A DNA stretch of 64,000 bases from Dimorphilus gyrociliatus (Eukaryota > Animalia > Annelida). The notes under the pieces are model-generated. The model was not told the origin of the DNA and did not search any database. It was given only the letters and a program-made list of their open reading frames with translations. Both the position numbers and the translations under genes were made by a program. The DNA is taken from positions 687,230 through 751,229 of the forward strand of contig CAJFCJ010000028.1 in NCBI GenBank assembly GCA_904063045.1. The letters are read 5' to 3'. The number at the start of each line of letters is the position of its first letter. Position 1 is the stretch's first letter. Of the stretch, positions 1-64,000 are shown one piece after another.

Positions 1-133
1 TTGTGTTGTAATAATACATCAGTATTAAATTACGAATTTGTTAGAATTTCACCTTCGAAATTTCTATACAATCTTTACAATTTCAAATAGATATAAACAT
101 ATCTATAAGATGTTTATTGTAATTAAATCTTAC

Positions 134-443
134 TATCGATATCTGTCTCCAATCTGTATCAACAATAGCACTTTTAAATGTTCCTTTAACCTGACTATTA
201 ACGGCCAGATACTTGTAATTTTTCAATAAACTTTCTTCGTTAAACGTTAAATTTGATTTCCATAATTTATATAGAGTTGTTTCATTACTTAAACGATCAA
301 ATTTTGATGATCTAAACAAGACTTTCCAATCTGAAAATAGTAGGGAAAAAAGAAACCGAAAAGGGAGAATTAACAGTTGGCTTACCTGAATAAATTGTTG
401 AACATTTTAAAAATGACATTATAAGGATAAATATGAATTTCAT
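134..443 (-). CDS. Partial secreted protein (2 exons visible: 443-386, 330-134); continues off the left edge or is truncated
   Basis: Exon 1 encodes the signal-like MKFIFILIMSFLKCSTIYS and ends CAG|gtaagc (phase 1). Acceptor ttttcag| opens in-frame DWKVLFRSSKF...LYKLW...FKSAIVDTDWRQISI|gtaaga. I found no open next exon in the remaining 133 nt. Confidence 0.6.
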
Positions 444-1390
444 TCTTTAAGAGGCAAAATACCTGTTCAATTCTTAAGCTAAGTATAAAAATTTGTCCTG
501 TAAAATACGCCAATATATATTCTCTCTGTAATACCATATGCATTTTTCTCTAGTCCAATAATTGGCTTGACAAACAAACCCTTATCGAACATCAATAAAT
601 TTAATGAATAGAATCTTCGAAATATGTAAGATAGTCTATTAATAAACTTGAGAATTGATAGAACTTTTACGCTCAGATTGGTACATTTAACAATTGTTTT
701 ATATGTAAAACGATTTAAAACAAGCTAATTTCTTTTTGTTTTATAATTGCAATATCATTTCATTTTTGAAATATGTAAAATAAATACAATTGTATCGTAC
801 ATGCATATTTTAGACTACAGTAGGTTTCCTTCTGCGAAGTGTATCTATTAAATGTATATATATATATGTATTCTAATTCTATCATTCCAGAAATTATGAA
901 GTAGTAACGTTCTACTTAAAATCATAAAAAGAGACAAGACATCAGTTCTTTTTTTCAACAGTAGATATTATATTCCTCTTTTTAAGCATGCCACAAATAG
1001 CTAAGTAATAATAGTTTTCTTATTAACAAGTATGTTTTCATATTAATAATGTAATAGTGTCAGAATATTAAAATACATATGTTGAAAAATCTCCTTCACT
1101 TTTTAACAGTGTCGTTCAGCGAATACAAAGACGGATTTCAATAGTATTTATTATATAACAATAGTTAATCAAGAATATATGAAACCATATGCCATGTTGT
1201 CTTATTATAATATATATATATATGTATATATATACAGATATATATATATATGCATATTTATATAATAATCATGAATGAAAAATTAGGAATAAAAGAAATA
1301 ATATACCTACCAGTTGATTTGCCGTTAAAAAAATTGAATGGAAACGGTATAAATATAAAGAAACTTGGCGTTTAAGATCACTCACATTTC

Positions 1391-1422
1391 TATAAAAGTA
1401 TTCAAGGAAGAGAATATTCATT
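1391..1422 (+). promoter_or_regulatory. TATA box plus Inr-like element of the PRXamide gene
   Basis: TATAAAAG at 1391-1398, TCATT about 29 nt downstream, ATG at 1439. Confidence 0.5.
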
Positions 1423-1438
1423 ATTCCGATTTCTGTTC

Positions 1439-1851
1439 ATGATGAAACTACATCTCTTAATAATCTTCTCTTCACTTATCATTAGTATTTCTGCTATGAT
1501 TTTTACTAAAACAAGAGAGTCTAGTGTACCGAGAATGGGTAAGAAGTCGGTACCTATTAAACCTCTTGCAGAAAGTAGAGAAAATCTAAAGAATAACCCA
1601 TTTATTAATGGCTTTCTCCCTGTTAAAGACATTCAAAGTGAGTAGCTCAATTGGTTATTTTTTTTGCTTATTTTTACACTTTTGTATCAATTTATGTGTT
1701 TATTTCTATATATAAATATATAACTTTTTCAGCAGATGACGACTCAATGTTCTCAACTTCAGAACTAAAAGAAAAGTCTCGAAAGTACAATGTGATTAAG
1801 AACATTAAATATGTCTATACAATGTTAAAGAAATATGCAACTGTTCAATGA
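1439..1851 (+). CDS. ETH/pleurin-like PRXamide neuropeptide precursor (exons 1439-1637, 1733-1851)
   Basis: Signal peptide MMKLHLLIIFSSLIISISA is followed directly by MIFTKTRESSVPRM-G-KK (amidation Gly plus dibasic site). Donor gtgagt at 1638 and a NAGNAG acceptor (ttttcagcag) keep the frame to the stop at 1851. Confidence 0.75.
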
Positions 1852-2089
1852 AAGTATTATTGTTTTTCGTTAAAAAGGAAAGCAATAGAGAAATAACAAA
1901 TGATTATATCATTTCATTTTACTTTTCTTTTTAAAGTGGTCATTTTGTAGGTTTATCTTCAATATATAGAGTAATAACATGTTCCAAAACAGCCTTATCC
2001 CTCTAAAAAATTTTTCATTTTTAGTAAAAATGTAGTTGAATATGTTGTTTATATTAACCAATTATGAGCTTTGCGACAAGACATATTGT

Positions 2090-2125
<36 letters not shown>

Positions 2126-3307
2126 ACTGTATATATTAATATAACAAGTATGTATATACATATAAACAAATAAAAAACGTTTTTGTACATTTCGGTCTTA
2201 ATCTCACACAGACATTTACGTTATAAATTACATTGAATAAATCTTAGTTGATTAATGAGTTAACTATTTTCGTTAAATTTCTCATAGTTAATCTTTAACT
2301 GAATAAAGATTTTTAATACAATCATCTAAACAAATTCAAATTTCTTTATTATTATACTTTTACATTAAAATATTATTTATATAGAAATGTGCAATTAATA
2401 ATTTTCTCTTCATAACAAAAGTTAGGTATCGTATTATACAAAAGCAGAGAGTTCTGATCGTAAACAGCCAATTCATTTACTTCGCTAGCTATGATTTATT
2501 TATATAATTTATTAATGCTAATTATTAATATATCTTTCAAAAAACATTCGGAATTTATTATTTATACAAGTTCTTTGATCATTTCTAAATCAAAATCCCA
2601 TTCCCTACCATTTATTTATATGACTATCAAATTCTCTTCTTAGCTGGTCATTTATAAGCTTTTGTCTTTATTATAATACTTCTTTTAGTCTATAATCCTA
2701 AAAAGATACTTACCCAACTAACTATTTTATAGTCCATATTATCCCTAAATACATTGCTAAATGGTTAGCAAATTGAAATGTTTTAGTATTTATATTAGTA
2801 AGAGGATAATTTACGCATTACTTCGTTTGTCATAGTTGTAATCCCTCTATGAGGTATTAGATTTAATTATTATATTGAATGTTGAAGTCTCATTACGTTT
2901 CCTTTTGTTATTTCATACTTTCCCCAAAAAAAATGGTCATCCCATATATACTTTTAATCGGTTCATAGACAACTGAAAATTATGCAATAGAGAGATAGAG
3001 AGATAAAGAGAAAGAGAGAGAGAGAGAGGGTTTCTAAAGACATACGTATGTAAAGATGTCAAAATAACAATCGTAATTTTTTGCTTCGTGACTAATTAAT
3101 AAATCTTCCAATAGATGAAAATAATGAATAAGCAAATTTCTCCTTTCTCATCATAACAATTTATAGAAGATATCCTTCTTGTTTACCCTCATATTAATTG
3201 AAAGTTAAAATAACTTATAATATTTAGGCATATTGTATTGCTTCCATATACGGTATAATAGTCTTATAACTTTATTCAATAAATAAGTAAATTTATAAGG
3301 GATTAAG

Positions 3308-4593
<1,286 letters not shown>

Positions 4594-4882
4594 ACTACTT
4601 TGCTATTTTAAATTGTGAAAACATAAATACTTTAATAATAAATTAGTAAAGTCTCTTACTGATTTGTTGGCTTTTGAATTCATACTTTTATTTGGCACAG
4701 AATTTAGATAATAGATTATAATTATGTAATTTGGGAACAAAAATAAAAATTATCTGTCGTCTGCTATTTGTTTATTTCGAGCGCCATCTGTTCCTCTAAG
4801 CAACCACTTCCGGGTTCTGTAAAGAAATTCATTATTGCAACCGGTATTTACTGCTCTAGCTTTGCTGATAGAATAAGGCAGA
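4594..4882. promoter_or_regulatory. Bidirectional promoter RNF32/translin with X-box-like and ETS motifs
   Basis: Head-to-head ATGs 289 nt apart. GTTCCTCTAAGCAAC (4790-4804) resembles an RFX X-box; ACTTCCGG (4806-4813) is an ETS consensus. Confidence 0.5.
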
Positions 4883-6082
4883 ATGTCTTACCAAATACCG
4901 CAAATGTTTTCCTCGTTCCAAGATGTAATAGACCAAGAGCAGATTATTCGCGAAGTAATAATATCTAGTATAATTTAAGACGTTTATTCACTTTCAAAGA
5001 AATCTTTTTTTTCGTAGAGTGTAAAGAGCTCTGTTCAAAATCTTGAACAGACATCCCGAACAATATTAGCGCTTATTCAAACAATTCATCAAGAAAATGG
5101 TGTAAAAACTGGTTTGTAAGGAAAATAAAATATATAAATTAAAAAGAGATGTTATTGAAAAAAACAATAGCAAAAGAGGTTGCACAAAAAGCCAGAGAAA
5201 TGTTTACCACTGTCCGCAAATACTACGAAGAACTTGCTTCTAAAATACCAAGCGAACAATACTACAAGTTAGCATTCTCTTATAAAATATTAGATTGTTG
5301 CCTACTAAACAAGTTGAATAAAAATGTCATATATTTTAGGTATCACGATCATTGGCGATTTGTAACACAAAGAATCTGTTTTTTAGCAGCTTTTACGACT
5401 TTTATTCAAGACGGTCGATTAATTTCAAAATCGGAAGTTGCTGAAATGTTAAATGGTTAGAAAAATAATTAAGTAGAATTTAATGTAAAAAGAAGGGAAA
5501 AGTCTTAATAAGCTTGTGTTTACTATAAGTCTTTTATATTCTCAATTCTATCTATTTAAAGAAGAATAACTTTAATACTGTATAGAAGGAGTTTATATAT
5601 TCAGCAAATATATCCTTTTTTTTAGGTTTTACATGTGTTGTTGTCATGAAATTGGATTTATTGAAATGTTTTTAGTATAAGAATCTTTTTAAGTGTTCTC
5701 TTCTCTTTTCAAGTTAAATCAGAAAGAACTAAGGACTCTTTCCATTTGGATTTGGAAGATTATTTAATGGGTGTTCTGCAAATGGCATCTGAATTGGTTT
5801 GTATGAAATAACATTGACACTGACTCTTTCAAATAGGATAGATTATACTGGAAGCTTTTTCGTAAACAGTCACGTTTCGCCGTTAACTCTGTGACAGCTG
5901 GAGATTATGAAACACCCTGTAAGATATCTAATTTTATGTCGGAGTTGGATGGAGGATTTAGGCTCTTAAACTTAAAGAATGACTCGCTAAGGAAAAAATT
6001 CGATGGTTTAAAGTATGATATACGTAAAGTAGAAGAAGTTGTCTACGATATAAGAATTAGAAATTTAAGTACGAAGAAGTAA
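4883..6082 (+). CDS. TSN: Translin (C3PO subunit), multi-exon
   Basis: MSYQIPQMFSSFQDVIDQEQIIRE|...EQYYK|YHDHWRFVTQR...FHLDLEDYLMGVL...VTAGDY...GFRLLNLKNDSLRKKFDGLKYD..KVEEVVYD: hallmark translin motifs. Confidence 0.95.
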
Positions 6083-7877
6083 ATCAATCATTCAGCGAAA
6101 CTGGTGTCAGTGTTTTTCTGTATTTTTCAATTATCGTTTTTATACATAAGAACGATATTTGAATCTATAAAGAGTTAAATTCCAGTTTTTCCCATCTTTT
6201 AATAAAGTTATTATCTTTCCTCGAAAATACATCTCATTCTGGATAGAGTATATGTATCACACATATATATATACAGTATATATAATATTTCTGTATATTC
6301 AATAGGAACATTTTAAATGAGAACAACCTATCATTTTTTATCATTTAGAAAATTGCTGGTACACCAATTACAAATGCTCTCTGATTCCATTTAAATCTAT
6401 TTTATTTATGATATTTAGAAAGTGATGCTTTCTGGAGAAGGTCAAGGTAAAATTCTTACAAATTTTTAAATATCCATTAATAAAAAGTATTGTACTTTCT
6501 AAGTGCCAGCATACACTTTTACCATAATATATATATTAGAGTTGCTGTAATTTTTCTCAGTAATTTCCAAATTAGGTCAAAAGATGATTTAACCCTGAAT
6601 TTCTTTTTCGTTTTTTGCTTTTTTTTTCTATAAAAACGCTCATATTCTGTTGGATTTTTGCGAGATTCACTAAAAGAAATTATTTTTGCTGACTCAGTTA
6701 ATACAAAAACGATTGTGAGAGAAATGAAAGAAAACTTTTATTCATGTTATTAGTAATTAATAGGCTATGTAAGCTTATATTTATTACCAAACATTTATTA
6801 ATATACATTGTAAGTTAATATATTCATACATATTCACATATACATTACTGCAATTGTCATAATATATGCAAGAAAAATGATTAAACAAATTAGTAATTGT
6901 ATAAAAGGAAGATTTGGAAAAGCAATCTACTGCAATTGAATATCAGACAGAATGAATTCAAACAGTATGGAAAAATAGAAAAAAAAAACAAAAGAGTCAT
7001 GGGAAATATTCAAAGGAAACTTATTGTAATTTTAGCTTTTCAATAATAAATATACGTTTAATATATAAAATAATAAAAAAAAATGATGTGCACTTGTTAA
7101 TTCTAATATTTCTTTACTTATAATACAGTATTTATGCTTATTAACAAGATCTGAAAATCTACCGAGTTTATTTAACAAAGATAATATATGAGTCTACTCA
7201 TAATCATACGCTTTTCCATTATCCGTACAAATAAATTGTATTGTGGGGTACGTACTTAGACGTATTTACTCGGAAGAATGCATAAATATTCAAAGAAGAG
7301 GGTAGATTCGTAAGTGAGGCAATACATAGATATCTGCCTGTGTACAACATTTACCACTAAGCTCTATAAAAAATACATTGTATGAAAAAGAGACAATGTC
7401 TCTTAAGCTTTACACAATTTCTTAAAGACTGCTAAGTATATAATTTCAAGAAACACGCGTCTTCAATTTTACCTCTCATTTATTATTATGCAATACTATA
7501 AATCATCAATTGAAGTGTCCTATAGCGGGGATGAAAGGTAAAGAAGTAAAGCTATTTATCCACTACACACAACTAACAGTACTAGGTAGTTTGTAAGTTA
7601 AAGTGTACAATCGTCTTTCGACTCCGTGTTAGAGATCTTTTATTTCAATAGGGAAAACAGTACTTTTCGTAGTGTTTATATAATATACTACCATATAGAG
7701 TGTCGTAGACAGCATATATTTAAATATATATGTATATATATGAGTGTGTGTTATATGTATATATTAATATGTTACCGCATATATATTAGTATATATTCAA
7801 TTTGCTAACATAACAATACTTCATGTTTAGAAATAATACTTGCTTATTTATTCACATTTTCAGACCGCCTCCCTAAT

Positions 7878-7890
7878 TGACGTCACCAAT
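7878..7890 (+). promoter_or_regulatory. Perfect CRE palindrome followed by CCAAT upstream of the SIFamide gene
   Basis: TGACGTCA at 7878-7885 directly followed by CCAAT; candidate TATAAAAG at 8186. Function not shown. Confidence 0.4.
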
Positions 7891-8903
7891 ACGAAAAGTG
7901 TGTAAGGCATTCTGACTTTGGTTCTGGTTCGAGAAGCTCCTTTCCTAATATAGTAAGCAATTTTAACTTATTTCTTTAATTCTAATATATCAAATTCTTA
8001 GACTAAAATAATATAAATATAGTATAACAGAAAAGTCTTTGAAATTTAAATTAAAATATAAATATATACAATATATATATATATATATATATATACATTT
8101 ATATAATTATACATATATATTATTACTTACGTTACAGTAATACAGTTTACCACGCATATTTGGAAATTATCGTTTTCTAAAGGGGTATAAAAGTTGTTTT
8201 TTCAGTAAATTGCAGATATTTTTATCATTCAATTATTACTATATATATTTATATTTATATATAAGTCATGGTATTAAAAAAGTACACATATTACATATAT
8301 TATATATACATATACAGTATATATATATTTATAGACAAGTTGAAGAATATAGTGTTATTAACTTTTACACTAATTGTTCAGTTATTTCACATACTCTTTC
8401 TGATGATCAAGTTCATTGAGAAATATTCTACGAAAACTTATATTAAACTTGACATATTTTAAAGAAACAAGTCCGTGTAATTTATTATCAAATCTTTGAA
8501 AATGCAGAGCTCTTATAGTTTCTGTATAGGCCATTGCTTAGAATTTAAACTTATGTCTTTAATGAATATTCACTAGAAAGAAATAATTATATTTTTCCAA
8601 AAGGTTCTATATATATCATCATTTATTGGTTATATGAACTTGATTAACCTTTTAATAATGGAATTTTCCCGAAATAATATTATACTAAGAGGAAATTTAT
8701 GGATTTAATTTGTTAAGGAAATCTTCCATAGCCTTTACATCGCCTTTTTGAATGCTAAATAAGTACAAACCACTCTTTTCTTTAACTTTTCTTGACCTCG
8801 AAATTCCAACTAATCCATTAATACAAGTACTTAGTAATTATTTATAAATTCCATATAATCTTTTGATTACAATTAATAAGACAAAAACTTTAAACAGATT
8901 ATC

Positions 8904-9812
8904 ATGAAGTCGTTCGTATCGTTGGTCTTGTTGGGTATTTTGGCATTGGTTGCTTTAGGTTTGTAATACTAAAGTAATGTTTAATTTTCAGTAGCGTCTA
9001 AAAGAATATTAATACCCAAAAGCTATAAAGTATAAATAGCCATGTTTATTAACAATAATTTGTTAACTCTTTTCCTCAATTTCGATGTTTTATCTAATAA
9101 CGTCTAAAAAAAAGGGAAAGAAAAACTGGTATCGATTTTTATTTCTTCTCCCAATAGTTTCCCTTTTCTTTGCTAGTTTTCTTATATAATAATTATTAAA
9201 ATATGTTACTCCTAGTCATCTTCTTCGGCATTAAGCTCTAACTTTTGAATTTGATAGATTAAACTGAGAGAAAAATAGAGGAAAAATTACAAGTAAACAA
9301 TCAGTCTCTTTATTTTTATACTCAGATATTAAAATGTATAGAAAGAAGTTTATTTAGACAATTTCTCTTCTCTTCTTTTTCTTGTATATATGTGTAAGAG
9401 AGAAATAACTTCCTTCAAGGTACTTAAAATGAAAAGGAGAAAGTAATATCTATTGTCTCTTCTCTCAAGACTTTCTTTAGCTTACTTTTCTCAACTTTCC
9501 TTCTAAACTAAAACTATTAATGAATAGACTTTTTAAGTCTTGATGAATACCTTGGCAATAGAATTTGTAACGATAACAAAGTTCTTATTTTATTGAAGAT
9601 ATAGAATGCACGATCTTTTACTTTTCCATTATAATATCGCGGAGGCGAACAAATAGCTTAATTGGAGATAAAATTGAGAGTGGCTCGTTTTCGATTCTAT
9701 ATAAATTTATAAGTATATCCAGCCACTTAGCTGCCTCGCTTAATTTTCTCTTCCATGCTCAATATTTCGTCCTTATTATTCACATTTATATATATATATA
9801 TATACTAATATA

Positions 9813-9880
<68 letters not shown>

Positions 9881-10086
9881 CAGCCCACCAAATGGAGGAT
9901 CATCCCCCCGCGGATAGCGGTTTATTCTTTGGAAAAAGAGCTAACCCTAATATGAACAATCTACTTTTTGGTCGTCGTAGTTCTCTGGATCCAAGAAAGG
10001 TCGTTCAAGCTACAGATGAATTCTGCAGAAATGCAGTAACAGCTTGTTCAAATTGGGCTGATAAAATGAATGAATATAGACATTAA
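8904..10086 (+). CDS. SIFamide/FFamide-family neuropeptide precursor (exons 8904-8958, 9884-10086)
   Basis: Spliced product MKSFVSLVLLGILALVALA-HQMEDHPPADSGLFF-GKR-ANPNMNNLLF-GRR-...C(x6)C tail. The two amidated peptides match the lophotrochozoan NPNMNxLFF/LLF-amide pattern. Exon 1 is absent from the ORF track. Confidence 0.9.
9818..9877. repeat. (AT)~30 microsatellite abutting a splice acceptor
   Basis: Pure AT repeat ending a few nt before taacag| at 9883. Confidence 0.95.
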
Positions 10087-13000
10087 TTTTTGTATAATAT
10101 CTGCAATGAATAATTATTTTTTAATAGATACAAAAATTTTAAGATTATAAGTGAATAAAAGAAATCAGAAAGGGATCAACTACTTGTAATGAAAGTATTC
10201 CTCCCATCTTAAGAGAATTCCAATACAAAATATACATTCTGAGCAATTTAAATATTAAGTTATATGTATTATAGTAAGAATGTTCTCCTCATTATTATGA
10301 TATTTAGAAATATAAGAACGTATATATCACATATACTAATTTACGTCTAATGAATAATACTATTCCAAGATTCTATAATCGTTCCAAAAAGTAAAATATC
10401 TGTATTCTAGTATACTAAGGATCTATATTTCTATATTTCTATGTTAAAAGAATAAGGTTAATTGTGTTCATTTACTAGAAATATTTTGTTGAAATAACAA
10501 AGGTTGAATATCATTATATTTTTATTTTTCAATGATAAGAATTAACTATATAAAATTTTTAAATAAACCGGAAATACTATGGCGGATTATATTGTAAAAT
10601 AATATAAATACCATTATAGAAAAGAGTTTTTCAACAGATTTGTCAAAAATCTAAAAATAAAAAGAGGAAAGTTTCCCTTCAGAATATTTAGAATGAGAAT
10701 GCTTAAACGTGAAAAGCTACGGACATGACTACCGCATTAGAGGACGTAGATGAAAGGAATTCTGGAAGAAGAGTTGAAAAATAGGACGGAAGCTGCATCC
10801 CTCTTTTATTCTCCTTCTCCTATACCCTTTAACCACCCACTTTTTTATTTTGAAGAGGCGTTCTATCTTCGTCAAAGTCGATTGTCGTTTTTTTAAGTTC
10901 TTTTTTACTTACTTGTTAAGTTGAGGACGTCTAATTTCTTTTATATAAAAATTATAGGTTTTTAAAATCGAGACAACATTCATTTTTCAATTGAAAGTTA
11001 TAAGAAAAAAAAAGGACTTAAAACTTTGAAAGAATATAAAAGTAAAGAGAAAATTATGATCAAATCAAATTTCATTACTAAAAGGCCTACGCAAAAGATT
11101 TATTTAGCTAGGAGTGTTACATTTAAAAAGAGAGAGAAAAAGGAATAGAATATGCGTGCGTGTGTGTGTGTGAGTTGGCAAAGAAATGAAAAGAAAGTAT
11201 AATTTAACAAACACATTGAAATAATCTATTCATATTTAATTACTATTTTATATAGTTTCGCATAAATGTCAAGAATATATTTAGCGTCCTTCGTCGTATC
11301 CAGGGTTTTAGAATAAAGAAGAATTTTCCAGAGACTACATCCTATATTTTTGCTTATAATATAAAGTATATAATTATTTATGTACATGAAAGTTATTTAA
11401 GTAATGATCAAGTAGATGTTTCATAAATATTTTAATAAGATTCACTGTATGTTTACTTGATGAAATTATGTTAATAAATATTAACTTTATAAAGCAATTA
11501 TCATCAAAATCTATTTTAATAATTAAAGTTTCAATTAGGGATTGTTTTTTTATTATATAAGACTGTTTATAGCTAAAATTTAATCTTTATTACCACGTAT
11601 AGATGGAGAAAGTTATATGAAGATCATTAACGACCGTAATCGGTAAAATAGTGAAAAATTACCCCAAGTCATTATTACATAGTACTTACTGTATGCTATT
11701 CTTAAATGATAGGTTTTTAAGCTTAATTGTAAGATAGATTTTTTCAATAAAGTTCTACCATTTCTTATCATCATCATTTAAATATTTCTTTTCTCTCTGG
11801 AATAAGATAAGGAGGAATTTTATTAAGATTATATTTACGTTATGCATAAATATTAATTAATATCTTTGGTATTGTCTTATGTAGTTTCCTAAATTCTTAT
11901 AAAAGAGAAAACTTAAATTGTGTCTCCGATATATTCCAATTTATATTTTGGCTTGTCAAGAATGAAGATAATATAATTTCTCAGAGAATAAAGAAGAGAA
12001 GCTAATATACAAAATGACAGATGTAATCTCAATAAAAATACATAAATCTCACGACATAATGTATCTGTACTCGTCTACTATACATTTATTAGTCATTTAA
12101 ATCACTGTAGATTTGAATTGACTAAAATATGCAGATTCTAGTAATATATTCATATTACTAGTACACGATTTATATGTTTACATTTTCCTAATCATACCTG
12201 TCTAAGGATATGTTTTACGGATAATGGATTACTAATGTATAATCAAATATAAGAATCCCTTTATTTTTGAAATCTTTGTTTGTAATCAGAGAATTTAGAC
12301 CACTGTACTATCCAATTTTCTCCCTCAACTCTCCCTAAATAAATGAAAACAAACTGCTACACCATTCAGGAAGTCTTCAACACGTTTTCCATTAGCAAAT
12401 GTTGTTTTCATGTCAAGATTGTTGGATATTTTTCTCACTTAAATTTGTCTCTGAACATTATATGATTATAAGTCTTTTATGATCTTTTTCCTACATCATA
12501 TCCATCATTTTTTACTAGTCTCATATCAAGCCTCCGTACGCTACCTTATTTAGTAAACAAATTAATATAGTTTACAATATAATGTTTTCTATTTAGGACA
12601 CATGATTTAAATAATCAAAACAACTGTTTATCACCTTTTAAATTCACTTAATTAAATTAAAACTTAGTTATTTCCGTTTAATTTTACTTAAATATTTAAT
12701 TAAATTCTAGTATTTAGTGTCTTCTTTAAGTTATAATTGTTTAATGAAAATTAAACTAGCTATGGTATTGAAAAAAGCATTCTCTCTCTCTCTTATATAT
12801 CAAAATTTTGTCAGCGATGGAAAATTTGGGTTTGTCAATGTTTGACAATAGTAAATATTAAATATTAAAAATCTTTATATTTAAATAGAATATAGTACAC
12901 TTTCAGTTTGTTTCAAATATCTACCAAATATACTCTTTTAGATCTTTCATTTGCCATTTGTCAGCAAATTTTCCTCTCAATATTTGGTAATGTACAACGT

Positions 13001-14237
13001 TTTCCAGTCCAGCTACCTATAGTATATAAAGTATATAAATTTTATGTATAAATAGTTACGTGTCTATTTTGTCAACAGTTAACTGGAAAAAGGAGGAAGA
13101 ATGATAGAAATAATAATGTTATCTTTTTAAAATAGTCTCTTTCATCTATTGTACGACTATTCTTGTATAATAAAACCTATTTACATTGACCTTAACCTTA
13201 ATCTATTTTAAATTGAAGTGAACACAAATGATATATAAAAGACGGTGTGATGTAATAAATTCTTATTAATAAATTAATTTATTACGTAGTATCACGTTTA
13301 TTTTAAAATGGCACCTTCATTATGTAAAAATACAAGTATTCGCATACATTTACATACCGTGGGCAATAAATTAAAGTTGTTTTATCATCTTTTACTCTTA
13401 TCTTATGGAAATTAATTGAGATAAAAAGGAGTTTTTTAATATTTTGTGAGAAATGAAGAAAAAACCTGAAAATCTTTTTAACAAATGCATAAAGTTAATA
13501 GTTTTTAGAATATAAATGATCATTTTTATAGTACTTAATAACCTTAGTTATATGTATGCGTTTTTATAGCATTATACTAAAGTAATCTTATTATTCAGTA
13601 CCTAGTTTTTATATCTTTTTTTTATAATATTGTGTTTCATACGGAAATTTCTCATGAATAAATATGAGTGTAAAATTGAACTAATACTTTTTTATCTATT
13701 AGATTTGTTTACTTTGAAAAGGTTAGAAATTTGTTTGAAAATCGTCTTGACTTATATAAGTGCTTTAGTAAACAAATCGTATAAAATTTATAGTTAATAC
13801 TATTTCAGTAATACATTAAAGCTGAAATAGAAAGGATGTCGAAACGATATACACAAGAATTAAATCGGTTAGTAAATTCTCTATTCATCCCTTTAATATA
13901 TAGTATATAGAGATATATATTTATTTAAATTGCTCATAATTTCGTTAATTATTTACGAAAATATCTTTTTTTAAAAATTAATGAACCCATACAAATTTAT
14001 TTCATTCACGTTCTCCAATAGCTATTGATGGTTTTTATATCGATTAGGCCTATATAGTTTTAGAATATATTTTTCCATCGCAAACTAAACAAAGTATTGG
14101 TAAAGGAAGAGCAGAAATTAAACTTTTTGATAAATAAAGAAGAAATTAAAATATATTCTGTACCAGTTTAAATTATCTACTTTATTATTGTTATTATATA
14201 TTCTTTCTTACTTTCTAGTTCGAAACAACGTGCCGGA

Positions 14238-16246
14238 ATGGCTCAAGCAAAAGTTGGACATAAAATAGATTTAACGAAATTACACGAAATCACTGATGAA
14301 CAAGTTCTACATAGAATGGTTTGTTGTAATATTTAGTATCAAAGAAAGAAAAAAAAACAGTCTTTAGTTGATTTATACGCAATTGTACAGGCCTATTAGT
14401 AGATATATTATTTCTACAGTTTGTTAAAAAATTATTCTCATGTTCACCTAATCAAAACTTGTTTATAGCATACTTTATTCATATATACACTTGAATTTTA
14501 TATAGATTAAACGAGAATTACGTGTTTTATCATTATTTATATAGAGATATTATCATCAATTATAAAATGTTAATTCCATTTGTTTTTTATCTTTAAACCA
14601 ATTATAAATCGTTAAATTACTTTTTATTCTTACCCCCGTAGATTCACGATACCAATGACAATGATCTAAGGATAGAGATAAGAGCAAGATTAAGAGAAAT
14701 AAGGGAAAAGAAAAATGGTTTGTTTATAATACTACTAAATGTTTTTCGAATAGCTCATTTTTAACTATTAAAAAATAAAATGTAGGTCAAATATTCATTT
14801 ATTTATTTTAAATTGACAATTTTTATGTTAACCTACAAAGTATTTCGCATAAAATCTATACCGTTTTGACCCAGCAGTTGGCACGAATGGACAAAAAAAA
14901 AGCCTCAGATTTCTTCTTGTTTTTTTTTTTTATCTAAAACATCAATACATTGTATCTACAGTATAAATATTATATAAATCAGTATATACTGTTGTTTATA
15001 CTGTATATAGAGTATATTCACTAGAACTTTAAAATGCTTTAAATTACCAATTACGTTGCTAATTTAAGAACTCTTCGCTATTAGCTGATACGGATAAAAA
15101 GAATAAAGTTAGGGAAGAGGCTCTAGAGAATTTGCTAAAAGAGAAAAAGAGACTTGCCGAAGAAGAAAAGGTTAAAAAGTTACAAGAATGTTTGGAAAGG
15201 GTTAAAGCAGATGATAAACAAGCCTCCGTAGGTAAAGTTGACTTGGAAACTGTTAAACCTTCAACTTCATCTGACCTTTCTACAAAAGGTATTTCTTAAT
15301 CTTTCAATTCTATTCAATAAATGATCATTTAGTGGTCGTCTTCTGCTAGTAGATTCGCAAATTTCAAGTACAAAGTTGTTCAAGGGAGCTGCCTCAACAT
15401 CAGGGAGTAAGGTAACAAAAAACCCTATGCCAATCACCTCTCAAACAAAAGGTTAGAGTTACGCCATCTAACGGTCTAATACGCTTTTTTTAAGAGATTG
15501 TCCTACGAAACAAACTAGGATATAATTAGTTTGTCAATATACAGATGACAAACCGATAGTTGGTTCGAAGCAGACTAAACAAATCAGCCGAGTAGGAATA
15601 ATGAGCGGTTCAGGATACAAATTAACAAAAACTCAAACATCAGGTTTGTATTTTGTGTAAGTTTTCCAAATAAAAAATCGCTCTTATCTAAAGTTTAATA
15701 GAATTCCTTATATTCATATTTTAATATAATTTCTATATATGATAAAGTCAAAAATGTTCTGATTAGTTGTTTAATAATAGATACTCAATTTCTTAATACA
15801 AGATATATTGATATATTGATATCAAAAATTGTTTTTAAATAGGATCGGCGTCTAATCGACCTATGCTGCAAAGATCCGCAAGTACAATTAAGCAAATGCT
15901 GTTGGAATGGTGTAAAATTATGACAAAAGATTATAATGTGGAGATTAGAAATTTCTCCACAAGCTGGAATGATGGAATAGCATTTTGCGCTTTAATACAC
16001 AACTTTCGACCTTATGCGTTCGATTTCAGTAAACTTAAACCTGAAAATAGAAGAGCTAACTTTACATTGGCCTTTGAAGTTGCCGAAAAAGAGGCTGATA
16101 TTGCACCACTATTGGAAGTAGATGATATGGTAAAAATGATGAATCCAGATTGGAAGTGTGTATTTACATACGTTCAAAGCTTCTATAGACGTTTCAGAAA
16201 CTGGGAGAAGGATGATGAAGAAAAAGAAACAAAGAAGAAAACTTAA
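14238..16246 (+). CDS. Smoothelin-like protein (N-terminal smoothelin motif, C-terminal CH domain); 6 coding exons
   Basis: MAQAKVGHKIDLTKLHEITDEQVLHRM|IHDTNDNDLRIEIRARLREIR (smoothelin motif). Phase-consistent exons lead to a CH domain: LLEWC...NFSTSWNDGIAFCALIH...PDWKCVFTYVQSFYRRF. The start codon could lie in an unseen upstream exon. Confidence 0.85.
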
Positions 16247-16738
16247 AAATAGAAATATTTTATTTAAAAGATTGATGACAAATTTCTTTATACAAAAAGT
16301 CAAACAGAAAAGTAATTGTTGGAAAGGACGAACGAATGATTGGATTTATTAAAAAAAAAGCATTTTATTAGCCTATTTGTGTTTATGTTCAAAATTAACC
16401 ATCTAAGAAACTACATAGACAAACTAAAGAATGTTATTACTGCTATTCATATAGCTTTCTTGTGAAGACCACTAATATTTATATATTGTGTTATGTAACA
16501 AACAGTATATCATACGATATATAAGAAATATATAAAGTTAATATTGTTTTATTGAATTATATTATATTTAGATAACAATCGAAAAGTTGACAATAAATCA
16601 TATTTATACATACACATGTATGTTATACTTTAAATATTTTTGATTTAACTTCTCTTTAATGCTATTGAACTATTGAGAAAAGAGTGTATTATATTCACTT
16701 TCTTCCTTATTCGTTTTACTATATCTTTCCTTTTTTTA

Positions 16739-18753
16739 TTAAAGTTTTGAAGCTTGTTTAACAAATGGTCGGATATGCTTGAAATAAGATTCATGTACCT
16801 GGCGATAAAATCAATTATATAATTTTACAATTTTCAGTCTCTTTTTAATTTACCTGGGTTTTGTTCAATTCATCTTTCATAGCCCATTCAAGCATGTTTT
16901 CGTAAACTCTACCATCGTATCTACCAAGAACACTATCCAAAACCTAGTATGAGAAAAATAGATAAGTTTTTTCTTATATATTATTGAGATAGTAAATTTT
17001 ACTTTATCAGGAAATTCGAAGGCGTCAACCAGACCAACAGCATCTGGTCTTAGACTCTTTAAAGCGTATAGGAAACCATTATAAATGAAAGATTTTTGTT
17101 GTTTACTCAAATAGTTTTCCTGTATATATGAAATTAAGTATTATTAATATTGCATCGACATAATATCAAACTGGAAAACAATTCTACGTACGCTCATAAA
17201 GTCACCAGAATTTTCAAGTATTCCGTGAAGGGCGTATAATTTACCTAATAAAGTCAATACTCCTATAACTGAAGCCGGAACCTGTTTCAAAGAAACGGTT
17301 TAAGAAAAAATGAAGCAAATTAAAAGAGATAAAAAACCTGATTGTTAGTTAAAGTTTCCAGTTTTTTAGCAAAGGCCTCAACTACAACGTAATGACCATA
17401 GGCTTTAGCAGCCATAACCAAAGCTACTGCGCATTCATTCCAAGCGTCATACGATGCCATACCATTTTTGATTTCTCTATCCAATTCGAAACTGGCCATG
17501 TGAACTAGGCTAAAATAATCAACGAATTTGATTATTATATGCTATTCAATTAAAAACTGATATATTTTATTACGACTTACTAATAAGCTCTAGCTCTATA
17601 GGCTTCAACTAAATCAACCATATTTACATCCTCCGTAATGGAAGATTTTGGAGCGGGCTTTTTATTGAGAAAAGCGACTGATCCTGGCAATTGGTCTCCT
17701 CGTTTAGCCATGTTAACACATTTTACCAAATATCTTGCAGCTTGTAGATACATAACAGTATTTTCACCCTCATATGTAACTCCTGGTAAAGCGTTTACGT
17801 AGATTTTTGGGATACCGCTACAGTGGGAGAAACCATGACCTCCGCAGGATCTTCGGCAAATTTCCATTCCAACAACAGCCCAATCAGTTGTGAAAGCTTT
17901 CAACGCAGAAGACAGACCATGCAACTAAAGGAAAGAAATGCTTTATATTCTATCAAAAATAGAATTAGGAAAACAAAAAAAGCTTACTTCGGGTAGCCTG
18001 TCTATTTCTCCTCTATCAATCTCGCTGTTAACAGAAAAGTATATATTTTCCATTTCTTGAGCAACAAAGAGGAAAGCGTAGGCAGTAGCCAGTTGTGGAA
18101 ATAATTTTGCCTGTTGGGCTCTATAATCCATAACTTTTGGTTCACCAGCACCAGGTTTAATTTCCGATTGCCTTCTAACGCAACTGTATCTTATCGCTAT
18201 GGTAGCACATTGAGCAAGAGACAAAGCAGCCACATCTCTAATTAGTACTGATCTAACAAAAACCATAGTACCATATGTCAATTTGGAATTTTTGGCTTTT
18301 ATGTAAGTTCCATCAGGCTCAACTCTGGAATGTTTCATTAACATATTTTCACGTGGAATTCTTACGTGGTCAAATTGCATAAATCCATTATCATTAGCAT
18401 CGTAGCCAAACTTTGGTCCAATATCACCAAGAGTCACGCCTGGTTGAGGCATATGATTCTCCAAACTTCTGATTTGTACAATAAAAGGATGAGGACCATA
18501 ATTCTGTCCTTTAACGATCAATTGAGCCATAACAATCGCATGGTTTGTACTCTTTCCAACTATAATGATATTTTTATATAATTAATTATATTGTTAAAAT
18601 AGGTTAAATAGCGAAAAAAAATAACGTACGATTTCCAGGCCACCACTTAAGAGAAGTTCTTGTTGGCGAGTGAATTACGAACTCTTCTGTTTTCTCATCA
18701 TATGTAGCAGTTGTTTCCAAACCTCTGATAAAGGTTCCTGAGCGAAATTTAGA

Positions 18754-18796
<43 letters not shown>

Positions 18797-20932
18797 AAAG
18801 AATAATAAATAGAAAAGAATAAGGAGCTATCAATTAATGTAAAAGAATTCTAAGAGAACAGAGCTTGCATTACCATGTCCCAATTCAGTTTGAGCGTAAG
18901 TGCCCCAAATTTTATATTGTGTTCCCAAAGGTAGCCATTTTTCCCTCTGCTCTGGAGACATTTGGTAGCGAAGAGTATACATGAACATGCTATCATGCAG
19001 ACCGTTACTACGTGAAACATGGGGGAAAGCGTGGCTGAAAATTAGAACTTTTAGTCTTTTGTTCTCTTGAACATGATTTTTCTCTGGCATATGTAAATCT
19101 TCAAAAGAAATTTTTCAATACAAAAGTTATACACTTTCTAAAAGTCTAATTTTTTATATCTGTTCTGTTTTTAGCTTTGGTTTCCATTTAATAGGAACAA
19201 ATTTGTAATGCAAGCATTATTCTTACAATTAGAAAAATGGACATTTTGTTGTCAGTTTTCTTACCATGCCCTAGTTCAGTTTGAGCGTATGTGCCAATAA
19301 TTTGCAAGGTTAAAGCCTTTGGAAGCCATTTGGATTGCTGTTTTGGGGAAGCTTGACCCATCAGTGTGGGTATAAACATATCTGCGTGTAAGGTGAAGCT
19401 GGTCGACTCATTGGGAAATATGTGGCTTTAAGAGAATGATAAGTTGATATAAATTAATTATTGAATAACAAATGAATATTATATATACAGTATATGCTAA
19501 TATATATATATATACTTAGGTTTCACTATAGATTAATTTTATGACTGATTTCAATGATGGAGCTGACAATAAATGAAAATATCTCCCAACTGTTCTCAAC
19601 ACTTAAAAGAGCTCATAACTATTTGTTACAATTGGGATGTTTTGGTAATGCATATTCTGACTCATTACTTCTTTAATATCCTGCTCACCGTGTCCCAATT
19701 CCGTTTGAGCATATGTACCAAATATTTCATATTTTAAAGCTTTTGTCAACCATTTTTCATTTTGTTTCTGGGATGCTAATCCCCTTAGAGCTGGAATAAA
19801 CACTCCATCATGTAAACCCCAGCTTGATGCCTGACTCGGAAAGAGGGAACTAACAAATTATAAATATGTCACTAATTATTATTGCTGATAAGAAATTAAT
19901 GTATTCTGTCCTAACAGATGTAATACTACTAAATTTGATTAGGGAACATTATTAACTGATAATCAATGCTTAATGCTATAAACTTATTATCAATAAAGAT
20001 TTTGATATCATAAAAAAAAAATAAATACAAGAAAAAAGAATACTGATAAGGGTCAATTTCTAGGTTAAATGACCTTAAACTCTTAAACTTTAACCAAGTG
20101 TCAAAATATTGGATACACGTACTCTATTCTAAAAAGTATGATCAAGCTAAAGATAGCATTTATGATGGGGTAAGAAAGAGATAGAGAGGTTGCATACAAA
20201 GATAGATGTATGTATATATAAGTATTAATAATAGAATGTACCTTGATAGATAGATAGATAGACAGTTAGATAGATATATAGAAAGAGATAAAATGATGTA
20301 GCTAATTAGTGAGGCATCCAGACATTTGTAAAATTATCACAGTTCAGTTGAATAAAGCAAAATTTTAGTTGTAGAGTAATGGAACCTCAGCTAAACATTT
20401 ATACTATGCTGTCTTATATAAAGAAATACTATTCGATTCGTTTTAATTTACTTTATATATCTTTTCTTTTAAAATTTGTTTTGATTGAAATTTTAGTGAA
20501 ACCCAGATTATAATACTTAATTTCTTCCTTAATTACCTTCTATAGATGTATAAATCAGTAGGATCAGTTATTCCTAACTTTCCTATTTTTTTTATCATTT
20601 TAACTGTTTTTTCCACAGCTGCTCCATATTTCTCACTTCTTGACAAGAAGTTGTACGATGTCATGTCGAAATCAGGATCATTCAATGCCAAATTAGCTGA
20701 AAAATTGAAACTTTAAATATGAATCCTACTTTTTAACCTTTGAAAGAGAATAATTGAAAGTGATAAAAGCATCTAATTCAAATAAGAAATTTATTTATTT
20801 ATACTATATACCATATTTTCTTCTTTTCTCCGTCTTTTCCGGCGTGCCATCGATAGCGTTAGTCAATGCTTCTTGTTCAAAACTAATTCTATCGCGCTCA
20901 GCTTGCAAATCTGGATTTACAGTACCCGCCAT
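16739..20932 (-). CDS. ACOX1: Peroxisomal acyl-CoA oxidase 1, multi-exon, ending in PTS1 SKL
   Basis: [13 protein letters not shown] start; [11 protein letters not shown]|[14 protein letters not shown]; KWWPG; [12 protein letters not shown]; CGGHG; TYEGENTV; final exon [19 protein letters not shown]. Confidence 0.95.
18760..18794. repeat. (AT)n microsatellite in the ACOX1 intron between exon 3C and exon 4
   Basis: Pure AT run about 20 nt from the exon 4 acceptor at 18737. Confidence 0.9.
18874..19034 (-). CDS. ACOX1: ACOX1 exon 3 variant C (161 nt)
   Basis: ttttcag|...G|gtaatg; [54 protein letters not shown]. Confidence 0.85.
19265..19425 (-). CDS. ACOX1: ACOX1 exon 3 variant B (161 nt)
   Basis: ttaaag|...G|gtaaga; [54 protein letters not shown]. 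Confidence 0.88.
19689..19849 (-). CDS. ACOX1: ACOX1 exon 3 variant A (161 nt)
   Basis: ttag|...G|gtgagc; [54 protein letters not shown]. Confidence 0.85.
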
Positions 20933-20988
20933 TTTTATCGTCTGCTAGTTCAGAATAAACTGACTGTGTTCTTGTTTTACTTTGGTAT

Positions 20989-21000
20989 CACGCATGCGCA
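20989..21000 (-). promoter_or_regulatory. NRF1/ewg-like site upstream of ACOX1
   Basis: TGCGCATGCGTG on the minus strand, about 57 nt 5' of the ATG, in otherwise very AT-rich DNA. Confidence 0.4.
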
Positions 21001-21891
21001 TTTAAGTAAAATCTACAAAAAACTTATCTAAAGCGTTTAATTTTAACACGCCACAGGTTATAAATGTTAGGTCATTTACTACGGCGCTCTAAATTGTTAT
21101 ATAAAACTTATTATACATATTTTCAATCAATATTGAGTTAACAAGAGTTTTTAACCTATAACTTATTTTTTTTGACAGATAAGCAAACTTTAATTCGAAG
21201 AATTACTTCGTTTCCCGAGATAGATTTATATTATCTTTGTAAAATAATCTTTGTAGATGTTTTAGTATTAAATCAAAGCTATCCATAAAGTTTGTAATTA
21301 TACAGTAAAATAAATAATACAAATATACAATAAATATATTAAATATACAGAAACTTATTTAGAGTATAAGCTTATTTACTTTAGTTTATTATGCAAAGGA
21401 ATCTCTTTAGTTTCATTTCAGAAATTTTAGGAAATTCAATTGAAGATTAAGGTCAATATATATGCCAGATTTTAAAAGTTGATTTTCATTAGCTTTTTCA
21501 ATATATTTTTTGTTAAAGTGAAGCTATTAAATATTTTATACTATACTCTATGATTAAGGTCTTATTTGTATCTTATAAAATTGCATGAAGTATATGAAAT
21601 ACTATTTTAAAGCAAATAGAGAAAGAATCAAATTTATACGAAAATAACCATGTCATATTTTTTATATTTATAACAATATATCATTTCAAAATCCATAAAA
21701 ATTATTATGCGGTTTTGATTTTAGTAAATATTTGAGTTATATATAGAATATGTAAGAATATAATGTTCAATGCAAAAATAATGTTATTGCTACGAAAATA
21801 CACATTATTGTTTCCGTTTTCCGGTCGGAGTCTGATAATACAGGATCGAAAACAAGAAAATTATTTTAAACCTTGATTTCATCCTCAGACA

Positions 21892-23534
21892 ATGAAAGAT
21901 GAAGACGATAATAAACCTCTTATAGTTAAAACAGAGTCTAGCCGCGATAGTGAGAATTGTTCGGCAAAACAATCTCATTCAAGAAATTGCAGTAGTTGTA
22001 GTCAGCGAGTTTGTCATACAATGCAGTCATCGGGAGACTTCAGATTAAGCGATCTTTCTTGGAAGGATATATGCAAAATTGTTCTAGATCTGCTGAAAAT
22101 CTATGCTAAGAACTCTTGGAAATTGTTAAGTCTAGCCCTATTGGGTGTAGTATTAATTTACATGCTTGTTGGTGGACTGTTAACTTTCTTTGCTGTTGTT
22201 TTAGGAATAATAGGTTAAGTTAAAAGTTATATTATAAAACATGGATATCTAATTCACCATTTAACTATTCACAGCCAAATTCTATTATGTTCAAGATAAT
22301 TTACTGTATCATCCAAACATGCCTAGTAATTCTCGTTTGTTCTCGCATACACCTGAGACTTTCTATTTACCAGGTGTAGATGAGACTGAAAATTTAATGA
22401 TTACTACTAAGGATAATGTTAAAATACATATTGAAATTTTAATGCAAAGTGTGGAAAAGCGAGCTCAAGCTCCTACCATTGTTTTCTTTCATGGTAATGC
22501 CGGAAATATTGGTCACAGACTCCCAAATGCTTTTGCCATGTTTGTGCACTTGGGAGCTAATGTTGTTCTTGTTGAATATAGAGGCTATGGAAGGAGTAGC
22601 GGTACTCCCTCTGAATACGGTATTATACACGTATTGTTTAGAACTAAAAAACAGATTTTAATGGATTAAATTTCATATTTTATAGGCCTTTACTATGATG
22701 CTGAAAGTGCTTTAGACTTTGTCTTAAACCATCCAAAGTTGGGAAGGTATAAACACATCTTCCTCTAGCAAATTGCATAATCATTTGGTACTTTCCTTCT
22801 TAAATTAAATTTTTTCTTTCATAGCTCTGGTGTAATAGTGTTTGGAAGATCTCTAGGTGGTGCCATAGCTATTTATTTGGCAAGTCATCCTCAGTATTCA
22901 CAAAAGATATTTGCGTTGGTAGTAGAAAATACTTTTACCACTTTACCAAAGATTGGGAAATACTTGTTCAATATACCTTTGGTCCAATATTTACCGTCAA
23001 TCTGCTTTCGAAATAAAGTGAATCTATCTATTATTTTTTTGCTTAAAGGGAATTGGTTTTTTGATTTTAATCATTTATTTTCAGTATTCTTCCTTGTCTA
23101 GAATAAAACACATAAGTGTACCTTCTCTATTCATTTCTGGACAAGCCGATACTCTAGTACCTAAGGAAATGATGAATACTCTATATGAGGTAGATATTTG
23201 CTTACAGATGGCGTTAGTTGAAACTGGTACAGTAATTTTTGTTTCTAGTCTTGTGGAAGCGTTTTAAAACGTCTCTCAAGAATCGAAAATGGTACTCATA
23301 ATGAAACTTGGCTTTGTCAGGGATATTTTGAAGTTATAGGTCATTTTATAAATGAGGTGCAGAATAGAATTTTTAATTTTTTTGATTTTTCGTTCGACTA
23401 GGCCCATAACGATTATTTTACTTTTCATTTAGGTTCGCAATCTTAAAAACAATCCATCAACACCACCTACAAGGATATATGATGTACCAGCATCACTAAA
23501 TGACGATGCTTTTCAGGAAGTTCGAGTTTCTTGA
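21892..23534 (+). CDS. ABHD13: Alpha/beta hydrolase domain-containing protein 13, 7 exons
   Basis: N-terminal TM segment; FFHGNAGNIGHRLPN; VEYRGYG; nucleophile FGRSLGGA; VENTF; SLFISGQADTLVP; GTHNETW. Ser-Asp-His triad intact. Confidence 0.93.
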
Positions 23535-23628
23535 TGAGAAAATGAATTTTGCTTTCTTTTTTTGCAAACGGAAAAAAAATGACAAAAATGATGACATAAA
23601 CCGAGATAAACAAAATATTGAATACATT

Positions 23629-24630
23629 CTAAACGTCACGAGCATCAGAGACACCAGCTGGTACTTCTATTTCCCATCCATTCATTTCTTTTGTAACGAA
23701 TACCTGGCACCCAAGTCTTGATCTGAATATGAAAGTTGATAAATATTGTTATGAATAATAGTATTCATTTATAAAGTATCTAATTTATAAATATATCAAG
23801 GAATTATTTAATTAGTAATAAGTATAGTAATAGTTTGAGAGAAAAACACTTTTATCACATCTTTCTGGTTTGTGGAAGGTATATTTCTTTATTTTTTTTT
23901 GTTGCCCACATTTTTAATTTATTAAATTCAGTTATGAGCTTATTTTAATATATCTGCTATCTCTTCTTTTTGTTTTTACTTTCAAAGAGTTTCTGTTACT
24001 CAGGGAAGAATAAAATGAGAAGATAAAAATTTTGTTTTTATAATTATTACCAAAAGTTAAATAAATAAAAAAAGAAACAAGTGAAAATAGGTTAAATAAA
24101 GGTAAATATTTATCAGGTAAAAGAAAAAAATTAAGCTACTTACGTGTCTACAAGATCGTAAGCCAAATCTAACATATCTAATTCTTCATCCGTTGGCTTT
24201 GTACCAATTATTTTAAATTGTTCATCGGTGAATATGAGATGACATGTTGAGCAAGATAATGTACCTTCACATGCTCCTAATTAAAAGTTTCCAGTATTAG
24301 TAAATTTAATTCTCTTCTTGGCAGGATACTTACCAAATCCATCTAAATCTATGTCATTGTCTATTACTACATCTAATAAATGATCTCCAACTTTTGCTTT
24401 TGCTGGAATTTTTGATCCATTTTTCATAAAATTGATTGTAATTCTTAAATGTTGAATTAATATTAATAAAAGGATTTGAATTAAAAAATGTGTTGAACTC
24501 ACGTTTCTTTCTGAGCTTTAGGCTGTAGAATTTCAGTACTAAAGGTCTTCAAGGGCAGATCTTTCAAATTCTTCCTAACTAAAAGTGCTCTTGATGCACT
24601 TGTGAATAGTTTTTTACAAGCAAAGTTCAT
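23629..24630 (-). CDS. FDX1: Adrenodoxin-type mitochondrial [2Fe-2S] ferredoxin, 4 exons
   Basis: Basic transit peptide; DLDGFG|[12 protein letters not shown]; [10 protein letters not shown]; |SRLGCQ...VSDARDV*. All four cluster Cys present. Confidence 0.92.
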
Positions 24631-24884
24631 CTTCCTAAGTTGACAAATTAGAGTAACCTTCTTCAAGAGCAAGTAAGATTGTAATAAATTGTCATCTGCT
24701 TACGACCTTGAACCTTGAACGGTGTGGTGAAGACTTCTCGCGAGAATCTACGTGCATGGCAACCGTTGCTAACTCAGCCATTGTAAACATAAAATATGCG
24801 CTAATCAAACCTTAGCCATAAACAAAAGAGAATTTTGGAGTAATTTGTTGTTGATTTCGATTGAGATTTTATTGAAAATTAAAT
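24631..24884. promoter_or_regulatory. Bidirectional promoter FDX1/RSPH3 with RFX half-sites and forkhead sites
   Basis: ATGs 254 nt apart. ATGGCAAC-C-GTTGCTAAC near 24756-24773, GTAAACA at 24783-24789, ATAAACA at 24818-24824. Confidence 0.5.
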
Positions 24885-26500
24885 ATGGCATCAGTTCTAC
24901 CACCTCAAAAAGCCCAAGAGACTTATACGTTCTCAAGTCAGCCTAAAGCAGTTAGGGAAAGAAAGAAGTATAGGGATCCGTATCAGGACGAGTAAGTCTG
25001 CAACAAACATCTCTAATAAATATTATAACTTACAAAATTTTTCTATTTTCCAGGAATCAACCAGCCGCATATGGAAATATTATGTATGATAAGAGAGTTA
25101 TTAGAGGGAATACTTATGCTCTTCAGCATTTACCAGCCGTAAGTTATAACAGTTTATTAGTTTGTTGTTAGGAATTTGATCGCTAAGGCTTGACAACTGT
25201 ATGTTCAAGTATGTTTAATTTTATTTAATTTTAGAAATAAATCAACTTTAAGTTTACTTATTGAAATATAGCGTAATGAATATTCATATTGTTAATAATC
25301 TTTATGATTCTTGTATATTTTATATCATATAAAGAGGAATAATTTACTTTTTAGACTTCCCAACCGGATCCAGTAGAAGTTCAGAGACAGAATGAGGCAA
25401 AGAAACGCGCAAGAGCTAGAGCAAGGGCGAAACAACAACTACGTCCTAGGACTCCTGACGCAGTTGAAGGAAGGAAACACATGGATGTTCAGACAGAACT
25501 TTATTTGGAAGAAATTAGCGATAGGGTTGAAGAGGCCGATCAAGAAGTACAAACCGATGCTTTCTTAGATAGACCGCCAACTCCTTTGTTTGTACCAGCT
25601 AAAACTGGTAAAGATGTTGCTACTCAAATATTAGAAGGAGAAGTAAGTAGTACAATTTTCTCTAATTACACTAAGTAAGTGATACTGATATTGATTTTTT
25701 TCTTTCTTTTTGCACTTAGTTGTTCGACTTTGATATTGAAGTACAGCCAATTCTTGAAGTTCTTGTTGGAAAAACAGTTGAACAGTCCCTGTTAGAGGTG
25801 TTGGAAGAAGAAGAATTGGCATCCCTCAGAGAGCAACAGAGAGCTTTTGAGGAATTGCGTAATGCTGAATTAGTTGAGCAACAGAGATTAGAAGAGCAAG
25901 AGAGAAGGCATAGAGAGGAAAAAGAACGTAGAATGAAACAACAACGTGAAATACTTCGTAAAGAAAAGGAAACTGCCGACAAAATTGCAGCAAGAGCTTT
26001 TGCTCAAAGTTATTTGGCCGATTTGATACCATCCGTTTTTGGTACTTTGGCCGATAATGGATACTTTTATGATCCGATTGAGAGAGATGTTGAACAAGGC
26101 TTCTTGCCTTGGCTTATGGATAGAGTGGCAGAAAAAATGGACAACTCAACACATTCCCGAATGGTGTTGGATGGTCTTGTCAGAGAAGTTGTTAGGAATA
26201 GAGTTCAAGCATTCAAAAAATTGGATGACTCCAAAAAAGCAGCGAAAGCACCTCTTGTTCCTAAAGAGGCTGAAGGAGAAGCTGATGAACCCGTAGCAGA
26301 AGTTGCTCCGGCAGCGGAACCTCAGGTAAACTAAGCTGAAATTTTCGCTTAAACAAGAAAAGAAAATCTAAAACAAAATTCTTTTTATTATCAATTTTTA
26401 GGAAGCGGCACCAACTGAAGCCGCACCGGAAGAAGAAACTACAGGCCCAGTTGAAGAGGACCAACAGGAGGAGGAAGAAGCGGAAGCTGAGCAGGAATAG
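24885..26500 (+). CDS. RSPH3: Radial spoke head protein 3
   Basis: TYTFSSQPKAV; YGNIMYDKRVIRGNTYA; GRKHMDVQTELYLEE; DRPPTPLFVPAKTGKDVATQI; LFDFDIEVQPILEVLVGKT; coiled coil; acidic A/E/P tail. Confidence 0.95.
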
Positions 26501-28488
26501 ACATTATTATTTTTAATCGCCTAGTTTGTCCTTTTATCATTTTTCTTTCTCGTCTGCAGTTTAATATTATTATGAAAATACGATTAGCCTTAAATCTGAG
26601 AAAACTGCAAAATTGAGGATTGACTTTTGAATAAAAAAAGTATTATTAAAAATAGTTTCGTCTTGCATATATTAAAGATGGAATAACACTAATCATCAGA
26701 ATATGATGGCATCAGAAATTAAATAGATAAGTCATCTTTATTAAGACTATCTCGGTTCTCTATTAATTTTTTAAATATATCATTTGAAATCACTAGAACA
26801 GATTTAATATTACCCCAATTAAGGGAAGATGAAACAAGTTCATTTTTTGATGTCATTTCTAGAAATTTGATGAATAAAACTGATATCACTTTTTTATATT
26901 CTAAATGTTAAAGAAGAAGATTAATATTGAAAGTCACATAGATATTTGCATAGTCGTATATTACTAATATATTCTTATACAATATGATCATTTCGTAAAT
27001 GACTATTAGTTAATTGTTAATAATTGCCTTAAGTTTTACTGAATACTGTATAAAAGCATGAAAATGTGCATTGAATTTGCTATTTATCCCATACCAAGTA
27101 TACTATTATGTTACTTTTCCTCTTCCTAATTACCTGTATTCCTCTTTTACACCTCGCTTCTAGATATAAGAGAATGTTTATACACAAGTGTTTTAGTAGA
27201 CTATATGATATCTTTTCTAACTTGAATCGTCTTGTTTTGCAAAAATATTGAAGCAGAGTTTTTTCATTATAAGAATAACAAGACATAAAGACGACAAGCG
27301 TACAATCGTATACAAATGTGCATATATATAAACATACTGTATATAATTTATATACACTGTATATGTATAAATATAAAAGCAAACAATGAATAGGTAGGTT
27401 TCCTATCACTTCCTCTATCTATAAGCATCTCGTTATTACTTTCTTTCAATTCTCTTATTCTCTATTTGCTACATGGCATCTCCAAATATTAACTTTTTAA
27501 AAAAAGCTCTTTCTCAGGTTTTTAATCTAATTAGTATTTGCAAACATAATTTACGTAGTTTATTACTAAATCAAGAGAATGGGAAACAATAATGTAAAGA
27601 GTTATTATTAAAAAAGAGTAAAATAAACAAAAAAGAAAACTTATAAACGCGTAAAGCTTTACGATATGTTTCTCTATGGAAGAGAGTTTTTTCCTTTAGG
27701 ATAATGAAATGATTCATGTATGTAGACTTTAGGTTTTATTTTAACCTCGTCTATTTTTCCCTCCTTTCCGGTACAATGTTTAAAGTATAAGTTTTTGTTG
27801 TTACACTTAAACAAGCAACATCTATTTTTAGATATTTGTCGTGTTCTCGTTAAGGATATATATATGAACGTTTACAGAGAAATAGAATGGAACAAATCAA
27901 GTAACTTTATACAAATAATTGTGTAAAAGCACATTAAAGGATATAAATAATTTTAACTATTAAGATTGTTTAAAAATCTTTGATTCAGCATTTCTGTTAG
28001 AAAATAGATGGTGAAATAGGAGTAGGATACGTGGGGAAGTAAAGAAATAAGAGATATTTCTATTTCTATGTTCTTTTATTATTATATTCGAAAAAAAGAT
28101 GGATAAGCTATAATAATCTGACTTTGAGATTAGTAGTTAGGAACAAAATGATTGTTATTTATTATACTAAAATTGTAAGACTTTTAAAGTCGTACAAGAA
28201 ATATTCCAAGAATTTGTTAGATAAGCGTAAAAGAATAGACACTTATTTATTTGATACTGACGTTTATGCATTTACTTGCAACTTTTTAATTTAAAAGCGT
28301 TTCTTTATAATCCAAAAAACTAAATTGTAATTAATGAATAACAATCAACAAGAAGGAATTTAATATGCAGTGTAAACAATAAATGGGCGACAGATTAATT
28401 ACAAACAGATTGAGAGGAATTAAAAGCCTACTGAAAATTTATTAATCAGTGTTACTAATAATATTCCATAAAATATATTACTAGATAA

Positions 28489-28505
28489 ATCACGTGTCAC
28501 GTGAT
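28489..28505. promoter_or_regulatory. 17-bp palindrome made of two E-boxes, flanked by GATAAA repeats
   Basis: GATAAATCACGTGTCACGTGATAAAT, about 240 nt upstream of the 84-aa secreted peptide ATG. A likely 5'UTR intron runs 28577-28698. Confidence 0.45.
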
Positions 28506-28747
28506 AAATTTGTCGACCAATAGAAAAGGTAGTTTGAGGATTACTTGATTCGTAGTTTTTCCATTGAGAGCGAAGGGTAAGTTTTATTTTACTACTTTTT
28601 CCCTTTGTAATGTTTTCAAAAGTTTTAAAAATCTTTTACCATTGAGAAGAGAAGTAAATAAATAATAAGGTATCATTTTCTTCTTTTATTATATACAGCA
28701 AAAAGTTTGGTTGAGGCAAGAACACAAGGTTAAAAGAACAATTTGCA

Positions 28748-29002
28748 ATGGCTAAGAATTGTACAATTATGATCTACTTTCTATTATTTACCGCAATTTT
28801 TAGTTTGGCATCTGTCCAGGGCATGAGCATATCGGAAGACGATCGTCGAATCATTTGCAATTTCATTGTCGAATTTGAAACGAATGACAAAATGTGTGGT
28901 GTTAAAGGAAACGAAGATTTATGTCTAGCTCTCAGCGATAAGAGAGCAAGACATCTAGCAAAGGAAACTTTACAATGCAATTCATTAAGGAAGATGCTTT
29001 GA
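28748..29002 (+). CDS. Small secreted cysteine-containing protein of unknown family (84 aa)
   Basis: Single coding exon with signal peptide MAKNCTIMIYFLLFTAIFSLASVQG; mature part has 4 Cys and one KR site; GC content above the flanks; upstream acceptor atacag. Confidence 0.7.
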   Translation: MAKNCTIMIYFLLFTAIFSLASVQGMSISEDDRRIICNFIVEFETNDKMCGVKGNEDLCLALSDKRARHLAKETLQCNSLRKML

Positions 29003-30641
29003 ATCAGTTAATTTTTTATTAACGAAGAAAATTTCAAATCAACACAATTTTTATGAATGTAAATTAAAAGAGAGAGAGAAAGGGAGCATAAATGAAAAAT
29101 ATAAAAATAAACCGAATGAAAATTTCAATAATCTCTTCTCTTAGTTTTATTATTTAAAATTCATTTTAAAGTAAAAATAGAGGAAAAAATACAAAAGAGC
29201 GCATGACAAAACACAGAGTTCGGCCTCTTTCTCCACTCTTATCTCATATATATGTGTGTATGCATACATATATTGTATATGATCAATTTGTGATTTATCT
29301 ATCAGTCAATAGGTTTAAGTGTCGCCCAGAATCGTTAATCGAGATGAATGACCCCGTTCCCCTATTGTTTTAATGCGTATTTCTTGTTAGTGTTTATTAA
29401 GATTTAGTTACAAATGTAAAATATCAATCTAAAAATACAAAATAGATATGACATAGATAGAAATTTACTATTGATTTATTAAGAGTCCATGATATTTCTC
29501 TCATCTTTGTTTACTATTCTTTAGGTTTCTCACTATTTTAAAGAATTCTTCTGATTTTAAAGGTTATCCTATTCTTCAAGTTTATTTGGAGATAATTCCA
29601 AGCCATAAGTCTCTTACACCCACGCAATAATTTCTTTTCCATAGTTTCGTGCTAGTTGTATTTATTGTTTATTCTCAACATTGAGTTTTTTAATTTCTAT
29701 TTGATTCCATTTCTTAACAGAACAGGCATTCTTGTCAAGAAAATGGAATATGTCGTTTACTAAGTTTATTAAGCGGAAGAAGTCAAGGAAGGTAGGAGAG
29801 AGAGGAAGAGTAAAAATAAAAGAACTTACTATATTTAGTCATGATTTTACTCGATAAAAATTTCTCTAATGAATAGAGATACTAAACAGAATACTGTATA
29901 AAATAACTAGAAAGGCTTGTAGATAATTATTACGCATCTTAGAGTTAACATTCTTTACTTCTTGATATTAATAGCTCATTACTTAATAGCTGCTTCTATT
30001 TCCTGGAAATATATTAATTGTTGACAGAAACATGTTTCCATTTCTTTCCAGTTAATTGTTATGTAATTTCTTATTCTTATACTAAGTCGAAGATTAATTT
30101 AAATGTGCAGCTGACAATGTAAATTTTATATATGACTTATATTATATAAAAGAAGAATATACACTTAAGAAGTGTGGAAATACTTATATGATATACTGTG
30201 TATGTTCCATAAAAAAGCGTTTAGTATTCCTTTAATAGTATCGCTGTTTTGTAATTAAATTAATCAAAGTCAACTATAAATTATAGAAATAATAGTCAAT
30301 CAAGTAGAAGATGGAATTGCTATAACTAAACATGGCGGATATAATAATTTGTAGATTGTACTACTACATAATTAAGAGGATACTCTATTTTCTCTTTTTC
30401 TAAGTCGTTCTTTATAATATCGTTAAACTATATAGTTGTTCTATAAATATTAAGTACAAAAATAGAACTAAAAAGCTTTTAAAAGTCAAAGTTTTTGTTA
30501 AAAACTTTCTCTATATTGCAATGTCAATGGTATTAATCAATAGTTTTTTAATTTGCAAATGAATACCTGGTGAAAATTGGATGTTATTTAATAAAAATTG
30601 TTGATTTTCTTAAAAACCATTTTCCGCTGTGGATCTATCCT

Positions 30642-31791
30642 TTAAATGCCTATTTTAGGCTTTGGATATTCCGAAATAACGTTTAAAAACATATCAACAA
30701 TAGTTTCTTCGATATGTGAACCTAGAAATCCTAATAGATATGATCCTCTTCCAACAACATATCTATATTTAGGTATTTTAGCTGTTACAGCATGAACGTA
30801 GCAATCAACTAAAAAACCAAGATCAGTAGTGCAGTCCTTCTCGCAGCTTTTTTGAAAGGAGTCAAGAACTAGGGAAAGAAAAGCAAATAAATTGAATAGA
30901 GTAGTCACCTAATGTATCTTATATATGATAATAATTTATCAAATAACTAAACTATATTTACATTTTTCCTGATATTCTTTTCCATAATGTTTATGCAAGT
31001 GTGATGATAATTTTGAGAATCTTTCAAGTAGTTTATGTTGTATGTTTAGTATCGATGTCTTAAAGGCACCTGGTTCAATAATATGAACACTAACTCCCCA
31101 GTCTTTCATTTCTCTTCTATGATTATTTTTAGAACAAAAATTACTATTACTATTAACTATTATTGAATAAATTTTTAGATGAAAATACGAGTACAAACCG
31201 CAAACAATCTGAAAATCCTTCGACTGCATGCTTCGAAGAACTATAAGGTCCTGTAAAGGGTAGGGCACATCTACCAGCGCAGCTTGATACATTAATTATT
31301 CTTCCCTTATCTTTTTTTATTAAATGAAGAAATTTTAAGGACGTTTGAATGAGTCCAAAAGTATTTACTTCAAAAACGTCTCTATAATCATTAATATTTA
31401 ACCAATCCGTATGACCCATTGGATCTAGTATTCCAGCATTATTAATTAATGACCATAGCCCTCTGTTACTTGGTAAAAGATTTTCAACATATTTAACAGC
31501 ATCGTCTACACTCTTTCCATCACGAACATCAATAATAATTGATTTTATGCCATTTTTTATCATACAGTTCTTTCCTTCTTCCGTAAGACATCCAGCAATC
31601 ACTTGGATATTCATTGAATGAAATTTTAAAGCAGATACTCTACCAAAACCACTATCACAACCAGTAATGAATATATAACGTTCATTCAACTTTGTTAAAG
31701 GTTTTGAGCCATAATAAGCATAAATTTTCTTTACAATCCAATATATTGATATCAAAACAATTAAAAAGGATAAAACTGCACAATTTAACAT
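30642..31791 (-). CDS. Short-chain dehydrogenase, RDH/17-beta-HSD6-like (SDR9C type); exons 31791-31199, 31116-30962, 30868-30642
   Basis: N-terminal TM; ITGCDSGFG; LINNAG; GRIINVSS; catalytic YSSSK; GVSVHIIEPGAFKT; PKYRYVVG. Confidence 0.92.
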
Positions 31792-34700
31792 TTTGTCATT
31801 TATTTTCGTCCTCGCAAAAGCTACGAATAATGGTAGACAAAGATTTTGTATAATATTTAGACAATACTCTTCTTTTCTATATTTAAAACATTCGGGTTAA
31901 TGTCAGTGACACTACTAGGTGAAGTTCAAGAAAAAATTAAACAGCTATAGGGTCAAGCCTAGTACCTCTTTCAAGTGGAGCCATCTATCGAGTGATTCAG
32001 AAAACTATTTTTTCCCTTTTTACAATAATACACTATTGAATTATGCGGAAAGTATATCAACTTGAAACTTCAGAGACATGTAAAATACCAGTACTAATAT
32101 TAACACAGCAATTCTATAAAGATAACTGATTAAGTATTTTATATAATATTGATATAATTAGTATGTTGCTGTTTACATTCATTCTATAATTCTTAGTATT
32201 TTGACTTCTTTTCGGGAAAAAAATGGTAAATTTCATCAGCTATTAATTAATTGTAACACCTTTATGATAGCTTCATAGTAATGAGTTATACCATCTAAAA
32301 ATAGTTCCCTTGTCGAAAAATGTTCTTTTGCTTTCGTTTCTTTTCAATAAGAATTTAGAATATCGACATTTTTTTGCGTATGTCTTTCCCACAACGTCTT
32401 ATCGGGAGGAGTGAGATTAGAATTTCTGAATAATTCATTAAGACCTGATTCAAGTATTCAAAAAAGTAGTATACAAATATTCATATGCATAGCTTGAACT
32501 ACTATTAAGGGTATCAACAATAAATTTAAAACAATTAGATCACTAAAACACTTTATATAGGGCTGATATCATTAGCTGGGTAGAAACGAACGTTAAAACA
32601 AAATAGTAGATCTTCTCCGAACAGAAGGCAAATTAAAGAGAAACACTACAGCTTTGCAATGGAATATTGAAAAAGAGTCAAAACTAATGGGAGATGGAAA
32701 TATTAGTGATGAAATTATATTAAGTGGTCAGTTGTAACGCGTAAACGATTCTAAATTCAATGTCAAAATCACATCATTTTTCACATCAACTGATTCTGCA
32801 ACTGTCTAGATGGGAAAAAGGATTGAACGTTGTAAGTTTCTTAAAAAAAACCAATTTTACTATGGGAGCTTAAAATAAACACTTTATGAGGCATCACTTG
32901 TCACTGAACCAGTGAAAGGTATAAAGAAGATTATTCACCTCCTAATACTTCTCCTGATGAGTTCAGTCCAATGGTTAGGATAAATCCCGAGTGTCGCTCA
33001 AACCCTAAGATAATTGATAGCTGTTTGAGGTTCTCCTCTAAATAAAATCCTTGATTTTGCTTATTATTCTTATTTATTTCCTTTCAATAAAAGCAAAGCA
33101 ATTATTCAAATGAGAATGTAAGAAACTTGGAATATTTCTATACTGATGAAATGATAAGCTATTTATATATTTCAATTAAAAATTATTTATTTTATATATA
33201 ATTATGTTTATGAGAAAATTTCTATATAAAAATATAATAAAATCTATTGGAATTTATGTTGAATATTGACGATTTTTCTTGGTAAAACTTTATTAAATCG
33301 ACATTTTTATTGAATCTATGAGAGTGAGTGGAGATGATTGAATAGAATTTAAATATTTTAGCAATGAGATCGATTCGAAAGCCTAACAGTATTTTCTATA
33401 TTCTTCTTATTTGATTAATTTTATGTGCAGACAGCCGAATAATTGAAAATCTTGGTAAATCAAAATTTACAAGATCAATTTTGTATAAAAAGCATCATTA
33501 GCATTCGTCCGGAAGGATAAGCGTTAAAATTAGAGTTTTTCAATCAGATGATTCCGATATGATAAATATTTAAACAAAATGTTTTTGAATAGCAAAAAAG
33601 TGCAAATCTTACGAAATATGATATTGTATCAACTTGTATAGTATATATAGAGAACTAGTACAAAGGTAATGTAATAAAATAGCCTTGTATCACCGGCAAT
33701 GGACAAATTAATTGTAATTTGAAACAATTAATCATATTTCTTTCAAAACAAAGCTAATCGTCTTGTACTTTATATGAAAATTAATTTATTTTCAAGGAAA
33801 CCTTTGAAAGATCCTCCTTCTCGTCATAGAAGCAGAAATGATGTTGGGAATATTATATTTAAGGTTTCGTTTCTATAACAACTAATCCTACACATAGATT
33901 AACCATTTTTAATATTTGAACTATTGAACAGTTGTATGTTCTTTTGAATTTTACCTTTTCAAAATTATTTTAGTATGATTATAGACTAGTTTATATCCTC
34001 AATAGAGGAGAGGAAGATATGAAGTCCCATAAGTTTTAATTTCGCAATATTCCACCTAGTGGTTATTAGCTGAGAGCAGATATCTAAACCATTTTTTGAA
34101 AAACCTTCTAGTCCTATCATAACACTTAGTATTAATTTAATAATAAACATGATGTACTCTGTAAACGTATGTACATATACACAATGTGTCTGCTAGTCAA
34201 CTAAAGAGAGTGATTAACTTTTAGTCTATATAGAATAGCAGCCAATTGAGAAATATCCCTTTATATAATCTAATGTATATATTAGATATGTTTCATTATC
34301 TTTTCTCTATCTATTAAATTCTTATAATTCTCTATTATAAATCAGAGTAATAAGAAATTTTAAAAAAGAAATGAACATAATTTATAATCAACGATTAGAA
34401 TACCCATTTTAGGTTTTATATAATATTAAAGAGCGAAAATTTAACAAAGAACAGGCACGATGGGGAATATTTCAACTGCCATTATATATTAAGTAGGCTT
34501 TTTTATGGTCTAAAGCCAGTTATAGTGTTATTCATTAAGAAATAAAAGATCAAAGAGTTTTACGGAGAAATTTGTTGATTTTTGTTGTCTATTATACCCC
34601 ATTAATCATTTTCCAATTAGTGAATGTCTAACTGATAAATGGAAATCATTTTTTTGTAAATGTCTTCTCGTGTCAAGATATTACAAATTATCCTTTGGAT

Positions 34701-36080
34701 GTGAAAAGATTTAGGTCTCGTAGGCAATATATCTTCTTTGGTTCTTCGACTAGGGTCGTTTATATCTACTTAAATGCTTTAGAGTTAGGAATTATCATTT
34801 ATCTTTTCATCATTGCCTCTACTGGCACATTACAAAAATAATTATATCCAAAAAGATACAACATGGAATAGATAGTATTGTATATATTCTCTAGTAAGGC
34901 TATTTTCTAATCTCAGATCTGCTGAGCTTTTTCTATCTGCGAGATGAAGCTGTATAATTTTAATGGGAACTTTGACATTTATGACTTTATAGTCAATTAG
35001 CGTAGTAACCACATTACTACATTAGTAAGAATAGTGAAATTAGGTGAAGAGTAGAGAGAATTGTTTATTTTTTCATTGTTTTAATGAATGTTAAGGGAAT
35101 AGAGTTCTCATTCATTGCCGTTAGCTTTGAAAGACAACCTTTCTGTACAACAGAATAGAATCTTAAAATGCACACGTATCTTGTATTATTAAAGATATAA
35201 CTTTCAGTCATTTATTCAAGTACTGTATGATAAAAGTAATCCTAAGGAGTTCATCTTCAGTTTTGAACAGCATTAATCTAAAAATTATCAACTATTCATA
35301 TTATTTGTAAACAATGAACACTGTTAAAAATGTCTTATGAGAAATTTAAAATTGTTCAACACTAAGAATGTCAAGAAAGCGATTATGTTTATTCAGATAT
35401 GTGGTTTTTCTATATAATGAATAGAAGATATTTGAAGTACTAGCGCATTTTTAAATTGGATGAACTTTGTGAAAAAAAATAATAAAACACTATTAATTTT
35501 TAATATTATATGTATAAAAAATTAGCTGCTTTCTTGTATCCGTTCTTTTTATTAGCTTACTTACGTCATAGACTTTTAATTTCCTGTTTTAGTTTTCTTT
35601 ATAAAAATTGTTAATATTATAAATATAAGGATACTTAAAAAGGAAGAAAGTTTATTTTATCCTCCTTCTACATTTTCTTCTTTTAATATCATTTCATTTT
35701 TGAGGGTAAAAATATTTTTATTAAAAAATATATATTAATTGTTTATTTTCAAAAAAAGGAATTAATTTGAAAAGGAAATGAAACTATTTAATAAAATATT
35801 TGAGAAATAAAAGCTCTTTTTTATACTTCAAGGGTAGTTTCAAAAAGAAAATAAATAAAAAAAGAGTTTTTTGAGGAGGGGAATTTTAAGATTTTGAGAT
35901 TTATTATTACTAAACAAGTATGATTCTTAACAATATCATTTTTAAAGATATTTGGGTTAAATAAACTGTTCTCTTTTCATTGACATTGACCGCTAGATGA
36001 CTCTACTATAGGCAACAAACGTAATTATAATATCTTAGGTAATACGTAATACTTCTGAGGTACATTCTATAAATACCAAC

Positions 36081-36084
<4 letters not shown>

Positions 36085-36117
<33 letters not shown>
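36085..36117. repeat. (AT)n microsatellite about 100 nt upstream of the ABCC start
   Basis: Direct reading. Confidence 0.9.
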
Positions 36118-36120
<3 letters not shown>

Positions 36121-36215
36121 AGAACTTTAAACATATTTTAGTACTTTTTCAAACAACCTTATTAAGAGCAACAGACTCTCTTTTTCAAATTCTATAATAC
36201 ATCTACATTCGAGAG

Positions 36216-39200
36216 ATGAATAATCCAGAGAAGACTGCTAATTTCTTATCAAAGTTTACATTATGGTTTGTAGAAATAAAAAAGAAAAAACCCATAAAAA
36301 AAACTTTATCTTCTTCTTTATCTTGTTTTTAAAGGTGGATGAACGATTTCCTAAAAGTTTGTCGTACTAAAGAAATTGAACAGAATGAATTATACGATTT
36401 AAATCCTAATGAAACATCTAATTACCTACATAGGATTTTACTAAAGTAACAGAAATTTATTATTATTGTTTAAAGTTAGGGTTAAACATTCTTTTAATGA
36501 ACAAAAATAATGACAGGAACTTGGATAAATGCTTGGAAATGAAACCAATAAGTTCTCTTAAATTTTTTTATTATGTCATTGTTAAAACTTTTAAAAATGA
36601 TTATATTCTTATGTTATCCACTTGTGCTTTGGCGGTAAATATATTTATTTATTATATATTGTTAATAATAACCTTATTAACAACAGGAGATATTTAGAAC
36701 ATCGACACCTGTTCTCCTATCAATATTAATCAGTTATTTTGAAGATGAGCCAAAAGTTAATAAGACTATGTCCTATTTAGTTGCGATTGGATTGTTTCTT
36801 GTGAATATAGTATTTGGTCAAATGAATGGATGGTACTTTCATCTAGCTGGTATAAACGCCATGAAAGTTAGATCTGCTTTTACTACAGTAATCTATGAAA
36901 AGGTTGGACTTTCTTTTTTTTGATCAAATGAATAATATTTACATATTAATTAATTTCTATATAGATTTTGAAGACGAAAAATGACAGTATACTTCAGTTG
37001 ACTTCTGGTAGAATTATTAATCATATTTCTACTGATATTGAGATTTTAACTAAAGGATTAGTGGGTGGTTGCTTTCTTATTCTGTCTCCAATATTTTCGG
37101 CTATTCTGCTCATATTAATAATATACGAAACTGGTTCATTCGCCTTTTCTCTCATTGGTGCTATAGCCGCAATTACAATTTTTCAATCGCTTCTTTCAAT
37201 GAAAGGTAGTTCAATAAGAGTAAAGATTGGTAACGAAACTGACAAAAGAGTAAAATTTATGAATGAGATAATTGTTGGTATAAAAGTTATTAAAATGTAC
37301 ACGTGGGAAAAACCGTTTATGAACATAATCAAGTTGTTTAGGAAAACAGAAGCAAACTTAATAAAAAGTGCATTACGTTTTAGATTCTTCTCTCTTAGTT
37401 TCTTTACTTTATACCAGCCACTTATGGTAGCAACACTTCTACACGTTGGAAATGGACTAAATTTAAAAACAAATTGGCCATTAACTTCCTTCTTTCGAGT
37501 ATTCTCCTATTTACAAGTTTTACAAGTTCATTGCGGGTTTTACTTACCTTTTGCGTTGTTTGAATTTCCAACTGCAATAAAATCTCTTAGAAGAATTAAA
37601 GTAAGCAATTATATACAGCTTATATATAATGGACAATTGTTAGTGCTATGAACTTGCTTACTTTTTAAGGAGTTCTTAGAAGAAGCCGATTTAAAAAAAT
37701 TTTATAAAGAGGAAGAAAACATTACGGATGAAACGATCGATAATTCAGTTATTGAAATTGCCGACTTAAAAGGATATCGAAATTATAGAGAAGGAAACAT
37801 TTCGGGCAAAGATAAAGTAAGAAGATAAACTTTTAAATAAAGATTATGTTATATTGGTTCCTTTTTACATTTCCCATTAGATCTATAAGAAAAATGAAAA
37901 AAATTTAATCCTCCAGGGAATAACATTTCAAATTGAAAGAGGGCAATTATTATTCGTTATCGGGCATGTCGGAGCTGGAAAGGTTTCTTGCTAAATTCAA
38001 TCGAAATACTAATAATTTTACTCTTTCTCATTGCTCTCTCCCTTCTTTTTTCTTCTTCTATGAATCACTCAGACGACATTAATGGATGCTTTATTAAAAG
38101 AAATTGATATTGAGTATTCGAAGAGAATAATTGGAGGAAATATATCATATAGCTCTCAAGAACCTTGGATATTTAATGGTTCGATTAGAGATAATATTTT
38201 ATTAGAAGAAGAGTACTTTGAATTAAAATATAATACCATTTTATCATCTTGCTGTTTGAATGTTGTAAGTACTTTACTGAATCTTGACAAACTAATTATT
38301 GAATAATTATTTTGCGCTATTTCTATTGAAATATTAATCATTGTTCAATCTATTACAATAGGATATAAGTAACCTAACAGATGGAGATGCTACTTTAGTT
38401 GGGGAAAGAGGATTAATGCTTAGCGGGGGCCAGAAGGCAAGAATAAATCTTGCTAGGTAAACAAACTACAGTAACTTAATTATTAATTGTCGTTATACTA
38501 TATTTTTTTATTCAATAGATCATTATATAAAGAAGCTGACGTCTACATTTTAGACGATCCATTAAGTGCCTTAGATGCTAGGGTTTGTCAACAAGTTTAC
38601 CAAAAAGCTATTAAAACCTTTCTAGCCGAAAAGGCTGTTATTTTGGTTACACATCGTTTGAATTTAATTAGAAATAAGGATAGGGTTCTCTTCCTTGAAA
38701 ATGGCCGTCAGAAGTTTATAGGAGAATATGACGATTTTAAAAAAACAGCAGTCAGTCTTAATCAACCAGAAGTAGTAAATTCAGTCTCAACAAAGAGTCT
38801 ATTGTCAAAGAAGACAAAATCAGAAGCAAAATTGAAAGAGGAAAATATAAAATACGGAAAAGTTGGAATAGATGTTTACTGGGTTTATTTGAAAAGTGGT
38901 AGGGCTCTAATTGCTATGCTTGCTTCAATCCTACTTTTGACCGGCTTTTCTTACAACACCTACAACAATTATAGCTTATTAGAAATAGTCAGAAAATCAA
39001 ATTCCACTAAGGGATTGGATATGAATAAAGCCTATTTGTTTCTAGGAAACATTTTTGTTATTTGGCTAACCTTCGCCCTTGGCCTAATTTCAATGTCAAA
39101 CTTTACAACTACGGCCTCTAGAAATTTACATAATAAACTCTTCCAAAAGATAATGATGGCTCCTTGCCGTATCTTTGATGAAAATTCCACTGGTCAAATA

Positions 39201-40842
39201 GTTAATAGATTTTCTCGAGACATCGGATTTATAGACAATCTCCTACCAGTCATTGTCTATGATATAAATACAGTGTTTATGGGAATTATTACGGCTATAG
39301 GCTTTACTTTTTATGTCATCCCATACGTGGTTATTGTTAGTGTTTTCCTATGCCTAATATTGGCGTACGTCATATACTATGTTATAAGAACGTCGAGGCA
39401 TGCTAGAAGATTGGAAGCTGCAGCTAGAAGTCCACTTTATTCCGCCATTTCTGATACTTTACCTGGCTTAAGAACTATTAGAACTTTAGGCGTTTCTGAT
39501 AAGTATTTAGCAAAGGTTCAAAGACTTTCTGAAGAGCATACGAAAGCATGGTACATGTTCATCTGTTCGTTTAGGTGGATGGGTTTTCGGCTTTCGTGGA
39601 TTATATCACTTTTCCTCTTTTTGTCTAATATTTTGTGTATAGCATTAAGTTCAACTATAAGTCCTTCGCTTATGGGTTTAGCAGTCATAAATATTCTAAA
39701 TATCCTAGAACCCTTTGAATTCTTCTTTAGAATGTTAACTGAATTGGAGAATGCTGTAAGTAGCCTACGATCCCATATATATATATATTTTTTACCGAAA
39801 ACCTAATACAATTTAAAACTATTTTTAAAAACGAAAGATGACTTCCGTTGAAAGAATCAATGAATATACGAAAATTGAAAGCGAACATAGCCTTCATGGT
39901 AAACCAGAACTCGAACCGCCAAAAGATTGGCCTTCAACGGGAAAATTGCAATTTGAAAATGTAGTGTTGCAGTATATTCCAGAGAAATCTCCAGTTCTCA
40001 ATGATATTTCATTTACGTTCGAAAATGGCGAAAAGGTACAATATAATCAAGATGATTTATTAAAATAACAAAACAATTTCCTCTTAAAAAAATTATAGAT
40101 TGGTGTTGTTGGTAGAACTGGAGCTGGTAAGAGTTCTCTGCTGGTTGCAATGTTAAGGCTAGCCAAAACATCAGGAAAAATGATTCTTGATGGCATTGAC
40201 ATGACTAAATTATGTTTAGAGGCAACTCGCAAGCATTTTTCGGTAATACCCCAAGATCCGGTAATATTTGGTACAACGTTACGAAAAAACTTGGATCCTT
40301 TTAACGAGCATAAAGATACTGACATTTGGTTAGCATTAGAAAGAACTCAATTATCTCCCAAATTTGTAAAAGGCGTAGAGGGTTTAAATGTAGAATTAAC
40401 TGAGTCAGGTGCAAACTTAAGCTATGGCGAAAAGCAATTAGTATGCTTGGCTAGAGCTTTATTAAAGAAAACTAAGATATTAATTTTAGACGAGGCTACC
40501 GCTAACGTTGACGAAGAGACTGATGAAATTATTCAAAAAGTACTTAGAGACGCTTTCTATCAATGTACAGTTATTACTATAGCCCATCGTCTAAATACAA
40601 TTGTGAATTGCGGAAGGGTTTTAGTTATTGGAAATGGCAAAATAATTGAGGATGGTGATCCTTTGAACTTGCTAAAAATCAATAGTGAATTTAGACGTTT
40701 AGCTGAATACGACGGTTCGTCTAACGTAGATAAATTATTAAAGATGGGGGAAGAACTGAGGAACGATAATGGAACAGAATTGCTCAAGGACTCAATTAGC
40801 AACAACCACAATTCCGACGTAGTTGACGATACAATCTTGTAA
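36216..40842 (+). CDS. ABCC4: ABCC4/MRP4-like ABC transporter (TMD1-NBD1-TMD2-NBD2, no TMD0), about 12 exons
   Basis: [17 protein letters not shown]|W; NBD1 GHVGAGK|[26 protein letters not shown]; NBD2 [43 protein letters not shown]; C-terminal DTIL*. Exact orthology within ABCC is uncertain. Confidence 0.88.
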
Positions 40843-41461
40843 TATTTCCTAAGTCATTAAAGAAGTTATTCTGTTAGAACCTATTTATTGGGCAAACAAG
40901 ATAGAGACATTATCATTGCTCATAAAATTTAAAAGCAAAATATCGGAAAAAAAGGCACGTTTTTCTTTCTCTTATTCACTTGAAAAATTGATAAAATGAT
41001 CTATATGAATCATGTTTTATTCATATTTTTGCATAGGTTATTCACCAAATTATTGAATTTTATTACTTTTCAATATATATTTTTATTACTTTGCAACTAA
41101 ATCTTCCCTCTAGGTTAATACATAAAAACAAAATACATATATAGAGGTTTTATTCTCTAAATAAAATTGTTAAAATTATCCTTTCGACTCTGTTACCAAT
41201 ATTTAACTTAACTGTATACCATATTACACTTGAAACGTGGTAGAAAACAACAATAATCACGTGAAAATCAATAAAGTATGAATGCGCTTGGCCTGCGTAG
41301 AACAAGATCCAGCCTGCGTCTATCACTATTTGGGATTAATCTCATTAGGTATTGTTCACTTTATTTTTATAAGAAACTATTTTAAGTGTTTCTAACTTTA
41401 AAACCAATAGTTGTTTGTTTAAGGAATATTGTTAATCATTTTGTCAAAAACAAGTTGAACT

Positions 41462-43741
41462 ATGGCGGAAAAATTACAACAATCCGACCCTGAAGTGGAA
41501 AGAAATTGTCAAAAATTAATAAATGTTATGAGAGTGTGTAAAATATCGGAAGCAGACAAAGTAAAAAGAGATTGCTTTAGTGTATTAGAATTATTTTATA
41601 ATAAAAAAACAATTGATGAGAAACGAGCTATTTGCGAAAAATTAGTTGAAGAAGGATGTTCTAAACCTTTGGTTGATTGGTATGATTTGTTGGAAAAGAA
41701 TTTACAAGACAAAAATGCTAAATTGTGTTTCGAAAAGGTTAATAGGATAGTAATAGAATTTTCTTCATCCAGTTTTGGTTTTGGAGTTGCTGTTTTTAAA
41801 GCTGGACTTGTGGATTTTGTATTATCGGTTATGGATAGATTTAAAGAAACCTATAAAAAAGATAAGGTGTATTTTTTATTCAACTGCCATTTTCTTTTTT
41901 ATGCATAATTAAACGCTACACTTTCTTGAAGAGTAATTTTCGTATTTTGATTCAAAACATACATAAATATTATATATAAATAAAGAAAACCTCAATAAAC
42001 AAATGTCAGGATTGCTTAAAACTTTAAACATATCAGGCCTTTATACACAATATTGTAATATATGCATATATATAATTTTATATATTCAGTATGAGGGTTA
42101 TATTATGTTGACTTTATCTATTCACAAAACATTATTAATAATGTATTCATTACTAAACAGTTTCAAGAAAGATCTGTTATGGACTCTTTAGCTATTTTAA
42201 TGCATCTTGCAACAATTGTATCTATACGTGATGGATTGCAAGAAAAGTATTGCGAAAAGAAGGACCTATTCGAGTTTTATAAAGATCCAAAACAAAATAC
42301 AAAAACTACTTCCATTCTAACATTATCAATAATCAGTAGGCTTGCTGATGCATCTAATGAAGACGAAATTAAAGCAGATCATTCAATAATGGATTTCTTT
42401 AAAGAATTAGTTGAGAATGCTATCTCCTCGAAAGATAAAGTTGTCAAACGAAATGACATTGAATTTAGTCTTGAGAATCTTCTATTTACAATGGAGTTAT
42501 TAGCCTACAACGCTGAAAATTCAAAGTATATGCTTAAAAAGAAATTGGGACCGATTATCTTTAAAGCCCTTAAATTCAATAGTCAATTAAAGCGAGAATC
42601 TGAAACTAAATGCTGTCTCTCTACCCTTATGATTTTCTTGGAACTTGTAAATGAATTAGACGAGGGAGAAGTAGTCTTAGGTTGTCCAGGGCTGACTGAT
42701 TTTCTTCTGGAATTAAAGAGTCAAGGTCAAAGTTACGATATCGCCGAACTAATTGATGAAATTTTAGGATCAATCAAATCGTCGTGTGATTACGTTTACG
42801 AATGTAGAGAATTCTTTAATAGTCTAAATATACCTGGTAAGAAAGATATTTTGTTATAACCATATATTCTCAACTATTATACGATACATATACAGTATAT
42901 ATTTATATATACTAATGTATATGTAGTGTATGTATCCTATATTGTATTGGTATAATACAGTATAATAATAGAGTATAAATGAATAATTAATTCTGTTCAA
43001 TAGAGGAATATTTGGACGAGACACATAACGAATGCTATTGTAGCGTTTGCCATAAATCAAGAAAACAACCGGATTTTTATGAGAGGGGAGAGCCGCCTAA
43101 ATTTTATTCCCTTCCTATTGGATGGTATAGATTTGGTCTTAAGGTTCCGGCAAAGACAATTGCTCAAAGAGCTTTTGATAAATGGCATAGAGCCTTTCAC
43201 GGTACTCAAACAGATAGAATTGTTAAAATTCTACAGCACGGTGATTTGCTAATGCCTGGCGATAGAACAGCAGAGGGAGATCAACTGAGAGAGTTGGATG
43301 GGCACTATAACGACAAAACAAAACCGAAAGGTTTTAATACTAAGCAAGTATTTGTATCGCCAACAATAAAATATGCTGGTTTAGATTCATACGCAAAGCC
43401 TTACAAGTTGGTTAAATATAAAACAAAATATATTCGATACTACATCAAAAATTAAAATCGAACAATTTTCAGATGGAAAACAGATGGGAAGAAAGCAAGA
43501 GTCGCCTTTCAGGTTCTCATCCAACCAGATTCTTTCATTGTTGGAAAAGAAACGATAGGAGTAAAGCATCGCTTGGATTCTAAGTAATAAACTTTCTGAC
43601 AACTAATAATAATAATGATTATTAATAATTCATTTTAAAACAATTTTACACAGGTATACTAATAAGGAACTGGAATGGTCAACAGATAGGAGAGGTGTTG
43701 TTATCTTATACGGTATCCTCGTAAAAATCGAAAAGAAGTGA
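41462..43741 (+). CDS. ARM-like helical region fused to a NEURL4-type ADP-ribosyltransferase-fold domain (about 560 aa; exons 41462-41866, 42161-42836, 43004-43406, 43473-43583, 43654-43741)
   Basis: Phase-consistent splicing gives C-terminal CDYVYEC...CYCSVCH...RGEPPKFYSLPIGWYRFGL...WHRAFHGT...VFVSPTIKYAG...RVAFQVLIQPDSF...ELEWST...LYGILVKIE, colinear with the NEURL4 C-terminal domain. The N-terminal ~350 aa are helical and have no NHR repeats. Confidence 0.8.
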
Positions 43742-44293
43742 TAAAGATAAGCTTGACAACTTTCTTTTGACTTTTAGCTGTTATCTTTGAATGATATAAT
43801 TAAAATATGTACCTATGTAATAAAATAATTAAAACTATTAAGGATATTTATGTGAATAAACTGGAAATTTATTTTATATTCATTAATCTCTAATTTGGCA
43901 AGATCTTATAGCGTTTAATCTTTCCTCCTTTAAAATAATGAAAATAGAAAGGTTACTTTTTTCTTTTTCTCTTTACTCTGTTTTTGTTATCTAATGCCCC
44001 TTTTATATATTTTTTTGAGACTTTTAGGTAGAAAATGATGGCAGTTTATTATTAGAATATGAAGATTGTTATTTTCCTGCTCCTCTAATTTATATCTTGT
44101 CTAAGGAATACTTAGATTTTTGGCCTATATTGTAGGAAGAGTGAAGGGTTATTAGAGCTGTGAACCGCATCCTCTTTCCTCTAACCTTTGAGTTCTTACG
44201 GTTGAATACATTCCCTAATTGGAAGTTCTTGTGGTTTTCGTGGTGGTTAAAATGGAACGTGGAAGGGGATAGAAGGGAATAAGGAAGTAAGAA

Positions 44294-44333
44294 AGAGACA
44301 GACAGACAGACAGAGAGAGAGAGAGAGAGAGAG
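44294..44333. repeat. (GACA)n-(GA)n compound microsatellite
   Basis: Direct reading; lies downstream of the Trio stop codon. Confidence 0.85.
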
Positions 44334-44610
44334 AAAATGAGAGCGAGAAGGAGAAATTAAAAGAGAGTAAAGGAGAGGATAAATAATTAAAACAAAGAAA
44401 ATCTTTCGAGTTTTACGTATTAAGATACACTTATGTATTAAACTGCAAAAAGATGTATTATGTAAATCTTATGATATACATATGAACCAATTATACGACC
44501 TGTTTTAAATATCTAATAAAGTGAAAATACAAGGAAAACAGAGTTAATAAAGAGAAAAAGTTATTCGAATGTTCTCCCACAAACCAATAGGTTTACTCTT
44601 GTTTAATTCT

Positions 44611-45591
44611 TCATGATTTCCTAGAATTCTTGGATTTCTTTTCAAGGAATTCAATTATCTTCTTTTTTGGCAAGATAGTTTTCAAATAGGTTTCCGGTTT
44701 AGATTTGATCCAACTATGTTGAAGGCATTCAGCTGTAGAAGGTCTATTCCTATAAGAAATTACGTAATGGTAAATTATGCAGAAGGACGGACGTAGAATA
44801 AATAAACTGATAAAAAATATAAATTTATTAATGAAATATTTACATTGGATCCAATTGAAGGCATTTAGTCCAGAAATCTCTACAGTATTCTGAAACTCCT
44901 AAATCTTCACCCTTCTTTTCCCAATGGCCATAAATTAATGTAAAAGTTAGAGCACCGACACTCCAAACATCATTTTTTAAACTTATCTTGTATTCTTTGA
45001 TTTCCGGTGCCGAGAATTCATCTTTATCGATATGAGCATTAAGATTATCATTGATTTTTTCATTAGAAATTGTTGATAAAGTAAAATCAATTAGCTTTAA
45101 ATTATTCGATTCCAGCAATATATTTTCCGGTCTTATACTTAAGTGTATAATATTTAAATTATGTAAATATCCAAGGGCTTGAAGTAGTTGTTGAATATAA
45201 ATTAACGTATGAAATTCCGTATAGTCTTCTTTACTGTTGCAGATTTCATCAATAAGAGTTTTCCACTTTAAACTAGGATGATAATAAGAAAAATGAAAGT
45301 TGAAGTTATTGTTATTATTATATATAACACTATTTATAGGTTATATTTATTATTACTTTTGCATAACAATTATAAAATAATTGTTCCATTCATATAATCC
45401 ATAGACAGTTGGAAAGTAGTCGTTATGTAATATTTTTAATGTTTCATATTCATTTCGTGCCAATTCATTTGTCCTAAAGATTTTCGCTGAAAAACTTTCA
45501 GAATTCTTACTACACTGCCGTATTTCGGCGAAATTTCCTCTAGAGAGAGTCTTTCCTAATGAATAGCCAAAGAAATTGTTATTTTTTCGAT
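44611..45591 (-). CDS. TRIO: Trio C-terminal kinase-like domain (predicted pseudokinase)
   Basis: G-loop SRGNFA; FSAK lysine kept; catalytic loop HLSIRPEN; DFT; APE; DVWSVG; [13 protein letters not shown]. Confidence 0.85.
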
Positions 45592-48500
45592 CTTGATAGA
45601 TGAATGAAACGTAAACAAGTATTTAATTAAATGTGAAAAAATACAGGTTTATTTAAGCCTACTTTGGATAATTAAGTTAGCAGTGCTTGTAAAACTTCCG
45701 ACCGAATTCGTTGCTGTGCAGGAATATTGACCCATATGATTAGATTTCACATTAAATATCTGCAAAAAGTTAGGGAGGTTTCAGACCAATGGGGTATTAG
45801 TTAAAACAGTGCGTAAAACAGGTCAACAAACGGATAATGTTGCTTCTCCGTCATCTTCTATGTTTATTTTTAGGTTTTCGGAATCCTCTAAAACCTGTTG
45901 GTCTGTACCGAACCACATTAAATTGGGTCTAGGTCGACCACATACTCTGCAGGTGAAAACAGCCGTTGAACCTTCCTCAGCGGTTACATCTTGGAGATGG
46001 GGCGAAAAAACCGGCGCGACCTCGTAGATGCTTTCGGGTTTATTGGTGGGTTTAGGGGGGTGCTCCAAAATGAAGTTGGACTTTTTCTCCCTCCGAAAAC
46101 TGGGACGTTTAAGCTTTAGAGCTTCCGTCCAAGAAAGTTTTGTTTCACCGTCCTGCGGCTTTTTAAAATATGGTTTATCAATCATGATAAAAACTAAAGT
46201 TAATGATTGATATTCGTTGAGAGAAGACACCTAGAAAAGGAATCAATTAACTTACAACAGATAAAGTAAGACTATTATGATCATCTTCGGGCGATCTTCT
46301 TGGCCTAAAGGACGCTCTAAATCCATCGAAAAAAGTCTTCTTCGACTTCGGGCTGGCAGACAGCTTTCGCTCTATTTCCTTCGTGACGACGTCCTCCATA
46401 CTCTCCTTTTTCCTGCTGTTGACGGCTGGACTTGACGCTGCCTTAACTGCATTACTCTGCGGCGTTGAATGTGTCTTCCTCAGTGAATTGCTGCACGACA
46501 AACTTCCGATCTCGGGGGCCGATCTGTCAGAATGCATTCTGGAATTAAACGAATCCGGAATTCTGTGCGGAAAACAAAAAATGCTTCGGTAACATACGTT
46601 GGCGAGTGTTGCAGGGAGACCAGACAACAATGCAGTTCTTTCCTGGACATCTAGGTTAATGCCTTTTGTCTATGTGACAGTAATTTTGTTTGTTTGTTTG
46701 TTTGTTTGTCTAGTATTATGTATTTTTTTTTAATCAACCATCTGATTATCTTATGATATTTATTATTTCAAGCCATATTTAAATAAATTTTATATTTATA
46801 TAAGTTGTTTACATTGTATTAGACATTTTAATTAACCATATTAATGTTAATTTTTCGGTTTAACGTCTTCTTTTTTTACGCTACAAACGGAAAGTAGTAG
46901 CAGGGAAAAAAAGGAATAATTTGGATGGTTGAAGACTTATTATCAGATAAATATTTGAAACAGACTTTTTTCTCTTTGCGGAAAGAAAAGCGATAAAAAA
47001 GAACCAAAAGAGAAAAACGTAAAAACAAAAATTCGTTTTAAGTCAAAGGTGTTTAAAATAAATTCAGTTTGAGGAGGGGAAAGTAGGAGGGTTAGGAAAA
47101 ATGAGAGCGCGAGAAACGGAGAGAATGAAAGTATGCATATGTGTGTATAGGATGGGGGAGGGGAAAGGGAAGGGTTGGTAGAATGAAGGTGATAAAAGAC
47201 TTAGGAGAATTAAAACTAGAGAAATGTATATGAGAGATTGGGGATAATGAAAATGAGAAGATTGGTATATAAGCGATGATACTCTAAAAGGGTAGGAATT
47301 GGGAAAGAGAAGGATAATTTTCCTAAGAAAAAAAATGTGAAAAGATAAAAAAAATTGAAAAAAATTGGTTTTAAAAAATTAGCATTAACCAAGATGGCAA
47401 AAATACGACGATAAAACGAGTGTCGAGTAACTCTGAATCCATATTTTTTTTTTGCAGATTTTGTTTGTTTTGACAAAATTAAAAATAGTTTTCTTTTTTT
47501 TTTTTAAAAAAAAAATTTTAGAAAAAAAAAATACTTGTTCATAGGAAAAAAGGAGGGAATAAAAAATTCTTCTGCCGCCATTTTTTCTCTCAATAAGATA
47601 TGAAACAACATTAAAAAAGAGAGGTTAGTCGAGACGCGGTGCACAAAGAATTGACAAAATAGAATTTCTCAACAACGGAGTATCATTCGTTTGTATTGTC
47701 GCCGACATTGAACACACCCTTCATAAGAATTTTATCATGCAGGGAGAAACGCCTAGTAACATTTTCTCTTACAATGAATTAATTTTTTTTCTACATTATT
47801 CTTCACAAATCGAGAAAAAAAGAAAAAAAAAACAATAGAAAACGAGTATATACAACTAAAGTTATGAATAAATAACCAGCTCTCTTTTTTGCATTGTATG
47901 TACAATTATTCGTTTCGTAATAAACTAAAGCGAATGCATGAGCTTAAACAAGAACTGTATAAACAGTACGGCTCTGTAAAACAGTTTGTCAATACCCGGT
48001 CACTAATAGATGGCGTTATTATTAATAATTTATTTTTATTCCACTACCGCTACAAAAGATGGGTAGTTCTTTTCTTAAATAAATAAATGCACTAGTAGTT
48101 TACTTGTTAACAGTCTCGTTTTTCCAGTTTGCATAAAAAATAGGAAGAAGCAAAGATTTTTGCGAGAAAAATGAGATGTTAAGTAAATCTGTATAGCCAA
48201 AAGAAAAAAAAACTTGTATATACTGTATACATATATACACTTCATGAGTGAAAAGCTGCTAAAGTTCATAGAAATAATACAATTTCGGTTATTCGTATAA
48301 ATAAAAAAAAAAGAAAAAAAGTAGATTATAAGGGAGAATAGTAAAGTTGTTTAAATTACTTTTTCTTCTTTGCAAACTTAAACTCAAAGAGTAGTGAGAA
48401 ATTTTGCGAAACAAGAAAAAAGTAATTCTCAAAATGTTGCTTTTTTCGTTTTTTTTTCTAAAGCTGTACTGTTTATGCATTTCTTGGCATAGATCTAAAA

Positions 48501-51500
48501 AGCCTAAGATAATAATTCGCCCTTCTTGCCAACGTCCTTTTCTGGCAAAGAAAATCAAGTGACGATATACGAGAAGAGGACAAACAACGGAGACGAATCA
48601 CTGTTTTATAGCCTATAACTCACAGTTCTTTGGTTAATTCCTTCTGGTAGGAAATCGGGCATTGTAAAGCGTCTAAGATTCGTTTTTGAACATCCAACAT
48701 CTTGAGAATCTCATTGATCCATAGTTCTTTTACCTGCTCTTTTGACATAGGATCCTCTCCTTCTTTCGTATCTACTCTATCGACGCAACAGACATATTTG
48801 GAATCCGAGCCTGGACTTACATCTTCTAATGTAAAACAAACGGATGGATCTGAGACTGATTGGGCAGCAATTCCTGTTGGGGGTCTAGTCTCCAATTTCA
48901 TATTGTTAGCCTGAAAGGAAATACTGCACTTAAGAACACTTCTGTTAAATTTACGAGAACAAAAAACGTAAGAAAACGGAGAAAAATTAAACAAAATACT
49001 TGTATATTTTAAAAACCACTTTATATAATAAATTAACAAACCTTGACGCTATTGATATAAGTTAACCTCGGAGCTGATAATTTGCTACGTTTATTCTCCG
49101 TTTCAACACTAAATATTACAATTTGCTCAAAAAGGAAGATTTTCAATTCTCTCGTCTTTCCTTGTTCACGTTTATTTGCTACTTTCGAGTTTATTTCATA
49201 AACTTGGAAGAAGCCTTGCAATAGCAATTTACCTTGAGCAGTGATTTTACCCTGAAAATATTAAATCATTGATATTTAAGAACAGTTAAATACTAAAGAT
49301 ATTATAAATAATTAATAAAAGTTATACATCGAATCCTTCAAGTCTTCCTAAAGTCATCATATCGTTTGCTGCTTTTGGTACTACTTTCATAACCTGCAGT
49401 GCTTTATGCAAATTTTCGCTGCGTTCGCCCAGTTTTTCAGTTTGTTTTATAATATCTTTTAATAGCAATTGATATTTCATTATCCTTTGAACGGGCTTGA
49501 TGAGCAAGTCTGTTATTCCTAATCGATGTTTGAGAACTTCCCTCGTTTTCTATTTTTAAAACAAAGTAATGAATATAAAATAGTTGTCATTAAGTTGAAA
49601 ATCAATTCAAATCATATTTCATACAAATTAATTAGACAAGAAAGAGATAAATTTAGTATACAGCTCAAGGTTATTTATTATCCATTTTTTTTCCCTTTTC
49701 AATCATCTCTCTCCCCTATTCCACTATTGTTTTATTGTTATTTATTAAATCAGATAAGTCCTATATAACATTTAATAATGATTATATAATATTTTACTCC
49801 CATGATAAATATTTCGAGAAAGGCGAAAAGAAAGCGTAATTGATCGTTCGATCAAAATCATAACAGCAATCAATCAAGATAACCGAAAAGATCGATTGTG
49901 GTTTTTTTTTCCTTCTACACTTCTCTTTTGTTAATGTCATCTTTCTTCCCTTTTTACAAATTTTTCCCTTCTACTACACGTTTTCTATCTCTACAATCGT
50001 TTTTTGTCGACAATTTTCAACCGATTTCGAATATATTCTATCTACCCTTACTTAATGATCAGTCTCAGAAGGAAACCCTAAAACTGCACGCAGAATCAAA
50101 GACTAGGCGCACAAAATGTAAGTATTTATCCGTCGAAGGAAACAGAATTGAGCCTGCAGCGACGGAATGGTAATTATTCAAGTTAAAGGTTGTTTTTTGC
50201 AACAGTGGCCTACAGGCAACTAGATGGAGAACGAAAGAGGTTATAGTTTATCATATCCTTATCAATAAACCCGTTTATCAGCAAACAAAAAGTATATACA
50301 TAGACAAGGATTAAGAAGTCGGAAGTCGAAAAACTTACGTCAAAATAATCGCTATATTCGGCAACAATATATTCACTTTTCGGCTTATTTTGACAATATT
50401 TTACATAAATTCCATACATTCTCTTTTCCTGTAAAACGAAGAGAATACAATTAATTTTTACTTCTCTTTGAATTGAAAAACACCTACATATTTCACAAAC
50501 ATCCAACCAACTTTTTCGGGATCTTCAATATTCTTTGAGATTTCTTGCAAAAAGGTTCTACAAGATGAAATAACATTTGTTAACCCTAAGTGGAATTGCG
50601 CTATTTTTATACAAACTGCAAATGCCATTCGTATATGTGCTGAATATTGCCGAACACAATTTTATCCTTGCCTTCCATACCTTCGGGCAAAGGATTTTCT
50701 TTCATGTAAACCATGTAGCCTTTCGTCAACTTTTCCAGATCATTTACGTAATCTTTCTCAGTCTCCATCAATTCGTAGAGTATATACCTAATTTAAATAA
50801 AAATACATATATTAGTATATCCTGTAAACTGTTTAAATACAATAAGGAAAATCAAAAGTTGATAATTAATAAAGAAAGAAGCTAAAAATAAGTACAATAA
50901 TTGTACAAATGCAATAAAATTATGTAATTGACACCTAGTCTTATTAGGGTTTTATAGGTTTTCCGTTTTTTATTCAATAAAGTTTAATTAAAACGAAAGA
51001 AAGAATTGTAAAAAGTGTAAATTGCGACATTTTAATTTATTTATGGTCTACTTTATATTTATTCATAACAGGTCAATTCAGAACAGATTTCGAATCTCGA
51101 TGAAGGAAAAATTTTTCAACCGGAAAGAAGTAAATAGAAAGGAGATGTGAGAGTGGCGGAAAGAAAAGAGAGATGGAGGAGAGGAAGACGAACAATTATG
51201 TAAGACATGTATAAGAAATTATCCAGAAAGGAACATATTTAAATATTTAAATATTCTCTTTCAATAGTTTACAAAGAGAATTTCTAATAACTTTAGACAG
51301 GAAATTCGCTCTTTAAGAGTTGAACTTTTTCAAAGGGAAAACTTGTAAAAATATTGATTATTTGATCAGTTAACAACTTTTATAAGTAATAAAATTAGTT
51401 TCCATATAAACGGATAGGTTGTTCCTTTCCTTTTTTTTTATAAAGGTTAATAAGGGAAACTATGTAAATAAATAAAGAGAAATATCGCTATTATACTGAT

Positions 51501-54500
51501 ATATATACTGTATATACAGTATAATAAAAAAAAATAACTAACTTTCTCTTAGTCCTCACTTGCTCCAAACGTTTTGCTTCGGGGTCTTCATCAGCAGCAG
51601 CAGTCTCAGCCCCAGCATCCGGAGTTTCTTCATCTACAACAGGTGTCTCAGGACTTTCCTCTCGCTTCTCTTCAACCTCTTTTTCTGGTGTTTCAACCTT
51701 CTCAACTACTTCCTCTTTGCTTTGAACATCGGTCGTTTCCGTTTCCACTTCTACAGTAAAATTTTCTTCAAATATCTGATCGGGTTTTTCGCCGATATTC
51801 GTTGCTGCTGAAGGATAAGCTGAGATTTCAGGCATAGGAGGAGGTATTTCAACTTCTGTTTCTTCTAATTCTTCATTTGGAACTTCTATTTCATAAAATA
51901 AATAAAAAAGGTATTAAATAGGATAAATACATAGTTGTTTTTTGTTACTGAGAATAATCTAAGTGTACTCTATACATACAATATACATATACTATATATA
52001 TATATGTGTATATACAGTATTATTAATATTCAATCGTATTATGAAGATCTACTTAAATCATTTAGAAAGAACTAGTAGAACAATACATGCTTTAAACAAA
52101 CGAGGGGGTTGAAAGAAAAATAGACTTATTTATGAATGGATAAAATGGGACAGGCTTTAGATTAATGGATTGTTTTCAAGTCACGCTACATTTAGCGGAC
52201 TGAACGATACAATTACAATCTTGCTATATTTGTTAACGGTATTCTACTGAACAAATTAGCTGAATTTTACTCTTTCAACACTAAACAAAACAAAATGACG
52301 ATAGTAGAAAAATAGAGAAATTAGCTAATAAATAAAATATTCTGATATTCTAAAAAACGAAAATGATCAATTTTAATAAGAAACAATAAAGAATATGAAA
52401 AGGAATCTTAAGCAATTTAATACTCAAAGTGAAACTTTCAGCATTAAATAGTATAATATTTATAAATTATGTATAAAAATAGAGATATTTAATCTAATCG
52501 AATGTTGGAAGAATTCAACTACTAGATTAAATGAAAAAAAGAGGAAAAATCCTTAATTCAATTCTTTTGACATTAGTAAAATACAAAACAACGAAGAAAG
52601 TAAGATAGATTTATCATTCTAGAGCTTTTCTATAAATTGGGCTTTTTTATTATGTATATTAATGCCCTACATGGTATAGATCAGTCTAAAAACTATGCAG
52701 TATTTATTGTTATAATATATAGACTACAAAGGCCATATATATGAATTTGTTAAGCAAAATATGGAATTCCTAGCTTTCTATTATTTTTTTATTATCTATT
52801 TCAGCTTAACATCTTTACAGGCTTTTTTCATTGTTTGCTTATAAAGAGAAATTTTTCTGCTCATCTACAGGTAAAACTATCAATATAATATTGTTAGGAA
52901 GCAAGAAAAATGTTCAAGAAACAGAGAAAGGCATCGAGAACAAAAGGAGATTGAGAAAAACACGAATATAACAACTTTTATATAGTGGTTTAAGAAAACA
53001 ATAATAAAAAGAGCATAAAATTGATAGAAACATGATAGTAAATAATTCAGATTTACCTGCAGAAGGAGGTGGTCCTTGAGCAGCAGCTTCATTTCTAGAT
53101 GGCGTTGCAGTTCCATCCTGATTAAAAGATAAATGTTGAAAATTAGACAAATCTAGATGAAATACATATAAAATTTATGCAAAAGAAAACGACCAACACA
53201 CACATATACATATATATATACAGTATATCTATGTATATACTTAAATATATGTAAATTGTATATATATATGTTTATATCAGTCATAGAAGATGCAAAATAA
53301 TATATCTTCTCCGAAATTTCGTTAAAAATGGTAAAAAATAAATGAAGAAATCGTATGTATCTTTTTCATTTAAGTACAATAAATTAGTTTTTACGTTGTT
53401 AGATCGCCAAGAAAGGGGACAAACAAGATTACTTCACAGATGAAGATTCCAACTCCTTGCAAATATACAACGCCCACTTTATTAGAAGGCGAATAGCAAA
53501 ATTACCTTTTCCGCTTCAATTGTTTTCCTCTTTATGCAGAAGCAAACAATTTTGTACAAACAGCATAAACTATCAGCCATCCCTAAGCCTTTTCTACCTT
53601 AGAACAAATCCATCATAAACAATGATACATTCTTAGTTCTAAATATTTAAAAATATAAAGAATAACAATTTCTTTTTTAGCTATTCTTCAATTTCTATAA
53701 ATTTCCTTAAGCTAAATCTCTTAAAAGTCCAAAGAAGCAGCTAAAGAAGAATCATTTAATTCAACTAGAGATTCTTGAATTTTCTTTATAAACACAAAAA
53801 TAGCATTCATACAGGCAAATTTACCATAAATGAAAAAATTACATGAAATTTACTACTTTTACTAATTTATGCGCAGTTTATTTTATACATCACGACTTTT
53901 TCTAGACGTCGCCCAACAACTACGTCAGTCATCAGCGCATTCTTGTGGATTTAATTCAATCCTATCTCCTTCTACAACTCGAAAAGCTAGTCCATATCGC
54001 TTACAATAAAAATAAACAGAATAGCATAGTTTAAAGCCTTTTGATTTTTTTCAAATATCCAATTTTAGAGAGAAATAGGTGTAAAAAAGAGAAAACTGTT
54101 CATTTAATTATACAGAATATAGTACATACAAATTGTAATATATGTATTGATAGGGCTATACCATAGTGAATATTTACATTAAATTTATTACACTATATAA
54201 ATACAATAATGGTCGTAAAATGTATCAGATATAAACTTTATGTATATGTCATTAAGCTCCTTTTAAAAAATATCAAAAAGATATTACTCATAACCTCAAT
54301 AGTGAAATGTACCATTTTCAGTGTAGATATTCTTATTAATAATTAATAAGTCATACGATATTATAAAATAACATTTTGCACAGTTACGTTGAACATGTAG
54401 CGGAATTTTTTTTTTTGATATTAACGTAATTCTAAACAGGAAAGAACCGGTAAAACGAAGGAAGACAATTAATTGTCGTCATAAAACGTTTACCTCTTAT

Positions 54501-57500
54501 AAATTTCAAATGTTTTGTTCAATATTATTAAAAGTAAAGGATATATGAAAAATAGTAAGAATGATACAAAAATCTTTATTTTTCCCCTTTTATCTTGTTT
54601 GTTATTCTTTTAAATTTAATTAGGATGAAAATAGAAATGGTTGTTTTTTTTTTCTGTTTCCATTATTTTTTATCATTTCCTTTATCTTTCCTCTATTACG
54701 TATGTCCTAAATTCAACTACAAATTTTGTTTAATGAGAACGTATCTAGTTGCGAAATTCAACAACAAAAAAAAAACAAACATAGCTGAATAGGTTTTATA
54801 AAGTAAACTAGAAAAAATAACAGTAAGATTGCAATTATTTAAAGAAAAATAGAGAAAGAAAACATCTATATATACAAATACAGCAAACACTCAAGTCCGA
54901 ACCACTAAGAGAAATAACATATAAAATCTACACAAATTAAGTATAAATATACTACAGAAGTAAATAAATAAATAAGTTATATTATTAACATTTTAGTCCT
55001 TAGAAAAGGAATAAGGTACTTAGATAACTATTGTATAGGCCTACCTATAAACATATACACTGTATATTCATCTAAACGCAATCTACAATATCTCTTTCTC
55101 ATATGAAACTATTACTATCTCTTTTAGTTAGGTTGTTCTTTTCTGTATTTTTCAATAGGAAGCCACTTACATAAAATAGAACTTATTAGCTATTAATTGC
55201 TATTAAACAGTAGATTTTCTGTACAGGAATAATTAACGTATCTAGGTTTTTCTTACTCTATCTTCTGCCATAAACGTTATAGAGAGGTATTAAATTCAAG
55301 CGTAAAAAGGTAACGAATCCATAAATAAAAGCATTATTACATCAAGCGTATAGTTTGAAGGGAAATTTACTTTTTCTTTTTTTTGTATTACAATGTTCTC
55401 ATTAATTTCCAGTGCTTAGTCATTCAGACAAAAGAAAATCAGGCAGTTATCCTCTTCTATCTAATAGCTATATTATAAATATTCTCTACATTTCAAGAGA
55501 AATTTGTAAGACATCTTATTCGATTCTAAATAAAAATTTGATATATATTTTGTATATTTAGAAAAGGAAAATCGTTAACATATTTTATGTTTTAAACATA
55601 TATCAAATATCTTTAATACATCTGCAGAAAATGGATTTTTATTACAGAGAATCGATAAAACTGGAATTTTATACATATCGATATATATATATATATTCCT
55701 TGCCTTGAAGGATATGACGAACTCTACTCATTTTTAAATACAGAGTACTGACTTATATTTAGATATCTACTTTTAAATAGAGAAAATGCTTCTAAATTTA
55801 ATTACAGCAGCATCTAGAATTTTTTTGCCCTATATCACTTGGCAGTTAACCTTCACAAAGGTCAGAAGGATGGGTAGTTGACCGTTTAAGTAGCCTCGAA
55901 AGACTTTAATATCTAACGTATAGAATTTAAGCATTTGAGCAGCTTAAATGGTTATATTCCTTCGAAATTAGATAGATTAGTTAATTACATATATTACAAT
56001 AGTATTCTATTTACTGATAATAAGTTTCCTATGCAAATTTAATTCGACTGGATAGTGATTTTCAATAGATTCACATGTCTTTCATATTTTGTAACGTTTA
56101 AAAGACAGGACTACTTATTATTCATGCATAAAACATGTTTAATGTACTAAACAACTATCTTTCGGCTTAGAAAGTAAAGAGGTCACCTTTCAGGTTATAA
56201 AATTTATGCAACATCAAAAGGACGCCTACACGTACAAAATGTCGGAGAAAAGATATACACAAGTGTGTGTAATGTGAATGTATAGGGAGTATACCTCAGG
56301 TGGAAGTTCTTCTTGAGGAGCAACAATTGCTCCATCAACTTTCTTCTCATCTATAGATTGTCGGAGGTTCTGTTAGAATAAAAAACCGAAATAATCTATT
56401 AATGAAAATCAATAGGTCTATATAATTGTATATAATTAATGCGCAATTGATCATGAGCTGCTATGTAGGCCTTTACGAGCCAGTGTACTGCAACGGACGA
56501 GCCTAAGCTAACCTTTGCAGACCGGGGGTGTCAACTATGTAATTTTTTTCCAAATCGATAACTTATATTAATTCTCGACGCTAGCTCCCCCTACTTTTAA
56601 AGAAACTTAGGCTGATTCTTACTTTCGTACAATCCGAACTATTATCGCTACAAACTGTCTGCAATTCTGCATCGACAACCTTGCCGCTGAGACAACTGAA
56701 AAATGACCAGAATTTTCCACCACTTCCGGTCTGGCGTGTTTTCATATTTTTCCCCATTATTCTCAATATTCGAGCATGGTTTGGGCCAATGTTCATGTTC
56801 TAAAAGCCAGCCGGCTTTATCCATAAGTCGTAGAACGCATACTATAGATAAGCCGATTTCAAAGTCCGCCGAAAAAATCGTTTTTTTATTCAGTTTGCCT
56901 TTTTAGGTAATCTTTTCGCTTTATATAGTGTGCATATCAGGACGGTTTTTATTGTTTGCTTTCAAGGCCAAACATATTGAATTACATTTATGAATATTTA
57001 CAATCGAATTTTCAGAAGGGAGACGGCAGGGGTAAAAGGCCATAAATGAAAAAATGAATAAAATCATCTTTCGAAAGGTAACCTAAATCATCTACAGCAT
57101 ATATTGCTTACATATAACATTCCCAATATTTAAATGGAAAATGTATAGAATATATATAAATATATATTACCCTATTAGTATTATTTGTATCATAATATTC
57201 ATTCTACATATTTATTATCAATTCATTATTATATAAATGTTATAAACTATTATCTTAAGAAATAGTTACAAATGTAAAAGTTCACGATTCTCTCCATCTT
57301 TTTATCAGTTAAAAAGTATTTAATTCTTAGCATTTATCTGTTAAATTCGTTGCTATTTATAAAAAATATTCAGTAAAAACGTACAAGTCGTATTTGTTAA
57401 ATGTATATATATACCTATTATGCATAATAAAAAATATATATACACCTATATGATAATTAAATTACTTCTTGTGATCTTTAGGACACGTATAGCTAAATAA

Positions 57501-60500
57501 ATATATATAAATATATATATATATGTATAGACATATCTGTCTACAAAGGGGGAGAATAACCCTGAATGCTAAGGATGAATATTAGGATTTAGCGATTCAC
57601 ATTAGTTTTCTATAATTACTTCTGCGAGTAAACACATACGTTAATTTACGTGACTTTAGCTAAACTGGTAAAAAACAGAAATCGTATATTTTCGGAATCG
57701 TTTTCATCTAGACCCAAATACTTTACTATCTGTAGACTATTTAGAGGGATACGTTTCGTATTTCCAATACCAATTAAGTGAGACGCCGTTAAAATACTTT
57801 GGAGAAAGAAAAAAGAAGGCAAAGAAGTTCTAGTTTGCCTACACGCTTCATTTGGCAGAGGCCTCGCAGCCTGCAATTTTGTTTCGTCTATTAATATAAC
57901 TTGACCTCAAAAAAATAAATTAATGATTTTTCTATATTTATATATACATTGTATATATAGAGGCATTATTTTACTTATTAATAAACAAATCATTTTTCGA
58001 AGCAATATTTCCCATGGAAATCCGATTAGATAAATAAAAAAAGTGGATAAAAAAGAAAAGAAGTATAAATAAAAGATTTTCCCTCTATTTCTTTATCTCT
58101 CTTTTTTTTAATTTCTGATCACATTCTAATAAAATTTATCATTCATAAAACAACTACGTAACAACATTTTAACGGGATTTCAATCTAAAATTACGATATA
58201 TTGGAACCGATTCAATATTTGTCTACGCCTCAGGCTCAGATAAAATATCTTCATCTCAACCAATAACGCAATCGTAGACCTTAAGCCTGTTTACTAATGA
58301 TAAATATATAAAATTATAGTTTGCCAGTCTAAGTATTGACCAATGCAGTTGTAGCCGATACACTCAATAAATTAACGAAACAGAGAACATGTAGAAAACG
58401 AAATAAGAAAGTCTACAATGTAGTTATGATTATTTCCAACTTTAATATATATATATAAATAACAAATGGGGAAAGAATCTATTCGTATTCGCTTCAGTAT
58501 GGAAGTCCTTGACAAACTTATAAAATTTCGCTTGGTATTAGACAAAAAAAGAGAGGCGAGATTAAATCAACTATAGCATTGCAGTGAAAAATTATTAATA
58601 ATCCTATATTATATAGAAAAGCTATTTTTAAAATTTGAACGATAACAGAAACAATAATAATTAAACTGGATGAAATTAAAATAAAGATAATAATAACCAT
58701 AGAATACTAATGATAATAACAAAAAGAGCCTTCTTCCATTTTTTTAAAGATAGAAATGAACAGATATATGGATAGATAGATAAATAAAACGAAAGGGAGA
58801 GAGAGAGGAAACTTAAAACAGAGTCACAGAAAAAAGGGTTTAGCGAAAAGGATAGTAATACTAGATTATGAATGAACAGCTGCAGCTGTTGATTTAAAAT
58901 TATAAAAAATAGATAATTTATTACTTTGGGATATATAAAATAAAAAATAACTTCAACAAGTGAAAAAAAAACAACAAAAACAAAACAAAATTCCTAGACT
59001 ATTTTTACTCTTAGTGTTTATTACAAAATGTTGAAATTAATTTAATTATTAAACTAAATAGTTAGATAAAGTTACCTTTTTTACTCTTCCAAAAAAAGTA
59101 CTTTTGACAAACTATAATATATACAGTATACTGTTTTAACGTAATACAGTATAATGTATACAGTGTACTATAGCCTATGTATCTTAAACGTATACATAAC
59201 CTATTTATATAGACTATTATAGATATATCTGTCTTTTTTTCTTTTCTTTTTTGATGCAATAAAATGTAATAACGCTAAGAGTTTTATTTATAGAAAAAAG
59301 ATGCTAGAGAAAAGCCGATGACGCTATAGATTATCATTTATACATTCTTTTCAAAGTTAAATAGAATATTCTGCTCGTTTATTGAATAAGCCTAAAAATT
59401 TAAATATCATGCGATATGTTTGAATTTATACTTGTATATTCCATATATGTGAATTATTTTTGGGATAATAAATTACTTGGAAAACCACTTTTTTTACATC
59501 TATGCAGATTAAAGCAGTATATCGTTAAACTTAGTGCTTTATGTTTAAAAATTATGTCAGAATAATCTATATGTGATTAATGTACACGTATATGTATATG
59601 TATACTGTATATATATAACACTTTAAGCTTACTAAATTGTTTTTTTTTTTCATATTTAGATATTTTATAAAACGAGAGAGAGAGAGAGAGAGAGGGAAAG
59701 AGGGAAAGAGACAGATAGCATTAAGGGAAAAACATACAAATAATGATTAATTCCTAAAATCGTAATAAACTTATCTAAATGATTTTTTTAATTTTCTTTT
59801 TGTTCTGCATATTTTGCTCAGATAATCTTGACAAAAATATACAACCACAATATTTGTGTAGATTTAGGAGGTTTTCAAAAAGTGGATAATAATTAATACA
59901 GTATAAATATTTATTTATATACTTATATATTATTATTCTATACAGAGTACAAAGGAATTTTATATTAACGAGGCAACCGAATTATATATATTGTCTTTTA
60001 TTGCACCATAATTTAATAGGCGGATGGATAGTTTTCAAAATTAAGGCCAAAAAGAAAAGATACATTTGCTCATATATTCATTGGCCAGTCTTGGCTTTGT
60101 GCTGTACAGCTTTTAAATAAATCATAAAATGTCAAAAGCATAATAAAGTTAGTGATATGTAAGTCGTTAAAAAACAAACGATAGTCAATACAATCGTCTG
60201 AAAATGTTTGTCAGCAACAGTATCGATTGAAACGCTAATAACTATACAATAAATAGGTAGCTTTATATATTTATTCTAGGATCTAGTATTCAAGATAGAA
60301 GAATACAATTTCTAAATAATACAATTCTTTAGGGTATTAGCTTAGAATAGCTGTTGGACGGTATCCAGCTTTCTTTTAATTAACGATAGGCTTAGGTGAG
60401 GAAAAAATATTTTCCATTTGAAACCATGCAATCTTAGCAGAACAATAAGATTAATCTTGTTAACGTTAAGTTATAATAAAAAATTCATAAAAAGAATAGA

Positions 60501-63211
60501 GCCAGCTTTTACTCCATTTGTTTATACATATATATATATATATATATATATATTCAAGTTTGCATCATTTAGATCAGGCTAAACAGAGTCACTTTTTAAA
60601 CAAAAAAAAACGTTGAATTTAGAAATGAAAAGGGAATCTATTCGTTTACCATCAGAATGTTGCAATTGGTGATAAAAATTGATATATGACAACAATTTGC
60701 AAAAAAGCCATCTGATATAGTGCACCTAGTCTGTTAGCATTTGTTAAAGTGAATCAAAACAAAAATGCTTCAACTTTTTATCATATTGAAAAGCATGAAA
60801 GCGAAAGCAAAGCGTAAAAAAAAACACTGGATGAGGGAATAGAAAAGATTCTTTTTTTTCAATCCTATAACAGATACTAGAATAAAAAATAGCAAGAAGA
60901 AGAGAGAGAGGGGGGGGAGAAGGAAGAGAGGGGGGGGAGAAGGAAGAAAGGGGGGAGGGAGGAAGGGAGGAAGACAGAGTAAAACGATTATATATAAAAT
61001 ATTAATCAAAAAGGTTCGATTACGTGGAAACGCTTCGAGAAATGCTTAGTGATGAACAATTAAGCTAAGTTTATAAATGTAATTAAACGCAAAAACTAAG
61101 GCAGGCAACCGGTTATGAGTCTGATGTATATTAAGCAGCTGTTTGCAAACGCTTTTCATCACCATCTATATTTGTCTACTACAGCTACAAAAGATCATTT
61201 TTTCTCTTTTTCGTATTCTTCTTAATAATAAAGACTTAGAACAGAAACAAAAAATATCTAACTATAAATCTAGGTATAAGGCAAGAGCAAAATGGGGGAG
61301 AGAAAGATACACATTTCTCTCAAACGACTAAAACCGGATTAATTGGGAGTAACCTTGAAACATGGCCTTGTTAATGACGTCTTAACCTGACAAACCTGAT
61401 ATGCACACTATTTTCTGAGAAAAATCCGAATAAAGAATATTCCTGTCCCGCGATATGTCCAGATCAGGCCGAAAGAGACGCGAAAATCATCAATACTTCG
61501 CGCGACAATCCTATTGCGGACAAACTATAGGGGTGTCGGCTTTCCCTGTCTGGTTTGCCAGACAAACAAGACAATTCGCGATCGCCTAATCAAACTGAAA
61601 GCCCAGCGGCCTGACGAAAGTTTTGCTGAGATAATCATCCTTTGAGAACTTTAGTTCGTTATGATAATAGGCTCATCTGTTCTGAATTTTATGAGCCGGA
61701 ACTGTTTTTTACGCATACGAAGAGAAAATTCTTATTTAGTTTTCCTTCATTTTAGACTGTTTATATCTAGTTGAACTACCACTGAGAATCTCAATCATTA
61801 GAAAACCTAAGGGTTAATGTAAATCTTAAGCTTAACAAGGAACTTTAGTGTAAACAACGGAATATTTCTACTATATTACACGAAAAATTAATAAAATTAA
61901 GCAGTTTTACTATTTAAAAACTAAGTAAAATAATAGTGTCATCTGTTTTGTACATTTTACTTGTATAAATACAGATATAGATTGTATATATTGTTATTAT
62001 TCCTATTCTAAATACCATATTCGTATAAGAATAATTCCTATATAAGAGAAAAAAAGAAAAATTAATAGCAATTTAAATATTAGTTAAAGGGCTTTCGGCT
62101 GAGCTGTCATTAATTTTAAAATTATTTCTTTACCTAAGAGTGAAAAATGATGAAAAAGTATATGATAAAGTTTTTTTAAGAGGATGAAAAATATTCATAT
62201 TAAAGAGAAAAAAGTTTTAATATCCTAGATTACTAATTGATTTTTCAACTTGGAGAAAGTTACTTTGCAACCTGTGCAGAAGTAAAAGCTGCTACAGTAG
62301 TGATAAATGTTGTTATCAAAATATTCGAAAGCTTTGGTATATATGTATTTAGGCCTAGTAGCTTAGATGAGTGATACAGGCTTGAAATGATTAGAAATGA
62401 TAAGATAACCTTTTAAAACCTCTTCATTATGTTTTCTGTACAGATATATAACTTTCTCATCAAAATATATAATTCATAATTTTAACTACCATGCTATATC
62501 TTAGCTATGAGATATTTAGCATAAAAGAGTGCGTTAGACATAACAATTGCCTATTTTACTAAACGACCATAAGATAGCTGTCTAATCCGTCTAATAGCTA
62601 AAAGAAATATATATAAAAAGAAAGAAATAGTTATTCAGATCTAACAAAACATTAAATACCTAAATTTGAAAAAGTCCTATTTAATTGGGATTAAATATTC
62701 TATTTTATACTATGTGGAAATAAAATAAGACAGAAGAGAAGTTTCTTTAAATTGTGTTTTTTCCAGTAAAGATAAATGTTTTTTGGGTATAAAATTACTA
62801 ATTAAAATAAAAATAGGATGACAGGGAATACGAACAAAGAAGGAGGTTGATATTGTATTGTTTTACAACAAGATTCTCTTCTACCGCAATCTAAGTAAAC
62901 AAATAGTTTACTAAGTAATTCTAATACAAGATTTGTAAGTAATTGGAATAAAATATGAGAAATAGAAATTTCATATACCCAATAATCATTTATCCTCTTT
63001 CACTATCATCTTCTACCCCCTTTCCCTGCTTCTCCTGTTCGTTTACCTATAGCCATACTTTTCTTTATAAAATAAAGAAGCTAGTTCATTGAGATTCTCA
63101 TTGTAATCAAAACCTAGTAACACATCCCAAAGGACTATATCCCTTGCATCGAAAATCTTTGAAGTTGTTACACCATTGTAAAAGTAAAAGGGCACACTAC
63201 ATATCAATATA

Positions 63212-63261
<50 letters not shown>

Positions 63262-63793
63262 TATGAGATGTTTCTATTTCATCTAATATGTTGGGGAGCG
63301 CTATAGGCCTTTTATATAACCGGAAATAAAAAATCGGAACTATATAATAAAAGAGAAATGTCCAACAAACCTTAAACGGCGAAAATGACTTGCTTTTTCG
63401 CTCTGACTTTTTAGTATTCTCATGAGACTTTTGTACGGCTTTATCTATCCGACTTTGCGACAATTTGCGAACTGGGTTTGTCAACCACCGGAAAGAGCTA
63501 CGCTTTTTCTGGGCAGGACTAGACACATTTGCTGGGCAACTCGCGGTATCGCTATTTGTTTCTGTTTAAAGTGAAAAAAACATAAAAAAAATGATTTAAA
63601 CATCTATCCAAAGTTTTTGTTAGTGTGAGGAGTATGCAGTATGTTCCAAATATATATTAAAATGTCTTAATAAGTTAAAACTACCGTCGTTTTCCATATT
63701 GCTTGACAATCGGACGTTCGGCAATTGTTTCAAAGCGGTCATCGGCACAAGGCCTTGGTGTTCATTTCCGGTTGCATCGAAGGAATTAATTGG
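44611..63793 (-). CDS. TRIO: Trio/Kalirin RhoGEF, 3' portion (end of SH3, DH2-PH2, Ig, kinase-like); 5' end lies beyond the window
   Basis: SH3 end EHQGLVP (63793-63685); [11 protein letters not shown] (63561-63371); linker exons 56369-56295, 53117-53057, 51885-51543 (IPPPM); [12 protein letters not shown]...[18 protein letters not shown]; PH KIFLFEQ...WINEI; Ig VAPVF...[11 protein letters not shown]...[10 protein letters not shown]; kinase to the stop at 44611. Confidence 0.92.
47154..47174 (+). other. Canonical G-quadruplex motif
   Basis: GGGGG-A-GGGG-AAA-GGG-AA-GGG. Confidence 0.6.
47535..47581 (-). CDS. Candidate first exon of an Ig-pseudokinase-only transcript
   Basis: aaaaATGGCGGCA context; [17 protein letters not shown]|gtattt, phase 2, in frame with the acceptor at 46562. 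Confidence 0.45.
48624..50787 (-). CDS. TRIO: Trio second GEF module (DH2-PH2) exons
   Basis: Six phase-consistent exons, from [17 protein letters not shown] to [16 protein letters not shown]. Confidence 0.92.
53506..53580 (-). CDS. TRIO: Candidate alternative first coding exon of Trio (Cys-rich leader)
   Basis: ATG...[25 protein letters not shown]|gtaatt: 75 nt, phase 0, in frame with exon 53117. Confidence 0.65.
56623..56796 (-). CDS. TRIO: Candidate alternative first coding exon of Trio
   Basis: [39 protein letters not shown]...DCTK|gtaaga: 174 nt, phase 0, in frame with exon 56369-56295. Confidence 0.55.
56925..56941 (+). repeat. Inverted repeat arm 1 (17 bp)
   Basis: ATAGTGTGCATATCAGG, exact reverse complement of 61395-61411. 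Confidence 0.85.
60901..60973 (+). repeat. Pure purine tract with a ~20-nt tandem unit and G7 runs (G4/H-DNA capable)
   Basis: GAGAG-G7-AGAAGGAA occurs twice, followed by a degenerate copy. Confidence 0.7.
61395..61411 (-). repeat. Inverted repeat arm 2 (17 bp), overlapping a candidate splice donor
   Basis: CCTGATATGCACACTAT on the plus strand; on the minus strand it reads ...ATATCAG|gtttgt. Confidence 0.85.
63214..63255. repeat. (TA)n microsatellite in a Trio intron
   Basis: Direct reading. Confidence 0.9.
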
Positions 63794-64000
63794 CTGAAAA
63801 TGGCGGAAACAATTTGAATAATTTAAGGAAAAGGAGACGTATTACCGTCTTAATTAATTTTGCCTTAATATAACAAAAAATATTTAATGAAATAATATAA
63901 CTTTTATCTGGGGAACTTGAAGAATGAATCTTGTTTTAAACTAATTAATTTTATTATAATATTCAAACAAACTTAAAATATTCTTTACAAATAACCAAGT

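What the first reader, a model, noticed from the sequence alone, without database searches (positions are those of the whole stretch)
18874..19849. ACOX1 carries three tandem, obligately mutually exclusive exon-3 variants
Seen: three paralogous exons (19849-19689, 19425-19265, 19034-18874), each exactly 161 nt with good AG/GT sites, open, and ending [11 protein letters not shown]. Exon 2 ends in phase 2 and exon 4 needs phase 1, so including 0, 2 or 3 copies shifts the frame and only one can be used. Established: mammalian ACOX1 has two mutually exclusive exon-3 forms with different acyl-chain preferences. Inference: an invertebrate with three intact, strongly diverged copies (C is the most diverged: [15 protein letters not shown]) may make three substrate-tuned oxidases from one locus. 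The duplication is either much older than vertebrates or arose convergently and expanded.
Basis: partly seen in the sequence, partly recalled or inferred. Interest (0 to 1): 0.85.

Follow-up and report, generated by a model that had tools for sequence, protein, structure and literature searches.

The report
Three swappable exons in worm ACOX1
The fat-burning enzyme gene ACOX1 of the tiny marine worm Dimorphilus gyrociliatus carries three alternative copies of one exon. Only one can be used per message, selection keeps all three, and conserved RNA pairings look placed to choose among them; similar exon sets are already known in vertebrates, molluscs and echinoderms.

Summary
The window carries an intact 11-position ACOX1 gene on the minus strand (664 aa, ends in SKL). 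It has three tandem 161-nt exon-3 copies with AG/GT sites. Exactly one copy keeps the reading frame.

The 3B isoform equals DgyrCDS13943 of Dimorphilus gyrociliatus residue for residue. 3A and 3C are not in the public annotation. A syntenic contig from an unidentified relative has the same three exons in the same order, each with dN/dS far below 1, so none is a relic. I could not reach transcript evidence for 3A or 3C.

This is not unique. Public gene models already hold isoforms that differ only in exon 3 in Aplysia (four), Biomphalaria, Owenia and Glandiceps. A 2021 paper reports independent origins of the ACOX1 exon duplication in chordates, echinoderms and molluscs. My exon tree favours repeated, lineage-specific duplication.

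New here: the 3' end of exon 3C and its 5' splice site are complementary to conserved elements just downstream of 3A and of 3B (about -31 kcal/mol each, same sites in both species). Two weaker upstream pairings fit a docking-site/selector switch. The scan noted other mutually exclusive exon clusters in this genome, none in ACOX1.

The parts
20812..20932 (-). ACOX1 exon 1 (ATG at 20932; 121 nt)
   Evidence: Gene model checked by splicing and translation. Same length and splice sites in relative L001.
20537..20696 (-). ACOX1 exon 2 (160 nt; ends with two bases of a codon)
20493..20517 (-). U1: candidate upstream docking element in intron 2, 20-44 nt after exon 2 (core TCTGGGTTTCACTAA identical in the relative)
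   Evidence: In both species its best duplex partner in the whole downstream region is the site about 100 nt upstream of exon 3B (-18.4 and -22.8 kcal/mol). The first ~46 nt of intron 2 align between species.
20377..20396 (-). U2: candidate second upstream docking element in intron 2 (GTTTAGCTGAGGTTCCATTA)
   Evidence: Forms the top-ranked intron 2 x intron 3B-3C duplex in both species (-18.9 and -19.6 kcal/mol), with a small margin over the next best. One A:T pair is missing from both arms in the relative.
20095..20124 (-). E1: conserved intronic element with no conserved pairing partner
   Evidence: 83% identical over 30 nt to L001 7844-7873. No partner better than shuffles in both species.
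19689..19849 (-). Exon 3A (161 nt, AG/GT)
   Evidence: The orthologue in L001 (8296-8456) has dN/dS 0.125, Fisher p 4e-7.
19629..19664 (-). Selector A: element 25-60 nt downstream of exon 3A, complementary to the end of exon 3C and its 5' splice site (TGCATTACCA ... TCCCAATT)
   Evidence: Duplex of -31.2 kcal/mol. Together with selector B it is one of the two best of 345 windows, with the next best at -20.6. The orthologous site in the relative gives -31.3. TGCATTAC lies at 19645-19652.
19503..19529 (-). Candidate upstream selector for exon 3B (core GTGAAACC), 78-104 nt before its acceptor
   Evidence: Pairs with U1 in both species.
19265..19425 (-). Exon 3B (161 nt, AG/GT); the copy used in the public protein DgyrCDS13943
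   Evidence: The orthologue in L001 (8699-8859) has dN/dS 0.028, Fisher p 2e-11.
19189..19224 (-). Selector B: element 41-76 nt downstream of exon 3B (AGAATA..GCTTGCATTAC..TGTTCC), complementary to the end of exon 3C and its 5' splice site
   Evidence: A 32-nt stretch is identical in the relative. The 11-mer GCTTGCATTAC occurs twice in the window, on opposite strands, against 0.06 expected. Duplex -31.0 and -32.9 kcal/mol. The stem closes both the MFE and the centroid fold in both species, z -3.6 and -3.2.
19169..19189 (-). Candidate upstream selector for exon 3C (AAATGGAAACCAAAGCTAAAA); 3' half of the same conserved block as selector B
   Evidence: Pairs with U2 in both species. Lies in the conserved block seen.
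18874..19034 (-). Exon 3C (161 nt, AG/GT); the most derived copy (MFMYT, IWG)
   Evidence: The orthologue in L001 (9203-9363) has dN/dS 0.20, Fisher p 1.3e-4.
18852..18887 (-). Downstream docking site: last 14 nt of exon 3C, its GT donor and 20 further nt of the intron (TGAATTGGGACATG|GTAATGCAAGCTCTGTTCTCTT)
   Evidence: The last 25 nt of exon 3C and the next 20 nt of intron are identical in the relative. The same scan on the donors of exons 2, 3A and 3B finds nothing stronger than -22 kcal/mol and no conserved partner.
18630..18737 (-). ACOX1 exon 4 (108 nt; begins with the last two bases of the codon opened by exon 3)
16739..18559 (-). ACOX1 exons 5-11 (18559-17988, 17924-17581, 17509-17338, 17281-17192, 17119-17003, 16943-16854, 16798-16739); the protein ends ASKL then stop
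   Evidence: Exon 5 matches human and rat ACOX1 structures at E 4e-68. All exon lengths and splice sites are the same in L001.

Best explanation
This is the single-copy ACOX1 (peroxisomal acyl-CoA oxidase 1) gene of the annelid Dimorphilus gyrociliatus. Its 161-nt exon 3 has been triplicated in tandem. This exon encodes part of the N-terminal domain up to the conserved [10 protein letters not shown] stretch. Only messages with exactly one copy keep the reading frame. Any other combination stops early and is presumably removed by nonsense-mediated decay (inferred). The gene can therefore make three oxidases differing in 53 residues, all kept by purifying selection. 3B is probably the main form, and 3C the most derived. 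By analogy with mammalian ACOX1a and ACOX1b, the swap most likely tunes acyl-chain preference (inferred, untested). The choice is probably guided by competing RNA pairings. The end of exon 3C and its 5' splice site form a docking site. It can pair with a selector just downstream of 3A or of 3B. That pairing hides the 3C donor and loops out the unused downstream copies. When the docking site is free, 3C is used. Two weaker conserved pairings run from intron 2 to sites upstream of 3B and of 3C, and would loop out the unused upstream copies. The pairings that cross each other cannot coexist, which gives three states, one per exon (inferred from topology).
For: Gene and organism: the spliced model gives 664 aa ending in SKL. 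The 3B isoform is 664/664 identical to DgyrCDS13943, which carries Pfam PF14749, PF02770, PF22924 and PF01756. Exon 5 matches human and rat ACOX1 at E 4e-68. Frame rule. Selection: paralogue pairs have saturated synonymous sites (pS 0.78-0.87) but pN of only 0.25-0.34. A syntenic contig of a relative has all three exons, 161 nt each with AG/GT, in the same order. Orthologue dN/dS is 0.125, 0.028 and 0.20, against 0.044 for constitutive exons; Fisher p is 4e-7, 2e-11 and 1.3e-4. The exons have exon-like GC of 0.40-0.45, against 0.16-0.26 in introns. RNA: selectors A and B are the two best partners of the docking site along the whole upstream pre-mRNA in both species. They give about -31 kcal/mol, against -20 to -21.5 for the next best. 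The stem closes the MFE and centroid folds in both species. The 11-mer occurs twice against 0.06 expected. Control donors show nothing similar. Upstream pairings. A model with a downstream docking site and the proximal exon as default is described in PMC4691838.
Against: I obtained no transcript evidence. The public annotation and the protein collection hold only the 3B isoform. The RNA pairings rest on two species. The docking site and selector B are identical in both, so there is no true covariation for the strongest stem. U2 beats its next-best partner by only 1.5-1.7 kcal/mol. Capitella, which also has tandem copies, shows no comparable pairing. No substrate data exist for any invertebrate isoform.
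Confidence: 0.72

Rival explanations
1. Only exon 3B is ever used. 3A and 3C are leftover duplicates with no role.
For: The only public protein of this gene uses 3B. 3B is by far the most conserved copy (dN/dS 0.028). Capitella shows that copies can decay: its third copy is truncated by a stop.
Against: 3A and 3C keep length, frame and AG/GT sites in two species whose synonymous sites are near saturation. They have dN/dS of 0.125 and 0.20, with Fisher p of 4e-7 and 1.3e-4. Introns in the same interval are full of indels.
Confidence: 0.06
2. The conserved intronic elements are real, but they are not a three-way selector system. They may only silence exon 3C by hiding its donor. Or they may be protein-binding splicing enhancers or silencers whose complementarity is incidental.
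For: Both strong stems cover the same 3C donor, so simple repression of 3C would explain them. The upstream pairings are modest. No covariation is available for the strongest stem. Capitella lacks an equivalent.
Against: There are two separate selectors, each placed just after a variable exon, of near-equal strength, and both conserved in position in two species. Selector A pairs in a slightly different register in each species yet keeps 10-11 bp. That fits the published downstream-docking architecture better than a single silencing hairpin.
Confidence: 0.25
3. The worm cluster descends from one ancient bilaterian duplication shared with vertebrate exons 3I and 3II.
For: The 161-nt exon with the same phases occurs in molluscs, annelids, a nemertean and a hemichordate. 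Tandem copies occur in many phyla. Deep nodes of the 55-residue tree are unresolved, so shared ancestry cannot be excluded.
Against: No worm copy groups with vertebrate 3II, which groups with an amphioxus gene (UFBoot 86-95). Copies within Glandiceps, Owenia, Lytechinus and Aplysia X1/X2 are sisters (95-100). Single-copy loci are interspersed: Paralvinella, Tubulanus, Argopecten. PMC8373072 concluded that the origins were independent.
Confidence: 0.1
4. The three copies are an assembly artefact (collapsed or expanded repeats, or haplotypes).
For: None beyond the general risk with tandem repeats.
Against: The copies are only 55-63% identical in DNA. An independent Logan assembly of another species has the same three.
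Confidence: 0.01

Closest known systems
Vertebrate ACOX1 exons 3I/3II (isoforms ACOX1a and ACOX1b)
   Same: Same gene and same exon. The isoforms differ over the same residues (about 90-144), and every exon copy ends in GTYAQTE(L/M)GHG. Copies are tandem and only one is used per message. Chain-length preference differs between the isoforms (PMC11178532).
   Different: Vertebrates have two copies, not three. The vertebrate 3II type (RFFMPAW) has no counterpart in the worm; all worm copies keep KWL. The origins are probably independent. No RNA-pairing mechanism for vertebrate ACOX1 turned up in my searches. PMC5224494 describes U2AF-dependent regulation instead.
Invertebrate ACOX1 exon-3 isoforms in public annotation: Aplysia californica X1-X4, Biomphalaria glabrata X1/X2, Owenia fusiformis (two models), Glandiceps talaboti X1/X2
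   Same: The isoforms are identical except across the exon-3 residues (aa 96-146 in Aplysia, 95-136 in Owenia, 108-146 in Glandiceps). The two tandem 161-nt copies were seen directly in Glandiceps, and two intact copies plus a decayed third in Capitella.
   Different: Copy number and age differ between lineages. The D. gyrociliatus 3A and 3C isoforms are not annotated. Annelids are not among the lineages named in PMC8373072.
Docking-site/selector RNA pairing in arthropod mutually exclusive exon clusters (Dscam exons 4, 6 and 9, 14-3-3xi, srp)
   Same: There is one docking site that can pair with only one of several selectors. The selectors lie just downstream of variable exons and the docking site lies downstream of the cluster. 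The proximal exon is the default when the docking site is free. Additional upstream pairings fit the bidirectional model (PMC4691838). An origin by duplicating one arm of a stem is proposed in PMC6071210.
   Different: This is a different phylum and gene. The docking site overlaps the 5' splice site and coding end of the last variable exon, rather than lying within the intron. Nothing has been tested experimentally, and only two species are available. I found no paper combining docking-site and selector terms with annelids or molluscs.

Membership tests
ACOX1 (peroxisomal acyl-CoA oxidase 1) | Acyl-CoA oxidase domain set (N-terminal, middle, C-terminal alpha 1, ACOX C-terminal) | tested here: met
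   P0182, identical to the 3B isoform, carries PF14749, PF02770, PF22924 and PF01756.
ACOX1 (peroxisomal acyl-CoA oxidase 1) | Closest relatives are ACOX1 rather than ACOX2, ACOX3 or mitochondrial acyl-CoA dehydrogenases | tested here: met
   Best PDB matches are human and rat ACOX1 (E 4e-68). The full length is 51-55% identical to vertebrate, amphioxus, Owenia and Tubulanus ACOX1.
ACOX1 (peroxisomal acyl-CoA oxidase 1) | C-terminal peroxisomal targeting signal (PTS1, SKL-type) | tested here: met
   The model ends ...KQASKL then stop.
ACOX1 (peroxisomal acyl-CoA oxidase 1) | Oxidase activity on acyl-CoA | not testable with these tools
   Needs an enzyme assay.
Tandem mutually exclusive exon cluster | Adjacent homologous exons of equal length and equal splice phase | tested here: met
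   Three copies of 161 nt with the same phases, 53-58% aa identity, separated by introns of 263 and 230 nt.
Tandem mutually exclusive exon cluster | Co-inclusion or skipping is incompatible with a productive message | tested here: met
   Zero, two or three copies shift the frame, with stops at codons 107-222.
Tandem mutually exclusive exon cluster | Every copy is maintained by selection | tested here: met
   Orthologue dN/dS 0.028-0.20, Fisher p at most 1.3e-4.
Tandem mutually exclusive exon cluster | Transcripts contain exactly one copy, and each copy is used | tested here: inconclusive
   Only the 3B isoform is in the protein collection. Searches for 3A- and 3C-containing products returned only genomic read-through fragments.
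Docking-site/selector competing RNA structure | One docking site is complementary to several selectors through overlapping bases | tested here: met
   Selectors A and B both pair with GTAATGCA(AGC) and flanking bases at the 3C donor, at about -31 kcal/mol each.
Docking-site/selector competing RNA structure | Conservation of the pairing across species, ideally with compensatory change | tested here: inconclusive
   The same sites and energies occur in the one relative available. Selector A shifts register but keeps pairing, and U2 and its partner lose one pair on both arms. Two species are too few for covariation statistics. Capitella was negative.
Docking-site/selector competing RNA structure | Disruptive and compensatory mutations change and then restore exon choice | not testable with these tools
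   Needs minigene or in vivo mutagenesis.

The most novel reading that the evidence does not exclude
A compact three-state RNA switch of about 1.7 kb picks one of three ACOX1 exons in an annelid. State A is selector A paired with the docking site. State B is U1 paired with its selector, together with selector B paired with the docking site. State C is U2 paired with its selector, leaving the 3C donor free. The alternative pairings cross one another and so exclude each other. As far as my literature searches show, this would be the first docking-site/selector system described in a lophotrochozoan, and in a metabolic enzyme gene. It would also have arisen together with an independent duplication of an exon that vertebrates, molluscs and echinoderms also duplicated.
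Probability: 0.4. Interest if true: 0.62.

Novelty: new member of a known kind. Interest (0 to 1): 0.45.

Why it matters
ACOX1 sets the chain-length range of peroxisomal fatty-acid oxidation. In mammals the exon-3 swap changes substrate preference. This worm adds an annelid case with three maintained copies to a published pattern of repeated, independent duplication of the same exon. That strengthens the idea that this 161-nt exon is a favoured place for tuning the enzyme. The practical gain is the candidate RNA switch. It is small, conserved in two species and makes clear predictions, so it could be tested in a minigene. That would show whether the competing-pairing mechanism known mainly from arthropods also works in spiralians with very short introns. 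It also flags two unannotated isoforms in the reference annotation of D. gyrociliatus.

Tried and rejected
1. Transcript evidence for 3A and 3C was not obtained. A profile search for full-length proteins found only the 3B protein in a one-member cluster. A 53-aa profile of the exon copies found only genomic fragments that read through into introns. Exact look-ups of the window's ORFs found nothing.

2. No third dinophilid species was available for covariation.

3. MAFFT misplaced short exon fragments, so alignments A1-A3 were discarded.

4. The exon-level tree is well supported only near the tips. The 3A+3B grouping (UFBoot 90) appeared with 48 sequences but not with 34, so I treat it as weak.

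5. The conserved element E1 in intron 2 has no conserved partner.

6. Capitella shows no docking/selector-like pairing between its c1-c2 intron and the c2 donor.

7. No Rfam family matches window 18500-20800.

8. (TA)n tracts give many apparent inverted repeats. They are low-complexity and are not conserved in the relative.

9. The long mollusc models P0344 and P0183 are fused neighbouring genes, not exon read-through.

10. The Owenia locus was not on record.
Full report
**Observation.** On the minus strand, three segments lie at 19849-19689, 19425-19265 and 19034-18874. Each is 161 nt, preceded by AG and followed by GT. Read from their second base, each gives 53 open codons ending in [10 protein letters not shown]. 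They are 55-63% identical in DNA and 53-58% in protein. A sensitive search finds exactly three copies in the 64-kb window. With this window's base composition, a random 53-codon frame stays open with probability about 0.012.

**Gene and organism.** I built the whole gene by hand from open frames and splice sites, then checked it by splicing and translation. It has 11 exon positions from the ATG at 20932 to a stop at 16739. All introns are GT-AG. The product is 664 aa and ends in the peroxisomal signal SKL. Exon 5 alone matches human and rat ACOX1 structures at E 4e-68.

The isoform built with exon 3B is identical over all 664 residues to the NCBI protein DgyrCDS13943 of Dimorphilus gyrociliatus. 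That protein carries the four acyl-CoA oxidase Pfam domains. This confirms the organism, which earlier scan notes had named. It also shows that the public annotation holds only the 3B form. Over its full length the protein is 51-55% identical to ACOX1 of vertebrates, amphioxus, Owenia and Tubulanus.

**Frame rule.** Exon 2 ends with two bases of a codon. Each exon 3 supplies the third base and ends with one base, and exon 4 completes that codon. One copy gives the full ORF. No copy stops at codon 107. Two or three copies stop at codon 169 or 222. Productive messages therefore need exactly one copy. Removal of the other forms by nonsense-mediated decay is inferred.

**Are all three maintained?** Between paralogues, synonymous sites are saturated (pS 0.78-0.87) while pN is 0.25-0.34. 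The duplications are therefore old and have been constrained since.

A Logan assembly of SRA run SRR23372229 yielded a 14.7-kb contig (L001) from an unidentified close relative. It carries the same gene, and every exon has the same length and the same splice sites. It holds the same three exon-3 copies in the same order, each pairing one-to-one with its window counterpart:

| Copy | aa identity to orthologue | dN/dS | Fisher p (fewer non-synonymous than synonymous changes) |
|---|---|---|---|
| 3A | 77% | 0.125 | 4e-7 |
| 3B | 94% | 0.028 | 2e-11 |
| 3C | 77% | 0.20 | 1.3e-4 |

Constitutive exons give dN/dS of 0.044 overall, with single exons ranging from 0.005 to 0.164. All three copies have exon-like GC (0.40-0.45) against 0.16-0.26 for introns. 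None is a neutral relic, and the assembly-artefact idea fails.

**What I could not show.** I found no transcript-derived protein with 3A or 3C. The 3B protein sits alone in its 90% cluster. A profile of the exon copies returned only genomic fragments that read through into introns. Use of 3A and 3C therefore rests on evolutionary evidence only.

**How unusual is it?** The same 161-nt exon, with the same phases, exists in molluscs, other annelids, a nemertean and a hemichordate. Copy number varies between lineages.

- One copy at the loci I read: Littorina, a Capitella paralogue, Macrostomum, Tubulanus, Branchiostoma lanceolatum, Argopecten and Paralvinella.
- Capitella ACOX1: two intact copies plus a third cut short by a stop.
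- Glandiceps: two copies about 87% identical in protein (7 differences).

Public annotations already contain isoforms that differ only across exon 3. There are four in Aplysia californica (X1-X4, differing only at aa 96-146). There are two each in Biomphalaria, Owenia and Glandiceps.

Martinez-Gomez et al. 2021 state that the ACOX1 event evolved three times: in chordates, in echinoderms and in molluscs (PMC8373072). Their 2022 table dates the human event to Chordata (PMC9741552).

My 55-residue exon trees support only shallow nodes:

- The worm orthologue pairs have support of 96-100.
- Copies within Glandiceps, Owenia, Lytechinus and Aplysia X1/X2 are sisters (95-100).
- Vertebrate 3II groups with one amphioxus gene (86-95).
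- Aplysia X4 groups with Biomphalaria X2 (99).
- 3A+3B group at UFBoot 90 in the larger set only. Deeper nodes are unresolved.

All worm copies keep the KWL motif rather than the RFF of vertebrate 3II. The balance favours repeated lineage-specific duplication, with annelids as a further lineage.

**Candidate mechanism of choice.** Most intron sequence does not align between the two species, but a few blocks do.

The strongest block includes 32 identical nt, 41-76 nt downstream of exon 3B. It contains GCTTGCATTAC, the exact reverse complement of the first 11 nt after exon 3C (GTAATGCAAGC). This 11-mer occurs twice in the window, on opposite strands, against 0.06 expected.

I scanned the whole upstream pre-mRNA with a 36-nt docking probe, made of the last 14 nt of exon 3C plus 22 nt of intron. 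In both species the two best partners are the same orthologous sites. One is selector A, 25-60 nt after exon 3A (-31.2 and -31.3 kcal/mol). The other is selector B (-31.0 and -32.9 kcal/mol). The next best site gives about -20 to -21.5.

Folding the segment from selector B to the docking site gives this closing stem in both the MFE and the centroid structure, in both species (z -3.6 and -3.2). The same scan on the donors of exons 2, 3A and 3B finds nothing stronger than -22 kcal/mol and nothing conserved. The last 25 nt of exon 3C are identical in the two species. The same stretch differs at three positions in 3A and two in 3B.

This layout matches the published downstream-docking model, in which the exon nearest the docking site is used when the site is unpaired (PMC4691838).

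Two weaker pairings are also conserved in position:

- An element 20-44 nt after exon 2 (U1) pairs with a site about 100 nt upstream of 3B (-18.4 and -22.8 kcal/mol). This is U1's best partner in both species.
- An element 141-160 nt after exon 2 (U2) pairs with the 3' half of the conserved block upstream of 3C (-18.9 and -19.6 kcal/mol). It ranks first in both species but by a small margin. One A:T pair is absent from both arms in the relative.

By position along the transcript, several of these pairings cross one another:

- U1 with its partner crosses selector A with the docking site.
- U2 with its partner crosses all the others.
- U1 with its partner and selector B with the docking site are compatible.

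That gives three exclusive states, one per exon. This step is inference. Capitella shows no comparable pairing, and no Rfam family lies in the region.

**Function.** In mouse and human, ACOX1a is most active on C10 and on dicarboxylic C12 and C6. ACOX1b is most active on C16 and alone handles C24 (PMC11178532). The swapped region overlaps predicted FAD-binding residues, which are conserved between the two human forms (PMC9741552).

In the worm, the TYAQTE.GH stretch and 11 other positions are invariant in all six sequences. 3C carries changes that are rare or absent in the panel I examined: MFMY/MFMH in place of MF(I/L)P, and W in place of I/V before GTYAQTE. Different substrate ranges are a reasonable expectation but are untested.

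**Verdict.** This is a new, three-copy, annelid member of a known and published pattern. The conserved docking-site/selector-like pairings are the part that looks new and directly testable.

Noticed in passing
window 20095-20124 (minus strand, intron 2): A 30-nt element, GAGTACGTGTATCCAATATTTTGACACTTG, is 83% identical to L001 7844-7873 inside an otherwise unalignable intron. No pairing partner is conserved in both species, and its role is unknown.
   Followed up: partly
window 19850-20536 (intron 2), 19426-19688 and 19035-19264: The introns around the exon-3 cluster are 230-687 nt. The gene's introns downstream of exon 4 are 55-72 nt. The extra length holds the conserved elements.
   Followed up: partly
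window 18753-18800 and 19491-19514: (TA)n tracts lie in intron 3C-4 and intron 3A-3B and give many apparent inverted repeats. They are not conserved in the relative, so they are probably just microsatellites.
   Followed up: partly
exons 3A-3C compared with the other exons (window vs L001): Synonymous divergence is lower in the three exon-3 copies (dS 0.69-0.96) than in constitutive exons (about 1.8 overall). This is expected if alternative exons also carry splicing or RNA-structure constraints. The sample is small and near saturation.
   Followed up: partly
L006:4026-4110 (Capitella teleta ACOX1 locus): A third exon-3 copy has a good acceptor, but a stop comes after about 27 codons. It is a decayed pseudo-exon downstream of two intact 161-nt copies (3430-3590 and 3703-3863). 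Only the second intact copy is in the annotated protein.
   Followed up: partly
P0356, P0445, P0446, P0444 (Aplysia californica ACOX1 X1-X4): Four RefSeq isoforms differ only at residues 96-146, which implies four mutually exclusive exon-3 copies in a sea slug. Aplysia X4 and Biomphalaria X2 share an old variant type (HxAAF).
   Followed up: partly
P0348 (Lytechinus pictus, 831 aa): This sea-urchin model contains two diverged exon-3-like segments about 110 residues apart. It is probably a mis-spliced model that includes two alternative copies.
   Followed up: no
P0189, P0191, P0194, P0229, P0281 and similar vertebrate models of 705-716 aa: Several deposited vertebrate ACOX1 models include both exon 3I and exon 3II in series. 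This is an annotation error, because including both 161-nt exons would shift the frame of a real mRNA.
   Followed up: no
L005:3073-3233 (Macrostomum lignano): The end of exon 3 is not followed by GT, so the intron between exons 3 and 4 appears to be lost in this flatworm.
   Followed up: no
window 15863-16246 (+) and 25720-26334 (+); L001 1659-2560 and 11834-12226: The genes called next to ACOX1 on the relative's contig (Radial_spoke_3 and a CH-domain protein) seem to match ORFs flanking ACOX1 in the window, which suggests conserved synteny. I did not run Pfam on the window ORFs.
   Followed up: no

Follow-up and report, generated by a model that had tools for sequence, protein, structure and literature searches.

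The gene at positions 41462-43741 (+) of the window, the 64,000-nucleotide stretch of Dimorphilus gyrociliatus DNA analyzed here, encodes a 560-aa protein from five exons, in which an armadillo-type (ARM) solenoid is followed by a short Cys-rich linker and a predicted ADP-ribosyltransferase (ART) domain of the NEURL4 type. We consider that this protein is probably an ARM-docked, PARP-like protein ADP-ribosyltransferase and a member of a family with the arrangement Neuralized (NHR)/SPRY-ARM-ART. As far as the literature that we searched shows, the ARM-ART subfamily is new, whereas knowledge of the ART family itself goes back to 2012 and includes an assay of one member. The C-terminal ART domain of NEURL4 was reportedly predicted by de Souza and Aravind in 2012, and to our knowledge no animal ADP-ribosyltransferase is less well understood than NEURL4.

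The window around the gene is eukaryotic, AT-rich DNA (GC about 0.30), and the coordinates of our gene model are exactly those given in the preliminary description of this sequence. Once joined, the exons give a coding length of 1683 nt (560 codons) with a continuous frame and no internal stops, and the four coding introns (294, 167, 66 and 70 nt) all have GT..AG borders. A single 1973-nt cDNA-type contig from a public run (X3) matches the window with 0 differences and omits precisely these four introns together with a 62-nt intron (41346-41407) in the 5' untranslated region (5'UTR). As defined by this contig and the sequence, the 5'UTR (41300-41461, +) consists of one exon piece ending at 41345 and a second from 41408 to 41461. 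The transcript evidence is this one contig, from a run that does not have RNA on record as its kind, and no run on record as RNA contains this stretch. A processed retrocopy or other intron-less DNA copy as the source of the contig was ruled out because exons 1 and 2 are found once in the assembly. Since the contig lacks exactly the four introns, the N- and C-terminal halves belong to one mRNA, and the possibility, raised in the preliminary description, that they are separate transcripts falls away. The ATG start at 41462 has an in-frame TGA just ahead of it (41456-58), within the transcribed 5'UTR exon, so that no upstream coding exon with NHR or SPRY can be joined to the gene. The locus is a real, expressed gene with both halves on a single spliced mRNA.

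Sequence searches and fold predictions of the window gene used its exons singly as queries. Exons 3 to 5 encode the C-terminal ~200 aa, which are predicted to form a NEURL4-type, PARP-like ART domain of the H-Y-E class. The N-terminal two thirds of the domain, placed by homology and motifs, lie in exon 3 (43004-43406, +; aa 361-495, with codons split at both ends). Alignment puts the central beta-strands, which carry a conserved AFQV..P pattern, in exon 4 (43473-43583, +; aa 495-532) and, together with a motif, the last strands in exon 5 (43654-43741, +; aa 532-560 and the TGA stop at 43739-41). The motifs on which the NEURL4 assignment was originally based are all present: CxCxxCH as CYCSVCH (43033-43053), the HG[ST] motif as FHGT with His426 (43195-43206) and SPTIKYA with Tyr484 (43357-43377) in exon 3, and ELEW with Glu537 and Glu539 (43667-43678) in exon 5.

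When the worm's own genome was searched with exon 3, 11 further loci were found, nine on contig C6, one on contig C17 and one on contig C2. The C2 site (1425124-1425435, -; E 7e-14) immediately follows six Neuralized repeats, in a six-NHR gene that spans C2:1425124-1429715, which identifies it as the ART domain of the genuine NEURL4 orthologue. A profile built from 12 ART sequences recovered 1006 cluster representatives at an E of 1e-3 or better among 1.84 billion proteins; many were named "neuralized-like protein 4", from a brachiopod, from hemichordates, from a crinoid and from amphioxus, and the others included one "PARP14-like" protein and protist proteins. A word-index protein search with exon 3 returned three exon-sized fragments only, owing to its length window. 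Judged by these matches, the NEURL4 likeness of exons 3-5 reflects homology and not chance, and the assignment made from the motifs stands. The catalytic domain of the window gene is 38-41% identical to that of the worm's own NEURL4 orthologue, and with NEURL4 it has in common the CxCxxC knuckle, HG[ST], ELEW and the C-terminal position. Elsewhere it differs from NEURL4: the window gene has no NHR repeats and carries a ~340-aa ARM solenoid ahead of the ART domain, its product is 560 aa long as against about 1500, and the true orthologue is the separate gene on C2.

Likeness to the PARP catalytic domain (PF00644) extends to the strand-helix arrangement of the HG[ST] motif, to a C-terminal Glu in a beta-strand and, for the ART part of a homologue, to a fold-level match with viral PARP domains. 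In contrast to that domain, the window gene has an extra Cys-rich knuckle and lacks the regulatory helical domain of PARPs, and the two show no significant sequence match and no Pfam match. Pfam searches with each exon gave no model hit, only sub-threshold noise (Reb1_MybAD, Cytochrome_CBB3); for the ART exons this is expected, since Pfam contains no family for the ART domain of NEURL4 (PMC7955679). PDB sequence searches with exon 3 alone and with the 92-sequence ART profile returned nothing meaningful, a xanthine oxidase match (E 0.5) being due to chance, and no structure of NEURL4 was found among PDB sequences. When the ART family was aligned with five PARP domains from the same genome using hhalign, WH.A.HGT..IL..G fell on the PARP LFHGT..IL.QG, a weak match (probability 21%, pairwise E 1e-3, 22 columns) in which the His motif alone aligned. 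The ART fold and the packing of ARM against ART were read from a homologue 48-54% identical to the window gene. With the two-domain model of this homologue, ARM matches filled the PDB fold lists of VIA and Foldseek. In a Foldseek comparison with the BFVD viral library, the ART half of this homologue matched PARP catalytic domains at modest E values (6.6e-3 to 6.5e-2), among them a Yasminevirus PARP (E 6.6e-3, probability 1.0) and iridovirus 100L (E 2.2e-2, TM 0.45).

In a 92-member alignment of the ART family, conservation reaches at least 90% at each Cys of CxCxxC, at His and Gly in HGT, at Pro and Tyr in SP.I.Y and at one Glu in E.EW. The window gene has every one of them, including His426, Tyr484 and Glu539. 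Tyr484 of SPTIKYA, nearly invariant in the family, is a candidate for the Y position of the triad; in human NEURL4, however, the triad is given as H-L-E, with the Y position assigned to the Leu in LLS (PMC7955679).

A contig from a related worm (Logan contig L033) is syntenic with the window, with the same ABC-transporter gene upstream, and contains exons 1-4 of the orthologue; for exon 5 we used another contig that encodes this protein (L035). Between the two species, amino acid identity was 78% for exon 1 (pN 0.117, pS 0.387), 67% for exon 2 (pN 0.187, pS 0.843), 89% for exon 3 (pN 0.063, pS 0.735, the latter saturated), 75% for exon 4 (pN 0.169, pS 0.792) and 87% for exon 5 (pN 0.121, pS 0.692). 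Both halves of the protein are under purifying selection, which is strongest on the ART core encoded by exon 3.

These patterns of conservation bear on whether the domain is an enzyme at all. The protein could be a non-catalytic scaffold that acts only as an ARM adaptor, its ART-like domain being a pseudoenzyme or a reader of ADP-ribose or NAD+. There are precedents: for several human ART-like domains of the H-Y-E clade, those of TASOR and LRRC9 among them, no activity is known (PMC9027952). NEURL4 itself has been reported as active by one laboratory only, and the His is lost in some paralogues and in the worm's own NEURL4 orthologue. In the window gene, however, the His, Tyr and Glu are all retained, and the ELEW Glu is kept in all paralogues. 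Joint mutation of HGS and ELEW abolished the in-vitro activity of human NEURL4 (PMC8932523, Cardamone et al. 2022), and at these motifs the window gene has HGT and an identical ELEW. Because the predicted triad is intact and exon 3 is so strongly constrained, we consider a pseudoenzyme unlikely and favor a catalytically active transferase.

The N-terminal ~340 aa had been described as helical with ARM-like patterns, and several approaches support this reading. Exon 1 (41462-41866, +; aa 1-135) is predicted to contain the N-terminal ARM-type repeats, from colinear homologues and a homologue model. The main part of exon 2 (42161-42784, +; aa 136-343) is predicted to contain about four more and a short beta-hairpin insert, from structure prediction (AF2), structural comparison (Foldseek, VIA), alignment and language-model neighbors. 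The latter all belong to the ARM clan (ZER1-like, KAP, UNC45-central and ARM_LRRK2). The AF2 model of exon 2 (pLDDT 89.2, pTM 0.83) is a helix stack with a small hairpin; Foldseek matched it to APC, the ARM domain of HSF2BP, designed ARM proteins and plakoglobin (TMq 0.60), with a best E of only 1.5e-3, and VIA matched it to beta-catenin at Z 13.5, which is about the borderline level for helical repeats. The window's own exons gave no match to Pfam Arm or related models. By BLAST and iterated HMMs, regions colinear with exons 1 and 2 were found directly ahead of the ART domain in 18-24 proteins, exon 1 corresponding to the stretch between NHR/SPRY and the exon-2-like region (for example, residues 425-557 of P0015), and two of these colinear homologues pass the Pfam Arm cut-off of 20.6 bits (P0011 at 41.3 and P0008 at 28.6 bits).

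A model of the Ptychodera homologue segment that corresponds to the whole window protein (pLDDT 94.6, pTM 0.92) starts with about seven repeats of three helices each (residues 1-310), continues through a poorly ordered linker and a helix that bears Cys, and ends in an alpha/beta domain. Its ARM part matched beta-catenin (Z 17.6), Vac8 (Z 17.1) and APC (Z 17.0), as well as designed ARM proteins (E 4e-7), and matched SARM1 at Z 13.9 (rank 24). Given the matches to beta-catenin, Vac8 and APC, the term ARM-like is correct, and exons 1-2 are predicted to fold into an armadillo-type solenoid. Exon 2 ends with 17 residues (42785-42836, +; aa 344-360) that form a helix with a Cys-x6-Cys pattern (C344, C351). 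In the family alignment this helix is conserved ahead of the ART domain even in members that lack ARM; together with CxCxxCH it probably constitutes a candidate zinc site. In one MAFFT alignment (A2), fragments of window exons 1 and 2 were misplaced under ART columns, and those rows were not used.

The ARM-ART module is also present in Lingula, Ptychodera, Saccoglossus, Glandiceps and Branchiostoma, in proteins that databases automatically name "neuralized-like protein 4". The usual layout is NHR and/or SPRY, then ARM, then ART, with Mind-bomb SH3 repeats in place of NHR/SPRY in one amphioxus protein. These uncharacterized paralogues (for example, XP_013418417.1 and XP_070553198.1) and those of the worm's C6 cluster (for example, CAD5115974.1) share with the window gene the order ARM, Cys linker, ART, colinear with exons 1-5, at 47-56% identity in the ART domain and about 20% in the ARM region. 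Unlike the window gene, which starts straight at the ARM region, they carry one or two NHR/SPRY modules or Mind-bomb SH3 repeats in front, and most C6 paralogues start Met-Gly. The preliminary description knew of no characterized protein with this architecture, and the same holds for the literature that we searched, in which the ARM-ART subfamily is undescribed; the 2012 paper and a 2015 review that possibly show its architectures were outside that search. As a one-off, the architecture does not hold up, being conserved in these five genera and in ~10 paralogues. It marks instead a conserved, uncharacterized family found in several marine invertebrate phyla.

A search for paralogues, which the preliminary description had proposed, revealed at least 10 in the worm's genome, 9 of which are clustered in tandem on contig C6 (2.925-2.962 Mb). 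Exons 1 and 2 found no paralogue by sequence when used as queries against the genome, and alignment identifies the second exons of the C6 paralogues as diverged ARM regions. The C6 paralogues have in common a three-exon ART layout, ahead of which lie two more exons: the first, of 365-475 aa, carries SPRY in two cases, and the one after it, of 170-255 aa, is ARM-like; one paralogue is identical to part of CAD5115974.1. In a quick maximum-likelihood tree, the window gene and its orthologue group with the C6 paralogues inside a dinophilid clade (SH-aLRT 90), and because several paralogues are each matched by a counterpart of their own in the related species, the family expansion is older than the split between the two. 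From these relationships, the family appears to be old in animals and to have expanded to about 10 genes in dinophilid annelids, with the window copy having moved away from the tandem cluster. Pfam gave no Neuralized or SPRY match on any exon of the window gene, which bears out the reported absence of NHR repeats. The idea that the ARM region had replaced those repeats is not supported, since in the family ARM sits between NHR/SPRY and ART. By this comparison, the window gene is a short form that has lost its NHR/SPRY head, and not a NEURL4 orthologue proper.

Across 85 family members, the N-terminal modules were Neuralized (20 members), SPRY (8), ARM_ARMC5 (7), ZU5 (6), Arm (PF00514; 4), LRR, ubiquitin, kinase and WWE (3 each) and Macro (1). 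The NEURL4-type ART thus looks like a mobile catalytic module that has been joined to targeting modules, a logic that fits the mostly protein-binding nature of its N-terminal partners (NHR, SPRY, ZU5, LRR, WWE and ubiquitin). This range of partners also speaks to the nature of the substrate. Several PARP-clade enzymes reportedly ADP-ribosylate nucleic acids (reviewed in PMC10789625), and the Cys-rich knuckle beside the ART domain might bind nucleic acid. The ART domain could on these grounds act on a non-protein target, either the ends of nucleic acids or a small molecule, and the ARM solenoid would then serve for localization only. We regard this as highly improbable, given that the family fusions are mainly with protein-binding modules and that Pfam detected no nucleic-acid-binding domain on any exon; transfer onto proteins remains our preferred reading.

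The arrangement of an ARM solenoid N-terminal to an NAD+-using catalytic domain recalls SARM1, and the preliminary description had drawn this parallel. If the parallel extended to mechanism, the ARM region would hold the ART domain inactive, perhaps sensing a metabolite or pathogen cue, and its release would lead to NAD+ depletion or mass ADP-ribosylation in an immune or cell-death effector. Such gating finds some encouragement in predicted structures. Compared by whole shape with the ESM Atlas, the model was matched best by ARM-TIR and ARM-SAM-TIR clusters (TM by query 0.56-0.58), consistent with a predicted overall shape similar to that of SARM1; PDB matches to the ARM part include SARM1 itself; and the pTM of the homologue model suggests a fixed ARM-ART contact. 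The Atlas match, however, is mostly to the ARM solenoid and comes without statistics. Similarity to SARM1 in the ARM region is at fold level only, and classical peptide-binding ARM proteins match better (Z 17 compared with 13.9). The catalytic folds are unrelated, being PARP-like ART in one and TIR in the other, and no SAM, TIR or oligomerization module was found by Pfam on any exon, so that the SAM octamerization domain of SARM1 has no counterpart in the window gene. H-Y-E ARTs are as a rule transferases, not NAD+ hydrolases. The analysis turned up no sign of allosteric NMN/NAD+ sensing, autoinhibition, NADase activity or a part in immunity. We conclude that the parallel is one of analogy only and that SARM1-like gating is quite unlikely for this protein.

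Evolution of the family can be read in two ways with respect to such a role. The family has habits of conflict genes, namely tandem expansion within one lineage, N-termini that diverge fast and promiscuous fusions (ZU5, LRR, WWE and Macro). On the other hand, purifying selection on both halves and one-to-one orthology between the two species compared are not the signature of an arms race. A broader proposal would make the ARM region an autoinhibitory or ligand-sensing gate throughout, and the NHR/SPRY-ARM-ART family an undescribed class of invertebrate innate-immunity or cell-death effectors, convergent with SARM1, that act by triggered ADP-ribosylation or NAD+ consumption; the family is expanded in dinophilids and abundant in hemichordates, brachiopods and amphioxus. 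By analogy with SARM1 such a class can be imagined, and we consider it very unlikely.

It is more economical to read the ARM region as a partner-binding platform for an enzyme that ADP-ribosylates proteins. According to this model, the gene would produce a soluble, probably cytosolic protein of 560 aa composed, in order, of an ARM solenoid of ~7 repeats (aa 1 to ~340), a short Cys-rich linker and the ART domain. The ART domain would bind NAD+ through His426 and Tyr484, and Glu539 would serve in the transfer of ADP-ribose to proteins. The ARM solenoid may act as a docking platform that selects a partner or substrate, and the Cys-rich linker would keep it close to the ART domain.

These results show that there is also a compact version of the NEURL4-type catalytic domain, an expressed and intron-poor form of 560 aa placed on a well-behaved ARM scaffold. 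This short form may offer a convenient construct for structural work on NEURL4-type ARTs and for their enzymology. The family to which it belongs is conserved and unstudied, with at least a dozen genes in four phyla, and could provide a test case for whether ARM domains joined to an NAD+-using enzyme bring it substrates or gate it. Gating, if true, would mean that the logic of SARM1 had been invented a second time, independently.

One piece of the window gene shows unusually high DNA-level conservation with its syntenic orthologue in a related worm species (contig L033). Window 41477-41898, which covers exon 1 plus ~30 nt at the 5' end of intron 1, shares 84% nucleotide identity with L033:2286-2707 with synonymous-site differences (pS) of 0.39, whereas in exons 2-5 of the same species pair synonymous sites are saturated (pS 0.69-0.84). 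This disparity hints that the exon 1 piece is under additional nucleotide-level constraint or has a different history. Upstream on the + strand, window 40150-40842 encodes an ABC transporter's C-terminal nucleotide-binding domain, which ends about 620 nt before the start codon of the window gene; this neighbour is also present on L033 of the related species. Within intron 2, a short AT-rich stretch (window 42866-42952) had 90-95% matches in unrelated contigs from three runs and is probably a dispersed low-complexity repeat.

Elsewhere in the Dimorphilus gyrociliatus assembly (G000), at least nine paralogues with a (SPRY)-ARM-ART layout are arranged in tandem on both strands of contig C6 (G000:C6:2925900-2964500; loci L025-L029). 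In most of them the first exon opens with Met-Gly (MGN.., MGL.., MGC..), which suggests that the products are N-myristoylated. The GenBank model CAD5115974.1, 1588 aa with three ART stretches, appears to fuse adjacent genes of this cluster.

Among proteins recovered by the ART-family profile search, a PARP14-like protein of Glandiceps talaboti (P0031, XP_077997139.1) combines RRM, Macro and WWE domains with a C-terminal NEURL4-type ART domain. Pairing of ARM with this domain also occurs outside animals, because in P0089 of the malawimonad protist Gefionella okellyi ARM repeats precede it.

The six-NHR NEURL4 orthologue of D. gyrociliatus is encoded on the minus strand of contig C2 (G000:C2:1425124-1429715; loci L012, L017-L024). 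It carries AYYGT where the family has HGT, replacing the NAD+-binding His with Tyr, and its Cys motif reads CxCxxCY. Given these residues, the ARM-ART paralogues may be better equipped for catalysis than the canonical orthologue.
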